From positions 8,612-40,611 of the forward strand of contig CAKTQP010000015.1 of NCBI GenBank assembly GCA_934597165.1: 32,000 nucleotides of DNA. The letters run 5' to 3'. This stretch comes from an uncultured Oscillospiraceae bacterium. GTDB taxonomy: Bacteria > Bacillota > Clostridia > Oscillospirales > Oscillospiraceae. The notes below the pieces were generated by a model. That model did not search any database. It was not told where the DNA came from and saw only the letters and a program-made list of their open reading frames with translations. This document shows, in pieces, positions 1 to 32,000 of the stretch (the first letter of the stretch is position 1; the number at the start of each line of letters is the position of its first letter). A program made the translations under genes and the position numbers.

Positions 1-153
1 TATGTCCTCTTTGACCAGGTGCCCGATCACTGGAGCGTGGTGGGCTACGTGCTCATCGTGGGCGCGGCGTTGGTCATCTTCCTATATAACAACAACTACC
101 CGCCCTTCCGGCATCGTGCCAAGGTGGAGGAGCGGACGGAGGAACTTCCATGA
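1..153 (+). CDS. C-terminal fragment of a DMT/EamA-type permease (5' end outside window)
   Basis: Frame 1 is open from the window edge to TGA at 151-153. The translation ...DHWSVVGYVLIVGAALVIFLYNN... resembles the last TM helix of EamA-family proteins. The stop overlaps the next ATG (ATGA). Confidence 0.55.
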   Translation, partial: YVLFDQVPDHWSVVGYVLIVGAALVIFLYNNNYPPFRHRAKVEERTEELP

Positions 154-560
154 GTGATTACCTACATTTGAATGTCCAACCGGACGACCTGCGTGCCATG
201 AGCAGCCTGGCGCTGGCGCATATGGGGGACGCCGTGTATGAAATTTTGGTGCGGGGCTGGCTGTGTACCCAGGGCCGCGCCACCTGCGGCAACCTGCACA
301 AGGAGACGGTAGCGTTAGTGCGTGCGGAGGCACAGGCGGCGGCGGTGGAAAAGCTGCTGCCCCACCTGACCGAGGCGGAGGGTGCTGTGTACCGCCGGGG
401 GCGGAACGCCCACGTCCACGCCATCCCCAAGAACGCCAGCCGAGGGCAGTACACCCGTGCCACGGGGCTGGAAGCGCTGTTTGGGTGGCTCTATCTGCAA
501 GGACAGCTGGAGCGCATCAATCAGCTGTTCGGCATCATTATGGAAGAGAAGGAGGGGTAA
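150..560 (+). CDS. mrnC: Mini-ribonuclease 3 (Mini-III, 23S rRNA maturation)
   Basis: 136 aa. The N-terminal region LALAHMGDAVYEILVR and the later RRGRNA...PKNA...Y..ATGLEALFGWLYL match the Mini-III/YazC pattern. Confidence 0.85.
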   Translation: MSDYLHLNVQPDDLRAMSSLALAHMGDAVYEILVRGWLCTQGRATCGNLHKETVALVRAEAQAAAVEKLLPHLTEAEGAVYRRGRNAHVHAIPKNASRGQYTRATGLEALFGWLYLQGQLERINQLFGIIMEEKEG

Positions 561-564
561 AAAT

Positions 565-2331
565 ATGCCGTTGGATGCTGCTTGCTTAGCGGGCATTGTG
601 CAGGAGTGCCGTCCGGCTGTGGAGGGCGCTCGTGTGGATAAGATCTTTCAGCCTGCCCGGGATGAAATTGTGATGCTCCTCCGGGGCAATCAGGGCAACT
701 GCAAGCTGCTGCTCACCGCCAACCCCTCCCATCCCAGACTCCAACTCACCGAAGGGAACCGAGAGAACCCGGCCAACCCGCCTATGTTCTGTATGCTCCT
801 GCGCAAGTATCTGTCCGGCGCACGAGTCATCGCCATGCGGCAGCCGTCTATGGAGCGGATGGTGGATATGGAATTGGAGACCACCAACGAGATGGGGGAC
901 AAGGTGCCCTGTCATCTGATTTTGGAAGCCATGGGACGCCGTGCCAACCTGATCCTGACCGACCAGGAGGGACGCATTGTGGACTGCCTCCGGCGCATCG
1001 ACGGGGACTTGTCCCAGCTCCGTCCTGTCCTGCCGGGGATGTTCTACCGGCAGCCGCCCCAGAGCGAGGGGAAATACGACCCGCTGACGGTGGAGGCCGG
1101 CCAGCTGAAGGAACTGCTGCGCCAGGCGCCGGAGGAACAGGAGCTGACCCAGTGGATTTTGGATCACTTCATCGGCCTGTCCCCGCTGCTCTGCCGGGAG
1201 GTGGTCTACCGCGCCACCGGCGGGGTGGACGCCCGGTTCTGCACCCTGCGGGAAGGGCAGTTGGAGCGGTTTGCCGACCGGTTTTTGTACCTGTGCCAGA
1301 CCATCCGTTCGGGCAGCTTCCAGCCGGTGGCGCTGTATCAGGCGGAAAAGCCCAAGGACTTTTCCTTCCTGCCCTTGGGACAGTACGAGCGGCTCTATGA
1401 GGTGCGGGAATTTGCCACCTTCGGCCAGATGCTGGACGCTTTTTATGGCGACCGGGAACGGCAGGAGCGGGTGCGCCAGAAGGGGCAGGAGCTGCTCAAG
1501 ACCCTGAACAACGCACGAGACCGAGCGGCGCGAAAGATTCGGGTGCAGACCAAGGAATTGGCAGCCACCGAGGGACGCGAGCACTGGCGGGAGCTGGGGG
1601 ACATCATCACCTCCAACCTGTACCAGATGGAACGGGGGATGAAGAGCCTCCACGCGGTGAACTACTACGACCCGGAGGGGAAGGAGATCGACATCCCTCT
1701 GGATCCGCTGCTGACACCTCAGAAGAACGCCGCCAAATACTATAAAAAGTACAACAAGGCCAAGACCGCCAGCGTCATGCTGGCGCAGCAGCTGAAAAAG
1801 GGACAGCGGGAGCTGGAATACCTGGAGAGCGTGCTGGAGACCGTCCAGCGGGCAGAAGGGGAACGTGACCTGGCTGAAATCCGTCAGGAGCTGGAGGAGA
1901 GCGGTTATCTGCGGGCGAAAAAGACCGGCAAGAAGCAGAAAAAAGCCCCCACCTCCAAGCCTCTGGAGTTCCGCAGCTCCGCCGGTCTGCGCATCTCGGT
2001 GGGGCGCAACCACTACCAGAACGACGCCCTCACCTGCCGCCAGGCGTACAAGAGCGACATTTGGCTCCACACCCAGAAGATCCACGGCGCCCACGTCATC
2101 CTGTGGGCCCAGGGACAGGAGCCGGACGCCCAGAGCCTCACCGAAGCGGCCATGCTGGCGGCCTACTACTCCCAGGCCAAAGACGGCAAGAATGTGCCGG
2201 TGGACTACACGCCGGTGAAGTACGTCCACAAGCCCAACGGCGCTCGGCCGGGGATGGTTATCTACACCACCTACCAGACTGCCTATGTAACGCCGGATGA
2301 GGCGTTGGTGAAGCGATTGAAAGTGAAATGA
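565..2331 (+). CDS. rqcH: Rqc2-homolog RqcH / fibronectin-binding protein A (NFACT family)
   Basis: The track ORF 382..2331 is trimmed to ATG 565, which follows GAAGGAGGGG. The protein is 588 aa with an NFACT-N start MPLDAACL...VDKIFQP..DEIVMLLRG, a coiled-coil middle, and a C-terminal NFACT-R-like region (DIWLHTQKIHGAHVIL). Confidence 0.85.
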   Translation: MPLDAACLAGIVQECRPAVEGARVDKIFQPARDEIVMLLRGNQGNCKLLLTANPSHPRLQLTEGNRENPANPPMFCMLLRKYLSGARVIAMRQPSMERMVDMELETTNEMGDKVPCHLILEAMGRRANLILTDQEGRIVDCLRRIDGDLSQLRPVLPGMFYRQPPQSEGKYDPLTVEAGQLKELLRQAPEEQELTQWILDHFIGLSPLLCREVVYRATGGVDARFCTLREGQLERFADRFLYLCQTIRSGSFQPVALYQAEKPKDFSFLPLGQYERLYEVREFATFGQMLDAFYGDRERQERVRQKGQELLKTLNNARDRAARKIRVQTKELAATEGREHWRELGDIITSNLYQMERGMKSLHAVNYYDPEGKEIDIPLDPLLTPQKNAAKYYKKYNKAKTASVMLAQQLKKGQRELEYLESVLETVQRAEGERDLAEIRQELEESGYLRAKKTGKKQKKAPTSKPLEFRSSAGLRISVGRNHYQNDALTCRQAYKSDIWLHTQKIHGAHVILWAQGQEPDAQSLTEAAMLAAYYSQAKDGKNVPVDYTPVKYVHKPNGARPGMVIYTTYQTAYVTPDEALVKRLKVK

Positions 2332-2334
2332 AGC

Positions 2335-2366
2335 AAAAAGCCAGCATCCTAGGATGCTGGCTTTTG
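2335..2366. terminator. Bidirectional intrinsic terminator between rqcH and the convergent HTH gene
   Basis: Perfect palindrome GCCAGCATCC-TA-GGATGCTGGC flanked by AAAAA upstream and TTTT downstream. Confidence 0.75.
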
Positions 2367-2729
2367 TTATCCTTCCGACGGGTGCACGCCCCGCAGCAGC
2401 TCTTCCGCGGAGACGCCATAGAGCTTGGCCAGCGCCAGCAGGTTGGAGGTGCTGGGGTCGGAGGCGCCGGACTCCCACTTAGAGACCGCCTGGCGGCTGA
2501 CGCCCAGGGTTTCTGCCACGAACTCCTGGGTCATCTGACAGCGGAGCCGTTCCTCTTTGAGGGTCTCTCCCAGGGTCTTGGCCAGCTGGGATTTCTCCTT
2601 CCGCACCTCGCCGGAGCGCAGGTACTTGCGCAGGGCTTTGATGAGGAGGACGACCAGGTAGACGGTCAGGACGAACCCGGCCAGGCTGACCAAGAGGGTG
2701 GGGATGAGTATCAGGGTGTTTGTCATCAT
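2367..2729 (-). CDS. XRE-family HTH protein with N-terminal transmembrane anchor (paralog 1)
   Basis: The track ORF 2367..2873 is trimmed to ATG at 2729, which follows AAAGGAGG. The 120-aa protein has a hydrophobic N-terminus (LILIPTLLVSLAGFVLTVYLVVLLI), then the basic stretch KALRKYLRSGEVRKEK, then an HTH_3-type domain (MTQEFVAETLGVSRQAVSKWESG). Confidence 0.8.
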   Translation of the reverse strand: MMTNTLILIPTLLVSLAGFVLTVYLVVLLIKALRKYLRSGEVRKEKSQLAKTLGETLKEERLRCQMTQEFVAETLGVSRQAVSKWESGASDPSTSNLLALAKLYGVSAEELLRGVHPSEG

Positions 2730-2754
2730 AAGAGCACCCCTCCTTTCTGGGACG

Positions 2755-2783
2755 AGCATAGCAAAATCCGCCGGTTGCCACAA
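2755..2783 (-). promoter_or_regulatory. Candidate sigma-A promoter of HTH paralog 1 (TTGTGG-17-TGcTATGCT)
   Basis: Read on the minus strand: -35 TTGTGG (2778-2783), 17-nt spacer, extended -10 TGCTATGCT (2755-2763). The same geometry is seen at 5800-5828. Confidence 0.4.
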
Positions 2784-2809
2784 GCAACTATTCCGCAACA
2801 TGGGGTTGC
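2774..2809. promoter_or_regulatory. Operator-like array GTTGC-N5-GCAAC-N6-GCAAC-N5-GTTGC (copy A)
   Basis: Pentamers start at 2774, 2784, 2795 and 2805, giving 10/11/10-nt phasing. The array overlaps the minus-strand -35. A near-identical block lies at 5819-5854. Confidence 0.5.
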
Positions 2810-2829
2810 AGGGGAAAATGTGCTGGCGC

Positions 2830-2858
2830 TTGACAGGGGAAAGCGCTGTTACTATAAT
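2830..2858 (+). promoter_or_regulatory. Consensus sigma-A promoter for the 2943-4783 operon
   Basis: TTGACA (2830-2835), 17-nt spacer, TATAAT (2853-2858). Confidence 0.65.
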
Positions 2859-2942
2859 GAAAGCGGTCATCAAGCTGCAAGAGGCAGCTTTTTCTAGCTA
2901 CGACAGTTAGGAGCGGCTAACCACAGGAAAGGAGGATGTAAT

Positions 2943-3434
2943 ATGATCGGTTGGGTGTTGTTGGAAGGACTTGGACTTGGCGTTCTGCTGGTCTTGGTCT
3001 GTGTGTTTGGCATCCGCAAGGGTGCCGTGGGGATGGTGCATCTGTATCACACGGAGGTGCAGGAACGCTGTGTGGCGCTGGGGCTGACCAAGCAGGAGGC
3101 CATCCAGCGGAACAGCCTCCGCTTCAAGCTCTGCTGTGTGCCTGGTTACATCATCTATGTGCTGGTCTTTGTCTACGCCGTCAATGGGGCGCGGGGGTTT
3201 GGCACCGGCTTTTGGCAGCTGTTCGGTATCCTCTTCGTCATGAACCTCATCGACCGCTTTTTCGTGGACGGCTGGTGGGTGGGGCACACAAAGGCGTGGG
3301 TCATCCCCGGCACAGAGGATCTCCGGCCGTACATCACCGCCCAGGACAAGAAACGCAAGTGGCTGGCCGGCACCGTGGGCATGGCGGTCATCGCCGCTAT
3401 CCTGGCCGGGGTCATGGCGCTGCTCCTGCCGTAA
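2943..3434 (+). CDS. Hypothetical integral membrane protein (about 4 TM segments)
   Basis: 163 aa, with RBS GGAAAGGAGG 7 nt upstream. Hydrophobic segments are visible at the N-terminus, in the middle (twice) and at the C-terminus. I recognise no family. Confidence 0.7.
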   Translation: MIGWVLLEGLGLGVLLVLVCVFGIRKGAVGMVHLYHTEVQERCVALGLTKQEAIQRNSLRFKLCCVPGYIIYVLVFVYAVNGARGFGTGFWQLFGILFVMNLIDRFFVDGWWVGHTKAWVIPGTEDLRPYITAQDKKRKWLAGTVGMAVIAAILAGVMALLLP

Positions 3435-3449
3435 AAAGGAGGGAACAGG

Positions 3450-4064
3450 ATGAAAGTCAACACGTTGGATGCGTCCGCTATCAACGACATCGGCCACGCC
3501 TTTGGCTACTACGACTACGGGGAAGAGACCGGCCTGTTCTCGGTGTTCTCCAGTCAGGAGGCGGTGGCCACCTACATCCGCGGCTATGTCCGTGGGATGC
3601 TGGCAGGCGGGCTGCTCTACACCAACAGCCAACAGGGCGAGGGCTACATCGCCTATCAGCTGCCCGGCCAGAAGATCGGATTGAAAGCGGGTCTGCCCCT
3701 GCTGAAGGGGCTGTTCCGGGCCATGGGTCTGAAGGAGATCGTCCGGTTTTGCCAAGTGATGAAGCGGGGCGGTTCGGGACTGAAAGACCGGCTGAATAAG
3801 AAAAAGCAGCCCTATGTGTTTGTGGGGCTGGTGTGCGTGCGGGAGGCGTACCAGGGGCAGGGGCATATGCGCCAGGTCATGGAGCTGGCCTTTGCAGAGG
3901 GGCAGCGGCTGGGTGTGCCAGTGATTTTGGAGACGGATGCCCGCTCCAAATGCGACAAGTATCTGCACCTTGGCATGGAGCTGGTCGGCACCCGCGACTT
4001 AGGGGCGTATGGCACCCTGTACGACCTCATCAAATACCCAAAGAAGGAGGGGGGAGCGCGATGA
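3450..4064 (+). CDS. GNAT-family N-acetyltransferase
   Basis: 204 aa, RBS AAAAGGAGGG. The acetyl-CoA motif-A-like stretch is VCVREAYQGQGHMRQVMELAF, followed by the C-terminal LETD....KYLHLGMELV pattern. Confidence 0.8.
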   Translation: MKVNTLDASAINDIGHAFGYYDYGEETGLFSVFSSQEAVATYIRGYVRGMLAGGLLYTNSQQGEGYIAYQLPGQKIGLKAGLPLLKGLFRAMGLKEIVRFCQVMKRGGSGLKDRLNKKKQPYVFVGLVCVREAYQGQGHMRQVMELAFAEGQRLGVPVILETDARSKCDKYLHLGMELVGTRDLGAYGTLYDLIKYPKKEGGAR

Positions 4065-4783
4065 ATAAGAACAAACGCAGATTACTGCTAGGAATATGCG
4101 GTTGCCTGCTCTACGTGGTCGGCGATTTTCTCTTTGCCGCACTGGGGCCGGAGCAGAGCACGGAGACCATGGGGCTGATGGTGCAAGTGGCGTATCTGGA
4201 CATGGCCACCTGGCGTTTCGTGGTCAGCATCCTCTGCGGTGTGCTGGGGACGGCACTGTATTACGTGGGCTTTCACCAGATGGAACAGCTGCTGCGGCTG
4301 CATCTCCCGGCGCATCAGCAGAAGTGGCGCAAGGGCTTTCGCATCGCCTATCTGACCGGCACGGTGTGCTGGGGTTACGTCCATGCCATGTTTATGAATG
4401 TGGCGCTGATCTTCCAGTTCGTCTATCGGGCTTACGGCGATATGCAGACCGCGGCAGACATCGCCAACCGCATCGTCTACTGCAACGCGGTGCCCATGGT
4501 GGCGGCCTACGTCCTGGGAGATGTGGTCTTGTCGGCGGTCATGGTGGTGATGATCTGGAAGGGACTGCTGCCGCTGAAACATACCGCCCAGCGGGTGCTG
4601 GCCACCCTCTGCAACCCCATATGCTGTGCCGGCATCCTGGGCAACCTCACCACCCTGCTGCCCTGGCCGCTGAATCAGATCGACCACGGCACGGAGTCCT
4701 TGGGGCATGCGTTGGTGCTGGTGTTGGGACTGATCCTGCTGCGGGAGATGTCCAAACAGTCGGGCAAGAACCTTGCGGCTTGA
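4061..4783 (+). CDS. Hypothetical multi-pass membrane protein
   Basis: The track ORF 3833..4783 is trimmed to ATG 4061, which overlaps the GNAT stop (ATGA). The 240-aa protein starts MNKNKRRLLLGICGCLLYVVGDFLF and has repeated hydrophobic helices. Confidence 0.75.
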   Translation: MNKNKRRLLLGICGCLLYVVGDFLFAALGPEQSTETMGLMVQVAYLDMATWRFVVSILCGVLGTALYYVGFHQMEQLLRLHLPAHQQKWRKGFRIAYLTGTVCWGYVHAMFMNVALIFQFVYRAYGDMQTAADIANRIVYCNAVPMVAAYVLGDVVLSAVMVVMIWKGLLPLKHTAQRVLATLCNPICCAGILGNLTTLLPWPLNQIDHGTESLGHALVLVLGLILLREMSKQSGKNLAA

Positions 4784-4793
4784 TCGTAAAAAT

Positions 4794-4827
4794 CCCCGTT
4801 TCCGCTCTCAGGAAACGGGGGTTTTTT
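4794..4827. terminator. Bidirectional intrinsic terminator
   Basis: CCCCGTTTCC-GCTCTCA-GGAAACGGGG followed by GTTTTTT. The T-run overlaps the stop codon of the convergent HTH gene. Confidence 0.8.
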
Positions 4828-5185
4828 AGGATTCCACGCAGCGCAGCAGCTCCTCCGCAGAGACACCGTAGAGCTTGGCCAGCGCCAGCAGGTTGGAGGT
4901 GCTGGGGTCGGACGCGCCGGATTCCCATTTGGACACCGCCTGACGGCTGACGCCCAGAGATTCCGCCACAAACTCCTGGGTCATCTTGCATCGGGCACGC
5001 TCCTGCTTCAACGCCTCGCCCAGGGTCTTGGCCGTCTCTGCCTTCTCCTTGCGGATGGGGGCGGAGTGGAGGTATTTGCGCAGGGCTTTGATGAGCAGCA
5101 CGATAAGGTAGATGATCAGGCCGAAGAAGGCGATGTTGATGAGGAGGACCACTGCAAAGGTGGCAAACGTAAAGGTCATGGCCAT
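4826..5185 (-). CDS. XRE-family HTH protein with N-terminal transmembrane anchor (paralog 2)
   Basis: 119 aa. The hydrophobic N-terminus (FATFAVVLLINIAFFGLIIYLIVLLI) is followed by KALRKYLHSAPIRKEK and an HTH_3 domain. The stretch VSRQAVSKWESGASDPSTSNLLALAKLYGVSAEELL is identical to paralog 1. Confidence 0.8.
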   Translation of the reverse strand: MAMTFTFATFAVVLLINIAFFGLIIYLIVLLIKALRKYLHSAPIRKEKAETAKTLGEALKQERARCKMTQEFVAESLGVSRQAVSKWESGASDPSTSNLLALAKLYGVSAEELLRCVES

Positions 5186-5203
5186 GGTCGAGATTCCTTT
5201 GGG

Positions 5204-5737
5204 TTATTGTTTGTCTTTGGGCAGGTCGTCTGAGGCGGTGAAGTGGATGCCGCCGTCGGCATCCAGGGCATAGCTCAGGGTGTGGGTGTAGGCGTCCAGG
5301 GTCAGAGAGGTGTCCGTCCGATCGGTCTCATGGAGCAGATGGAAGGTCACCGTCCCGTTGCCTTGGTAGGTCAGCTCCGGATCCTCTGCCGGAAAGGCTT
5401 GGGTGGCGACGACCTGTTTGTTCCCGTCTGCATCCACAAAGGCGGCATAGGTACACGGTTCGTCCAGGTCATCCTGGTCGTCGGTGAAGAGCACCACACC
5501 TGCCAGACCATAGGCTCCGTCCGGCGCAGCGACACAGTCCAGCACCGTCCAGTGGGCTTTGTCCGAGTTGTCGAGGAACAGGGCACGCACCTCCGATGCC
5601 GTCCACTCCTTCTGGGTGGAGGTGGTGGAGCTGGTCTGGGCGGGGGTGGAGAGGATAGCGGGAGCGTCCTGGCTGCCGCAGCCGGTCAGGGAGAGCAGCA
5701 GGGTCAAACTAAGTAAGATGGAATAAAATTTTTTCAT
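5204..5737 (-). CDS. Lipoprotein of unknown function
   Basis: The track ORF 5204..5809 is trimmed to ATG 5737, which follows GAGGTGA. The signal peptide MKKFYSILLSLTLLLSLTGC carries the lipobox LTGC, followed by a Ser/Thr-rich linker. It lies 18 nt upstream of HTH paralog 2 on the same strand. Confidence 0.8.
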   Translation of the reverse strand: MKKFYSILLSLTLLLSLTGCGSQDAPAILSTPAQTSSTTSTQKEWTASEVRALFLDNSDKAHWTVLDCVAAPDGAYGLAGVVLFTDDQDDLDEPCTYAAFVDADGNKQVVATQAFPAEDPELTYQGNGTVTFHLLHETDRTDTSLTLDAYTHTLSYALDADGGIHFTASDDLPKDKQ

Positions 5738-5799
5738 CTGGATCACCTCAAAGATCGAATAGGGGCTGCCTGCCGGAGCAGGGGGCTGATGACGAGGCA

Positions 5800-5828
5800 A
5801 TGATAGCATGACCGAGCGGTTGCGGCAA
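5800..5828 (-). promoter_or_regulatory. Candidate sigma-A promoter of the lipoprotein-HTH2 operon (TTGCCG-17-TGcTATCAT)
   Basis: Read on the minus strand: -35 TTGCCG (5823-5828), 17-nt spacer, extended -10 TGCTATCAT (5800-5808). The geometry matches 2755-2783. Confidence 0.4.
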
Positions 5829-5854
5829 GCAACTATGCCGCAACAATGGGTTGC
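5819..5854. promoter_or_regulatory. Operator-like array GTTGC-N5-GCAAC-N6-GCAAC-N5-GTTGC (copy B)
   Basis: Pentamers start at 5819, 5829, 5840 and 5850, with the same 10/11/10 phasing and the same 14-nt offset from the -10 as copy A. Confidence 0.5.
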
Positions 5855-5888
5855 AAAGGGAAAAATGCGGGTTTTTGGGCTGTTTTTG

Positions 5889-6668
5889 TTACGCAGTCTT
5901 GCCGAAGATGTTCAGCAGGATGAGCACGAAGGCGAAGATGAGCAAGCAGACGCCCACCGCCTTGTTGAGCTTTTTCAGGGAGGCGTTGTTGGCGAAGACG
6001 GCGGAGACCTCGGCGGCGATGAGGGTGGTGGCGATGCAGAGGAGCATGACCCACAGGTCGGGCTTGGCGCCCAGGGCGAAGTGGGAGACCGCGCCGAAGA
6101 GAGCGGTGAAGGACATGATGAACACACTGGTGCCGATGGCGGTCTTCAGCTCAAAGCCCAGCACCAGGGTCAGCACCAGCAGCATCATGGCGCCGCCGCC
6201 CACGCCTACGAAGCCGCAGATAAAGCCGATGATGGCGCCGAAGAAGATGGACTTGACGGCGCGCTGGGCGAAGGGAGTGTTGGCCATCTCGGTCTTGGAG
6301 GTCATGACCGGCCAGATGATGAATTTCAGGCCGATGGTGCAGACCATGAAGATGGCAAAGTATTTCACGATGGTGTTGGGGGCAAACTGCCCGACGTAAC
6401 TGCCCACCAGGGTGAAGACCAGGATGGACAGGAGGAGTACCACGCCGTTTTTCACGTCCAGGTTCTTCCGCTTGGCGTACGTCCAGGCGGAGATGGCGGA
6501 GGCGAGCACGTCGGAAGCCAGCGCGATGGTGACGGCCTCGTAGGCAGGCATATCGCAGAAGGTCATCAGTGCCGGTGCGATGATGAGGGCAGCGGAGAGG
6601 CCAGCGAGACCGGTGCCGATGCCAGCTCCGATCCCGGAGAGGATGGAGACGAGGATGGTGAGGAACAT
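5889..6668 (-). CDS. TauE/SafE-family sulfite/anion exporter (TSUP)
   Basis: The track ORF 5889..6800 is trimmed to ATG 6668, which follows AAAGGAG. The 259-aa protein is very hydrophobic, with the glycine-rich motifs GIGAGIGTGLAGLS and GFVGVGGGAMM typical of TSUP proteins. Confidence 0.85.
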   Translation of the reverse strand: MFLTILVSILSGIGAGIGTGLAGLSAALIIAPALMTFCDMPAYEAVTIALASDVLASAISAWTYAKRKNLDVKNGVVLLLSILVFTLVGSYVGQFAPNTIVKYFAIFMVCTIGLKFIIWPVMTSKTEMANTPFAQRAVKSIFFGAIIGFICGFVGVGGGAMMLLVLTLVLGFELKTAIGTSVFIMSFTALFGAVSHFALGAKPDLWVMLLCIATTLIAAEVSAVFANNASLKKLNKAVGVCLLIFAFVLILLNIFGKTA

Positions 6669-6740
6669 AGGAAGAGCGCTCCTTTCATGGTGAAGAAATA
6701 TCGGTTGAAAATGGTTATGATGCGGGGGATACTTTTTATT

Positions 6741-6769
6741 ACGATACCATGAAATGGGGGGAAAAGCAA
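6741..6769 (-). promoter_or_regulatory. Candidate promoter of the TauE gene (TTGCTT-17-TGgTATCGT)
   Basis: Read on the minus strand: -35 TTGCTT (6764-6769), 17-nt spacer, extended -10 TGGTATCGT (6741-6749). Confidence 0.4.
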
Positions 6770-6793
6770 GGGAGGGAGGTGAGTGGAAAAAGA

Positions 6794-6842
6794 GAACCAC
6801 GGAACGGTTGGGGGAGATGTTCCGTGGTTCTTCTTTTATTTT
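6794..6842. terminator. Strong hairpin with U-tracts on both sides (likely distal terminator of the SEDS gene transcript)
   Basis: GAACCACGGAAC (6794-6805) pairs with GTTCCGTGGTTC (6819-6830) in a 12-bp stem. TTCTTTTATTTT follows on the plus strand and CTCTTTTTCC on the minus strand. Confidence 0.65.
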
Positions 6843-6856
6843 GCGCTGCGTGTTTA

Positions 6857-7016
6857 GGGGAACCCCCCGGCGAGGGTTTCCCCTCTTTCTGGCGTTGCCA
6901 GAAATTCACCCCTTCCTGCGCTTTGGAAGCCCAGGGGAGTTTCGGCATCTGCGGATGCCGACCAGGGGCTTTGCCCCTGGACCCCACTTCCTTTTCTTCC
7001 ATGAAGCAAAAGGAAG
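6857..7016. other. Train of at least six consecutive stem-loops in the region downstream of the SEDS gene (REP/MITE-like element or structured RNA)
   Basis: Hairpins at 6857-6883, 6886-6904, 6912-6929, 6943-6960, 6962-6980 and 6987-7016. There is no convincing ORF or RBS. Confidence 0.4.
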
Positions 7017-7064
7017 CGAAAAGAAGTTTAGGCGCGCTGCGCGGCTTGAGTTCCGAAGACGGGT

Positions 7065-8252
7065 TCAAATTCCGGGTTTCCCACCCCGCGTGGGGCTAGG
7101 CTGGTCCTTCAGCCAATTTGGCCTGGATCGGATGCGGATACCGGACACGATGCCCATGGTCACGTACATGGTCATGATGGAGGACCCGCCGTAGCTGAAG
7201 AAGGGCAGGGTGATGCCGATGACCGGCAGGACGTACAGGCACATACCGATGTTCAGGGTCACCTGGGCGATGAGCATCCCGGCGTAGCCGATGCACACGT
7301 AGGAGGAGAACTGGTCTCCGGCGGTGGAGGCGATATACAGGCAGCGCAGGATGATGGCGCACAGGAGCAGGATGGCCGCCAGAGCGCCTACCAGACCCAA
7401 CTCCTCGGTGATGGAGGAGAAGATGAAGTCGGTGTGCCGTTCCGGCAGGGCGGAGGAGTATTTGGCCTGCACCAGGGAGCCGTTCAAGTACCCCTGTCCG
7501 GTCAGACCGCCGGAGCGGACGGCCAGGTAGGAGCGGGTCTGCTGGAAGCCCACCCCCAACGGGTCGGCCTCATGGTCGATGCAGATGAGCAGGCGGGCGC
7601 GCCAGCGGTTGTCGGCGGGCAGGAATTTGATGATGCCCAAAATGCCCAGGGCGCAGACGCCCAGACCGGCCACGAACCAACGCTTGTATATCCCAGCCGC
7701 CCAGATCATAAAGATGAAGATGAAGACATAGATGAGGGCGGAGCCGGCGTCGCTGGAGATGACGAAGATCAGGCCACAGAAGTAGAGCAGCACCCCCACC
7801 AGCCTGGCCACCGAGGGCACTTCGCTGAGCTCCCTGGGGTTTTTGAATTTCAGCAGCATCTGCGCCAGGAGCATGGTGAAGAAGAGCTTGACGATCTCTG
7901 CCGGCTGGATGTTGAAGGGGATACCGGGGATGTGGAGCCAAGCTCGGTTGCCGCCGATGTCCACACCCAGGGGGGTGCGCAGGAGCAGGATAAAGAAGGT
8001 GCATCCAGCCACCACCCAGCGCCATTTGTCGATGAGTAATTGGATATTGAACTGGGAGACCACGAAGTACAGGACGATGCCGATGCACATGGCGACGGCC
8101 TGTTTGATGGGCATGGAATGGTACTCGGCCTTCCAGCGGGTTGCGGAGTAGATCATGGCCAGGCCGTACAGGTTGGCGGTCAGGCACAGGCCCAACAGCA
8201 CGTGGTCAGCCTGCCGCAGGGCGTCCACGATCAGATCCCGAATGGCGGACAT
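7065..8252 (-). CDS. SEDS-family peptidoglycan glycosyltransferase (FtsW/RodA/SpoVE)
   Basis: 395 aa, RBS GAGGTGA. It is a multi-pass membrane protein with the family-typical stretches ...RAWLHIPGIPFNIQPAEIVKLFF... and ...PERHTDFIFSSITEELGLVG...LPVIGITLPFFSYGGSS. Confidence 0.9.
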   Translation of the reverse strand: MSAIRDLIVDALRQADHVLLGLCLTANLYGLAMIYSATRWKAEYHSMPIKQAVAMCIGIVLYFVVSQFNIQLLIDKWRWVVAGCTFFILLLRTPLGVDIGGNRAWLHIPGIPFNIQPAEIVKLFFTMLLAQMLLKFKNPRELSEVPSVARLVGVLLYFCGLIFVISSDAGSALIYVFIFIFMIWAAGIYKRWFVAGLGVCALGILGIIKFLPADNRWRARLLICIDHEADPLGVGFQQTRSYLAVRSGGLTGQGYLNGSLVQAKYSSALPERHTDFIFSSITEELGLVGALAAILLLCAIILRCLYIASTAGDQFSSYVCIGYAGMLIAQVTLNIGMCLYVLPVIGITLPFFSYGGSSIMTMYVTMGIVSGIRIRSRPNWLKDQPSPTRGGKPGI

Positions 8253-8321
8253 TGCATCACCTCAATTCTTTCAAACAATTTCCCCTTATTGTACCATCAA
8301 ACCCGGTGGGTGTAAACCGTT

Positions 8322-8350
8322 TTGCATCTGGGGACGAAACGTGATATAAT
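8322..8350 (+). promoter_or_regulatory. Near-consensus sigma-A promoter for tsaE-tsaB
   Basis: TTGCAT (8322-8327), 17-nt spacer, TATAAT (8345-8350). Confidence 0.6.
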
Positions 8351-8389
8351 AAGACATTCAAGAATCACCTTGGGAGGAAGAAGAGCACC

Positions 8390-8818
8390 ATGACCTATGT
8401 GACCAACAGCCCAGCGGAGACGGAAGCCCTGGGTCAGTGCCTGGCGGAACGGCTCCAGCCCGGCGACGTGATCGCCTACACCGGCGACCTGGGGGCGGGG
8501 AAGACCGCCTTCACCCGCGGCCTCGCCCGTGGCCTGGGCATCACGGAGCGCATCACTTCCCCCACCTTTACCATCGTCAACGAGTACCAGGGCGGTCGGC
8601 TGCCCCTGTTCCACTTTGATATGTACCGGCTCGGCTCCTCCGATGAGTTATACGAAATTGGCTGGGAGGATTACCTGGCGCGAGGCGGCGTGTGCGCCGT
8701 GGAGTGGAGCGAGATCGTGGCGGACGCCTTGGAGGAGGACTGCATCCGGGTGGACATCCGCCAGGGTGACACGGAACATCAGCGGAAGATCACCGTAGAG
8801 GGGGTGGAAGACCTGTGA
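8390..8818 (+). CDS. tsaE: tRNA t6A37 biosynthesis ATPase TsaE
   Basis: 142 aa with Walker A GDLGAGKT, then SPTFTIVNEY and LFHFDMYRL, the classic TsaE/YjeE motifs. Confidence 0.9.
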   Translation: MTYVTNSPAETEALGQCLAERLQPGDVIAYTGDLGAGKTAFTRGLARGLGITERITSPTFTIVNEYQGGRLPLFHFDMYRLGSSDELYEIGWEDYLARGGVCAVEWSEIVADALEEDCIRVDIRQGDTEHQRKITVEGVEDL

Positions 8819-9540
8819 AGATTTTAGCATTGGAATCCTCCGCGAAAGCGGCGTCGGTCTGCCTGTGGGAGGACGGCGTATTGCTGGCGGAGAGCTATCA
8901 GAACAGCGGTCTGACCCACAGCCGCACCCTGCTGCCCATGTGCCAGACCATGCTGGACAACTGCGGACACCAGCTGTCAGAGGTGGACGTCATCGCCGTC
9001 GCCAACGGTCCCGGTTCCTTTACTGGGCTGCGCATCGGTCTGTCCACCGCCAAAGGGTTGGCCTGGCCGGGGGAACTGCCCTGCATCGGGGTGTCCACTC
9101 TGGAGGCCATGGCCTGGAACCTGGCGCACGTAGATGGTGTTATCTGCTGTGCCATGGACGCCCGGCGGAAGCAGGTGTACAACGCCCTCTTTGAGGCCAA
9201 GGATGGACAGCTGACCCGGCTGACGCCGGATCGAGCCATTTCCCTGGAAGAACTGTTCCATGGGGAGACTGTGGAAAAAAGACCGCAAATTCTAGTTGGA
9301 GATGGGGCGGAACTGTGCTATAATGATGCGAGCCCTTTGGGACTTCCCGTGCGTTTGGCGCCCCCCCACCTGCGGCATCAGCGTGCCAGCGGGGTCGCCC
9401 GTGCCGCTTGGGAGCAGATCCAGCGGTTAGGGATGGAAAACTTGCCCACCGCTGCGGCACTGCAAGCCAACTACCTGCGTCTGTCTCAGGCAGAGCGGGA
9501 ACGGCTGGAGCGGATGAAGCAGGCGGAAGGCCAGGGCTGA
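8815..9540 (+). CDS. tsaB: tRNA t6A37 biosynthesis protein TsaB
   Basis: 241 aa. The GTG start overlaps the tsaE stop (GTGA). MKILALESS...GPGSFTGLRIG matches the TsaB/YeaZ N-terminal pattern. Confidence 0.85.
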   Translation: MKILALESSAKAASVCLWEDGVLLAESYQNSGLTHSRTLLPMCQTMLDNCGHQLSEVDVIAVANGPGSFTGLRIGLSTAKGLAWPGELPCIGVSTLEAMAWNLAHVDGVICCAMDARRKQVYNALFEAKDGQLTRLTPDRAISLEELFHGETVEKRPQILVGDGAELCYNDASPLGLPVRLAPPHLRHQRASGVARAAWEQIQRLGMENLPTAAALQANYLRLSQAERERLERMKQAEGQG

Positions 9541-9638
9541 ACGCGATTGTTTTGTGTATTTTTAGGATAGAGAAACGGCAGCACCCAATGGCAGGGGATA
9601 GGACCCTTGCCCGAAGATAGAAAAGGAGAAACAAAACC

Positions 9639-10271
9639 ATGGGTAATAACATTCACATTTTGAACCACCCCCTGCTCCAGCACAAGCTGAGCATCCTGCG
9701 GGATGAGCATACCGGCACCAACGAATTCCGGAAGGTCGTTTCCGAGATCGCCAGCCTCATGACCTACGAGGCCACCCGCGACCTGCCCACCCGTGACGTG
9801 GACGTGAAGACTCCGGTGGACGTGGCACACTGCAAGGTGCTGGCCGGCAAGAAGATCGCCATCGTCCCCATCCTCCGTGCCGGTCTGGGCATGGTGGACG
9901 GCGTGCTGGAGATGCTGCCCACCGCAAAGGTCGGTCACATCGGCCTGTATCGTGACCCGGAGACCCTGGATCCTGTGGAATACTACTGCAAAATGCCTCA
10001 GGACATCGCAGAGCGCGACATCCTCATCGTTGACCCCATGCTGGCCACCGGCGGCAGCGCTTCCGCAGCCATCGACTGCATGAAGAACTACGGCTGCAAG
10101 AGCATCAAGATGATGAACATCATCGCCGCTCCCGAAGGCGCAGAGCGCATCAGCAAGGAACATCCTGACGTGGACGTGTATGTGGCTTCCATGGACCTGT
10201 ACCTGAACGACCACGGTTACATCGTCCCCGGCCTGGGCGACGCTGGCGACCGGATCTTCGGCACCAAGTAA
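9639..10271 (+). CDS. upp: Uracil phosphoribosyltransferase
   Basis: 210 aa. The stretches [24 protein letters not shown], the PRPP loop [10 protein letters not shown], and the C-terminal [17 protein letters not shown] are all present. Confidence 0.95.
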
Positions 10272-10292
10272 GAGAGAGAATCAGATTGCAGA

Positions 10293-10348
10293 GGGTGAAA
10301 TGATGCACCGATTCCTCGTTGATGAGGAACCGGCGGGTCATTTCACCC
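10293..10348 (+). other. Long imperfect hairpin between upp and glmS (possible upp terminator or leader structure)
   Basis: Outer 11-bp stem GGGTGAAATGA/TCATTTCACCC and inner stem TTCCTC/GAGGAA. Only a weak U-tract (AATTT) follows. Confidence 0.35.
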
Positions 10349-10393
10349 AATTTGCAGGCAGCCAACCAGAACAAGCATTAGGAGGACACTAAT

Positions 10394-12226
10394 ATGTGTG
10401 GTATTGTCGGTTTTATCGGCGAGCAGGAGGCCGCTCCCATTTTGTTGGAGGGTCTGGCTCGCATGGAATACAGAGGATATGACTCGGCGGGTCTGGCGCT
10501 GCTGGATCCGGTGAAGGGTCTGCAGGTGGCCAAGGCCAAAGGTCGCCTGAGCGTGCTGTCCGAAAAGGTGGACGGCGGCAAGAAGCTGTTCGGCACCATC
10601 GGCGTCGGCCACACCCGCTGGGCCACCCACGGGGAACCGTCCGACGCCAACTCCCACCCGCTGCTCAGCGACTCCGGCCGCATCGCTGTGGTGCACAACG
10701 GCATCATTGAGAACTACATGGAGATCAAGGAGTTCTTGCAGGAGAAGGGCGTCCTGTTCCACTCGGATACGGACACCGAAGTGGTGGCGCAGCTGCTGGA
10801 CTACTACTATCAGGGGGACATCCTGGACGCAGTGCAGAAGGTGCTCCACCGCATCGAAGGTTCTTACGGCCTGGGCATCGTCTGTGCCGAGCATCCCGAA
10901 CAGCTCATCGCCGCCCGGAAGGACAGTCCTCTGGTGCTGGGCTACGGCGACGGGTTCAACATGATGGCCAGCGACGTGACCGCCCTCATCAAGTACACCC
11001 GGGACGTGTCCTACATGGAGAACGGCGAGATCGCCGTCCTCACCCGCCAGGGCATCCAGGTCTATAACATCCTCCTGGAACCGGTGGAAAAGGAACATTC
11101 CACGGTGGATTGGGACATTTCCGATGCGGAAAAGGGTGGTTATGAGCACTTTATGTTCAAGGAGATCATGGAGCAGCCCGAAGCCATCCGCAAGACCATC
11201 ACCCCCCGCATCAAGGACGGCCGGGTGGTGCTGGATGACATCGACCTGAGCGCCGACTATGTGAAGAATATTTCCAAATTCTACATCATCGCCTGCGGCT
11301 CCTCGTATCACGTGGGCATGGTGGGCAAGTATGTCCTGGAAAAGACCCTCCGCAAACCGGTAGAGGTGGCGCTGGCCTCCGAGTTCCGCTATTGCTCCCC
11401 CATCGTGGACGAAAACACCCTGGTCATCGTCATCAGCCAGTCCGGTGAGACCCTGGACACCATGGAAGCCCTCCGGGAAGCCAAGCGGCTGGGTGGGCGC
11501 ACCCTGGCCATCGTCAACGTGGTGGGCAGCTCCATCGCCAAGGAAGCAGATGATGTCATCTACACCTGGGCGGGTCCCGAGATCGCCGTGGCCACCACCA
11601 AGGCGTATTCCACCCAGCTGGCGGTGCTGGATCTGCTCTGCCTGTACCTGGCTGACCTGCTGGGGAGCATTTCCGCAGAGGAATACACGGAGATTTTGAC
11701 CGAATTGACCCGGATCCCGGACAAATTGAAGGTAGTGCTGGAGCAGAAGGAACGCATCCAGCAGTACGCCTCTCAGTTCTTCAACCACGATTCCATCTTC
11801 TTCATCGGCCGCAACCTGGACTACGCCATCGGCCTGGAAGCATCTCTGAAGCTGAAGGAGATTTCCTACATCCACTCCGAAGCCTACGCAGCCGGTGAGC
11901 TGAAGCACGGCACCATCTCCCTCATCGAGCAGGGCACCCTGGTCATCGCCCTGGCCACCTACGGGCAGCTGTTCGACAAGGCGGTGAGCAACATGATCGA
12001 GGTGCAGAGCCGCGGCGCGACGGTGCTGGGCCTGACCGATACCGCCCACGAGGAAGCGTTGGGCAAGCACGCTGACGCCATCATCACCGTGCCGGAGACC
12101 CATCCGCTGCTGATGCCCTCCCTGGCTGTGGTGCCCATGCAGCTGTTCGCCTATTACGTGGCGCTGTCGCGTGGGTGCGATATCGACAAGCCGAGGAACC
12201 TGGCCAAGTCGGTCACGGTGGAGTGA
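10394..12226 (+). CDS. glmS: Glutamine--fructose-6-phosphate aminotransferase
   Basis: 610 aa. It starts with MCGIVG (the catalytic Cys2), carries two SIS domains, and ends with the typical ...KPRNLAKSVTVE. RBS is TTAGGAGG. Confidence 0.95.
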   Translation: MCGIVGFIGEQEAAPILLEGLARMEYRGYDSAGLALLDPVKGLQVAKAKGRLSVLSEKVDGGKKLFGTIGVGHTRWATHGEPSDANSHPLLSDSGRIAVVHNGIIENYMEIKEFLQEKGVLFHSDTDTEVVAQLLDYYYQGDILDAVQKVLHRIEGSYGLGIVCAEHPEQLIAARKDSPLVLGYGDGFNMMASDVTALIKYTRDVSYMENGEIAVLTRQGIQVYNILLEPVEKEHSTVDWDISDAEKGGYEHFMFKEIMEQPEAIRKTITPRIKDGRVVLDDIDLSADYVKNISKFYIIACGSSYHVGMVGKYVLEKTLRKPVEVALASEFRYCSPIVDENTLVIVISQSGETLDTMEALREAKRLGGRTLAIVNVVGSSIAKEADDVIYTWAGPEIAVATTKAYSTQLAVLDLLCLYLADLLGSISAEEYTEILTELTRIPDKLKVVLEQKERIQQYASQFFNHDSIFFIGRNLDYAIGLEASLKLKEISYIHSEAYAAGELKHGTISLIEQGTLVIALATYGQLFDKAVSNMIEVQSRGATVLGLTDTAHEEALGKHADAIITVPETHPLLMPSLAVVPMQLFAYYVALSRGCDIDKPRNLAKSVTVE

Positions 12227-12250
12227 GAGCCGACCTGCAATAAGGAATAC

Positions 12251-12284
12251 AAAAGGGAGAACCCACCCAGGGTTCTCCCTTTGT
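12251..12284. terminator. Bidirectional intrinsic terminator shared by glmS and the convergent small ORF
   Basis: AAGGGAGAACCC-ACCCA-GGGTTCTCCCTT with A-run upstream and T-rich sequence downstream. Confidence 0.8.
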
Positions 12285-12301
12285 TATGCGCACCCTGTCG
12301 G

Positions 12302-12475
12302 TTACAGCCCGATGGCGTCCGTCAGGTCTTCCATCACGTCGGACACTGCCTTGATGGTCTTGCCCACCTTGCTCTTAGCCAGCACGTGCTTCCGCTTGCC
12401 GTGCATGGCCATGCCCAGAGCGACGCCCACGCTGATGCCCAGGCCGACGCCTCTTGCAAAGGGAATCTGTTTCAT
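12302..12475 (-). CDS. Small 57-aa protein (not in the ORF track; glycine-rich hydrophobic N-terminus, basic amphipathic C-terminus)
   Basis: On the minus strand, AAAAGGAGGCGGATTGGA precedes the ATG at 12475. Translation: MKQIPFARGVGLGISVGVALGMAMHGKRKHVLAKSKVGKTIKAVSDVMEDLTDAIGL, stop at 12302-12304. A terminator lies immediately downstream. Confidence 0.55.
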   Translation of the reverse strand: MKQIPFARGVGLGISVGVALGMAMHGKRKHVLAKSKVGKTIKAVSDVMEDLTDAIGL

Positions 12476-12635
12476 TCCAATCCGCCTCCTTTTTGGTTGT
12501 CACCGTTAGTATGGCTAGTTTTGCGGAAAATTACGATGAAGTTTCTGGTATTTCTTGCGTTTTTCGCCCCCTTGCGGTATCATGTATCTTAGTATAATTA
12601 TAAGCACCATTCAGTTGACAGAATAGGGAGGAAGC

Positions 12636-13952
12636 ATGAATCTGCTCATCCAACAGGGTCAACTCATCGACCCCAGCCGGACGTATACCGGCATTTATGA
12701 CATTTTGATCGAAAACGAAACGATTGCAAAAATCGCCCCCCACATCACTCCGCCCGAGGACTGCATCTGCCTTGATGCCGCCGGTCTCTGCGTGGCGCCG
12801 GGGCTCATCGACCCTCACGTTCACCTCCGTGATCCCGGCCAGACCGAGAAGGAGGACATCCACACCGGCACTGCCGCAGCCGCAGCCGGTGGCTTCACTG
12901 CCATTGCCTGTATGCCCAACACCAAACCGGTGGTGGACACGCCGGAGCTGGTGCAGTATGTGTTAGAGCGGGCGGAAACGGTAGGTTCCGGTGTCCGCGT
13001 CCTGCCCATCGCGGCGGTGACGGCGGGACAGAAGGGGGAGAAGTTGAACGACTTCGCTGCCCTGAAAGCTGCTGGCGCGGCAGCGCTCTCCGACGACGGT
13101 GTGCCCATCATGAGCGCGTCCCTCATGCGGGAAGCCTTGAAACAGGCCAGCGCCTGCGGCATGACCATTCTCTGTCACGAAGAGGACAAGGAGATGGTGC
13201 AGAACTATGCCGTCAACGAGGGTGAAATCTCCAAAAAACTGGGCATCCCCGGCCGCCCGGCCATTGCGGAAGAGCTGATGGTCATGCGGGACGGGATGCT
13301 GGCGATGGAGACCGGCGTGCCCCTGCACTTCTGTCACATTTCCACGGCCGGCAGCGTGGAGATCATCCGCCAGCTGAAGGCCCACGGCGCGCCGGTCACG
13401 GCGGAGACCTGCCCCCAGTATTTCACCCTGACCCAGGACTCCATTCTGGAAAAGGGTTCCCTGGCACGGGTCAACCCGCCCCTGCGCACTCAGGCGGATG
13501 TGGAAGCCATCTTGGCCGGTCTCCAGGACGGCACATTAGATTGTATCGCCACCGACCACGCGCCCCACACGGCAGCGGAAAAGGCCAAGGGGCTGACCGA
13601 AGCGCCCAGCGGCATGGTTGGGTTGGAGACGGCGTTGGCGCTGACGCTGACTAAGCTGTACCATGGCGGGTACTTGACGCTGGAGGAAATCGTTGCCAAA
13701 ATGAGCGCGAATCCGGCCAAGGTTTTGGGGCAGGATTGGTCTGGCCTTACCCCTGGCGGACGGGCAGATTTGGTGCTCTTCCAACTAGACGAAACGTGGA
13801 CGATTTGCCCGGATACCTTCCGTTCCAAGGGGCGCAACACCCCCTTTGGCGGGATGGAAGTGCGGGGAAAAACTGCTTATACCATCGTCGGCGGCAAGGT
13901 CGTTTACCGGCGAGATGAGGATAGAAAGGATGGGAACAACGATGTCCTTTGA
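12636..13952 (+). CDS. pyrC: Dihydroorotase
   Basis: 438 aa. GLIDPHVHLRDPG (the metal-binding HxH), MPNTKP, and the later TDHAPH are present. RBS is TAGGGAGGAAGC. Confidence 0.9.
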   Translation: MNLLIQQGQLIDPSRTYTGIYDILIENETIAKIAPHITPPEDCICLDAAGLCVAPGLIDPHVHLRDPGQTEKEDIHTGTAAAAAGGFTAIACMPNTKPVVDTPELVQYVLERAETVGSGVRVLPIAAVTAGQKGEKLNDFAALKAAGAAALSDDGVPIMSASLMREALKQASACGMTILCHEEDKEMVQNYAVNEGEISKKLGIPGRPAIAEELMVMRDGMLAMETGVPLHFCHISTAGSVEIIRQLKAHGAPVTAETCPQYFTLTQDSILEKGSLARVNPPLRTQADVEAILAGLQDGTLDCIATDHAPHTAAEKAKGLTEAPSGMVGLETALALTLTKLYHGGYLTLEEIVAKMSANPAKVLGQDWSGLTPGGRADLVLFQLDETWTICPDTFRSKGRNTPFGGMEVRGKTAYTIVGGKVVYRRDEDRKDGNNDVL

Positions 13953-14871
13953 CAAACTGCAAGATAGAATCTTGACCCTGAAAAACCCCACCGTGGCCGG
14001 TCTGGATGCCCGGTTGGATTACGTGCCGGAGCATATCCGGGCGGAAAAGATTGCCCAGTACGGCCAGACCCGCAAGGCGGCGGCGGAAGCCATCTATACC
14101 TTCAACTGTGGACTCATGGACGCCCTCTGCGACATCGTGCCCGCAGTGAAACCCCAGTCCGCCTACTATGAAAACCTGGGCTGGGAGGGGATGGAGATGC
14201 TGGAACGCACCATCCGTTACGCTAAGGAAAAGGGGTTCTACGTCATCGCCGACATCAAGCGAGGGGACATCGGAAGCACCGCAACCGCCTACGCCGAGGG
14301 TTGGCTGGGCAAGACCGTGGTGGGAGACGTGACCTTGCCTGGCTTTGATGCCGACTGTGTGACCGTCAACGGTTACATGGGCAGCGACGCGGTCCAGCCC
14401 TTCCTGACTGTGGCGGAAGAGGAGGACAAGAGTTTGTTCGTGTTGGTGCGCACCTCTAACCCTTCTGCCGTAGATTTGCAGGATCAGGAGATTGGCGGTC
14501 GTAAGGTCTACACGGTCATGGGCGACCTGGTGGAGCAGTGGGGCGAAGGGAGCCGCAGCGCCAAGTACGGCTTCAGCCGTGTGGGTGCTGTCACCGGCGC
14601 CACCTATCCGGAGGATCTGCGTAAGCTCCGACAGCAGATGCCCCACACCTTCTTCCTGGTGCCCGGCTATGGCGCTCAGGGCGGCACGGCAGAGGATGTG
14701 GCCAACGCCTTCCACGCAGGTGGCACGGGTGCCATCATAAATTCTTCCCGCGGTATTATGTGCGCCTGGAAAAAGACCGGTCAGAACGGTCTGGACTACC
14801 AGGAAGCCGCCCGACAGGCGGCGCTGGCTATGCGGGAGGACATCTGCGCTTACACCACCATTGGTGATTAA
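13942..14871 (+). CDS. pyrF: Orotidine 5'-phosphate decarboxylase (long, type 2 form)
   Basis: The track ORF 13846..14871 is trimmed to ATG 13942; ATG 13930 is an alternative. MSFDKLQDRI...VAGLD..., the KPQSAYYE stretch and DIKRGDIGST match type 2 PyrF. It overlaps the pyrC stop. Confidence 0.8.
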   Translation: MSFDKLQDRILTLKNPTVAGLDARLDYVPEHIRAEKIAQYGQTRKAAAEAIYTFNCGLMDALCDIVPAVKPQSAYYENLGWEGMEMLERTIRYAKEKGFYVIADIKRGDIGSTATAYAEGWLGKTVVGDVTLPGFDADCVTVNGYMGSDAVQPFLTVAEEEDKSLFVLVRTSNPSAVDLQDQEIGGRKVYTVMGDLVEQWGEGSRSAKYGFSRVGAVTGATYPEDLRKLRQQMPHTFFLVPGYGAQGGTAEDVANAFHAGGTGAIINSSRGIMCAWKKTGQNGLDYQEAARQAALAMREDICAYTTIGD

Positions 14872-14885
14872 GAAAGGGGAGTAAA

Positions 14886-15641
14886 ATGCCCATTCAAAAA
14901 CAATGTAAAATTCGAGAAATGAAGCCGCTGACGGCGGATATTTTCTCTATGATATTAGATGCCGGAGAGATGGCGAAAGCCGCCCATCCCGGTCAGTTCG
15001 TCCACATCCGCTGCGGTGAGGGACACCTCCTCCGCCGTCCCATCTCCATCTGCGACGCTTGGGAGGACAACCTGCGTATCGTCTTTCAAGTCCGCGGTAC
15101 GGGGACAGACTGGCTGGCGAAGCGAACCGCTGGGGAGACCTTGGATGTCCTGGGCCCCTTGGGCAACGGCTTCGACCTGTCCGGTGACAAACCCATTTTG
15201 CTGGTCGGCGGCGGCATTGGCACCGCCCCCATGTGCTTCGCAGCTCGTCTGCTGGGCGACCGATGCCAGGCGGCCTTTGGCTTCCGCTCTCGGGACGGCG
15301 TCATCCTGGCGGACGAGCTGGCGGCGGCAGGTGTGCCTGTCACCGTGACCACTGAGGACGGTTCCTATGGCGAAACAGGCCGGGTAGATCAGGTGGTGCA
15401 GCGGCTGCTGCGGGAAAATCCCGACCTGACCGTGCTGGCCTGCGGCCCCACCCCCATGTTGAAGGCGATTTCCGCCGTGACGGCAGGGGAGGGGAGTGGC
15501 TGCCAGGTCTCTTTGGAGGAGCGGATGGCCTGTGGTTTGGGGGCCTGTCTGACCTGCTCCTGTAAAGTGAAAGGACATTACAGGCGGGTCTGCAAGGACG
15601 GTCCTGTGTTCCGAAGTGAGGAGGTAGAGTGGGATGAATAA
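14886..15641 (+). CDS. pyrK: Dihydroorotate dehydrogenase B electron-transfer subunit
   Basis: 251 aa with an FAD/NAD-binding fold (RRPISI, GGGIGTAP) and the C-terminal 2Fe-2S cluster MACGLGACLTCSC...CKDGPVF. Confidence 0.9.
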   Translation: MPIQKQCKIREMKPLTADIFSMILDAGEMAKAAHPGQFVHIRCGEGHLLRRPISICDAWEDNLRIVFQVRGTGTDWLAKRTAGETLDVLGPLGNGFDLSGDKPILLVGGGIGTAPMCFAARLLGDRCQAAFGFRSRDGVILADELAAAGVPVTVTTEDGSYGETGRVDQVVQRLLRENPDLTVLACGPTPMLKAISAVTAGEGSGCQVSLEERMACGLGACLTCSCKVKGHYRRVCKDGPVFRSEEVEWDE

Positions 15642-16551
15642 GGTGAGCCAACAGGTAAATTTTGCTGGTATATCAATGAAAAATCCCGTTGTAGTGGCCT
15701 CTGGTACCTATGGGTTTGGCCGGGAATACGGCCAGTTCTATGACCTGAGTGAGCTTGGGGGTATCTGCTGTAAAGGACTTACACTTGCCCCTAGAGAGGG
15801 CAATCCACCCCCTCGCGTGGCCGAGACCCCTATGGGAATCCTGAACTCCGTGGGCCTTCAGAACCCCGGCGTGGACGCTTTTATCGCCGAAGAACTGCCG
15901 GAACTGCGGAAATATGACGTGAAAATCATCGCCAACATCTCCGGCAACACTCCGGAGGAGTACGGCATCATGTGCCGGAAGCTCAGCGACGCCGGAGTGG
16001 ATATGATCGAGGTAAACGTCTCCTGTCCTAATGTGAAATGCGGTGGGCTGCAGTATGGCGTGGTGCCGGAGATGACCGCGGAGGTGACCGAGGTGGCGAA
16101 GAAGCATTCCACTGTGCCGGTCATGGTCAAGCTCTCCCCCAACGTCACTGACATCACTGCCATCGCCAAAGCGGTGGAATCTGCCGGCGCGGACGCGGTG
16201 TCCCTCATCAATACTGTCCGCGGGATGCGGATTGACGTGAACACCCGTCGTCCCATTTTGAGGATGAACACCGGCGGTCTGTCTGGCCCCGCCGTCCTGC
16301 CTATCGCGGTGCGGATGGTGTGGGAGGTGGCCAATGTGGTCAAGATCCCTGTGTTGGGGATGGGCGGCATCGCCACCGGTGAGGACGCGGCTCAGATGAT
16401 GCTGGCAGGCGCTTCCGCTGTGGCGGTGGGGACGGCCAACTTTGTCAATCCTTATGCACCTTTGCAGGTGCGGGATGAGCTGGTTGCCATCGCGGAACGG
16501 CAGGGGCTGAGATCGGTCACAGAGCTGACCGGTGGGGTCCTGCCGTGGTGA
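15634..16551 (+). CDS. pyrD: Dihydroorotate dehydrogenase B catalytic subunit
   Basis: 305 aa. NPVVVASGTYGFG, NSVGLQNPG, the EVNVSCPNVK active-site loop and GMGGIATGEDA are present. It overlaps the pyrK stop by 8 nt. Confidence 0.9.
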   Translation: MNKVSQQVNFAGISMKNPVVVASGTYGFGREYGQFYDLSELGGICCKGLTLAPREGNPPPRVAETPMGILNSVGLQNPGVDAFIAEELPELRKYDVKIIANISGNTPEEYGIMCRKLSDAGVDMIEVNVSCPNVKCGGLQYGVVPEMTAEVTEVAKKHSTVPVMVKLSPNVTDITAIAKAVESAGADAVSLINTVRGMRIDVNTRRPILRMNTGGLSGPAVLPIAVRMVWEVANVVKIPVLGMGGIATGEDAAQMMLAGASAVAVGTANFVNPYAPLQVRDELVAIAERQGLRSVTELTGGVLPW

Positions 16552-16602
16552 AATGAGATTGATATTATGTCAATGAAGTAGAGATAGAAAAGAAGTGTTT
16601 TT

Positions 16603-17760
16603 ATGACCAGAATTTACATCATCCGCCATGCGGAGGCGGAGGGAAATCTATACCGGCGCATCCATGGTCAGTACAACAGCCTGGTCACCCCGCTGGGGTA
16701 CCGGCAGATTGAGGCGCTGGAGAAGCGGTTCCAGGATATCCATCTGGACGCCGTCTATTCCAGCGACCTGTTCCGCACCCAGACCACGGCCAAAGCCCTC
16801 TACCTGCCCAAGGGTCTGCCCCTGCAGCTGGAACCGGGGCTGCGGGAGATCTCCATGGGGGATTGGGAGGACGACACCTGGGGCGGCGCGGCGCGGAAGC
16901 ATCCGGAGCAGATGGCCTATTTCTCCGGCGGCAACGCTCACTACACCCCTATGGGCGGCGAGAGCTTTCAGGAGCTGCGGCAGCGGGTGGTGTCCACCTA
17001 CTATCGCCTGGCGGCAGCCAACGACGGCAAGACCATTGCCTGTGTCAGCCACGGGGAAGCCATTCGGACGGCGGTGAACGCCTTTTATGGACGCCCCTTG
17101 GAGGAGATGCACAACATGATCCCCAGTGATAACACGGCGGTCAGCTGTGTGGAGATCGAAGGGGAGACGGCTAAGGTGCTCTTCTATGGAGATGGTTCCC
17201 ACCTGACACCGGAACTGTCCACCCTGGGCAAACAGACCTGGTGGCGGGAGCCCAAGGAGAAAGCAGCCATTGAAGACCAGAATATTTGGTATCGCCCTTG
17301 GGAGCCGGTGGCGGAGCGGGCGCTGTATGAGAGCTATCGGCGAGAGGCTTGGATCAGCGTCCACGGCGATGAGCCCTGTCCCATGGAGCAGTTCTATCAG
17401 GCGGCGAAAACGTCCAGCGAACAGGATGCCAAAGCGGTCATGGTGGCCATGAACGGGGACGAGATTGCCGGTCTGCTGCAAATGGACTTGGAACGATACG
17501 CAGAAGCGAACGCCGGGTACATCCCCTTCTACTATATGAACCAAAAGTTCCGCCATCACGGCCTGGGCATCCAGCTCATCGGCCAGGCGGTGGCCACCTT
17601 CCGTCCCATGGGGCGCACCAAACTGCGTCTGCGGTGCAGCCCGGACAACGCATTAGCTCAGCGGTTCTACCTGCGCAACGGGTTCACCGACATCGGCCCG
17701 GCCACGGACAGTGCCGTGCCGCTGCGGCTGATGGAGAAAGAAATCGGGTATCCGGTATGA
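16603..17760 (+). CDS. Histidine phosphatase (phosphoglycerate-mutase-like) fused to a C-terminal GNAT acetyltransferase domain
   Basis: 385 aa. The N-terminus is IYIIRHAEAEGN...SSDLFRTQTTA...SHGEAIR (RHG/H phosphatase signature). The C-terminus FRHHGLGIQLIGQAVA...LRC...NALAQRFYLRNGF is GNAT motif-A-like. Confidence 0.8.
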   Translation: MTRIYIIRHAEAEGNLYRRIHGQYNSLVTPLGYRQIEALEKRFQDIHLDAVYSSDLFRTQTTAKALYLPKGLPLQLEPGLREISMGDWEDDTWGGAARKHPEQMAYFSGGNAHYTPMGGESFQELRQRVVSTYYRLAAANDGKTIACVSHGEAIRTAVNAFYGRPLEEMHNMIPSDNTAVSCVEIEGETAKVLFYGDGSHLTPELSTLGKQTWWREPKEKAAIEDQNIWYRPWEPVAERALYESYRREAWISVHGDEPCPMEQFYQAAKTSSEQDAKAVMVAMNGDEIAGLLQMDLERYAEANAGYIPFYYMNQKFRHHGLGIQLIGQAVATFRPMGRTKLRLRCSPDNALAQRFYLRNGFTDIGPATDSAVPLRLMEKEIGYPV

Positions 17761-19703
17761 GCAGGAAGAAAGTAGCTGATCAAAATCCCTTCCTGCCCGT
17801 GTCCAAGGCGGACATGGAGGCCCGTGGTTGGGATTGGTATGACTTTTTGATCATCAACGGCGACGCCTATGTGGATCATCCGTCTTTCGGCGGCGTGGTC
17901 ATCGCCCGCACGTTGGAGGCGGAGGGGTATCGGGTGGCGTTCTTGCCACAACCGGACTGGCACAGTGCCGATGCGTTCCTGGCTATGGGGAAACCCCGCC
18001 TGGCGGTCATGCTCTCCTCTGGCAACCTGGACTCCATGGTGGCTCACTACACTGCCGCCAAAAAGCGCCGTCGCCAGGACGCTTATTCCCCCGGCCATCA
18101 GACCGGCTTGCGTCCGGATCGGGCGGTCATCGTCTACGCCAACCGGGTGCGGGAGGCCTTTTCGGACACACCCCTCATCATCGGCGGTCTGGAAGCCTCC
18201 TTGCGGCGATTTGCCCACTATGACTACTGGAGCAACCAGGTGCGTCGAGCCATCTTGTTCGACGCCAGAGCCGACCTGCTCATCTACGGTATGGGGGAGG
18301 CGGCCGCGTTGGAGATTGCTGCGCAGCTCAACGCCGGTGTGCCGGTGAGCGACATTACCACCGTTCGGGGCACCAGCTTTGCCGCACGAGAGCGGGAGGA
18401 TTGCGTGTATCCGTGGGTGGAGGTGCCCTCTTATGAAGAGGTGAAGGCGGACAAGGTGGCTTACGCCAAGGCCAACCAGGTGGAGTACGAGGAACACGAC
18501 CCGGTGCGGGGCAAGGCCATCTTGCAGAAGCATGGGAACCGGTGGCTGGTGACCAACCCGCCCCAGATGCCCCTGTCCACCAAGGAGTTGGATCGCATTG
18601 CGGAGCTGCCCTACGTCCGGGAGCCGCACCCCATGTACGACGCCATGGGCGGTGTGCCTTCCATCGAGGAGGTTCGGTTTTCGGTCACCCATAACCGAGG
18701 GTGTATCGGCGGCTGTAACTTCTGTGCCCTGGCCTTTCATCAGGGGCGGATGATGACCTGCCGCAGTCACGAGAGCGTCATCCGAGAGGTCACGGCGCTG
18801 ACCCATCACCCTGGATTTAAGGGCTACATCCACGATGTAGGCGGCCCTACGGCTAACCTGCGCCACCCAAGCTGTAAGAAGCAGCTGAAGGAGGGGGTCT
18901 GCGCCAAACGGGTGTGTTTGGCGCCCAAGCCCTGTCCCAACCTGGATGCGGATGAGTCCGATTATGTGGCGCTGCTGCGGAAGCTGCGAAAGATTCCTGG
19001 CATCAAGAAGATCTTCATCCGCTCCGGCATCCGCTATGACTATATGCTCTGTGACAAACGGGACACCTTCTTTCGGGAGCTGGTGCAGTACCATGTGTCC
19101 GGTCAGTTGAAGGTGGCGCCGGAGCACTGCATCAATTCGGTGCTGGACTATATGGGCAAGCCCCATATCGAGGTCTATGAGCGGTTTCAGCAGAAGTACA
19201 ACGCCCTGAACAAAAACGCTGGGAAAAAGCAGTTTTTGGTGCCTTATTTGATGTCCTCCCACCCAGGCAGCACCTTGCAGGATGCGGTGGCGCTGGCGGA
19301 GTACCTGAATGCCAGCCATCGGCTGCCGGAGCAGGTGCAGGACTTCTACCCGGTGCCTGGCTGCCTGTCCACCTGTATGTATCACACCGGCATCGACCCG
19401 CGCACCATGAAACCGGTATACGTGGCCACCGATCCCCATGAAAAGGCCTTGCAGCGTGCCTTGCTCCAGTGGAAGGTTCCGGAAAACTGGAAGCTGGTAC
19501 GGGAAGCGCTGCAAAAGGCGGGGCGAGAGGATCTGATCGGGTTTGACGCCCGGTGCTTGATCCGGCCTTATCCGCCGAGAGCGAAGAAGGTCGAGGGAAA
19601 AGGCGGCGAGAAGCGTCCGAAAGGGAAGCCCGAAGCTGGCAAAGGGAAGAAATCCACAGGGCGTGTGGAGAAAAAGGCTGGCGGGCGGAAACGGAAAGGA
19701 TAA
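17757..19703 (+). CDS. ygiQ: YgiQ-family radical SAM protein (UPF0313)
   Basis: The track ORF 17634..19703 is trimmed to ATG 17757, which overlaps the upstream stop (ATGA). The protein is 648 aa. FLPVSKADMEARGWDWYDFLIINGDAYVDHPSFG is a YgiQ-type N-terminus, and the radical SAM triad is CIGGCNFC. The C-terminal tail is Lys/Gly-rich. Confidence 0.9.
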   Translation: MSRKKVADQNPFLPVSKADMEARGWDWYDFLIINGDAYVDHPSFGGVVIARTLEAEGYRVAFLPQPDWHSADAFLAMGKPRLAVMLSSGNLDSMVAHYTAAKKRRRQDAYSPGHQTGLRPDRAVIVYANRVREAFSDTPLIIGGLEASLRRFAHYDYWSNQVRRAILFDARADLLIYGMGEAAALEIAAQLNAGVPVSDITTVRGTSFAAREREDCVYPWVEVPSYEEVKADKVAYAKANQVEYEEHDPVRGKAILQKHGNRWLVTNPPQMPLSTKELDRIAELPYVREPHPMYDAMGGVPSIEEVRFSVTHNRGCIGGCNFCALAFHQGRMMTCRSHESVIREVTALTHHPGFKGYIHDVGGPTANLRHPSCKKQLKEGVCAKRVCLAPKPCPNLDADESDYVALLRKLRKIPGIKKIFIRSGIRYDYMLCDKRDTFFRELVQYHVSGQLKVAPEHCINSVLDYMGKPHIEVYERFQQKYNALNKNAGKKQFLVPYLMSSHPGSTLQDAVALAEYLNASHRLPEQVQDFYPVPGCLSTCMYHTGIDPRTMKPVYVATDPHEKALQRALLQWKVPENWKLVREALQKAGREDLIGFDARCLIRPYPPRAKKVEGKGGEKRPKGKPEAGKGKKSTGRVEKKAGGRKRKG

Positions 19704-19748
19704 AAAAGAACCACGTGACGTCTGGTTAGGACGTTACGTGGTTTTTCT
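19704..19748. terminator. Bidirectional intrinsic terminator between ygiQ and nth
   Basis: 14-bp stem AACCACGTGACGTC/GACGTTACGTGGTT flanked by AAAAAAG and TTTTTCTTT. Confidence 0.8.
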
Positions 19749-19758
19749 TTGAAATGGG

Positions 19759-20421
19759 TTACTTTTTCCCCTCCGACGACTTCCCTTGGCTCAAGAAGTG
19801 GTCGCACCACTCGCACAGGGGACAGAGCTCACACTTGGCCGTCCGAGCGGTACACACCGCCCGTCCGTGGAGCACCAGTCGGTGGCAGAAGTCGTTGGAT
19901 TCCTCCGGCGGCAGCACTTCTCGCAGCTGCTTTTCCACCTTCACCGGGTCTTTCGTTCCGTCGGTCAGGCCCAGGCGACCGGAGATGCGGATGCAGTGGG
20001 TGTCTGCCACCACGCAGCCGGGCTCGTGGAAGATGTCGCCGCGGATGAGGTTGGCGGTCTTGCGGCCGATGCCGGGGAGTTTTAACAGGTCGTCCATGTC
20101 CCGGGGGACTTTGCCGCCGAAGTCCCGCAGCAGCATTTGGGCGCAGCCCACCAGGTCGCGGCTCTTGCCGTTGTAGAAGCCGCAGGAGTGGATGTATTCC
20201 GCCACCTCTTCCGGCGCCGCCTCGGCAAAGGCTTCCAGAGTGGGGAAGCGCTGGAACAGGGCGGGGGTGACCTTGTTCACTCGGGCGTCAGTACACTGGG
20301 CGGACAGGCGGACGGAGAACAGCAGTTCGTAATCTTTTTGGTATTGCAGGGAACAGATGCCATCCGGGTACAGTTCTTTTAGTCCGTTGACGATGGCGCG
20401 TGCCTCTTCTTTGGTCTTCAT
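19759..20421 (-). CDS. nth: Endonuclease III (DNA-(apurinic/apyrimidinic site) lyase)
   Basis: The track ORF 19759..20529 is trimmed to ATG 20421, which follows CAGGAGG. The 220-aa protein has the HhH-GPD motif LLKLPGIGRKTANL and a C-terminal 4Fe-4S cluster C..RTAKCELCPLCEWC. Confidence 0.9.
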   Translation of the reverse strand: MKTKEEARAIVNGLKELYPDGICSLQYQKDYELLFSVRLSAQCTDARVNKVTPALFQRFPTLEAFAEAAPEEVAEYIHSCGFYNGKSRDLVGCAQMLLRDFGGKVPRDMDDLLKLPGIGRKTANLIRGDIFHEPGCVVADTHCIRISGRLGLTDGTKDPVKVEKQLREVLPPEESNDFCHRLVLHGRAVCTARTAKCELCPLCEWCDHFLSQGKSSEGKK

Positions 20422-20453
20422 GGCGTGTTCCTCCTGTGATAAAGTCACCATTG

Positions 20454-20462
20454 ATTGTAGCA
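20454..20462 (-). promoter_or_regulatory. Extended -10 element (TGcTACAAT) upstream of nth
   Basis: On the minus strand TGCTACAAT lies about 30 nt upstream of the nth ATG. The -35 is weak. Confidence 0.4.
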
Positions 20463-20506
20463 TAAAACAGGGGGCGGGAAAACCCATGTTTGTAGATTTG
20501 AAATAG

Positions 20507-20535
20507 TTGACAAGTTTGGCGGGATGCACTATACT
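20507..20535 (+). promoter_or_regulatory. Consensus sigma-A promoter with no protein gene downstream
   Basis: TTGACA (20507-20512), exactly 17 nt, TATACT (20530-20535). It points toward the 3' end of the minus-strand 29-codon ORF. Confidence 0.6.
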
Positions 20536-20541
20536 GAGGAT

Positions 20542-20642
20542 AGAGCAAGGGCGCTACCGGCAAAACGGTTAGCCCCCCTGAAAAGTTACTTTATAAGAAA
20601 TAACCGCTCAAGGTGAAGGCTGAGCGGTTACTTCTTTATGTT
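20542..20642 (+). ncRNA. Candidate ~100-nt sRNA (putative type I antitoxin), promoter-to-terminator unit
   Basis: The predicted TSS is about 7 nt after the -10. The unit contains a hairpin at 20552-20573, a single-stranded C6 tract at 20573-20578, and a 10-bp terminator stem at 20601-20630 followed by CTTCTTTATGTT. It has no ATG with an RBS. The ends are predicted, not mapped. Confidence 0.4.
20601..20630. terminator. Shared bidirectional terminator hairpin of the small ORF and the candidate sRNA
   Basis: TAACCGCTCA-(10 nt)-TGAGCGGTTA. The minus strand continues TTTCTTATAAAG and the plus strand CTTCTTTATG. The stop codon of the small ORF lies in the stem. Confidence 0.65.
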
Positions 20643-20717
20643 CCATGCAGCAATGAACAGGCCAACAAGACCGATCAAAACCATCGTATACTGAAACAGG
20701 TCAGAATAGGTTACCAT
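20628..20717 (-). CDS. 29-aa hydrophobic peptide, candidate type I toxin (Hol-Tox / holin-like toxin pattern)
   Basis: The minus strand reads GAAAGGGGGGCTGTCTC-ATG. Translation: MVTYSDLFQYTMVLIGLVGLFIAAWNIKK followed by TAA. It has a single TM helix with a KK terminus. In the track it appears only as the tail of the 526-aa shadow ORF 20628..22208. Confidence 0.6.
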   Translation of the reverse strand: MVTYSDLFQYTMVLIGLVGLFIAAWNIKK

Positions 20718-20827
20718 GAGACAGCCCCCCTTTCCACAAGAAACAGGGGGCAAGAAGTATCGCCCCCTGATGAGCAGAGGGACAAACCGCTTGCCGTTTA
20801 TCGGTAGCGCCATAAAAAGGATAACAC

Positions 20828-20856
20828 AAAATGCGACAAAACGCAATGTGGTCTGT
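20828..20856 (-). promoter_or_regulatory. Candidate promoter of the small toxin-like ORF (TTGCGT-17-TGtTATCCT)
   Basis: Read on the minus strand: -35 TTGCGT (20851-20856), 17-nt spacer ending in TGT, -10 TATCCT (20828-20833). This implies a 5' UTR of about 100 nt. Confidence 0.35.
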
Positions 20857-20882
20857 TCGGCTGCAGCACGAGAAAAAGTCTG

Positions 20883-20916
20883 GGACAAACATCCCAGACT
20901 TTTTTGGCACATTGCA
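20883..20916. terminator. Bidirectional intrinsic terminator with no adjacent annotated gene end
   Basis: AAAAAGTCTGGGA-CAAACA-TCCCAGACTTTTTT, a 9-bp GC-containing stem extended by A/T runs on both sides. Confidence 0.65.
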
Positions 20917-20964
20917 TGAGAGAAAACGGAATATTCCACAAGGTCCATCTCTTTTCTTGCGTCA

Positions 20965-21020
20965 CAAAATGTGGTAAAATAGACGCAAACGCGTCTCAAA
21001 ACGTGGCAAAATAGACGCAA
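20965..21020 (+). repeat. Two 24-nt direct repeats (22/24 identical) 32 nt apart upstream of rarA
   Basis: CAAAATGTGGTAAAATAGACGCAA (20965-20988) and CAAAACGTGGCAAAATAGACGCAA (20997-21020). Each contains a TGG-nAAAAT extended -10-like element. The palindrome AGACGC-AAAC-GCGTCT (20981-20996) lies between them. Confidence 0.6.
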
Positions 21021-21044
21021 GTATGGAGAAAGGAGGCGGCACAG

Positions 21045-22316
21045 ATGCAGTACCGTCCGTTGGCCGATGAGATACGGCCTCAGACCTTGGAGGACGTGGT
21101 GGGGCAGAGCCACATCCTGGGCAAGAACGGGGTGTTGCGCCGCATCATCGAGAGCGGTCAGGTGCCCAACATGGTCTTTTTCGGCCCGTCCGGCACCGGC
21201 AAGACCACGGTGGCCAACATCATCGCCAACCAGACCCACCGCACCCTGCACCGGCTCAACGCCACCACCGCCTCCATTGCGGACATCCGGGAGGTCATCG
21301 CCGATGTGGACACCTTGCTGGCGCCCAACGGGGTGCTGCTCTACCTGGATGAGATCCAGTATTTCAACAAAAAGCAGCAGCAGTCCCTGTTGGAGTTTAT
21401 GGAGAACGGCAAGATCACCGTCATCGCCTCCACCACGGAGAACCCCTATTTCACCATCTTCAACGCCGTCCTCTCCCGCTCCACCGTCTTCGAGTTCAAA
21501 CCGGTGACGCCCCAGGAGATCCGTCCGGCGGTGGACCGGGCGTTCCGGCTGTTGGAAGAGCGCAATGGCGTGACCATCCAGGCGTCGGACGACGTGCGGG
21601 ACTACCTGGCCACCGCCTGCGGCGGCGATGTGCGCAAGGCCATCAACGGGGCGGAGCTGCTCTATACTGCTGGCGAGCAGGTGGACGGCGTGGTGACGGT
21701 GACCTTGGAGGACGCGGAGCTGGTGGGACAGAAGTCCGCATTTCGCTATGACCGGGACGGGGACAACCACTATGACATCCTGTCCGCCCTGCAAAAGTCC
21801 ATCCGAGGCAGTGACCCGGACGCGGGGCTGCACTATCTGGCACGGCTGTTGGAGGCGGGGGACTTGGTGTCCGCCTGTCGGCGGCTCATGGTCATCGCGT
21901 CCGAAGACGTGGGGCTGGCCTATCCTCAGGCGGTGTCCATTGTGAAATCCTGCATCGACGCTGCCAATATGCTGGGGTTGCCGGAGGCACGTATCCCCTT
22001 GGCGGAGGCGGTCATCTTGATGGCTACCGCACCCAAATCCAACTCCGCCATCATGGGCATCGACGCCGCCCTCAGCGATATCCGAAAGGGAAACTATGGG
22101 GACATCCCCGCCTATCTCATGGACAGCCACTACGCCGGCGCTAAAAAGCTGGGTCGCGGGCTGACCTACCAGTATCCCCACAGCTTCCCTAACCACTATG
22201 TCCCCCAACAGTATCTGCCCGACCGGCTCAAGGACGCCGTCTATTATCAGTACGGCGAGAACAAGACCGAACAGGCGGCAAAAGCCTATTGGGCGCGCAT
22301 CAAGGGGAAGGCGTAA
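21045..22316 (+). CDS. rarA: Replication-associated recombination protein A (AAA+ ATPase)
   Basis: 423 aa, RBS GAAAGGAGG. RPQTLEDVVGQSHILG, Walker A GPSGTGKTT, Walker B LLYLDEIQYFNK, and the C-terminal MgsA region DNHYDILSALQKSIRGSDPDAGLHYLARLLEAG are present. Confidence 0.9.
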   Translation: MQYRPLADEIRPQTLEDVVGQSHILGKNGVLRRIIESGQVPNMVFFGPSGTGKTTVANIIANQTHRTLHRLNATTASIADIREVIADVDTLLAPNGVLLYLDEIQYFNKKQQQSLLEFMENGKITVIASTTENPYFTIFNAVLSRSTVFEFKPVTPQEIRPAVDRAFRLLEERNGVTIQASDDVRDYLATACGGDVRKAINGAELLYTAGEQVDGVVTVTLEDAELVGQKSAFRYDRDGDNHYDILSALQKSIRGSDPDAGLHYLARLLEAGDLVSACRRLMVIASEDVGLAYPQAVSIVKSCIDAANMLGLPEARIPLAEAVILMATAPKSNSAIMGIDAALSDIRKGNYGDIPAYLMDSHYAGAKKLGRGLTYQYPHSFPNHYVPQQYLPDRLKDAVYYQYGENKTEQAAKAYWARIKGKA

Positions 22317-23214
22317 TCTCTTCCGGCGGGAGGATGTGGGTGACCCCGTGATAGTTCCAGTCCACCACGCGACCGGTGGTGGCGTGGTAGGCCAAAGGGG
22401 CAGGTGGCTGAGGTGCCACGATGCCGATGATGGCCAGCTTGATCTTCTGCCGGTCGGGTAGAATAGACTTGAGATAGACCGACACGGAATCCCCTGCCTG
22501 ATAGCCCTCCAGTGGCTCCGCTAGGCCGGTCAGGTTGGGAGCCAGCTCCACGAAGATGCCATAATCCATGACGCTGCGGACGATGCCGGTCACCGTCTCG
22601 CCTGCTTCAAAGTGGCTGGCGTTCTCTGACCAGGTGCCTAGCAGCTCCTTGTGGGACAGCTGCACCCGACCCAGCTCCGGCACCACCTGCCGCACCACGC
22701 AAAAAATCTCCTGCCCCGGTCGGAAGCGACAGTTGGGGTGGGGGATGCGGGAGATGGAGATGGTCTTCAGGGGCAGCAGAGAGGGGACGCCGCAGCCGAT
22801 GTCCACGAAAGCGCCATAGGGTTCCAGGTGGGTGACGGTGGCAGGCAAGATGTCCCCCGGCTGACATTGCAGCAATTGCGCCAGCGCCCGTTCCTGTGCC
22901 AAGCGCCGGGAGAGCTGGGGGACGCCGTTTTCAAAGCCGGTGACGACAAAGCTCACCGCCCTGCCCACGCAGGTGAGGATGGCGATGTCCCGTGTGGTGC
23001 CCTCCCGGATGCCCAGGGCGCACTCCTCCCGTGGGATGACCCCTACCGTGTCCCCCAGCTGCACCGTCAGGTTGTGGGCAGGGTCACAGCGGAGTGCCAG
23101 TCCTTCCAGCACCACCTGCTGCCGCCAGGCGGCTTCCAGACCGGCTCGGCTGGATAAAGATTGCTGATTTTCCTGGGTGGTGTATCGTCGGCCTTCCGGC
23201 CAGAAATCATGCAT
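22300..23214 (-). CDS. S1 RNA-binding domain protein (2-3 S1-like repeats)
   Basis: The track ORF 22300..23598 is trimmed to ATG 23214, which follows GAGGAGGAAGG. The protein is 304 aa. The S1 signatures are GDILPATVTHLEPYGAFVDIG and GETVTGIVRSVMDYGIFVEL. Its 3' end overlaps the rarA 3' end by 17 nt. Confidence 0.8.
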   Translation of the reverse strand: MHDFWPEGRRYTTQENQQSLSSRAGLEAAWRQQVVLEGLALRCDPAHNLTVQLGDTVGVIPREECALGIREGTTRDIAILTCVGRAVSFVVTGFENGVPQLSRRLAQERALAQLLQCQPGDILPATVTHLEPYGAFVDIGCGVPSLLPLKTISISRIPHPNCRFRPGQEIFCVVRQVVPELGRVQLSHKELLGTWSENASHFEAGETVTGIVRSVMDYGIFVELAPNLTGLAEPLEGYQAGDSVSVYLKSILPDRQKIKLAIIGIVAPQPPAPLAYHATTGRVVDWNYHGVTHILPPEEITPSP

Positions 23215-23382
23215 AATCCTTCCTCCTCTTTTCCAGTTGTATGGATGGTGTATCCTATGCCATGGGGAGGGGTTTTGTTCTTGCACCGTCCGACGGCTGG
23301 ATTTGTGCAGGAGTGCTATTGACAGGAAAGATATAATGTGATAGCGTATCAGTGTGCTAAAGTAATATAGGAGGCGAATCCC

Positions 23383-23577
23383 ATGAACATTCAAGTAGGC
23401 GATGTCTTGCAGATGAAAAAAACGCACCCCTGCGGGGGGAGAGAATGGCTGGTGCTGCGGGTGGGTATGGACTTCCGTCTCCGCTGCCAAACCTGCGGGC
23501 GAGAAGTGATGATCTTGCGCAGCAAGGCGGAAAAAAGCGTGAAAAAGATCCTGCCCCAAGGGCAGGAACCACAATGA
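23383..23577 (+). CDS. DUF951-family small protein
   Basis: 64 aa, RBS TAGGAGG. VGDVLQMKKTHPCGGREWLVLRVGMDFRLRCQTCGREVMILR matches my recollection of the DUF951 pattern (GD.V.mKK.H.CG...W...R.G.D...kC..C.r). Confidence 0.75.
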   Translation: MNIQVGDVLQMKKTHPCGGREWLVLRVGMDFRLRCQTCGREVMILRSKAEKSVKKILPQGQEPQ

Positions 23578-23603
23578 TAAAAGCATAAGGGAGCGCACGA
23601 GCT

Positions 23604-24671
23604 ATGAAAGAATTTTGGAGCGGCCGTATCCGCAGCCTCACCCCCTACACCCCCGGGGAGCAGCCCAAGGAGCGGAAATTCATCAAGTTAAACACCAACG
23701 AGAACCCCTATCCGCCCTCCCCCAAGGTGGTGGAAGCGGTGCAGAAGGGGGTGGACGAGCGGCTCAAGCTCTATCCTGACCCGGACGCCAGCAAGTTGGT
23801 GTCTGCGTTGGCCAAGTCCTACGGCGTCAAGGAGAGCCAGGTGTTCGTGGGCAACGGTTCGGACGAGGTGCTGGCCTTCGCCTTCCAGGCGTTCTTTGAG
23901 GAGGGCGGCACCGTCCTGTTCCCGGACATCACCTACTCCTTCTACCCGGTCTACTGCAATATGTTCGGCATCCACTACCGCACCGTCCCCCTGAAGGACG
24001 ACTTCACCATCCCGGTGGAGGAGATGCTGGGGGACAACGACGGCGTGGTCATCACTAATCCCAACGCCCCCACCGGCATCGAGCTGGATCAGGCGTCCCT
24101 GCGGCGCATCTTGGAGGGGAACCCGGACGTGGTGGTCATCGTGGATGAGGCGTATATCGACTTCGGCGGCACCTCTGCCCTGCCCCTGCTGGACGAGTAC
24201 CCCAACCTGCTGGTGGTGCAGACCATGTCCAAGTCCCGTGCCCTGGCTGGGATGCGGGTGGGCTTCGCCTTTGGCAGTGAGAACCTCATCCAGGGGCTGA
24301 ACTGTGTCAAAAACTCCATCAACTCCTATACCATCGACCAGCTGGCTATTTTGGCCGGTGTGGCAGCGGTGGAGGATGGGGACTACTTTGCACAGCGCTG
24401 TGCCCAGGTGGCGGCCACCAGAGACCAGACGTCGGAGACCCTGCGGGAGCTGGGCTTTACCGTCCTGCCCTCCAAGAGCAACTTTATTTTCATCACCCAT
24501 CCGGAACTGCCTGCCCGCAAGCTCTTTGCGGATCTGCGTGAGGCGGGTATTCTGGTTCGCTATTTTGCCCTGCCCAGGATCGACAACTTCCTCCGGGTGA
24601 CCATTGGCAGTGAGGAAGAGATGGCTGAATTCTGTGCGACAATGAAACGATTTGTGGAGAATGTATTATGA
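23604..24671 (+). CDS. hisC: Histidinol-phosphate aminotransferase
   Basis: 355 aa. The stretches L.PYTPGEQP, KLNTNENPYPPSP, the DEAYIDFGG block and the PLP-lysine context QTMSKSRALAGMRVGF are present. Confidence 0.9.
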   Translation: MKEFWSGRIRSLTPYTPGEQPKERKFIKLNTNENPYPPSPKVVEAVQKGVDERLKLYPDPDASKLVSALAKSYGVKESQVFVGNGSDEVLAFAFQAFFEEGGTVLFPDITYSFYPVYCNMFGIHYRTVPLKDDFTIPVEEMLGDNDGVVITNPNAPTGIELDQASLRRILEGNPDVVVIVDEAYIDFGGTSALPLLDEYPNLLVVQTMSKSRALAGMRVGFAFGSENLIQGLNCVKNSINSYTIDQLAILAGVAAVEDGDYFAQRCAQVAATRDQTSETLRELGFTVLPSKSNFIFITHPELPARKLFADLREAGILVRYFALPRIDNFLRVTIGSEEEMAEFCATMKRFVENVL

Positions 24672-25543
24672 GATATGAAGGCATGATTTACCGTCCCCCC
24701 GGAGAGTGGAAGAGCTACCTGCTCCAGTGTACCATCGGCTGCTCCAACAACACCTGCACTTTTTGCAGTATGTACAAGGAGAAGCAGTTCCGGGTCCGTC
24801 CGTTGAAGGACATTCTGGACGACATTGAGATGGCCCGCAAAGCCTATGGCAACGGCGTCCGCCGGGTGTTCCTGTGCGATGGTGACGCCATCATCATGAA
24901 GCAGGACGAACTGCTGACCATCCTGGAGCGGCTCTATAAGACCTTCCCCTACCTGGAGAAGGTCACCACCTACGCAGGCCCCAAGTCCACCATGTCCAAG
25001 ACCCCCGCCCAGCTGAAGGAGCTGAACGAAGCCGGCCTGAAGCGGGCGTACCTGGGGGTGGAGACCGGGGATGACGAACTGTTGAAAAAAGTCAAGAAGG
25101 GCGCCACCGCTCAGGAGATTTTGGACGCCGCTCTGCTGTTGAAGGACTGCGGGTTCGACCTGTGGACCATGATCATCCTGGGTCTGGCTGGCCCCGGCGA
25201 GCCGTCCAAGCAGCACGCCCTGGCCACCGCTGAGCTGATGAACAAGATGGTGCCCCAGCACCTGTCCGCCCTGACCTATATGTGCGAGCCGGGCACCCCC
25301 ATGTATCGGGACGTCCAGCAGGGCAAGTTCAAGATGTTGACCCCCACCCAGGTGCTCCAGGAGACCCGCCTGCTGCTGGCCAACATCCACGAGGGTCCCA
25401 TCCACTTCACCAGCAACCACGCCTCCAACTATCTGTCCTTCAACGACACCATCCCGGACAAGACGCCGGAGATGCTGGCCAAGATCGACAGTGCGCTGGC
25501 AGGCGAGAGCCAGATCCGGCCGGAGTGGAGCCGCGGACTGTAA
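24668..25543 (+). CDS. Radical SAM domain protein (small, about 290 aa)
   Basis: 291 aa. The ATG overlaps the hisC stop (ATGA). The Cys cluster is C21-x3-C25-x4-C30-x2-C33 (CTIGCSNNTCTFC) and is followed by a GDA..M glycine-rich SAM-binding-like stretch (FLCDGDAIIM). Confidence 0.8.
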   Translation: MRYEGMIYRPPGEWKSYLLQCTIGCSNNTCTFCSMYKEKQFRVRPLKDILDDIEMARKAYGNGVRRVFLCDGDAIIMKQDELLTILERLYKTFPYLEKVTTYAGPKSTMSKTPAQLKELNEAGLKRAYLGVETGDDELLKKVKKGATAQEILDAALLLKDCGFDLWTMIILGLAGPGEPSKQHALATAELMNKMVPQHLSALTYMCEPGTPMYRDVQQGKFKMLTPTQVLQETRLLLANIHEGPIHFTSNHASNYLSFNDTIPDKTPEMLAKIDSALAGESQIRPEWSRGL

Positions 25544-25578
25544 AAATCGAAAAATACTCGCATTTGTGCGAAATAGTA

Positions 25579-25611
25579 GAAAGCGGAGACTACATGGTAG
25601 TCTCCGCTTTC
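25579..25611. terminator. 15-bp hairpin between convergent genes (probable bidirectional terminator)
   Basis: GAAAGCGGAGACTAC-ATG-GTAGTCTCCGCTTTC. The flanking U-tracts are weak on both strands. Confidence 0.55.
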
Positions 25612-25666
25612 CGTTTAGAGAGTAGGTATAAGAAATGGATATTAGCAAGAGGAAAAAGTGCTTGTC

Positions 25667-26572
25667 TCAGCGACAAACAGTGTGGGCGTCTGCCGGGTGC
25701 TTTTTGGGGGCGGTGACTTTCCGACCAGAGGTCATGAGTTCGGAGAAGACCACAGACGACAGGATGAGGGCAGCGCCCAGGTAGCCACGGAAGTCCAGGA
25801 CTTCGTGGAGGAAGAGGAAGGACAGGATGGCGGAAAAGACCGGTTCCAGGGCAAAGATCAAGCCAATCTTCTCCGGTGCAGCGTATTTCTGCGCGATGGG
25901 CTGCACCACGAAGCCGTAGGCGCTGCACACCAGCCCCAGGCCGATGACGGCACCCCATTCCACCGGTCTGGTGGGCAGGGAGGGGGTCTCGAACAGGCAC
26001 ATAGCCACGGCGCCCAGGGCGGAGGCTACGCCCAGCTGGATGATGCTGATGAGGAAGGCGTCTTCCTTTTTGGCGATCTTGTCCAGGACGATGATGTAGA
26101 TGGCGTAGAACAGCGCGCCCATGAGACAGAGCAGCGCGCCCTTGTCCAGCGCCAGTCCGTCAGTGGCGGTCAGCAGGAAGAGGCCGCAGATGGCGATGCA
26201 GATGCTGGCGACCATGGACTTTTCCGGCAACTTCCGTTTCAGGAAGCTCTCCAGGATGGGCACCAGCACGACGGTGGTGCTGGTCAGGAAACCGGCGGTG
26301 GAGGCGGTGGTGTAGTTGACGCCGCAGACCATGCCGGTGAAGAGCAGGAAGAGGATGACGCCGGCCAGGAGCCCCTTCAGGAGGGTGGCGCGGGTCAGTT
26401 TGCGGAACTTGGGCAGGAAGGCCAGGGTCATGAAGACAAAGGCGATGCCGAAGCGCAGGGCGATGAGGTTGAAGGGATCGATGCCGTTGAGGCCCACTTT
26501 CATCAGCAGGTAGGAAGAGCCCCAGGCTAGTGTGACACTGACCATCAATAATTCTGCTTTTTTGCTGCTCAT
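25667..26572 (-). CDS. DMT/EamA-family transporter
   Basis: The track ORF 25667..26659 is trimmed to ATG 26572, which follows GAAGGAGG. The 301-aa protein has about 10 TM segments, an N-terminus TLAWGSSYLLMK, and two EamA-like halves. Confidence 0.85.
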   Translation of the reverse strand: MSSKKAELLMVSVTLAWGSSYLLMKVGLNGIDPFNLIALRFGIAFVFMTLAFLPKFRKLTRATLLKGLLAGVILFLLFTGMVCGVNYTTASTAGFLTSTTVVLVPILESFLKRKLPEKSMVASICIAICGLFLLTATDGLALDKGALLCLMGALFYAIYIIVLDKIAKKEDAFLISIIQLGVASALGAVAMCLFETPSLPTRPVEWGAVIGLGLVCSAYGFVVQPIAQKYAAPEKIGLIFALEPVFSAILSFLFLHEVLDFRGYLGAALILSSVVFSELMTSGRKVTAPKKHPADAHTVCR

Positions 26573-26618
26573 GAAAAGAACCTCCTTCAAGATTTGTTCG
26601 CGTGGAGTGATTCGCTCC

Positions 26619-26647
26619 TTGCGTTTTCTGTGGCTCCAGTATATACT
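26619..26647 (+). promoter_or_regulatory. Candidate promoter of the LysR gene (TTGCGT-17-TATACT)
   Basis: -35 at 26619-26624, 17-nt spacer, -10 at 26642-26647. The -10 sits in the palindrome AGTATATACT, which also gives a minus-strand TATACT for the divergent EamA gene. Confidence 0.5.
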
Positions 26648-26708
26648 GAAATTTAGCATAAGTAAAATAAATGTTTAGAATGTAGATATGCAGAAAGGTT
26701 ATGTAGAA

Positions 26709-27578
26709 ATGAACCGATATATCGCCCTCCAAAAGGCGGTGGAGCTGGGCAGTTTGACCAAAGCAGCGGAGGTATTGGGATACACCCAGCCCGCCATGAG
26801 CCAGATGATCACCTCCCTGGAACGAGAACTGTCCATCAAACTCCTCTACCGTTCCCGCTACGGCAGCCGCCTGACCATCGAAGGGGAACGCCTCTTCCCC
26901 TCCATCCAAAAGACCGTCGCCCAGTACCAGGCCATGCAGGAGATCGCCAAGGAGATCCGCGGCCTGGACACCGGCACCATCCGCATCGGCACCATCTCCA
27001 GCGTCTCTTGTCACTGGCTGCCCACCCTCATCAAGCAGTTCCAGGAGCGCTACCCCAACGTGGAGTTCATCCTGCACCAGGGGGACTACACCAGCATCCC
27101 GGAACGGGTGCGCACCGGGGAGGTGGATTTCGGGTTCGTGAACCCGGACGCCATCCCAAACATCAAGACCCGGTTCGTCAAGGCAGGCGAGCACCGTGCG
27201 GTGCTGCCGCTGGATCATCCGCTGGCGGGGGAGTCTTATGTGCGCCTGGAGGATTTGGTAAACGAACCCTTTTTGTTGCTGGAGGAAGGACTGCTCAGCG
27301 AGCCGTTGGAGGCCTTCCACCAGCAGGGGTTGGAGCCGTCCGTCCGGCTCCGGGTTCACGACGACTACTCGATCTTGTCTATGATCGAGGCAGGGCTGGG
27401 CATCAGCATCCTGCCGGAGCTGGTGCTGCGGAAGACCAATTATCAGGTGGCCATCCTGCCCACAAAACCGGTGGTCATGCGCAAGATCGGGCTGGTCATG
27501 AAGGACAAGAACACCATGCCCATCGCCAGCAAATATTTCATCGAGTTTTTGTTCCAGCACATCGACCAGCTGCCCTGA
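26709..27578 (+). CDS. LysR-family transcriptional regulator
   Basis: I prefer the start at ATG 26709 (RBS-like AAAGG upstream) over 26688. MNRYIALQKAVELGSLTKAAEVLGYTQPAMSQMITSLERELSIKLLYR is a LysR wHTH, followed by a substrate-binding domain. It is divergent from the EamA gene. Confidence 0.85.
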   Translation: MNRYIALQKAVELGSLTKAAEVLGYTQPAMSQMITSLERELSIKLLYRSRYGSRLTIEGERLFPSIQKTVAQYQAMQEIAKEIRGLDTGTIRIGTISSVSCHWLPTLIKQFQERYPNVEFILHQGDYTSIPERVRTGEVDFGFVNPDAIPNIKTRFVKAGEHRAVLPLDHPLAGESYVRLEDLVNEPFLLLEEGLLSEPLEAFHQQGLEPSVRLRVHDDYSILSMIEAGLGISILPELVLRKTNYQVAILPTKPVVMRKIGLVMKDKNTMPIASKYFIEFLFQHIDQLP

Positions 27579-27591
27579 ATCGGGAGATGTA

Positions 27592-27620
27592 TTGACAGTT
27601 TGTCAGGGTTCCGATATAAT
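27592..27620 (+). promoter_or_regulatory. Consensus sigma-A promoter for the MATE gene
   Basis: TTGACA (27592-27597), 17-nt spacer, TATAAT (27615-27620). Confidence 0.65.
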
Positions 27621-27675
27621 ATCCGGTAAGATTCCCCAGCGGAAAATTCAAAACAGAAAGGAATTTCAATCCAAA

Positions 27676-28992
27676 ATGCTCGATGAGCGCAGCTTACTCT
27701 CTCAGTTCGTCCGCTTCTCCACCGCTACGGTAGCCTCCTTGATGGTCTTTTCTCTGTACTCCATCGTGGATGGATTGTTCGTGGCTCGTGGGGTAGGTGA
27801 GTACGCCATGAGCGCGGTCAACCTGTCCGCGCCCTTCCTGAACCTGCTCTTTTCCATCGCAGTCATCTTCGCCGTGGGTACCAGTACCATCCTCTCCATC
27901 TTCCTGGGACAGGGCAAACGGGAGCGAGCCAACAGCCTGTTCAGCCAGAACGTCACCCTCCTCACCGTGACCGGCGTCGTCATCACCGTCCTGGTATTCC
28001 TGTTCCTGGAGCCAGTGGCCAAGCTGCTGGGGGCGGAAGGGGTCACGCTGCCCTACACCAAGGACTATCTCACCGGCCTCGCGCCCTTCGCCGTCTGCTT
28101 CATCATCTCTTATAATATGGAGATTTTGATCAAGACCGACGGCTATCCTCAGCTGGCCATCCGCACCGTCATCACCGGTTGCCTGACCAACTGTGTCCTG
28201 GACTATGTGGCCATCTTCCACCTGGATTTGGGTGTTTGGGGTGCCGCTGTGGCTACCGGCCTGTCCCAGCTGCTCACCTGTGTCATCTACTTACACCACT
28301 TCATCCGGGGCAAGACCACCTTCCACTTTGTCCGCTTCCGAATGGATTGGAGCATCTACCGCCGCCTCATCCCCATCGGCATCTCCGACGGGGTGAATGA
28401 GCTGTGCAACGGCCTCATGATCCTGCTCTTCAACCACATGATCCTCCGGTGCATCGGCCAGGAGGGCTTGGTCAGCTACACCATCATCGCCTACACCAAC
28501 ACCTTGGTCATCAACATGATGATGGGCATCTCCCAGGGCAGTCAGCCCCTGGTCAGCTTCCACTACGGCAAAGAGGACGCCGCCGGCTGCCGGAAACTGC
28601 TGCGGTACGGGTTCACCGCCGTGGCTATCGTCACCGCCGTGGTCTTTCTGGGCATCTTTTTGCTGGCGCCTCAGCTGGTGCAGGCGTTCCTGTCCAACAC
28701 CAACCCGGAGCTGAACCTGACCTCCGTCCACGCCCTCCGGCGGTACAGCCTGTGCTACCTGGTGGTGGGCTGCAACATCCTCATCGGCGGCTTCCTCACC
28801 GCGGTGGAACGGCCTCGTCCCGCCATCTGCATCTCCGTCGGTCGTGGCCTGGTGCTCCAGGCGGGGGCGCTGATGGTCTTGGCCTATACGGTGGGCGGCA
28901 GCAGCATCTGGTTTGCGCCGCTCATCTCGGAGCTGCTCTGTCTGGCACTGTCCCAGAAGTGTTTGCGGAACTTCCTCAAATCGCCACTATAA
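27676..28992 (+). CDS. MATE-family efflux transporter
   Basis: The track ORF 27592..28992 is trimmed to ATG 27676; the upstream TTG is the -35 box. The protein is 438 aa with 12 predicted TM segments. The N-terminus ...ATVASLMVFSLYSIVDGLFVARGVGEYAMSAVNLSAP is the MATE pattern. Confidence 0.85.
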   Translation: MLDERSLLSQFVRFSTATVASLMVFSLYSIVDGLFVARGVGEYAMSAVNLSAPFLNLLFSIAVIFAVGTSTILSIFLGQGKRERANSLFSQNVTLLTVTGVVITVLVFLFLEPVAKLLGAEGVTLPYTKDYLTGLAPFAVCFIISYNMEILIKTDGYPQLAIRTVITGCLTNCVLDYVAIFHLDLGVWGAAVATGLSQLLTCVIYLHHFIRGKTTFHFVRFRMDWSIYRRLIPIGISDGVNELCNGLMILLFNHMILRCIGQEGLVSYTIIAYTNTLVINMMMGISQGSQPLVSFHYGKEDAAGCRKLLRYGFTAVAIVTAVVFLGIFLLAPQLVQAFLSNTNPELNLTSVHALRRYSLCYLVVGCNILIGGFLTAVERPRPAICISVGRGLVLQAGALMVLAYTVGGSSIWFAPLISELLCLALSQKCLRNFLKSPL

Positions 28993-28998
28993 CACCTC

Positions 28999-29029
28999 AT
29001 CCCTCTTGCTTCGGCAGGAGGGATTTTTT
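28999..29029 (+). terminator. Intrinsic terminator after the MATE gene
   Basis: ATCCCTC-T-TGC-TTCG-GCA-G-GAGGGAT followed by TTTTT. Confidence 0.75.
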
Positions 29030-29046
29030 GCGCCTTGTCCCCACTT

Positions 29047-29078
29047 AGACGAAATTTTCCATCCCAGTGGGCTATACT
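29047..29078 (+). promoter_or_regulatory. Candidate spoIIG-type promoter: Spo0A-box-like AGACGAA plus -10 TATACT
   Basis: AGACGAA (29047-29053) matches 6/7 positions of the TGNCGAA 0A box. TATACT lies at 29073-29078. A second box, TTCGGCA (29010-29016), is a full reverse match. This is an analogy to B. subtilis spoIIG. Confidence 0.35.
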
Positions 29079-29103
29079 GGAACCCACAGAAGGGAGGACG
29101 CCT

Positions 29104-29964
29104 ATGACGGTGGTGTACGTGGACACCTTGTTCCTGCTCAACCTGACCATCGACTACTTATTGCTCCGCCTCTCCGCCCGTATCTGCGGCCAGCACGTGC
29201 CCACCCTGCGCCTGGCACTGGGGGCGCTGGTGGGAGCGGTGTACGCCCTGTGCGCCTTCCTGCCTCAGGGGCATTTTCTGACCCACCCGCTGGTGAAGGT
29301 GGCCGTGGGGGTTGCCCTGGCGCTGACCGCCTTCGGCGGGCGGCAGCGGCTGCTGCGGCTGACGCTGGTGTTCTTCGCCTGTGCCTGTGCATTGGGAGGC
29401 GGGGTGCTTATGGTGTCCTTGCTGGGCAGCGGTGGGCTGACCTACGCCAACGGCATCCCGGCCACGGGGCTGGATTTCAAGATTTTGTGCCTGTCGGCGG
29501 CGGGGAGCTATCTGGTGCTGTCGGTGGGGATGCGTTGTCTGGGGCGATACTCTAAGGTGTCCAAAGAGGTCTTGCCGGTGACGGTGACCCTGGACGGCCG
29601 CACGGTTCGATTAGACGCCCTGGTGGACACGGGCAACACCCTGGCAGACCCCCTCAGCGACGCCAAGGTGCTGGTGGCAGAGTGGGAGGCGGTGCGGGGG
29701 TTGTTTGATGCTGCGCTGCCGGTGGAACAGGCGCTGCGGGACCCGGTGGAGGGTGCGGCGGCGCTGGCTGCTGCGCTGGGGGCACAGCGGGTGCGGATGA
29801 TCCCCTATCGCTCCGTGGGCGTGTCCAGCGGGATGCTGCTGGCGGTGCGGGTGGATGGGGCGGTCATCGGCGGTCGGGTGGAAGAACGGCTGTTGGTGGC
29901 GCTGTGTCCCGGGAAATTGAGTGCAAATGGCAACTATACTGCCCTGGTCGGGGCAGATGGATAG
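29104..29964 (+). CDS. spoIIGA: Sigma-E processing peptidase SpoIIGA
   Basis: The track ORF 29035..29964 is trimmed to ATG 29104, which follows GAAGGGAGGA. The protein is 286 aa. The start is VYVDTLFLLNLTIDYLLL, followed by about 5 TM segments and the aspartic protease motif ALVDTGNTLADPLS. Confidence 0.85.
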   Translation: MTVVYVDTLFLLNLTIDYLLLRLSARICGQHVPTLRLALGALVGAVYALCAFLPQGHFLTHPLVKVAVGVALALTAFGGRQRLLRLTLVFFACACALGGGVLMVSLLGSGGLTYANGIPATGLDFKILCLSAAGSYLVLSVGMRCLGRYSKVSKEVLPVTVTLDGRTVRLDALVDTGNTLADPLSDAKVLVAEWEAVRGLFDAALPVEQALRDPVEGAAALAAALGAQRVRMIPYRSVGVSSGMLLAVRVDGAVIGGRVEERLLVALCPGKLSANGNYTALVGADG

Positions 29965-29979
29965 GGAGGAAAGAGGAAG

Positions 29980-30702
29980 ATGAAGTATAACAAACTGCTT
30001 TGGAGGATGAAACTGAACCAACTGCTCATCCGGCTGGGTCTGCGGGAACCGGATCCCATCTGGTACATCGGCGGCAGCGACGTCCTTCCCCAGCCCCTGA
30101 CCCGTGCCAAGGAACGGGAGGTGCTGGAGGCCATGAAGAATGGGGACTTGGGCGCCAAGAGCACCCTCATCGAGCACAACCTCCGCCTGGTGGTCTACAT
30201 CGCCCGGCGCTTTGAGAACACGGGCATCAACATTGAAGATTTAATTTCCATCGGCACCATCGGCCTCATCAAGGCGGTGAATACCTTCAAGGTGGACAAA
30301 AACATCAAGCTGGCCACGTACGCCTCCCGGTGCATCGAGAATGAGATTTTGATGCACCTGCGCAAGACCGCCAACCAGAAGGGGGAGATCTCCTTCGACG
30401 AGCCGCTGAACACGGATTGGGACGGCAACGAGCTGCTCCTGTCCGACGTGTTGGGCACGGACAGCGACCTGGTGGTGAAGCCCATCGAGGCGGACGTAGA
30501 TCGTCAGATGCTCCGGGAGGCCATGAGCCACCTGAACGAGCGGGAGCATCTCATCATCTCCATGCGTTTCGGTTTGGAGGGGCGGAAGACCGCCACCCAG
30601 AAGGAGGTGGCCGACTGTATGGGCATCTCTCAGTCCTACATCTCTCGCTTGGAGAAGCGCATCGTCTCCCGTCTGCGCAGGGAAATGCTCAAGATGGGGT
30701 GA
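29980..30702 (+). CDS. sigE: Sporulation sigma factor SigE (pro-sigma-E)
   Basis: 240 aa. The pro-sequence precedes [13 protein letters not shown]. Region 2 is [41 protein letters not shown] and region 4 is [22 protein letters not shown]. Confidence 0.9.
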
Positions 30703-30720
30703 AATCGGAAAAAACGCACA

Positions 30721-30755
30721 AAAGCAGCAGTCCGTCGGGGCTGCTGCTTTTTGTT
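30721..30755 (+). terminator. Intrinsic terminator after sigE
   Basis: AAAGCAGCAG-(10 nt)-CTGCTGCTTT followed by TTGTT. Confidence 0.7.
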
Positions 30756-30825
30756 GGTGTACAATTGACGCTGAGAGGAAAACGTGTTATCCTAAGAGCC
30801 ACTACGAAAAAAGGGGAAAGAGAGA

Positions 30826-31725
30826 ATGAAACGAGAGAACGGTCTGGTGTTTGCAAGCTACCTCATCTGGGGTCTGCTGCCTATCTTTTGGAAACAACTC
30901 AGCATGGTCAATTCCGCCTACGTCCTGGCTTCCCGCATCATCTGGTCGGCCATCTTCTGCGGCGCGCTGCTCCTCCTGCGTCACCGGTGGAGCGGGGTGA
31001 AGATGGCGCTGGCGGACAAGAAGGAAGCGCGGCTCATCTTCCTCTGTGCCATCCTCATCAGCATCAACTGGGGGCTGTACATCTTCTCCATCGCCATCGG
31101 CAAGGTGCTGGAGAGCAGCCTGGCCTACTACATGAGTCCCATCATCTCCGTGCTCATCGGCGCGGTCTTTTTCCGGGAAAAGCACGGCATCGTCCAGTGG
31201 CTGGCCATCGCCATCGCCGCCATCGGGGTGCTCATCGCGGTGGTCATGTACGGCAGCGTGCCTTGGCTGGCGCTGTGCATCGGTGCTTCCTTTGCGGTCT
31301 ATGGGGCGCTGAAAAAGAAGGTGAAGGAGGACGGGGAGACCTCTATCTTCCTGGAGACCCTCTTCATGGCGCCCTTCGCCCTGGCCTTCATGGTCTTCTC
31401 GGAGTGGAACGGCAACGGCGTCCTGGGCGTCCTCCACGGCTGGCAGTTTGTCCTGCTGCCCCTGACCGGTATCGTCACCTCGGTGCCCCTCATGCTCTTC
31501 GCCCAGGGCATCAAGCAGACTTCCATCACCCTCTCCGGTATTTTAATGTATATCAACCCCACCATGGTGCTCCTGCTGGGCGTCTTCCTGTACGGCGAGG
31601 CGTTCACCCGCACCAATCAGATCGTCTTCGCCTTCGTCTGGGCGGCGGTGCTGCTCTTTGTGGGGGACAGCCTGGTGCAGCATCATCGGGCGGCCAAGAA
31701 GTTGGAGGAAATGGTGGAACGCTGA
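30826..31725 (+). CDS. rarD: EamA-family transporter RarD
   Basis: 299 aa. GLVFASYLIWGLLPIFWKQL is a RarD-type N-terminus. There are 10 TM segments. RBS is AAAAGGGGAAAGAGAGA. Confidence 0.8.
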   Translation: MKRENGLVFASYLIWGLLPIFWKQLSMVNSAYVLASRIIWSAIFCGALLLLRHRWSGVKMALADKKEARLIFLCAILISINWGLYIFSIAIGKVLESSLAYYMSPIISVLIGAVFFREKHGIVQWLAIAIAAIGVLIAVVMYGSVPWLALCIGASFAVYGALKKKVKEDGETSIFLETLFMAPFALAFMVFSEWNGNGVLGVLHGWQFVLLPLTGIVTSVPLMLFAQGIKQTSITLSGILMYINPTMVLLLGVFLYGEAFTRTNQIVFAFVWAAVLLFVGDSLVQHHRAAKKLEEMVER

Positions 31726-31734
31726 CCTTTGACA

Positions 31735-31743
31735 TGGTATAAT
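31735..31743 (+). promoter_or_regulatory. Extended -10 element TGgTATAAT upstream of the tautomerase gene
   Basis: TGGTATAAT at 31735-31743. The -35 is poor. Confidence 0.4.
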
Positions 31744-31769
31744 GAGAAAAACCAGAAGGAGGGATGGAG

Positions 31770-32000
31770 ATGCCCCATATCGTAGTCAACGTGTGGCCGG
31801 GACGGAGCGACGAGGAAAAACGCGCCTTGGCCAACCGCATCGCCTTGGATGTGGCCGACCTGTTCAAAATGGACACGGAATATGTGTCGGTGGCCTATGA
31901 AGAGGTGCCGGAGGCGGAATGGGATGCCTTCTGCCAGCGGGAGATCGACGAGAAGCTGGATAAGGTATACAAAAAGCCGGGCGAACCGGCGGTCGAATAA
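31770..32000 (+). CDS. 4-oxalocrotonate tautomerase-family protein
   Basis: The start is set at ATG 31770 so that the protein begins MPHIVVNVW (catalytic Pro1 after Met removal). RBS is AAGGAGGG. The protein is 76 aa and the stop TAA lies at the window end. Confidence 0.8.
   Translation: MPHIVVNVWPGRSDEEKRALANRIALDVADLFKMDTEYVSVAYEEVPEAEWDAFCQREIDEKLDKVYKKPGEPAVE

Follow-up and report, generated by a model that had tools for sequence, protein, structure and literature searches.

Predicted sensor-less, membrane-anchored XRE-type regulators and the composite DNA element upstream of their genes

Introduction

The open question of how transcription factors fixed in the membrane locate their chromosomal sites and occupy them has been studied mainly with large sensors such as ToxR and CadC. 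The window analysed here, a stretch of 32,000 nucleotides, contains two genes of a family that reduces this problem to one helix, a short conserved basic connector and one helix-turn-helix (HTH) domain. An earlier note on this DNA had described two paralogous coding sequences, at 2367-2729 and 4826-5185 and of about 120 aa each, in which a hydrophobic N-terminus is followed by a basic stretch, KALRKYL..RKEK, and then by a complete HTH_3 domain, and it had taken this layout to be unusual. On which DNA, and from where in the cell, would such proteins act? What is new here is a composite DNA element that, to judge from sequence comparison, is located upstream of about 90% of the genes of this transmembrane (TM)-first HTH_3 family. 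Since nearly every member of the family sits behind this same conserved site, each gene is most likely self-controlled from the membrane.

Results

Both coding sequences were confirmed at these coordinates, on the minus strand (Table 1), and the three parts were found in the order described in both proteins. Operator 1 is followed by paralogue 1 alone, as a monocistronic unit, whereas operator 2 is followed by an operon in which paralogue 2 comes second, the first gene being a lipoprotein-like one that ends 18 nt ahead of paralogue 2; public assemblies also call this gene at 177 aa, and it matched no Pfam or NCBIfam family. The exact protein of paralogue 1 occurs on 16 contigs that were read, with an identical gene order at the three places viewed.

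Table 1. Positions of the genes, protein segments, operators and promoter-like sites in the window
Feature	Position	Strand	Description and basis
Terminator hairpin, bidirectional	2336..2365	.	Common to paralogue 1 and the convergent NFACT gene
Paralogue 1 CDS	2367..2729	-	120 aa, TM then HTH_3; ORF and translation, Pfam
Paralogue 1 HTH_3 domain	2397..2561	-	Residues 57-111; Pfam, PDB sequence matches, Foldseek
Paralogue 1 conserved basic juxtamembrane motif	2592..2639	-	KALRKYLRSGEVRKEK, residues 31-46; family conservation, dN/dS
Paralogue 1 predicted TM helix	2640..2720	-	Residues 4-30; Kyte-Doolittle, AF2
Paralogue 1 putative extended -10	2755..2766	-	TTTTGCTATGCT, hexamer TATGCT at 2755-2760; match to family consensus position
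Operator 1	2774..2809	-	GCAAC (2805-2809), GTTGC (2795-2799), GTTGC (2784-2788), GCAAC (2774-2778); PWM score 38.2
Terminator hairpin, 3' of paralogue 2	4794..4820	-	
Paralogue 2 CDS	4826..5185	-	119 aa, TM then HTH_3; ORF and translation, Pfam
Paralogue 2 HTH_3 domain	4847-5011	-	Residues 59-113; Pfam
Paralogue 2 basic motif	5042-5089	-	KALRKYLHSAPIRKEK
Paralogue 2 predicted TM helix	5090-5176	-	Residues 4-32
Lipoprotein-like gene	5204..5737	-	177 aa, MKKFYSILLSLTLLLSLTGC...; sequence and lipobox
Promoter-like site, lipoprotein-paralogue 2 operon	5800..5828	-	TTGCCG, 17 nt, TG-TATCAT
Operator 2	5819..5854	-	GCAAC (5850-5854), GTTGC (5840-5844), GTTGC (5829-5833), GCAAC (5819-5823); PWM score 34.4

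The N-terminal 30 or so residues are strongly hydrophobic in both paralogues, with an uncharged helix of about 27 residues and a best 19-residue Kyte-Doolittle mean of 2.5 in paralogue 1 and 2.9 in paralogue 2. AlphaFold2 (AF2) modelling, which the earlier note had proposed as a check, gave for paralogue 1 a single unbroken helix from residue 2 to residue 38 (mean pLDDT 82, and 94 over residues 11-30), a kink, and a helix 40-64 that runs on into the five-helix HTH. Among 234 family members the N-tail has a median length of 3 aa and a mean K+R content of 0.4, versus 4.7 in the 15 residues past the helix. This bias agrees with the cytoplasmic location that had been proposed for the HTH from the positive-inside rule, a predicted orientation, and the short tail bears out the claim that there is no sensor domain. 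A single-pass N-terminal anchor with a C-terminal HTH_3 is supported by hydropathy, AF2 and Pfam, and the helix, predicted from hydropathy, charge bias and AF2, is probably inserted in the membrane.

In 260 sequences the juxtamembrane motif is conserved at A 90%, L 95%, K 87%, Y 98% (the column on which the alignment was anchored), R 90%, E 88% and K 80%, and the variable half of the TM helix is poorly conserved in the family. Between the paralogues the juxtamembrane segment has dN 0.09 and dS 0.53; it is under purifying selection and is therefore translated. As previously argued, the start codon is ahead of the hydrophobic segment, there being no in-frame Met between that segment and M66, which is itself inside the HTH. 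In paralogue 1 the Shine-Dalgarno (SD) sequence AAAGGAGGGG at 2737-2746 precedes the annotated ATG, and in dozens of loci from distant branches of the phylogeny SD and ATG keep a fixed distance to the hydrophobic segment that follows them.

Pfam HTH_3 (PF01381) is matched in full (1-55), with 61.6 bits in paralogue 1 and 64.1 bits in paralogue 2 against a gathering cut-off of 23. The AF2 helices 40-64, 68-75, 79-87, 94-104 and 108-115 form a five-helix Cro/C1 fold; the PDB sequence matches of the paralogue 1 HTH are ImmR and P22 c2, and Foldseek matched C.BclI (top), DdrO, ClgR, P22 c2 and ImmR, with target-normalised TM-scores of 0.46-0.91. Judged by these matches, both genes encode XRE/Cro-C1-type proteins, and the association of the family with the GCAAC/GTTGC element suggests that they may bind DNA sequence-specifically. 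Two further identities were tried and rejected. NCBIfam models of type II antitoxins (HigA/HipB/MqsA type) match the HTH alone, far under their cut-offs, and no toxin family occurs among the variable neighbours; PADLOC matches to anti-phage defence components (RmrA, capH, control protein) are confined to the HTH, and the neighbours have no matches.

The 44-nt run reported as identical between the genes (2419-2462 = 4869-4912) is exact. Likewise, the HTH halves, aligned by hand at about 89% DNA identity, share 129 of 144 nt (89.6%) over the HTH cores, and the TM halves, described as diverged, are 43-50% identical over the first 45 or so nucleotides of the genes. The 44-nt run is marginally unusual by codon permutation (P ~0.04). 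Between the HTH cores dN is 0.01 and dS is 0.50, and the HTH is near-invariant family-wide (35 invariant columns among 34 diverse members); thus, the high DNA identity is mostly the result of purifying selection. Recent duplication or gene conversion had been put forward to explain it. A dS of 0.50 speaks against recent duplication, whereas recombination between the copies has occurred: strains with a single gene at the locus carry a mosaic allele in which the TM segment and C-terminus resemble those of paralogue 1, the linker resembles that of paralogue 2, and the operator resembles operator 2. The further suggestion that DNA specificity is preserved in both copies fits a near-identical operator ahead of each transcription unit, and with identical recognition helices the paralogues very probably share this specificity.

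The layout turns out to be widespread and not unusual. It is TM-first in at least 70 of the best 80 species-level genome matches, and the order of TM, KALRKYL and HTH is kept in 120/120 best database homologues as well as in the 260 aligned sequences; a 50%-identity library contains 173 clusters at E<=1e-30. The family is present in Oscillospiraceae, Lachnospiraceae, Erysipelotrichaceae, Clostridium, Peptoniphilus and Coriobacteriia, and is annotated only as "helix-turn-helix transcriptional regulator". The earlier note had allowed that this might prove a common, already characterised family; it is common, and a search of the literature for transcription start sites, binding, localisation or phenotype turned up no evidence of its characterisation. 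The gene context is variable: the commonest neighbour cluster occurs in 6 of 69 loci, neither a protease gene nor any other partner recurs as a conserved neighbour of the family genes in these loci, and restriction-modification (R-M) genes were found neither in the window segment nor in related loci. Envelope genes are occasionally co-transcribed with the family gene: the lipoprotein gene here, in L044 a gene whose product is a multi-pass membrane protein, and in four loci a gene for a signal-anchored protein of about 400 aa.

A PWM scan of the window gave exactly two matches, operators 1 and 2, one at the head of each paralogue-containing transcription unit; operator 2 precedes the lipoprotein gene co-transcribed with paralogue 2, and its proximal half is overlapped by the promoter-like site. 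The -10 of paralogue 1 is probably that listed in Table 1. Family-wide, the order is four or five GCAAC/GTTGC pentamers, an extended -10, SD and ATG. In species-level genomes the element is located 59-73 nt (in a few cases further) from the ATG in 61 of about 70 family genes, with a -10 consensus of T.TG.TAtaaT at +32 from the operator core and a poor canonical -35 in most loci.

The association is exclusive to this type of HTH. Of 68 PWM matches in 824 kb, 63 are upstream of family genes and the other five upstream of family members or HTH-first relatives, and shuffled sequence gave none. An unbiased metagenome scan for GTTGCGNNATAGTTGGTGG yielded 120 places, in 81 of which the first downstream ORF is a TM-HTH gene, starting 49-62 nt past the match in most and up to 172 nt past it; three more places precede HTH-first membrane XRE proteins. 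Most of the remainder score negative in the flanking operator columns, which points to chance matches, a few being at contig ends or rearranged copies. The exact palindrome GCAAC-N5-GTTGC was observed 45 times in 0.96 Mb, versus 0.75 expected; 29 of the 45 are within a composite operator, and for all 16 inspected outside it the gene downstream is either a family member or a different XRE gene whose recognition helix is SRQ[AS][VI]S[KR]WE. HTH-first relatives with the same recognition helix also occur elsewhere (L075, L078, L105, L157 and L185). Among viral-contig matches to the operator pattern, a family gene is downstream in only two of nine.

The pentamers are positioned at -28, -17, -7, +4 and +13/14. 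Because their spacing is 10-11 bp (42 bp over four intervals, a mean of 10.5 bp), all of them face one side of the helix. The proximal pair, GTTGG-N4/5-GCAAC, has a polarity opposite to that of the distal palindrome, and thus one symmetric dimer geometry cannot explain both pairs. HTH and operator are both nearly invariant, so that they show no covariation and the link between protein and site is one of association only. No target beyond the regulators' own operons was found in the approximately 1 Mb of flanking DNA scanned, and the element has no Rfam match.

Discussion

We consider it probable (about 0.7) that these proteins are minimal, sensor-less transmembrane XRE regulators that perform autoregulation from the membrane via a helically phased operator. 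The single N-terminal helix would insert N-out/C-in, leaving almost nothing outside the cell; the conserved basic helix (..YLxVLLIKALRKYLRS..VRKEK) would be located at the inner membrane face and, past a kink, would lead into the elongated helix 1 of the cytoplasmic HTH_3. Several membrane-held copies would bind the composite operator just ahead of the promoter from which they are expressed, and so act on DNA while in the cytoplasmic membrane. Counted from the putative -10, the centre of the distal palindrome would be near -54 and that of the proximal pair near -33, over the weak -35 of an extended -10 promoter. We infer that negative autoregulation is most likely, a low-dose activation/high-dose repression switch like that of R-M controller proteins being possible by analogy, and that any signal would have to arise in the bilayer itself or be passed on by partner proteins in the membrane, because there is no extracytoplasmic domain. 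Since their recognition helices are identical, paralogues 1 and 2 should cross-regulate and may co-assemble. Against this reading count the missing covariation of HTH and operator, the opposite polarity of the two pentamer pairs, and the lack of any target but the own operons in the flanking DNA scanned, which leaves a regulator without obvious output.

A bolder, doubtful extension is that the family is a self-contained sensor of bilayer state that loads on an orientation-indifferent pentamer array locked to the 10.5 bp repeat, with occupancy and expression set by helix clustering. Monomers would rotate freely about the membrane normal and reach DNA from one side only, and lipid order, thickness or charge, or crowding by partner proteins, would set the clustering. 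If true, regulators tethered to the membrane would have a new operator grammar of their own, and the family would offer a 120-residue model for transcription factors working from the membrane.

The membrane could instead sequester the protein until a site-2-type protease or FtsH cuts in or near the helix and the soluble HTH binds the operator and possibly distant targets. The juxtamembrane conservation, well above the need of a plain anchor, could mark a protease or partner recognition site; an extracytoplasmic sensor is lacking; and the missing nearby non-self targets would be easier to understand with a soluble form free to roam the chromosome. However, the 69 loci share no protease or partner gene, the AF2 connection is a helix-kink-helix of about 20 residues and not a long disordered linker, and one-face phasing of mixed-orientation sites is a need of tethered proteins that a soluble dimer does not have, so we regard proteolytic release as unlikely. 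It is distinctly improbable, and speculative, that the protein is not mainly a gene regulator but a tether of its locus to the membrane, or that its helix is an effector in the bilayer, perhaps modulating a partner there, and that HTH and operator serve for dosage feedback only. The full operator is essentially confined to the protein's own gene, genomic context is variable and the occasional co-transcribed genes encode envelope proteins, all in favour of such a role, but no conserved partner was identified in these loci and the poorly conserved half of the helix argues against a specific intramembrane interaction.

The lack of covariation and the poor -35 would also suit an element that belongs elsewhere, as the site of another global regulator, the promoter of an unusual sigma factor or an RNA element within the transcript, with the HTH binding other DNA. 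We consider this very unlikely: the element tracks the HTH type and not the architecture, preceding HTH-first relatives with the same recognition helix as well; it is upstream of a well-placed extended -10 box; it matches nothing in Rfam; and it is absent elsewhere in about 1 Mb, unlike the motif of a global regulator. Least credible is that the anchor is an annotation artefact, with the true start past the hydrophobic stretch, or a cleaved signal peptide with the HTH exported, for which there is nothing beyond general possibility. Against it are the fixed placement of SD and ATG, the absence of an in-frame Met before M66, purifying selection on the juxtamembrane codons, and a charge pattern (no positive n-region and a strong basic cluster past the helix) opposite to that of a Sec signal peptide.

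The family comes with a defined and highly conserved operator that lends itself to synthesis and mutation. Its members are abundant in anaerobes that dominate the human and animal gut, in which almost no regulators are characterised. Furthermore, the pairing of operator and recognition helix extends to HTH-first membrane XRE proteins, and one binding experiment could therefore annotate many nameless "helix-turn-helix transcriptional regulators".

Comparison with known systems

RodZ crosses the membrane once and has a cytoplasmic HTH of the Cro/C1 type, as is predicted for the paralogues. However, its HTH is N-terminal, followed by the TM segment and a periplasmic C-terminal domain, and contacts MreB, RodZ not being a classical operator-binding repressor; in the paralogues the HTH is C-terminal. 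RodZ was rejected as an identity, as no RodZ-type domains matched and the proteins end right after the HTH. The R-M controller (C) proteins C.BclI, C.AhdI and C.Esp1396I are small XRE proteins among the closest solved folds, and one Foldseek match is the C.Esp1396I tetramer on its natural operator. Two dimers of a C protein on adjacent sites ahead of the C gene bring about activation and then repression. C proteins are, however, soluble and R-M-linked and bind two palindromes of like polarity, in contrast to the predicted membrane anchor and mixed-orientation pentamers here; with no R-M genes nearby and a TM helix present, the similarity is one of fold only.

Regulators of the ToxR/CadC/TcpP type bind promoter DNA while held in the membrane by a single helix, the mode of action proposed for the paralogues. 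For CadC the target search has been studied (PMC7888679). These regulators differ in having an N-terminal OmpR-type winged helix and a C-terminal periplasmic sensor, and belong to Proteobacteria. BcrR has an N-terminal HTH followed by four TM helices, and controls the neighbouring bcrABD transporter operon. As a permanently membrane-bound XRE-type regulator without a large extracytoplasmic domain it resembles what is proposed for the paralogues, but they have the reversed order, a single helix and no conserved target operon; a BcrR-like sensor was rejected on the order and the single helix, and no conserved transporter neighbour was found in the 69 loci. In Enterococcus faecalis, where BcrR senses bacitracin, its binding to DNA reportedly depends on the membrane part (cited in PMC13384398).

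Transmembrane transcription regulators have been surveyed as a class by Demey et al. 2023 (PMC10269533), in whose census HTH domains are commonest, 56% are single-pass, and Coriobacteriia are enriched and Firmicutes slightly so. With an HTH_3 and a predicted helix, the paralogues likewise combine a DNA-binding domain with at least one TM region in one polypeptide, and the taxa are those of the present family; the census is a count, whereas the TM-first HTH_3 family, its juxtamembrane motif and its operator are not described there. In HigX of Caulobacter crescentus the TM part is N-terminal and needed for promoter regulation, the DNA-binding domain is C-terminal and there is no periplasmic domain (PMC13384398); the present family has the same order of parts and is likewise predicted to lack a domain outside the cell. 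HigX is not homologous, however, having four TM helices, a LytTR domain in place of HTH_3, an alphaproteobacterial host and a ChIP-defined envelope regulon. TM-first transcription factors such as HigX are known for other DNA-binding domains too.

Architecture and topology of the two proteins

In both XRE proteins a predicted transmembrane (TM) helix and a basic motif precede an HTH_3 domain, and the earlier note's account of this layout proved correct in coordinates, Pfam matches and hydropathy. HTH_3 lies in the C-terminal half, at residues 57-111 of paralogue 1 (61.6 bits) and 59-113 of paralogue 2 (64.1 bits; Pfam cut-off 23). Both N-termini contain about 27-29 hydrophobic residues without charge, with best 19-residue Kyte-Doolittle means of 2.5 (paralogue 1) and 2.9 (paralogue 2), followed directly by the basic run KALRKYL(R/H)S...(V/I)RKEK. 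An AlphaFold2 model based on a 34-sequence alignment (mean pLDDT 82) has a single N-terminal helix (residues 2-38), a kink at 39, and a long helix (40-64) that takes in helix 1 of the HTH; the remaining helices are those typical of Cro/C1. The hydrophobic segment falls inside the coding sequence, as had been supposed: no in-frame Met occurs between the helix and M66, and a Shine-Dalgarno sequence, AAAGGAGGGG, lies upstream of the annotated ATG of paralogue 1. A comparison of the paralogues over the basic motif and the adjoining C-terminal half of the helix gives a dN of 0.09 and a dS of 0.53, which indicates selection acting on the protein.

Features of the two-copy locus and of related loci (positions are those in the window)
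Feature	Position	Strand	Remarks
Terminator hairpin	2336-2365		13-bp stem, T-runs on both sides
Paralogue 1 CDS	2367-2729	minus	120 aa
Operator 1 (putative)	2774-2809	minus	PWM 38.2 bits; in front of paralogue 1
Divergent promoter	2830-2858	plus	TTGACA-17-TATAAT, perfect sigma-70 consensus (12/12)
Divergent operon genes	2943-4783	plus	163-aa membrane protein without family; weak GNAT match; DUF6796 (1.7e-49)
Paralogue 2 CDS	4826-5185	minus	119 aa
Lipoprotein-like gene	5204-5737	minus	MKKFYSILLSLTLLLSLTGC...; ends 18 nt before paralogue 2
Operator 2 (putative)	5819-5854	minus	PWM 34.4 bits; before lipoprotein-like gene
Composite element, window	2774-2809, 5819-5854	minus	4-5 GCAAC/GTTGC pentamers, 10-11 bp apart, then extended -10
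Composite element, public loci L001-L071			about 60-110 nt before each family gene
Co-transcribed envelope gene, window			lipoprotein
Co-transcribed envelope gene, L044	between operator and family gene		multi-pass membrane protein
Co-transcribed envelope gene, four loci	downstream		about 400-aa signal-anchored protein

In a set of 234 non-identical members of the family, the helix is preceded by a tail of three residues (median) with 0.4 K+R on average and followed by 15 residues that carry 4.7 K+R. This charge pattern is the opposite of that of a Sec signal peptide, and the positive-inside rule predicts an N-out/C-in topology, with essentially nothing outside and the HTH in the cytoplasm, where the earlier note had placed it. 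Searches of Pfam, NCBIfam and PDB sequences placed the N-terminal part in no curated family and matched the HTH alone; a weak match to TIGR04561 (17.7 bits, cut-off 30) looks composition-driven.

A widespread family of putative membrane-anchored regulators

The layout had been considered unusual, which it is not. A word-indexed search returned at least 8000 matches, the best 120 of which are all 92-158 aa long with the order helix-KALRKYL-HTH, and a search with a profile against 1.84 billion representatives at 50% identity found 173 clusters with E<=1e-30. Among the 150 clusters listed, most span nearly the whole query and a minority are long multi-HTH proteins. The database protein P0121 (1002 aa, 11 matched stretches) carries many tandem HTH_3 repeats closely related to the family HTH, as do P0160 (4162 aa, 23 stretches) and P0170 (2332 aa, 11 stretches) in the profile search.

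With one genome taken per species, about 70 TM-first members were found among the best 80 loci. Their hosts belong to the Bacillota (Oscillospiraceae, Lachnospiraceae, Erysipelotrichaceae, Clostridium intestinale, Peptoniphilus and Mogibacterium) and to the actinobacterial Coriobacteriia (Olsenella and Collinsella), as do all matches other than L010, a locus in a record titled Alloprevotella sp., where a TM-first member and its operator lie on a contig binned as Bacteroidota; this occurrence may reflect mis-binning or horizontal transfer. Assembly GCA_027494185.1 is one complete genome that carries the family. The source annotation, where given, reads only 'helix-turn-helix transcriptional regulator', and our literature searches for the architecture, operator strings and half-sites found nothing on the family. 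Both window proteins belong to this uncharacterised and widely distributed family of minimal XRE regulators with a predicted membrane anchor.

Across 34 diverse members, 35 columns of the HTH are invariant, including the whole recognition helix SRQAVSKWE. The connector, Y-L-x-V-L-L-I-[KR]-A-L-[RK]-K-Y-[LI]-[RK]-S-x-x-V-R-x-E-K, is also conserved, many of its positions reaching 80-98% among 260 sequences. Variation is free in the outer half of the helix.

A phased DNA element upstream of the family genes

A common sequence is apparent in the 110 nt before the predicted starts of the family genes. With GATAGTTGGTGG as the anchor, 61 loci can be aligned to gcAACc.AaAGTTGCGcgATAGTTGGTGG.gg.AaC ... 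t.tG.TAtaaT, and the distance from anchor to ATG is 59-73 nt in nearly all of them. Pentamers peak at -28 (GCAAC, 19 loci), -17/-18 (GCAAC, 42), -7 (GTTGC, 40), +4 (GTTGG or GTTGC, 45) and +13/+14 (GCAAC, 39), so that the four intervals span 42 bp, or 10.5 bp per step, in the orientations + + - - +; the repeats of the element are invariant. At 32 nt from the anchor, the T.TG.TAtaaT box fits a Gram-positive extended -10 promoter; most loci lack a good -35. A sigma-54 or other alternative promoter was considered, and its GG/GC spacing, judged by eye, does not fit. Counted from the -10 box, the proximal pair would be centred near -33 and the distal palindrome, GCAAC-N5-GTTGC, near -54. The putative -10 hexamers of the window are TATGCT (2755-2760) and TATCAT (5800-5805). 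An Rfam search of 2300-6100 (E<=1) gave no credible match and left the element itself unmatched; the sole two matches, both to Thr_leader (21-22 bits, gathering threshold 55), fall on the terminator hairpin and are almost certainly spurious.

A 36-column position weight matrix (PWM) built from the element identified exactly two sites in the whole 32 kb of the window. Each is on the minus strand, and the next best score is 1.6. Operator 2 is not directly before paralogue 2, since the lipoprotein-like gene intervenes; a promoter-like TTGCCG-17-TG-TATCAT overlaps this operator, and paralogue 2 is therefore predicted to be the promoter-distal member of a two-gene operon whose operator is of the same kind as that of paralogue 1. 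Over 824 kb of genome loci, 63 of 68 PWM matches precede family genes, and shuffled sequence gave none. The other five lie in L044, L053 and L055, where the family ORF is miscalled or a gene intervenes, and in L075 and L078, which hold HTH-first relatives.

A metagenome scan for GTTGCGNNATAGTTGGTGG hit at least 120 places. In 81 of the 120 listed, many of them repeats of the same few species, the first downstream ORF is a TM-first family gene, starting 49-62 nt past the match in most cases and up to 172 nt in others. Three further listed places are followed by HTH-first membrane XRE proteins, a few are contig ends or rearranged copies, and most of the others have negative scores in those operator columns that the search pattern does not include, identifying them as matches by chance. 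In the metagenome contigs L166, L177 and L181 the operator is followed, about 30 nt on, by a ribosome-binding site and ATG of a gene for a protein of about 162 aa (MNNMAHAVLRLLEKNKIDYTLAEHPAVF...), with neither a -10 box nor a TM-HTH gene between; this looks like deletion or rearrangement of a locus that is normal in L124 and L182. In L156, about 37 nt past the match, there is a direct fusion to sequence encoding ...AEALGVSRQAVS, an apparent internal deletion removing helix and connector of a family gene.

In 0.96 Mb there are 45 exact copies of the distal palindrome (0.75 expected), of which 29 are part of the composite operator. All 16 inspected outside it lie upstream of a family gene or another XRE gene with SRQ[AS][VI]S[KR]WE, including three genes that had not been sought. 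The same combination of recognition helix and palindrome recurs with HTH-first membrane XRE proteins in L042, L066, L069, L072, L075-L078, L080, L105, L157 and L185. GCAAC-N5-GTTGC stands upstream of HTH-first genes at L042:6523, L066:11409, L069:1499, L072:5930, L076:5954, L077:5929, L078:5924 and L080:1343. These genes encode the recognition helix SRQxxSxWE, and TM helices are present at the C-terminus of the full-length ones examined (the locus ends within the L066 gene). The palindrome thus marks a clade wider than the TM-first family, which looks like a minimal offshoot, with permuted domain order, of a larger clade of membrane XRE autoregulators.

Divergence and recombination of the two copies

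The 44-nt identity between 2419-2462 and 4869-4912 is exact, the HTH cores are identical at 129 of 144 nt, and the first 45 or so nucleotides of the genes are just 43-50% identical, all in line with the earlier note, which had ascribed this pattern to recent duplication or gene conversion. Recent duplication is not supported: dS between the paralogues is 0.50 in the HTH core (dN 0.01), 0.95 in the variable part of the helix and 1.21 in the linker plus helix 1, so the copies are not recent. The high DNA identity of the HTH halves mainly reflects very strong, family-wide purifying selection. As the cause of the 44-nt run, recent gene conversion was rejected, the length of the run being only marginally unusual (P ~0.04) and the HTH-core dS 0.50.

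Recombination between the copies does occur. Public assemblies with the same flanks (a TauE-family gene on one side, an NFACT gene on the other) take two forms: L214-L216 have a gene order identical to the window, and L210-L213 have a single family gene (protein P0008) without a segment of about 3 kb that holds the lipoprotein, paralogue 2, DUF6796, GNAT-like and 163-aa membrane protein genes. The locus is thus polymorphic for presence or absence at strain level (window 2730-5860 versus 7888-8400 in L210-L213). The P0008 gene is a mosaic, its operator resembling operator 2 and its linker paralogue 2, with the -10 box, 5' UTR, helix, C-terminus and terminator like those of paralogue 1; reciprocal combinations occur in other database alleles. 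These mosaics support the idea of gene conversion, and overall the earlier observation is confirmed and its interpretation supported in part. In L032, a truncated second family copy (...LMTLLVKALIKYIKSHDVSRK*) lies directly before an intact gene, in the 110 nt upstream of it (at about 6004), an indication that tandem copies and their decay occur in other lineages too.

Gene neighbourhood

When as many as four flanking genes per side were clustered for 69 loci, no conserved partner gene emerged; the commonest cluster (MATE-like) occurs in six of them. Occasional co-transcribed genes encode envelope proteins (see table). PADLOC, NCBIfam and Pfam gave no match except HTH. A defence origin was rejected, PADLOC returning generic HTH matches only, as was a phage origin: just two of nine viral-contig matches to the operator pattern are followed by a family gene.

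The perfect sigma-70 promoter upstream of the three-gene operon divergent from paralogue 1 drives that operon. Operator 1 has its edge about 21 bp from the -35 of this promoter, so paralogue 1 could influence the divergent operon too. The hairpin at the other end is a bidirectional terminator common to paralogue 1 and the convergent NFACT gene.

Proposed function of the element

The distribution of the element follows the recognition helix irrespective of architecture: the element lies at the promoter of whichever gene encodes that helix and is essentially absent elsewhere. These three features together mark it as a putative operator of the protein itself. The straightforward reading is that the proteins would be autoregulators. 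XRE genes aside, a search of the 32-kb window and of about 0.96 Mb of loci for further operator copies, such as a regulon would require, found none. No output was identified other than the regulators' own operons, and no papers with the element strings in a relevant context were found. For the window proteins we infer DNA binding, membrane localisation and the sign of regulation; the position of the element over the -35 region would favour repression.

A soluble symmetric dimer has no need of pentamers that combine mixed orientation with strict helical phasing. We infer instead that HTH domains hanging from the membrane would rotate about the membrane normal and would reach only the DNA face turned toward the membrane, in which case phased pentamers of mixed orientation would be expected. 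The conserved, helically phased, self-associated operator is a notable new feature.

Comparison with known systems

Transmembrane transcription regulators have been surveyed as a class, in which HTH is the commonest domain and 56% are single-pass, with enrichment in Coriobacteriia and, somewhat, in Firmicutes; that census contains no description at family level (PMC10269533). The TM-first order is also documented for HigX, a LytTR protein that depends on its TM part to regulate promoters (PMC13384398). The window proteins fit the HTH_3 and TTR definitions and lack the defining features of the BcrR-like, RodZ, antitoxin, defence and controller-protein families. In BcrR, RodZ, ToxR and CadC the DNA-binding domain comes first, whereas the window proteins are TM-first. 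Their closest solved folds include the restriction-modification controller proteins C.BclI, C.AhdI and C.Esp1396I. Controller proteins bind as two dimers to neighbouring sites ahead of the controller gene and act as activators at low dose and as repressors at high dose. The window proteins are not members of that family, but it provides a useful functional analogy.

Follow-up and report, generated by a model that had tools for sequence, protein, structure and literature searches.

The orphan promoter at position 20507 most likely directs the synthesis of an antisense RNA of about 100 bases, which would overlap the end of a gene for a 29-residue membrane peptide. Within the window, that is, the whole stretch of 32,000 nt of Oscillospiraceae DNA analysed here, the segment 20490-20940 can with good confidence be regarded as a self-contained type I toxin-antitoxin cassette, in which the orphan promoter would drive the antitoxin. 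The analysis supports the anatomy of this cassette, the co-conservation of its parts within a family, the asymmetry of its promoters and its insertion/deletion polymorphism. The features are listed in Table 1.

Table 1. Features of the candidate cassette and its surroundings (positions in the window)
Feature	Position	Strand	Basis or remark
nth, endonuclease III	19759-20424	-	
Inserted cassette between nth and rarA/mgsA, about 450 nt	20490..20940 (approximate)	.	comparison with L001
sRNA promoter: TTGACA (20507-20512), 17-nt spacer, TATACT (20530-20535)	20507..20535	+	11/12 consensus matches
Predicted non-coding antisense RNA, about 100 nt, candidate antitoxin	20542..20642	+	sRNA profile, fold
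5' stem-loop of sRNA, GGGCGCUACCG-gcaaaa-CGGUUAGCCC	20549..20575	+	fold, 45-sequence alignment
C-tract of sRNA, AGCCCCCCUG	20571..20580	+	complementary to toxin Shine-Dalgarno region GGGGGGCU
Bidirectional terminator hairpin common to both RNAs	20595..20636	.	inverted-repeat search
29-codon ORF MVTYSDLFQYTMVLIGLVGLFIAAWNIKK, candidate type I toxin	20628..20717	-	ORF list
Toxin 5' UTR, about 94 nt	20718..20811	-	three-hairpin consensus
Toxin Shine-Dalgarno G-tract GGGGGGCU	20723..20730	-	
Anti-Shine-Dalgarno tract C2 of toxin 5' UTR	20751..20744	-	
G-tract G1 of toxin 5' UTR	20769..20762	-	
C-tract C1 of toxin 5' UTR	20783..20775	-	
Hairpin 1 of toxin 5' UTR	20808..20787	-	
Putative toxin promoter: TTGCGT, 17-nt spacer, (TGt)TATCCT	20818..20846	-	weak, extended -10
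Hairpin of 13 perfect base pairs with A and T runs on its flanks, upstream of toxin promoter	20873..20904	.	inverted-repeat search
RarA/MgsA ATPase	21045-22316	+	

The orphan promoter and its predicted antisense RNA

The 32-kb window (59.6% G+C) contains three promoter sites that match the consensus at 11 or more of the 12 positions, at 2830, 20507 and 27592, against 0.14 expected from shuffled sequences. The preliminary description had placed TTGACA-17-TATACT among the best promoters of the window and had seen no protein gene behind it, in agreement with the present scan. The promoters at 2830 and 27592 each precede a long ORF with a Shine-Dalgarno sequence, and 20507 is the sole site of the three without a protein gene, its only downstream ORFs being frames of 21 and 30 amino acids that both begin within the promoter itself. 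The sites 2830-2858 and 27592-27620 on the plus strand are the only two 12/12 sigma-70 consensus promoters of the window, and the ORFs that follow them, starting at 2943 and about 27676, are membrane-protein-like. Use of the plus-strand promoter at 20507 by nth was ruled out: nth lies on the opposite strand and has its own extended -10 (TGcTACAAT) nearer to the nth start.

Homologous loci were collected either with the peptide or with the toxin 3' end plus terminator, and none was retrieved via the promoter, so that conservation of the promoter provides a fair test. An antisense gene overlapping at the 3' end, as in txpA/RatA and bsrG/SR4, had been proposed from the window alone, together with a search for relatives that keep the peptide and have lost the promoter. 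Among 55 distinct cassettes with 31 different peptides, a convergent promoter of at least 11/12 matches and the common terminator were present in all and the promoter was absent from none (0/55), a count that overstates independent events because of the relatedness among the viral loci. Co-conservation of promoter, hairpin and C-tract, also raised earlier, was observed for the hexamers, the 5' hairpin, the C-tract and the terminator. The promoter is located 78-93 nt past the toxin stop codon, with one exception at 187 nt, in a cassette of which the sRNA body is duplicated in tandem. (In L202, the sRNA body is duplicated behind a single promoter.) On the toxin strand of the same stretch, the best site in the 55 cassettes mostly matched 6-8 of the 12 positions. 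When the 36 distinct promoters whose spacer is 17 nt long are compared, the -35 hexamer is always TTGACA (100% identity) and the -10 hexamer is 94% identical, with 59% identity in the spacer, of which 33 distinct sequences occur. A working promoter recognised by RNA polymerase would be expected to keep its hexamers fixed and to let the spacer between them drift, as seen here.

We infer that the sRNA starts near 20542 and ends near 20636-20642, giving a length of about 95-100 nt. A profile of 45 homologous sRNAs matched 20545-20642 with E = 2.5e-17, and the predicted fold, consisting of the 5' stem-loop and the terminator, gave z = -3.5 in a dinucleotide-shuffle test. No conserved ORF was found within the predicted sRNA. 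Searches against Rfam 15 (positions 19500-21500, both strands, E <= 10) returned only chance matches driven by the terminator, no Rfam family reached its gathering score in the whole window, and the Rfam models gave no indication of homology between the sRNA and RatA, SR4 or SR5.

All 45 distinct sRNAs share a layout of four parts: a short leader (about 10 nt), a hairpin at the 5' end running into the C-tract (GGGCGCUGCCGG-uaga-CGGUUAGCCC in the family), a linker variable in both length and sequence, and the terminator (AAGAAGUAACCGC...GCGGUUACUUCUUUUU). The C-tract is nearly invariant across the family and overlaps in part with the 3' arm of the 5' hairpin. Pairing in the consensus structure reaches 95%, a value that falls to 23-53% once the partners are shifted. 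For the 5' stem-loop, 95-97% of the alignment cells are paired across the 45 sequences; its changes are one-sided (wobble) and compensatory pairs are absent, so that the hairpin is supported by conservation and not by covariation. Compensatory changes of the sRNA structure are confined to the terminator, the helix of which is 99% paired in the family.

The common terminator is composed of two 16-nt arms (20595-20610 and 20621-20636, 94% complementary) around a 10-nt loop, and lies about 60 nt downstream of the sRNA promoter. It was left unflagged by a simple terminator scan because this loop exceeds the 8-nt limit of the scan. The stem 20601-20630, to which the toxin stop codon had been assigned earlier, corresponds to the G+C core of the hairpin (AACCGCTCA at 20602-20610, TGAGCGGTT at 20621-20629), and the stop codon TAA (minus strand, 20630..20628) indeed lies inside the stem. 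The U-tail of the sRNA is the complement of the terminal lysine codons of the toxin. On the plus strand, the U-tract of the window allele, ACUUCUUUAUGUU, is weaker than the CUUCUUUUU of its relatives because the window allele has two, not three, terminal lysine codons. An RNA of about 100 nt complementary to the end of the toxin mRNA had been anticipated, and this is borne out at the sequence level: the complementarity is perfect over about 45-50 nt at the two 3' ends and coincides with the terminator hairpin region.

The candidate toxin gene, its peptide family and its leader

The 29-residue peptide ends in a lysine tail and is predicted to span the membrane with one helix. Homologues were searched with the peptide padded by the in-frame upstream translation and then with a profile, which yielded at least 310 protein clusters, some of them on hundreds of contigs. 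The family members, of 28-32 residues, share the core pattern MVTYS(D/E)(L/M)(F/I)..(L/I)V(I/L)IG..GL....KKK. The window peptide gave no match to Pfam Hol_Tox at E <= 1, nor to the Fst (Pfam) and NCBIfam toxin models, whereas 22 of 50 family members matched Hol_Tox at E <= 0.1 (best E, 7.9e-07). One tested member scored 22.9 bits against the gathering threshold of 23.3 bits. The earlier label 'Hol-Tox-type' is in this respect correct in an indirect way only. Alignment by hhalign of the family with BsrG, TxpA and BsrE, the latter an alignment of only three sequences, gave an uninformative probability of 7%. Weak matches of the family were also detected to a PHROG 'holin' family (15/50), to NCBIfam ComI (11/50) and to PepG1. 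Taken together, the family appears to be a peripheral relative of Hol_Tox, not a proven member.

The preliminary description knew of no characterised RNA antitoxin for Hol-Tox peptides and considered the pairing possibly new. Pfam Hol_Tox (PF16935) scored BsrG at 34.5, TxpA at 31.3 and BsrE at 51.9 bits, all above the threshold of 23.3 bits; going by these scores, Hol_Tox is the TxpA/BsrG/BsrE family. The argument for novelty therefore fails, since these toxins already have the 3'-overlapping antitoxins RatA, SR4 and SR5 (PMC6562991).

The toxin 5' UTR is open in the frame of the toxin (20628-22208 on the minus strand, proteins P0019-P0129), and for this reason gene callers either miss the genes or report 'hypothetical proteins' of 45-110 amino acids. 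The mis-called N-terminal parts are translated UTR, the segment ...GKGGCLM..., for instance, representing the Shine-Dalgarno region. The protein-level conservation of these N-termini reflects conservation of the RNA.

Toxin promoters of the family mostly match the consensus at 7-8 of 12 positions, are TG-extended and stand at a fixed distance from the start codon. The toxin mRNA is predicted to fold with z = -5.1, with its Shine-Dalgarno sequence paired. In 20 diverse 5' UTRs, the consensus consists of three hairpins, the last of which pairs C2 with the Shine-Dalgarno sequence and contains two compensatory CG-to-UA changes. These folds point to a restraint of toxin translation in cis through sequestration of the Shine-Dalgarno sequence. 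For the toxin 5' UTR, whose hairpin 20769..20744 scored as terminator-like in a scan, a role as riboswitch or attenuator was considered and rejected, given the lack of an Rfam match and a consensus fold that sequesters the Shine-Dalgarno sequence.

Over its first 45 nt or so, the sRNA shows same-sense homology to the beginning of the toxin 5' UTR, including hairpin 1 and C1. This common 5' module is based on a repeat, 20550-20564 (plus strand) and 20797-20811, which is inverted in the DNA, and therefore the sRNA and the mRNA carry same-sense, not complementary, segments. The similarity of the two modules is significant (z > 3) in 43 of 48 cassettes, and both copies co-vary within a cassette. 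The C-tract AGCCCCCC of the sRNA and the Shine-Dalgarno sequence GGGGGGCU are predicted to form a duplex of -24.2 kcal/mol. For duplexes between sRNAs and translation starts, cognate pairs gave -21.7 and non-cognate pairs -22.4 kcal/mol, and the second G-tract of the UTR (G1) is an equally possible partner of the sRNA C-tract. A few parallel variants exist, such as GGAGGGG with CCCCUCC in L114; they do not constitute independent evidence because the C-tract also mirrors the toxin UTR. Blocking of the Shine-Dalgarno sequence by the sRNA is put forward as a hypothesis, because the energies do not favour cognate pairs, part of the tract is buried in the 5' hairpin and G1 offers an alternative.

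Insertion, spread and decay of the cassette

L001 represents the closest species found (85% identity in nth); there, the gap between nth and rarA is about 140 nt, and the whole cassette is absent together with the hairpin 20873-20904. Neither peptide nor sRNA was found at 80 nth loci of Oscillospiraceae, and on this ground the cassette is taken as an insertion. Strains of the same species (L081-L090) carry it at the same nth-rarA site. Other family members are found in unrelated surroundings, flanked by rmlB-like and EamA genes, behind NFACT, next to a phage integrase and behind GAPDH. With the pattern of toxin 3' end plus terminator, the cassette was detected on at least 120 IMG/VR viral contigs. 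The hairpin 20873-20904, which marks the outer boundary of the cassette, is probably a bidirectional terminator that insulates the toxin promoter; other cassettes have comparable hairpins on either side, which sometimes overlap the -35 of the sRNA promoter (L093, L097, L100, L103).

Several rearrangements were noted along the way. Two cassettes in tandem are found on each of the phage contigs L138, L141, L146, L205 and L222, and in L103-L105 a truncated toxin copy is fused in frame upstream of an intact copy (L103, 1525-1830). Upstream of rarA in the window, a 30-nt direct repeat (20959-20988 and 20991-21020, 90% identical) holds in each copy an extended -10-like TG(T/G)G(T/C)AAAAT; L081-L091 have one copy (31-nt indel), indicating that the rarA promoter region was duplicated in the window strain. 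Some strains carry extra genes in the gap between nth and the radical-SAM gene, namely a resolvase/recombinase with two small ORFs (L086, 3832-5093) or an inserted ORF of 264 amino acids (L088, 3599-4393), and the nth/radical-SAM neighbourhood seems to be a hotspot of insertion.

At the same nth-rarA site, deletion alleles (P0010-P0018; L091) no longer possess a toxin promoter or a Shine-Dalgarno sequence, and most of the 5' UTR and roughly the first nine codons are gone as well; the antisense promoter, the sRNA body and the terminator are left intact (L091, 2430-2900; compare window 20717-20870). Such alleles would represent an orphan antitoxin beside a toxin remnant, as expected if the peptide is harmful and the RNA harmless or protective. 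They bear on the possibility that a genuine sRNA regulates an ordinary small membrane protein of prophage origin, holin-like or ComI-like, the cassette then being an accessory gene and not an addiction module. The weak holin and ComI matches and the strong association with phage contigs are in line with such a role, but we consider it unlikely: toxin-less alleles that keep the sRNA fit selection against a harmful gene, the cassette stands alone among housekeeping genes without a lysis module, and the triple lock of weak toxin promoter, sequestered Shine-Dalgarno sequence and strong antisense promoter is a type I signature.

The mobility of the cassette, present or absent and in many contexts, and the two co-varying modules that form an inverted repeat around the ORF could also be read as a miniature mobile element, the hexamers being conserved as its ends and not as the promoter of a functional RNA. 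This is very improbable, given that the promoters lie outside the repeat, have no sequence relationship to each other and are systematically unequal in strength, and that fixed -35 and -10 hexamers around a drifting spacer are the pattern of RNA polymerase recognition. The repeats are, moreover, internal, the cassette extending past them to the insulating hairpins, and neither transposase nor target-site duplication was seen. An equally slight probability is given to the idea that the promoter acts by convergent transcription, through collision with or occlusion of toxin transcription or termination, its RNA having no role of its own: a strong promoter does face a weak one across the common terminator, but this terminator separates the two units, so that polymerases would rarely meet, and the RNA body is conserved beyond such need, the 5' hairpin and C-tract being nearly invariant outside the overlap.

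Proposed mode of action and relation to known systems

For a type I toxin-antitoxin cassette, we infer transcription, toxicity and both of the following steps of control. The weak extended -10 promoter (20846..20818, minus strand) would yield an mRNA of about 220 nt for the 29-residue membrane peptide, the G-rich Shine-Dalgarno sequence of which would be masked by a C-tract of the 5' UTR. The promoter 20507-20535 would give rise to the convergent sRNA of about 100 nt, comprising 5' stem-loop, C-tract, variable linker and a terminator that is the mirror image of the toxin terminator, with a U-tail templated by the lysine codons. By analogy with RatA, SR4 and SR5, the main action is most likely contact at the terminator loop, followed by duplex formation and decay of the toxin mRNA by RNase III. 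As a second layer, the sRNA C-tract AGCCCCCC may pair with the toxin Shine-Dalgarno sequence GGGGGGCU, leading to a translational block. Between the two, the perfectly complementary 3' overlap appears to be the safer site of action.

The common 5' module allows a further, tentative proposal, to which we attach a rather low probability: the antitoxin may have arisen from an inverted duplication of the toxin 5' module (hairpin plus C-tract) and serve as a trans-acting copy of the cis-inhibitor. The full-length mRNA would be locked by pairing of C1 with G1 and of C2 with the Shine-Dalgarno sequence; once processing had removed the 5' module, G1 would be free to bind C2, leaving the Shine-Dalgarno sequence exposed; the sRNA, anchored to the mRNA by the 3' terminator duplex, would then donate the missing C-tract and re-close the Shine-Dalgarno sequence. 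If so, the antitoxin would mimic part of its target, beyond mere complementarity.

Beyond Bacilli, enterobacteria and Clostridioides difficile, hardly any type I systems have been annotated, and a review of Clostridia in 2019 noted that homology searches had yielded almost none in other Clostridia (PMC6563280). In a non-exhaustive survey of the searchable literature, no description of this peptide/sRNA family in Oscillospiraceae or Ruminococcaceae was found. The locus defines peptide and sRNA families common in the abundant Oscillospiraceae of the human and animal gut and in their prophages, and it is of note mainly for this abundance in gut bacteria and phages and for the common 5' module. 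A covariance model built from the sRNA alignment would permit annotation of such cassettes. The practical gain lies in annotation and prophage biology, together with a compact and well-defined RNA pair for experimenters.

Among known systems, the cassette resembles fst/RNAII (par) of the Enterococcus faecalis plasmid pAD1 in that one bidirectional terminator is common to toxin mRNA and antitoxin. The 5' contacts of par arise from repeats that are direct in the DNA (DRa/DRb) and give complementary RNAs, whereas the repeat in the window is inverted and gives a same-sense module; the window peptide also differs in its lack of an Fst Pfam match. A further likeness to fst/RNAII (PMC8594479), here as a prediction, is a second contact region near the toxin translation start, outside the overlap. 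SprA1/SprA1AS of Staphylococcus aureus likewise combines a 3' overlap with a proposed pairing between the non-overlapping 5' domain and the toxin ribosome-binding site, the interaction there occurring outside the overlap (PMC8594479). In contrast to SprA1/SprA1AS, the Shine-Dalgarno pairing in the window is a prediction of 8-10 bp that is not cognate-specific, and the peptides are unrelated.

The closest parallels are txpA/RatA, bsrG/SR4 and bsrE/SR5 of Bacillus subtilis. They share with the cassette a short peptide that has the motif M-x-T-Y-(S/E)-x-L near its N-terminus, a single transmembrane helix and a tail of lysines; a convergent antisense RNA of about 100-200 nt, here a predicted one, covers the toxin mRNA at its 3' end, the last part of the ORF included. 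A convergent antisense gene with 3'-3' overlap, the hallmark of the TxpA/RatA type, is thus present as far as the sequence tells. The sRNA of the window differs from RatA, SR4 and SR5 in that its 5' module copies the toxin's own 5' UTR, a feature that is not known from these three. The cassette also departs from the Bacilli systems in its host, a high-G+C member of Oscillospiraceae, and in an overlap that is the terminator hairpin only, and from TxpA/BsrG/BsrE in a peptide below the Hol_Tox threshold and an sRNA without an Rfam family. RatA, SR4 and SR5 base-pair with the txpA, bsrG and bsrE mRNAs at their 3' ends, and SR4, the contact of which begins at the terminator loop, also tightens the sequestration of the bsrG Shine-Dalgarno sequence (PMC6562991); partial sequestration in cis is predicted for the window toxin as well. 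The 3'-overlap layout is listed in T1TAdb for all these Gram-positive families (PMC8594479), and the TxpA/BsrG and BsrH/BsrE families, like the present one, are often found in prophages (PMC6562991, PMC6563280, PMC8594479). The classical type I arrangement combines a locked Shine-Dalgarno sequence with promoters of unequal strength, strong for the antitoxin and weak for the toxin (PMC6562991), and the cassette described here, though unannotated, conceptually follows the RatA/SR4 pattern.

Follow-up and report, generated by a model that had tools for sequence, protein, structure and literature searches.

In the bsrG mRNA of the Bacillus subtilis prophage SPbeta, the two ends of the message are paired with each other. 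Structural probing placed 5' nucleotides 1-35 opposite 3' nucleotides 232-262 in a helix called P1, with the Shine-Dalgarno (SD) sequence held in a stem (PMC3834814). SR4, the antisense RNA of this type I toxin-antitoxin system, is complementary to the 3' half of P1; its binding frees the 5' nucleotides of the mRNA, and sequestration of the SD grows from 4 to 8 bp (PMC3834814).

Parts of this arrangement recur in other systems. In the txpA/RatA pair of the B. subtilis skin element and its divergent 27-aa relatives EF3263 and BH0344, a convergent antisense RNA of about 100-110 nt (about 110 nt for EF3263 and BH0344) overlaps the 3' end of the toxin mRNA. The 'holin-like toxins' are the TxpA family (Fozo et al. 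2010). The convergent transcripts of fst/RNAII, the par locus of pAD1, share a bidirectional terminator, and a short direct repeat in the DNA makes the antisense RNA complementary to the translation initiation region. In hok/Sok, long-range 5'-3' pairing closes the toxin mRNA. In Clostridia, type I systems have been described almost only for C. difficile, where they belong to unrelated families; a 2019 review has TxpA-like sequences only in C. bolteae. Annotation pipelines overlook type I systems.

Here we describe a locus whose predicted design follows that of bsrG/SR4. The window, a stretch of 32,000 nt from a human-gut Oscillospiraceae bacterium, carries in the spacer between nth and rarA what we regard, with good confidence from sequence comparison, as an insertion: a type I toxin-antitoxin module that resembles BsrG and TxpA and so is of Hol-Tox type. 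The initial annotation had recognized a small Hol-Tox-like gene and was silent on the antitoxin side; the convergent promoter, the antisense terminator and a covarying helix that joins the ends of the toxin mRNA are added by the present analysis. We observe coding selection on the ORF, a family of related peptides, conserved promoter and terminator motifs, and covariation in the RNA helices.

On one side the module adjoins nth, whose product is endonuclease III (TIGR01083, 212.9 bits; cut-off 211.7), and on the other a gene for a RarA-type AAA ATPase. The gap between them measures 623 nt and has a GC content of 0.44-0.51 against 0.60-0.66 in the flanks, much as first described (an AT-richer gap of about 600 bp). 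A self-contained 29-codon gene had been proposed here, and translation of 20717-20628 on the minus strand bears out both its coordinates and its peptide; the SD, too, lies 7 nt 5' of the ATG, where it had been placed. The features that concern us, named by the toxin-antitoxin reading, are these:

20873-20904, both strands: perfect 13-bp hairpin, AAAAAGTCTGGGA / TCCCAGACTTTTT, with A/T runs on either side, between the toxin promoter and rarA.
20818-20846, minus strand: predicted toxin promoter, with -35 TTGCGT (20846-20841), a 17-nt spacer containing TG, and -10 TATCCT (20823-20818).
20775-20811, minus strand: 5' arm of the long-range helix P1, GGCGCUACCG...GUCCCUCUG, starting at the predicted 5' end of the toxin mRNA.
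20744-20769, minus strand: 5'-UTR hairpin P2, CAGGGGGCGATACTTCTTGCCCCCTG; 82% of family cells are paired, and 3 pairs have double changes.
20725-20735, minus strand: SD sequence, GGAAAGGGGGG, followed by 7 nt (CTGTCTC) and the ATG; mostly base-paired by prediction.
20628-20717, minus strand: toxin ORF, ATG to TAA, 29 codons plus stop, product MVTYSDLFQYTMVLIGLVGLFIAAWNIKK.
20595-20636, both strands: hairpin P3 over the last toxin codons and the stop, with a U-rich tail on the plus strand; predicted terminator of the antisense RNA.
20550-20580, minus strand: 3' arm of P1, CAGGGGGGCUAACCGUUUUGCCGGUAGCGCC, the complement of the 5' arm, lying within the span of the predicted antisense RNA.
20542-20642, plus strand: predicted antisense antitoxin RNA of about 100 nt, its ends placed from the promoter and the terminator.
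20507-20535, plus strand: convergent (antitoxin) promoter, TTGACA-17-TATACT, agreeing with the consensus at 11 of 12 positions and pointing at the toxin gene.

The toxin ORF is the 3' end of a 526-aa ORF (20628-22208, minus strand) that runs antisense through rarA. The earlier judgement that this long ORF is spurious, with the 29-codon gene as its tail, stands. A second spurious ORF, of 615 aa (17667-19514, minus strand), lies antisense to a radical-SAM gene; both are typical of high-GC coding DNA, and in simple ORF lists the 526-aa frame masks the real 29-codon gene. Just upstream of rarA, at 20959-21020, lie two tandem 30-nt direct repeats, GCGTCACAAAATGTGGTAAAATAGACGCAA and GCGTCTCAAAACGTGGCAAAATAGACGCAA, which are 90% alike. 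Inverted pentamers, GCGTC/GACGC, bound each repeat, and within each there is a TGnTAAAAT that looks like an extended -10; the pair may represent a rarA promoter or operator that was duplicated.

Is it the peptide that is conserved, or only the nucleotides that encode it? With the ORF incidental, the conserved element could be a non-coding, structured RNA or a MITE-like inverted repeat in the DNA. The module folds strongly, contains a covarying terminal inverted repeat and is inserted at different intergenic sites, as such an element might be. The substitutions tell another story. Across 35 non-redundant modules, pN/pS is 0.34 in frame, compared with 0.96 and 2.3 in the two shifted frames, and the entropy at codon positions 1, 2 and 3 is 0.86, 0.42 and 1.34 bits. 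The window and locus L009, whose DNA is 69% identical over 288 nt, differ by 17.8 synonymous and 10.2 non-synonymous changes (pN/pS 0.18); one serine codon has passed from TCT to AGC, a synonymous change. The toxin ORF is under purifying selection at the protein level, and the frame-specific pN/pS together with the codon-position pattern rejects the alternative that only the nucleotides are conserved. The initial annotation had named conservation of the nucleotides alone as one of the outcomes that would speak against its reading; relatives conserve the ORF (pN/pS 0.18-0.34). The ATG, the SD and the position of the stop are conserved as well, and the G-run of the SD is kept in the 35 aligned modules. 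With the coding evidence largely refuting it, we give the reading in which the ORF is incidental next to no chance.

A similarity search had been proposed along with the gene, and the peptide proves to have hundreds of homologues. An exhaustive HMM search found 280 representatives of 50%-identity clusters at E<=1e-3, and a word-seeded search found 1144 clusters at 90% identity. Near-identical products of 29-30 aa occur on hundreds of human-gut metagenome contigs, on which the order rarA-peptide-nth is kept. Coding-type substitution and this wealth of homologues argue, far beyond chance, that the 29-codon ORF is a real gene. Trimmed to the conserved start, the family peptides have 27-31 aa and the consensus MVTYSDLFQxxLVIIGIIGLFIxxxKKK. 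Many database 'proteins' of 40-100 aa end in the toxin peptide because gene callers prolong the ORF upstream through the 5' UTR. Among the 280 representatives and 1144 clusters, no entry carries a Pfam domain or a name beyond 'hypothetical protein', and none of the papers searched contains the motifs of the family. Two database entries, P0026 and P0155, are in-frame fusions of two copies of the peptide. A recurrent variant, MVTYSDLFNYTLVICAIVSICIS..., found at about position 1500 of five loci (L186, L190, L193, L194 and L196), has lost the lysine tail and runs into unrelated sequence; the antisense promoter is absent there as well, so that these loci may share an insertion or deletion junction.

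The window peptide has one hydrophobic stretch, at about residues 8-25 (GRAVY 1.02), and ends in KK, in agreement with the single transmembrane (TM) helix and the KK end noted at first. Among 138 family members the first 8-9 residues are conserved far more than the TM segment. This pattern would suit a different function: a membrane protein under antisense RNA control that is not toxic at its physiological level, which could modulate some complex of the membrane or envelope, or serve a prophage in lysogeny or exclusion. In that case a specific partner would account for the near-invariant MVTYSDLFQ. The weak similarity of 21 of the 138 members to the competence inhibitor ComI (best E=3.1e-5) points the same way, as do the copies that lie beside integrase and repressor genes in predicted prophages. 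The literature adds a caution, since toxicity is often seen only on overproduction and some type I 'toxins' leave their native host unharmed (Fozo et al.). We nevertheless think such a non-toxic role unlikely: the nearest characterized relatives of the peptide are toxins, and the promoters, the occluded SD and the population variants described below fit the logic of a toxin and its antitoxin.

How close is the peptide to the named toxin families? The proposed similarity to a small-toxin family is not seen in the window peptide taken alone, which has no match to Hol_Tox (PF16935) in Pfam or NCBIfam at E<=10; it does appear among its relatives. PF16935 is by far the commonest match of the family, reached by 67 of 138 members at E<=10 (best 4.3e-7) and by 8 of 138 at E<=6e-5, which corresponds to about the curated (gathering) cut-off of 23.3 bits. 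In profile scoring BsrG, TxpA and BsrE all lie above that cut-off, and PF16935 is present in all of the database entries called 'putative holin-like toxin', 'Toxic peptide TxpA' or 'type I toxin-antitoxin system toxin BsrG/BsrE/BsrH'. The window peptide shares the features of these proteins: a length within 27-60 aa, one TM helix, an N-terminal M-[ST]-[TV]-[YF]-x-x-L and a basic C-terminus. Its ends, MVTYSDL...KK, can be set beside MTVYESL...KKK in BsrG (sequence from PMC4342826) and MSTFQAL...KKK in BsrE and BsrH.

The link of the window peptide to Hol_Tox is thus transitive, as only its relatives match the profile. An hhalign comparison of the family alignment (A3) with a 23-sequence Bacillus Hol_Tox alignment gave a weak alignment of 16 columns whose register is shifted (probability 14%, P=0.0019), the two profiles being very short and low in diversity; a comparison with BsrG alone was no more informative. 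Because the matches come from its relatives, we place the peptide on a distant branch of Hol_Tox (TxpA/BsrG/BsrE) that lies below the threshold, and not among the members by the Pfam criterion. The Hol-Tox-type reading of the initial annotation is supported by the length, the single TM helix, the M-x-T-Y start, the KK end and the matches within the family; the peptide by itself stays below the Pfam cut-off.

Weak matches to the Staphylococcus aureus type I toxin PepG1 also occur among the 138 members, and 31 of them match PHROG 3488, labelled 'holin' (window peptide, E=0.006). Could the peptide serve a phage as holin or in lysis, or resemble the leaderless bacteriocins? It is small, hydrophobic and cationic, and copies are found in tandem and in viral contigs. 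Where we examined the context of prophage-like copies (L103, L105 and L117), however, the neighbours are integrase, Xre repressor and ImmA genes and not a lysis cassette; in the window they are nth and rarA. Most copies, that of the window among them, occupy spacers between chromosomal genes, and genes for endolysin, immunity or export are absent from their surroundings. PHROG 3488 probably owes its label to the term 'holin-like toxin' used for the TxpA family, and we consider a lytic or bacteriocin-like role highly improbable.

If the peptide is a toxin, an antitoxin should be found next to it. Of 88 distinct intact modules, 86 have a promoter like the convergent one of the window 70-100 nt downstream of the toxin stop, and all 34 sequence clusters are represented among them, as the toxin-antitoxin logic predicts. 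On the toxin side, an extended -10 (TGnTAnnnT) is present in 31 of 35 modules and a -35 of the form TTGnnn in 30 of 35. The predicted toxin promoter would be the weaker of the two, and this weakness, like the occlusion of the SD, also counts against a non-toxic function.

The RNA predicted from the convergent promoter is fully complementary to the last four or so toxin codons, to hairpin P3 and to the 3' arm of P1. Within it, at 20571-20579, AGCCCCCCU forms a complement of the SD. P3 contains a 16-nt inverted repeat, 20595-20610 / 20621-20636, whose arms are 94% complementary; the toxin stop, TAA at 20630-20628, falls within its 3' arm and thus, as first described, inside the stem of a putative terminator. 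Which transcript does this stem terminate? The 9-nt tail of P3 contains a mean of 7.0 U on the antisense strand and 4.5 on the toxin strand, with six or more on the antisense strand in 33 of 35 modules; the antisense U-tract is the complement of the toxin's lysine codons. This asymmetry suggests that P3 is mainly the terminator of the antisense RNA of about 100 nt. In the window the tail is moderately U-rich on the toxin strand as well (5 of 9), and from the 3' arm of P1 onward to nth the prediction shows no terminator, so the toxin mRNA could stop before the 3' arm or run on into nth. Other family members have a terminator just beyond P1.

At the opposite border, the 13-bp hairpin at 20873-20904 probably ends transcription in both directions and shields the module from rarA. 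Rfam 15 covariance models run over 20300-21200 at E<=10 gave no credible match, the best being terminator-like noise; those at 20873-20904 (Thr_leader, ncr1015, rli61) are mere terminator look-alikes. On this search we reject a 6S RNA or another known RNA beside rarA, and the absence of an Rfam match also counts against reading the module as a non-coding RNA alone.

Beyond P3, the stretch 20580-20550 is the complement of the initial 37 nt (20811-20775) of the toxin mRNA as predicted. The 271-nt RNA 20815-20545 (minus strand) folds with z=-7.06, and RNAalifold on 35 divergent modules recovers the terminal helix, the helix between the anti-SD (GUCCCUCUG, 20783-20775, within the 5' arm of P1) and the SD, and the hairpin after the ORF. 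We tested covariation in a hand-specified structure of 47 pairs on the alignment of 35 modules, using 500 shuffles. Paired cells amount to 84.9%, against 76.0% after shuffling; 150 cells are changed on both sides, against 59.7; and the covariation score is 0.307, against 0.178, with none of the 500 shuffles reaching the observed value on any of the three measures. When the pairing is slid by 1-3 columns the score falls to 0.08-0.14. Double changes are found in 21 of the 27 pairs of the long-range helices (P1, three), and 7 of 12 pairs in P3 covary.

Is it RNA or DNA that forms these pairs? Part of the helix, P1b, is 89.3% paired on the toxin-sense strand and 78.6% on the antisense strand, a difference due to G-U pairs, and duplex energies favour the toxin-sense strand in 31 of 34 clusters. 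A helix that depends on the strand through its G-U pairs speaks for RNA rather than DNA. A MITE-like element bounded by the inverted repeat can be set aside on this asymmetry and on two further grounds: the repeat encloses neither promoter, and there is no target-site duplication on its flanks.

Two finer mechanisms were considered for the SD. An exact 9-nt direct repeat, AGCCCCCCT (D7), would allow the antisense RNA to pair with the SD; across the family, cognate pairing (-19.4 kcal/mol) hardly differs from non-cognate pairing (-18.8 kcal/mol), with a mean z of only -1.25, and we reject it as a conserved mechanism. The second was a clear ON/OFF switch in which a pseudo-SD in the 3' arm frees the true SD. 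The modelled probability that the SD is unpaired is 0.34 in the free window RNA and 0.14 with the 3' region blocked. The family means are 0.27 and 0.22, and the change has the expected direction in 24 of 35 modules (p=0.016). Such a shift is too small for a clear switch, and we keep the idea only as an analogy with SR4/bsrG.

How did the module come to lie between nth and rarA? In many related Oscillospiraceae the two genes are divergently adjacent with spacers of about 60-280 nt, and 80 syntenic nth-rarA loci of other Oscillospiraceae contain neither the peptide nor any spacer sequence of the module. Its absence from these short spacers indicates an insertion in the lineage of the window. Homology to distant copies stops at the borders of the module, at 20810-20529 for L009 and 20828-20624 for L090. 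We found no second copy in the window, and in cultured phage and plasmid collections no match except one weak one (E=0.3). Copies are carried by 24 IMG/VR contigs and by a contig with a DUF4355 phage-type gene; in three of the IMG/VR contigs, those mentioned above as prophage-like, the module lies beside a tyrosine integrase gene and Xre/ImmA-type genes.

Up to three modules can stand in tandem. Two or three complete ones follow each other, spaced about 355-535 nt, in an IMG/VR contig (L109, 3000-4030) and in a gap-SLH protein spacer (L093-L099, 2646-3093). At the latter locus L093 has a third, 5'-truncated copy at 3201, and in one metagenome an IS element (rve-family transposase plus HTH_Tnp_1 ORF; L098, 1311-2680) takes the place of the upstream neighbour.

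Some genomes of the window's own species have lost or rearranged about 200 nt (about 20893-20692 of the window; L091, 1500-1800). The deletion removes the toxin promoter, the 5' UTR, the SD and codons 1-9, and leaves the 3' part and the antisense gene nearly unchanged. A second, independent 5'-truncated copy likewise retains the antisense promoter. The toxin is never seen without the antitoxin, and the antitoxin is sometimes seen without the toxin, which is the pattern predicted for a toxin-antitoxin pair; copies that have repeatedly lost the 5' half of the toxin while keeping the antisense gene, together with tandem amplification, count against a non-toxic membrane protein. The deleted variant has also lost half of the 13-bp hairpin, and in it (P0010-P0018) gene callers report chimeric ORFs of 48-62 aa that run from the upstream terminator region into the C-terminal half of the toxin.

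The type I reading suggests the following course of events, in which both transcripts, the toxicity and the antisense control are inferred. From its weak promoter with an extended -10, the minus strand would yield a toxin mRNA at least about 260 nt long. Some 37 nt at its 5' end would pair with a stretch about 50-80 nt downstream of the stop, and this P1 pairing would leave the message closed with its G-rich SD in a stem. The 29-aa product would be a single-pass membrane peptide, with its conserved MVTYSDLFQ and lysine tail, presumed to damage the membrane or cell envelope in excess. From the near-consensus plus-strand promoter would come the antisense RNA of about 100 nt, ending at the hairpin over the toxin stop and pairing with the 3' 100 nt or so of the toxin mRNA, the 3' half of P1 included. 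If SR4 and bsrG are a guide, the duplex would then be cleaved, and the released 5' arm would allow the anti-SD to clamp the SD more tightly; for this last step, tightened occlusion of the SD, modelling gives modest support.

Set against the known systems, the locus resembles bsrG/SR4 in the start of the peptide (M-x-T/V-Y-x-x-L), its single TM helix and terminal lysines, in the predicted closing of the mRNA by a long 5'-3' P1 with the SD in a stem, in the predicted convergent antisense RNA that covers the 3' region including the 3' half of P1, and, at the level of the family, in its association with prophages. The conserved convergent promoter, the antisense terminator and the covarying 5'-3' helix together reproduce the bsrG/SR4 architecture and so strengthen the Hol-Tox-type reading. 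There are differences. BsrG has 38 aa, whereas the window peptide has 29 and on its own falls below Pfam detection; SR4 is about 180 nt long with an overlap of about 120 nt, whereas the antisense RNA predicted here has about 100 nt. Unlike that of bsrG/SR4, the antisense terminator of the window lies on the last codons of the toxin, the host is a high-GC gut Oscillospiraceae bacterium, and the system is known here in silico.

The txpA/RatA group shares the Pfam neighbourhood, very short members (27-30 aa) and the size and convergence of the antisense RNA as predicted in the window, although TxpA itself has 59 aa. Convergent transcripts that share a bidirectional terminator recall fst/RNAII, as does the 9-nt repeat; the peptide family is a different one with no Fst-type match, and pairing through the repeat is not statistically specific across the window's family. 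With hok/Sok the locus has the closing 5'-3' helix in common and differs otherwise: Sok pairs at the 5' leader, the mRNA becomes active through 3' trimming, and the system belongs to Proteobacteria and has an unrelated peptide.

To specialists in toxin-antitoxin systems the finding will be unsurprising in principle; its use is as comparative evidence for the bsrG-type RNA mechanism. The covarying P1, SD and anti-SD form a comparative data set on how antisense binding at the 3' end of an mRNA may control translation at its 5' end. The peptide profile and RNA alignment are ready for annotating more than 1,000 loci, and they flag small, putatively lethal-when-cloned genes that matter for the genetics of gut anaerobes.

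On present comparisons the family is a very large unannotated subfamily in gut Clostridia and their prophages, and not a new kind of system. A BsrG/TxpA-like module, mRNA-closing helix included, is abundant in the dominant, mostly uncultured Clostridia of the human gut and in the prophages that they carry. We offer a broader interpretation tentatively, as a possibility that we rate below even chances: that the loci make up one very large BsrG/TxpA-like clade of Oscillospiraceae-type gut Clostridia and their prophages, with at least 1,100 clusters at 90% identity, in which the nearly invariant MVTYSDLFQ may address one specific cellular target instead of forming a generic pore, and in which the integrase and repressor neighbourhood may reflect a part in the maintenance of lysogeny or in phage exclusion.
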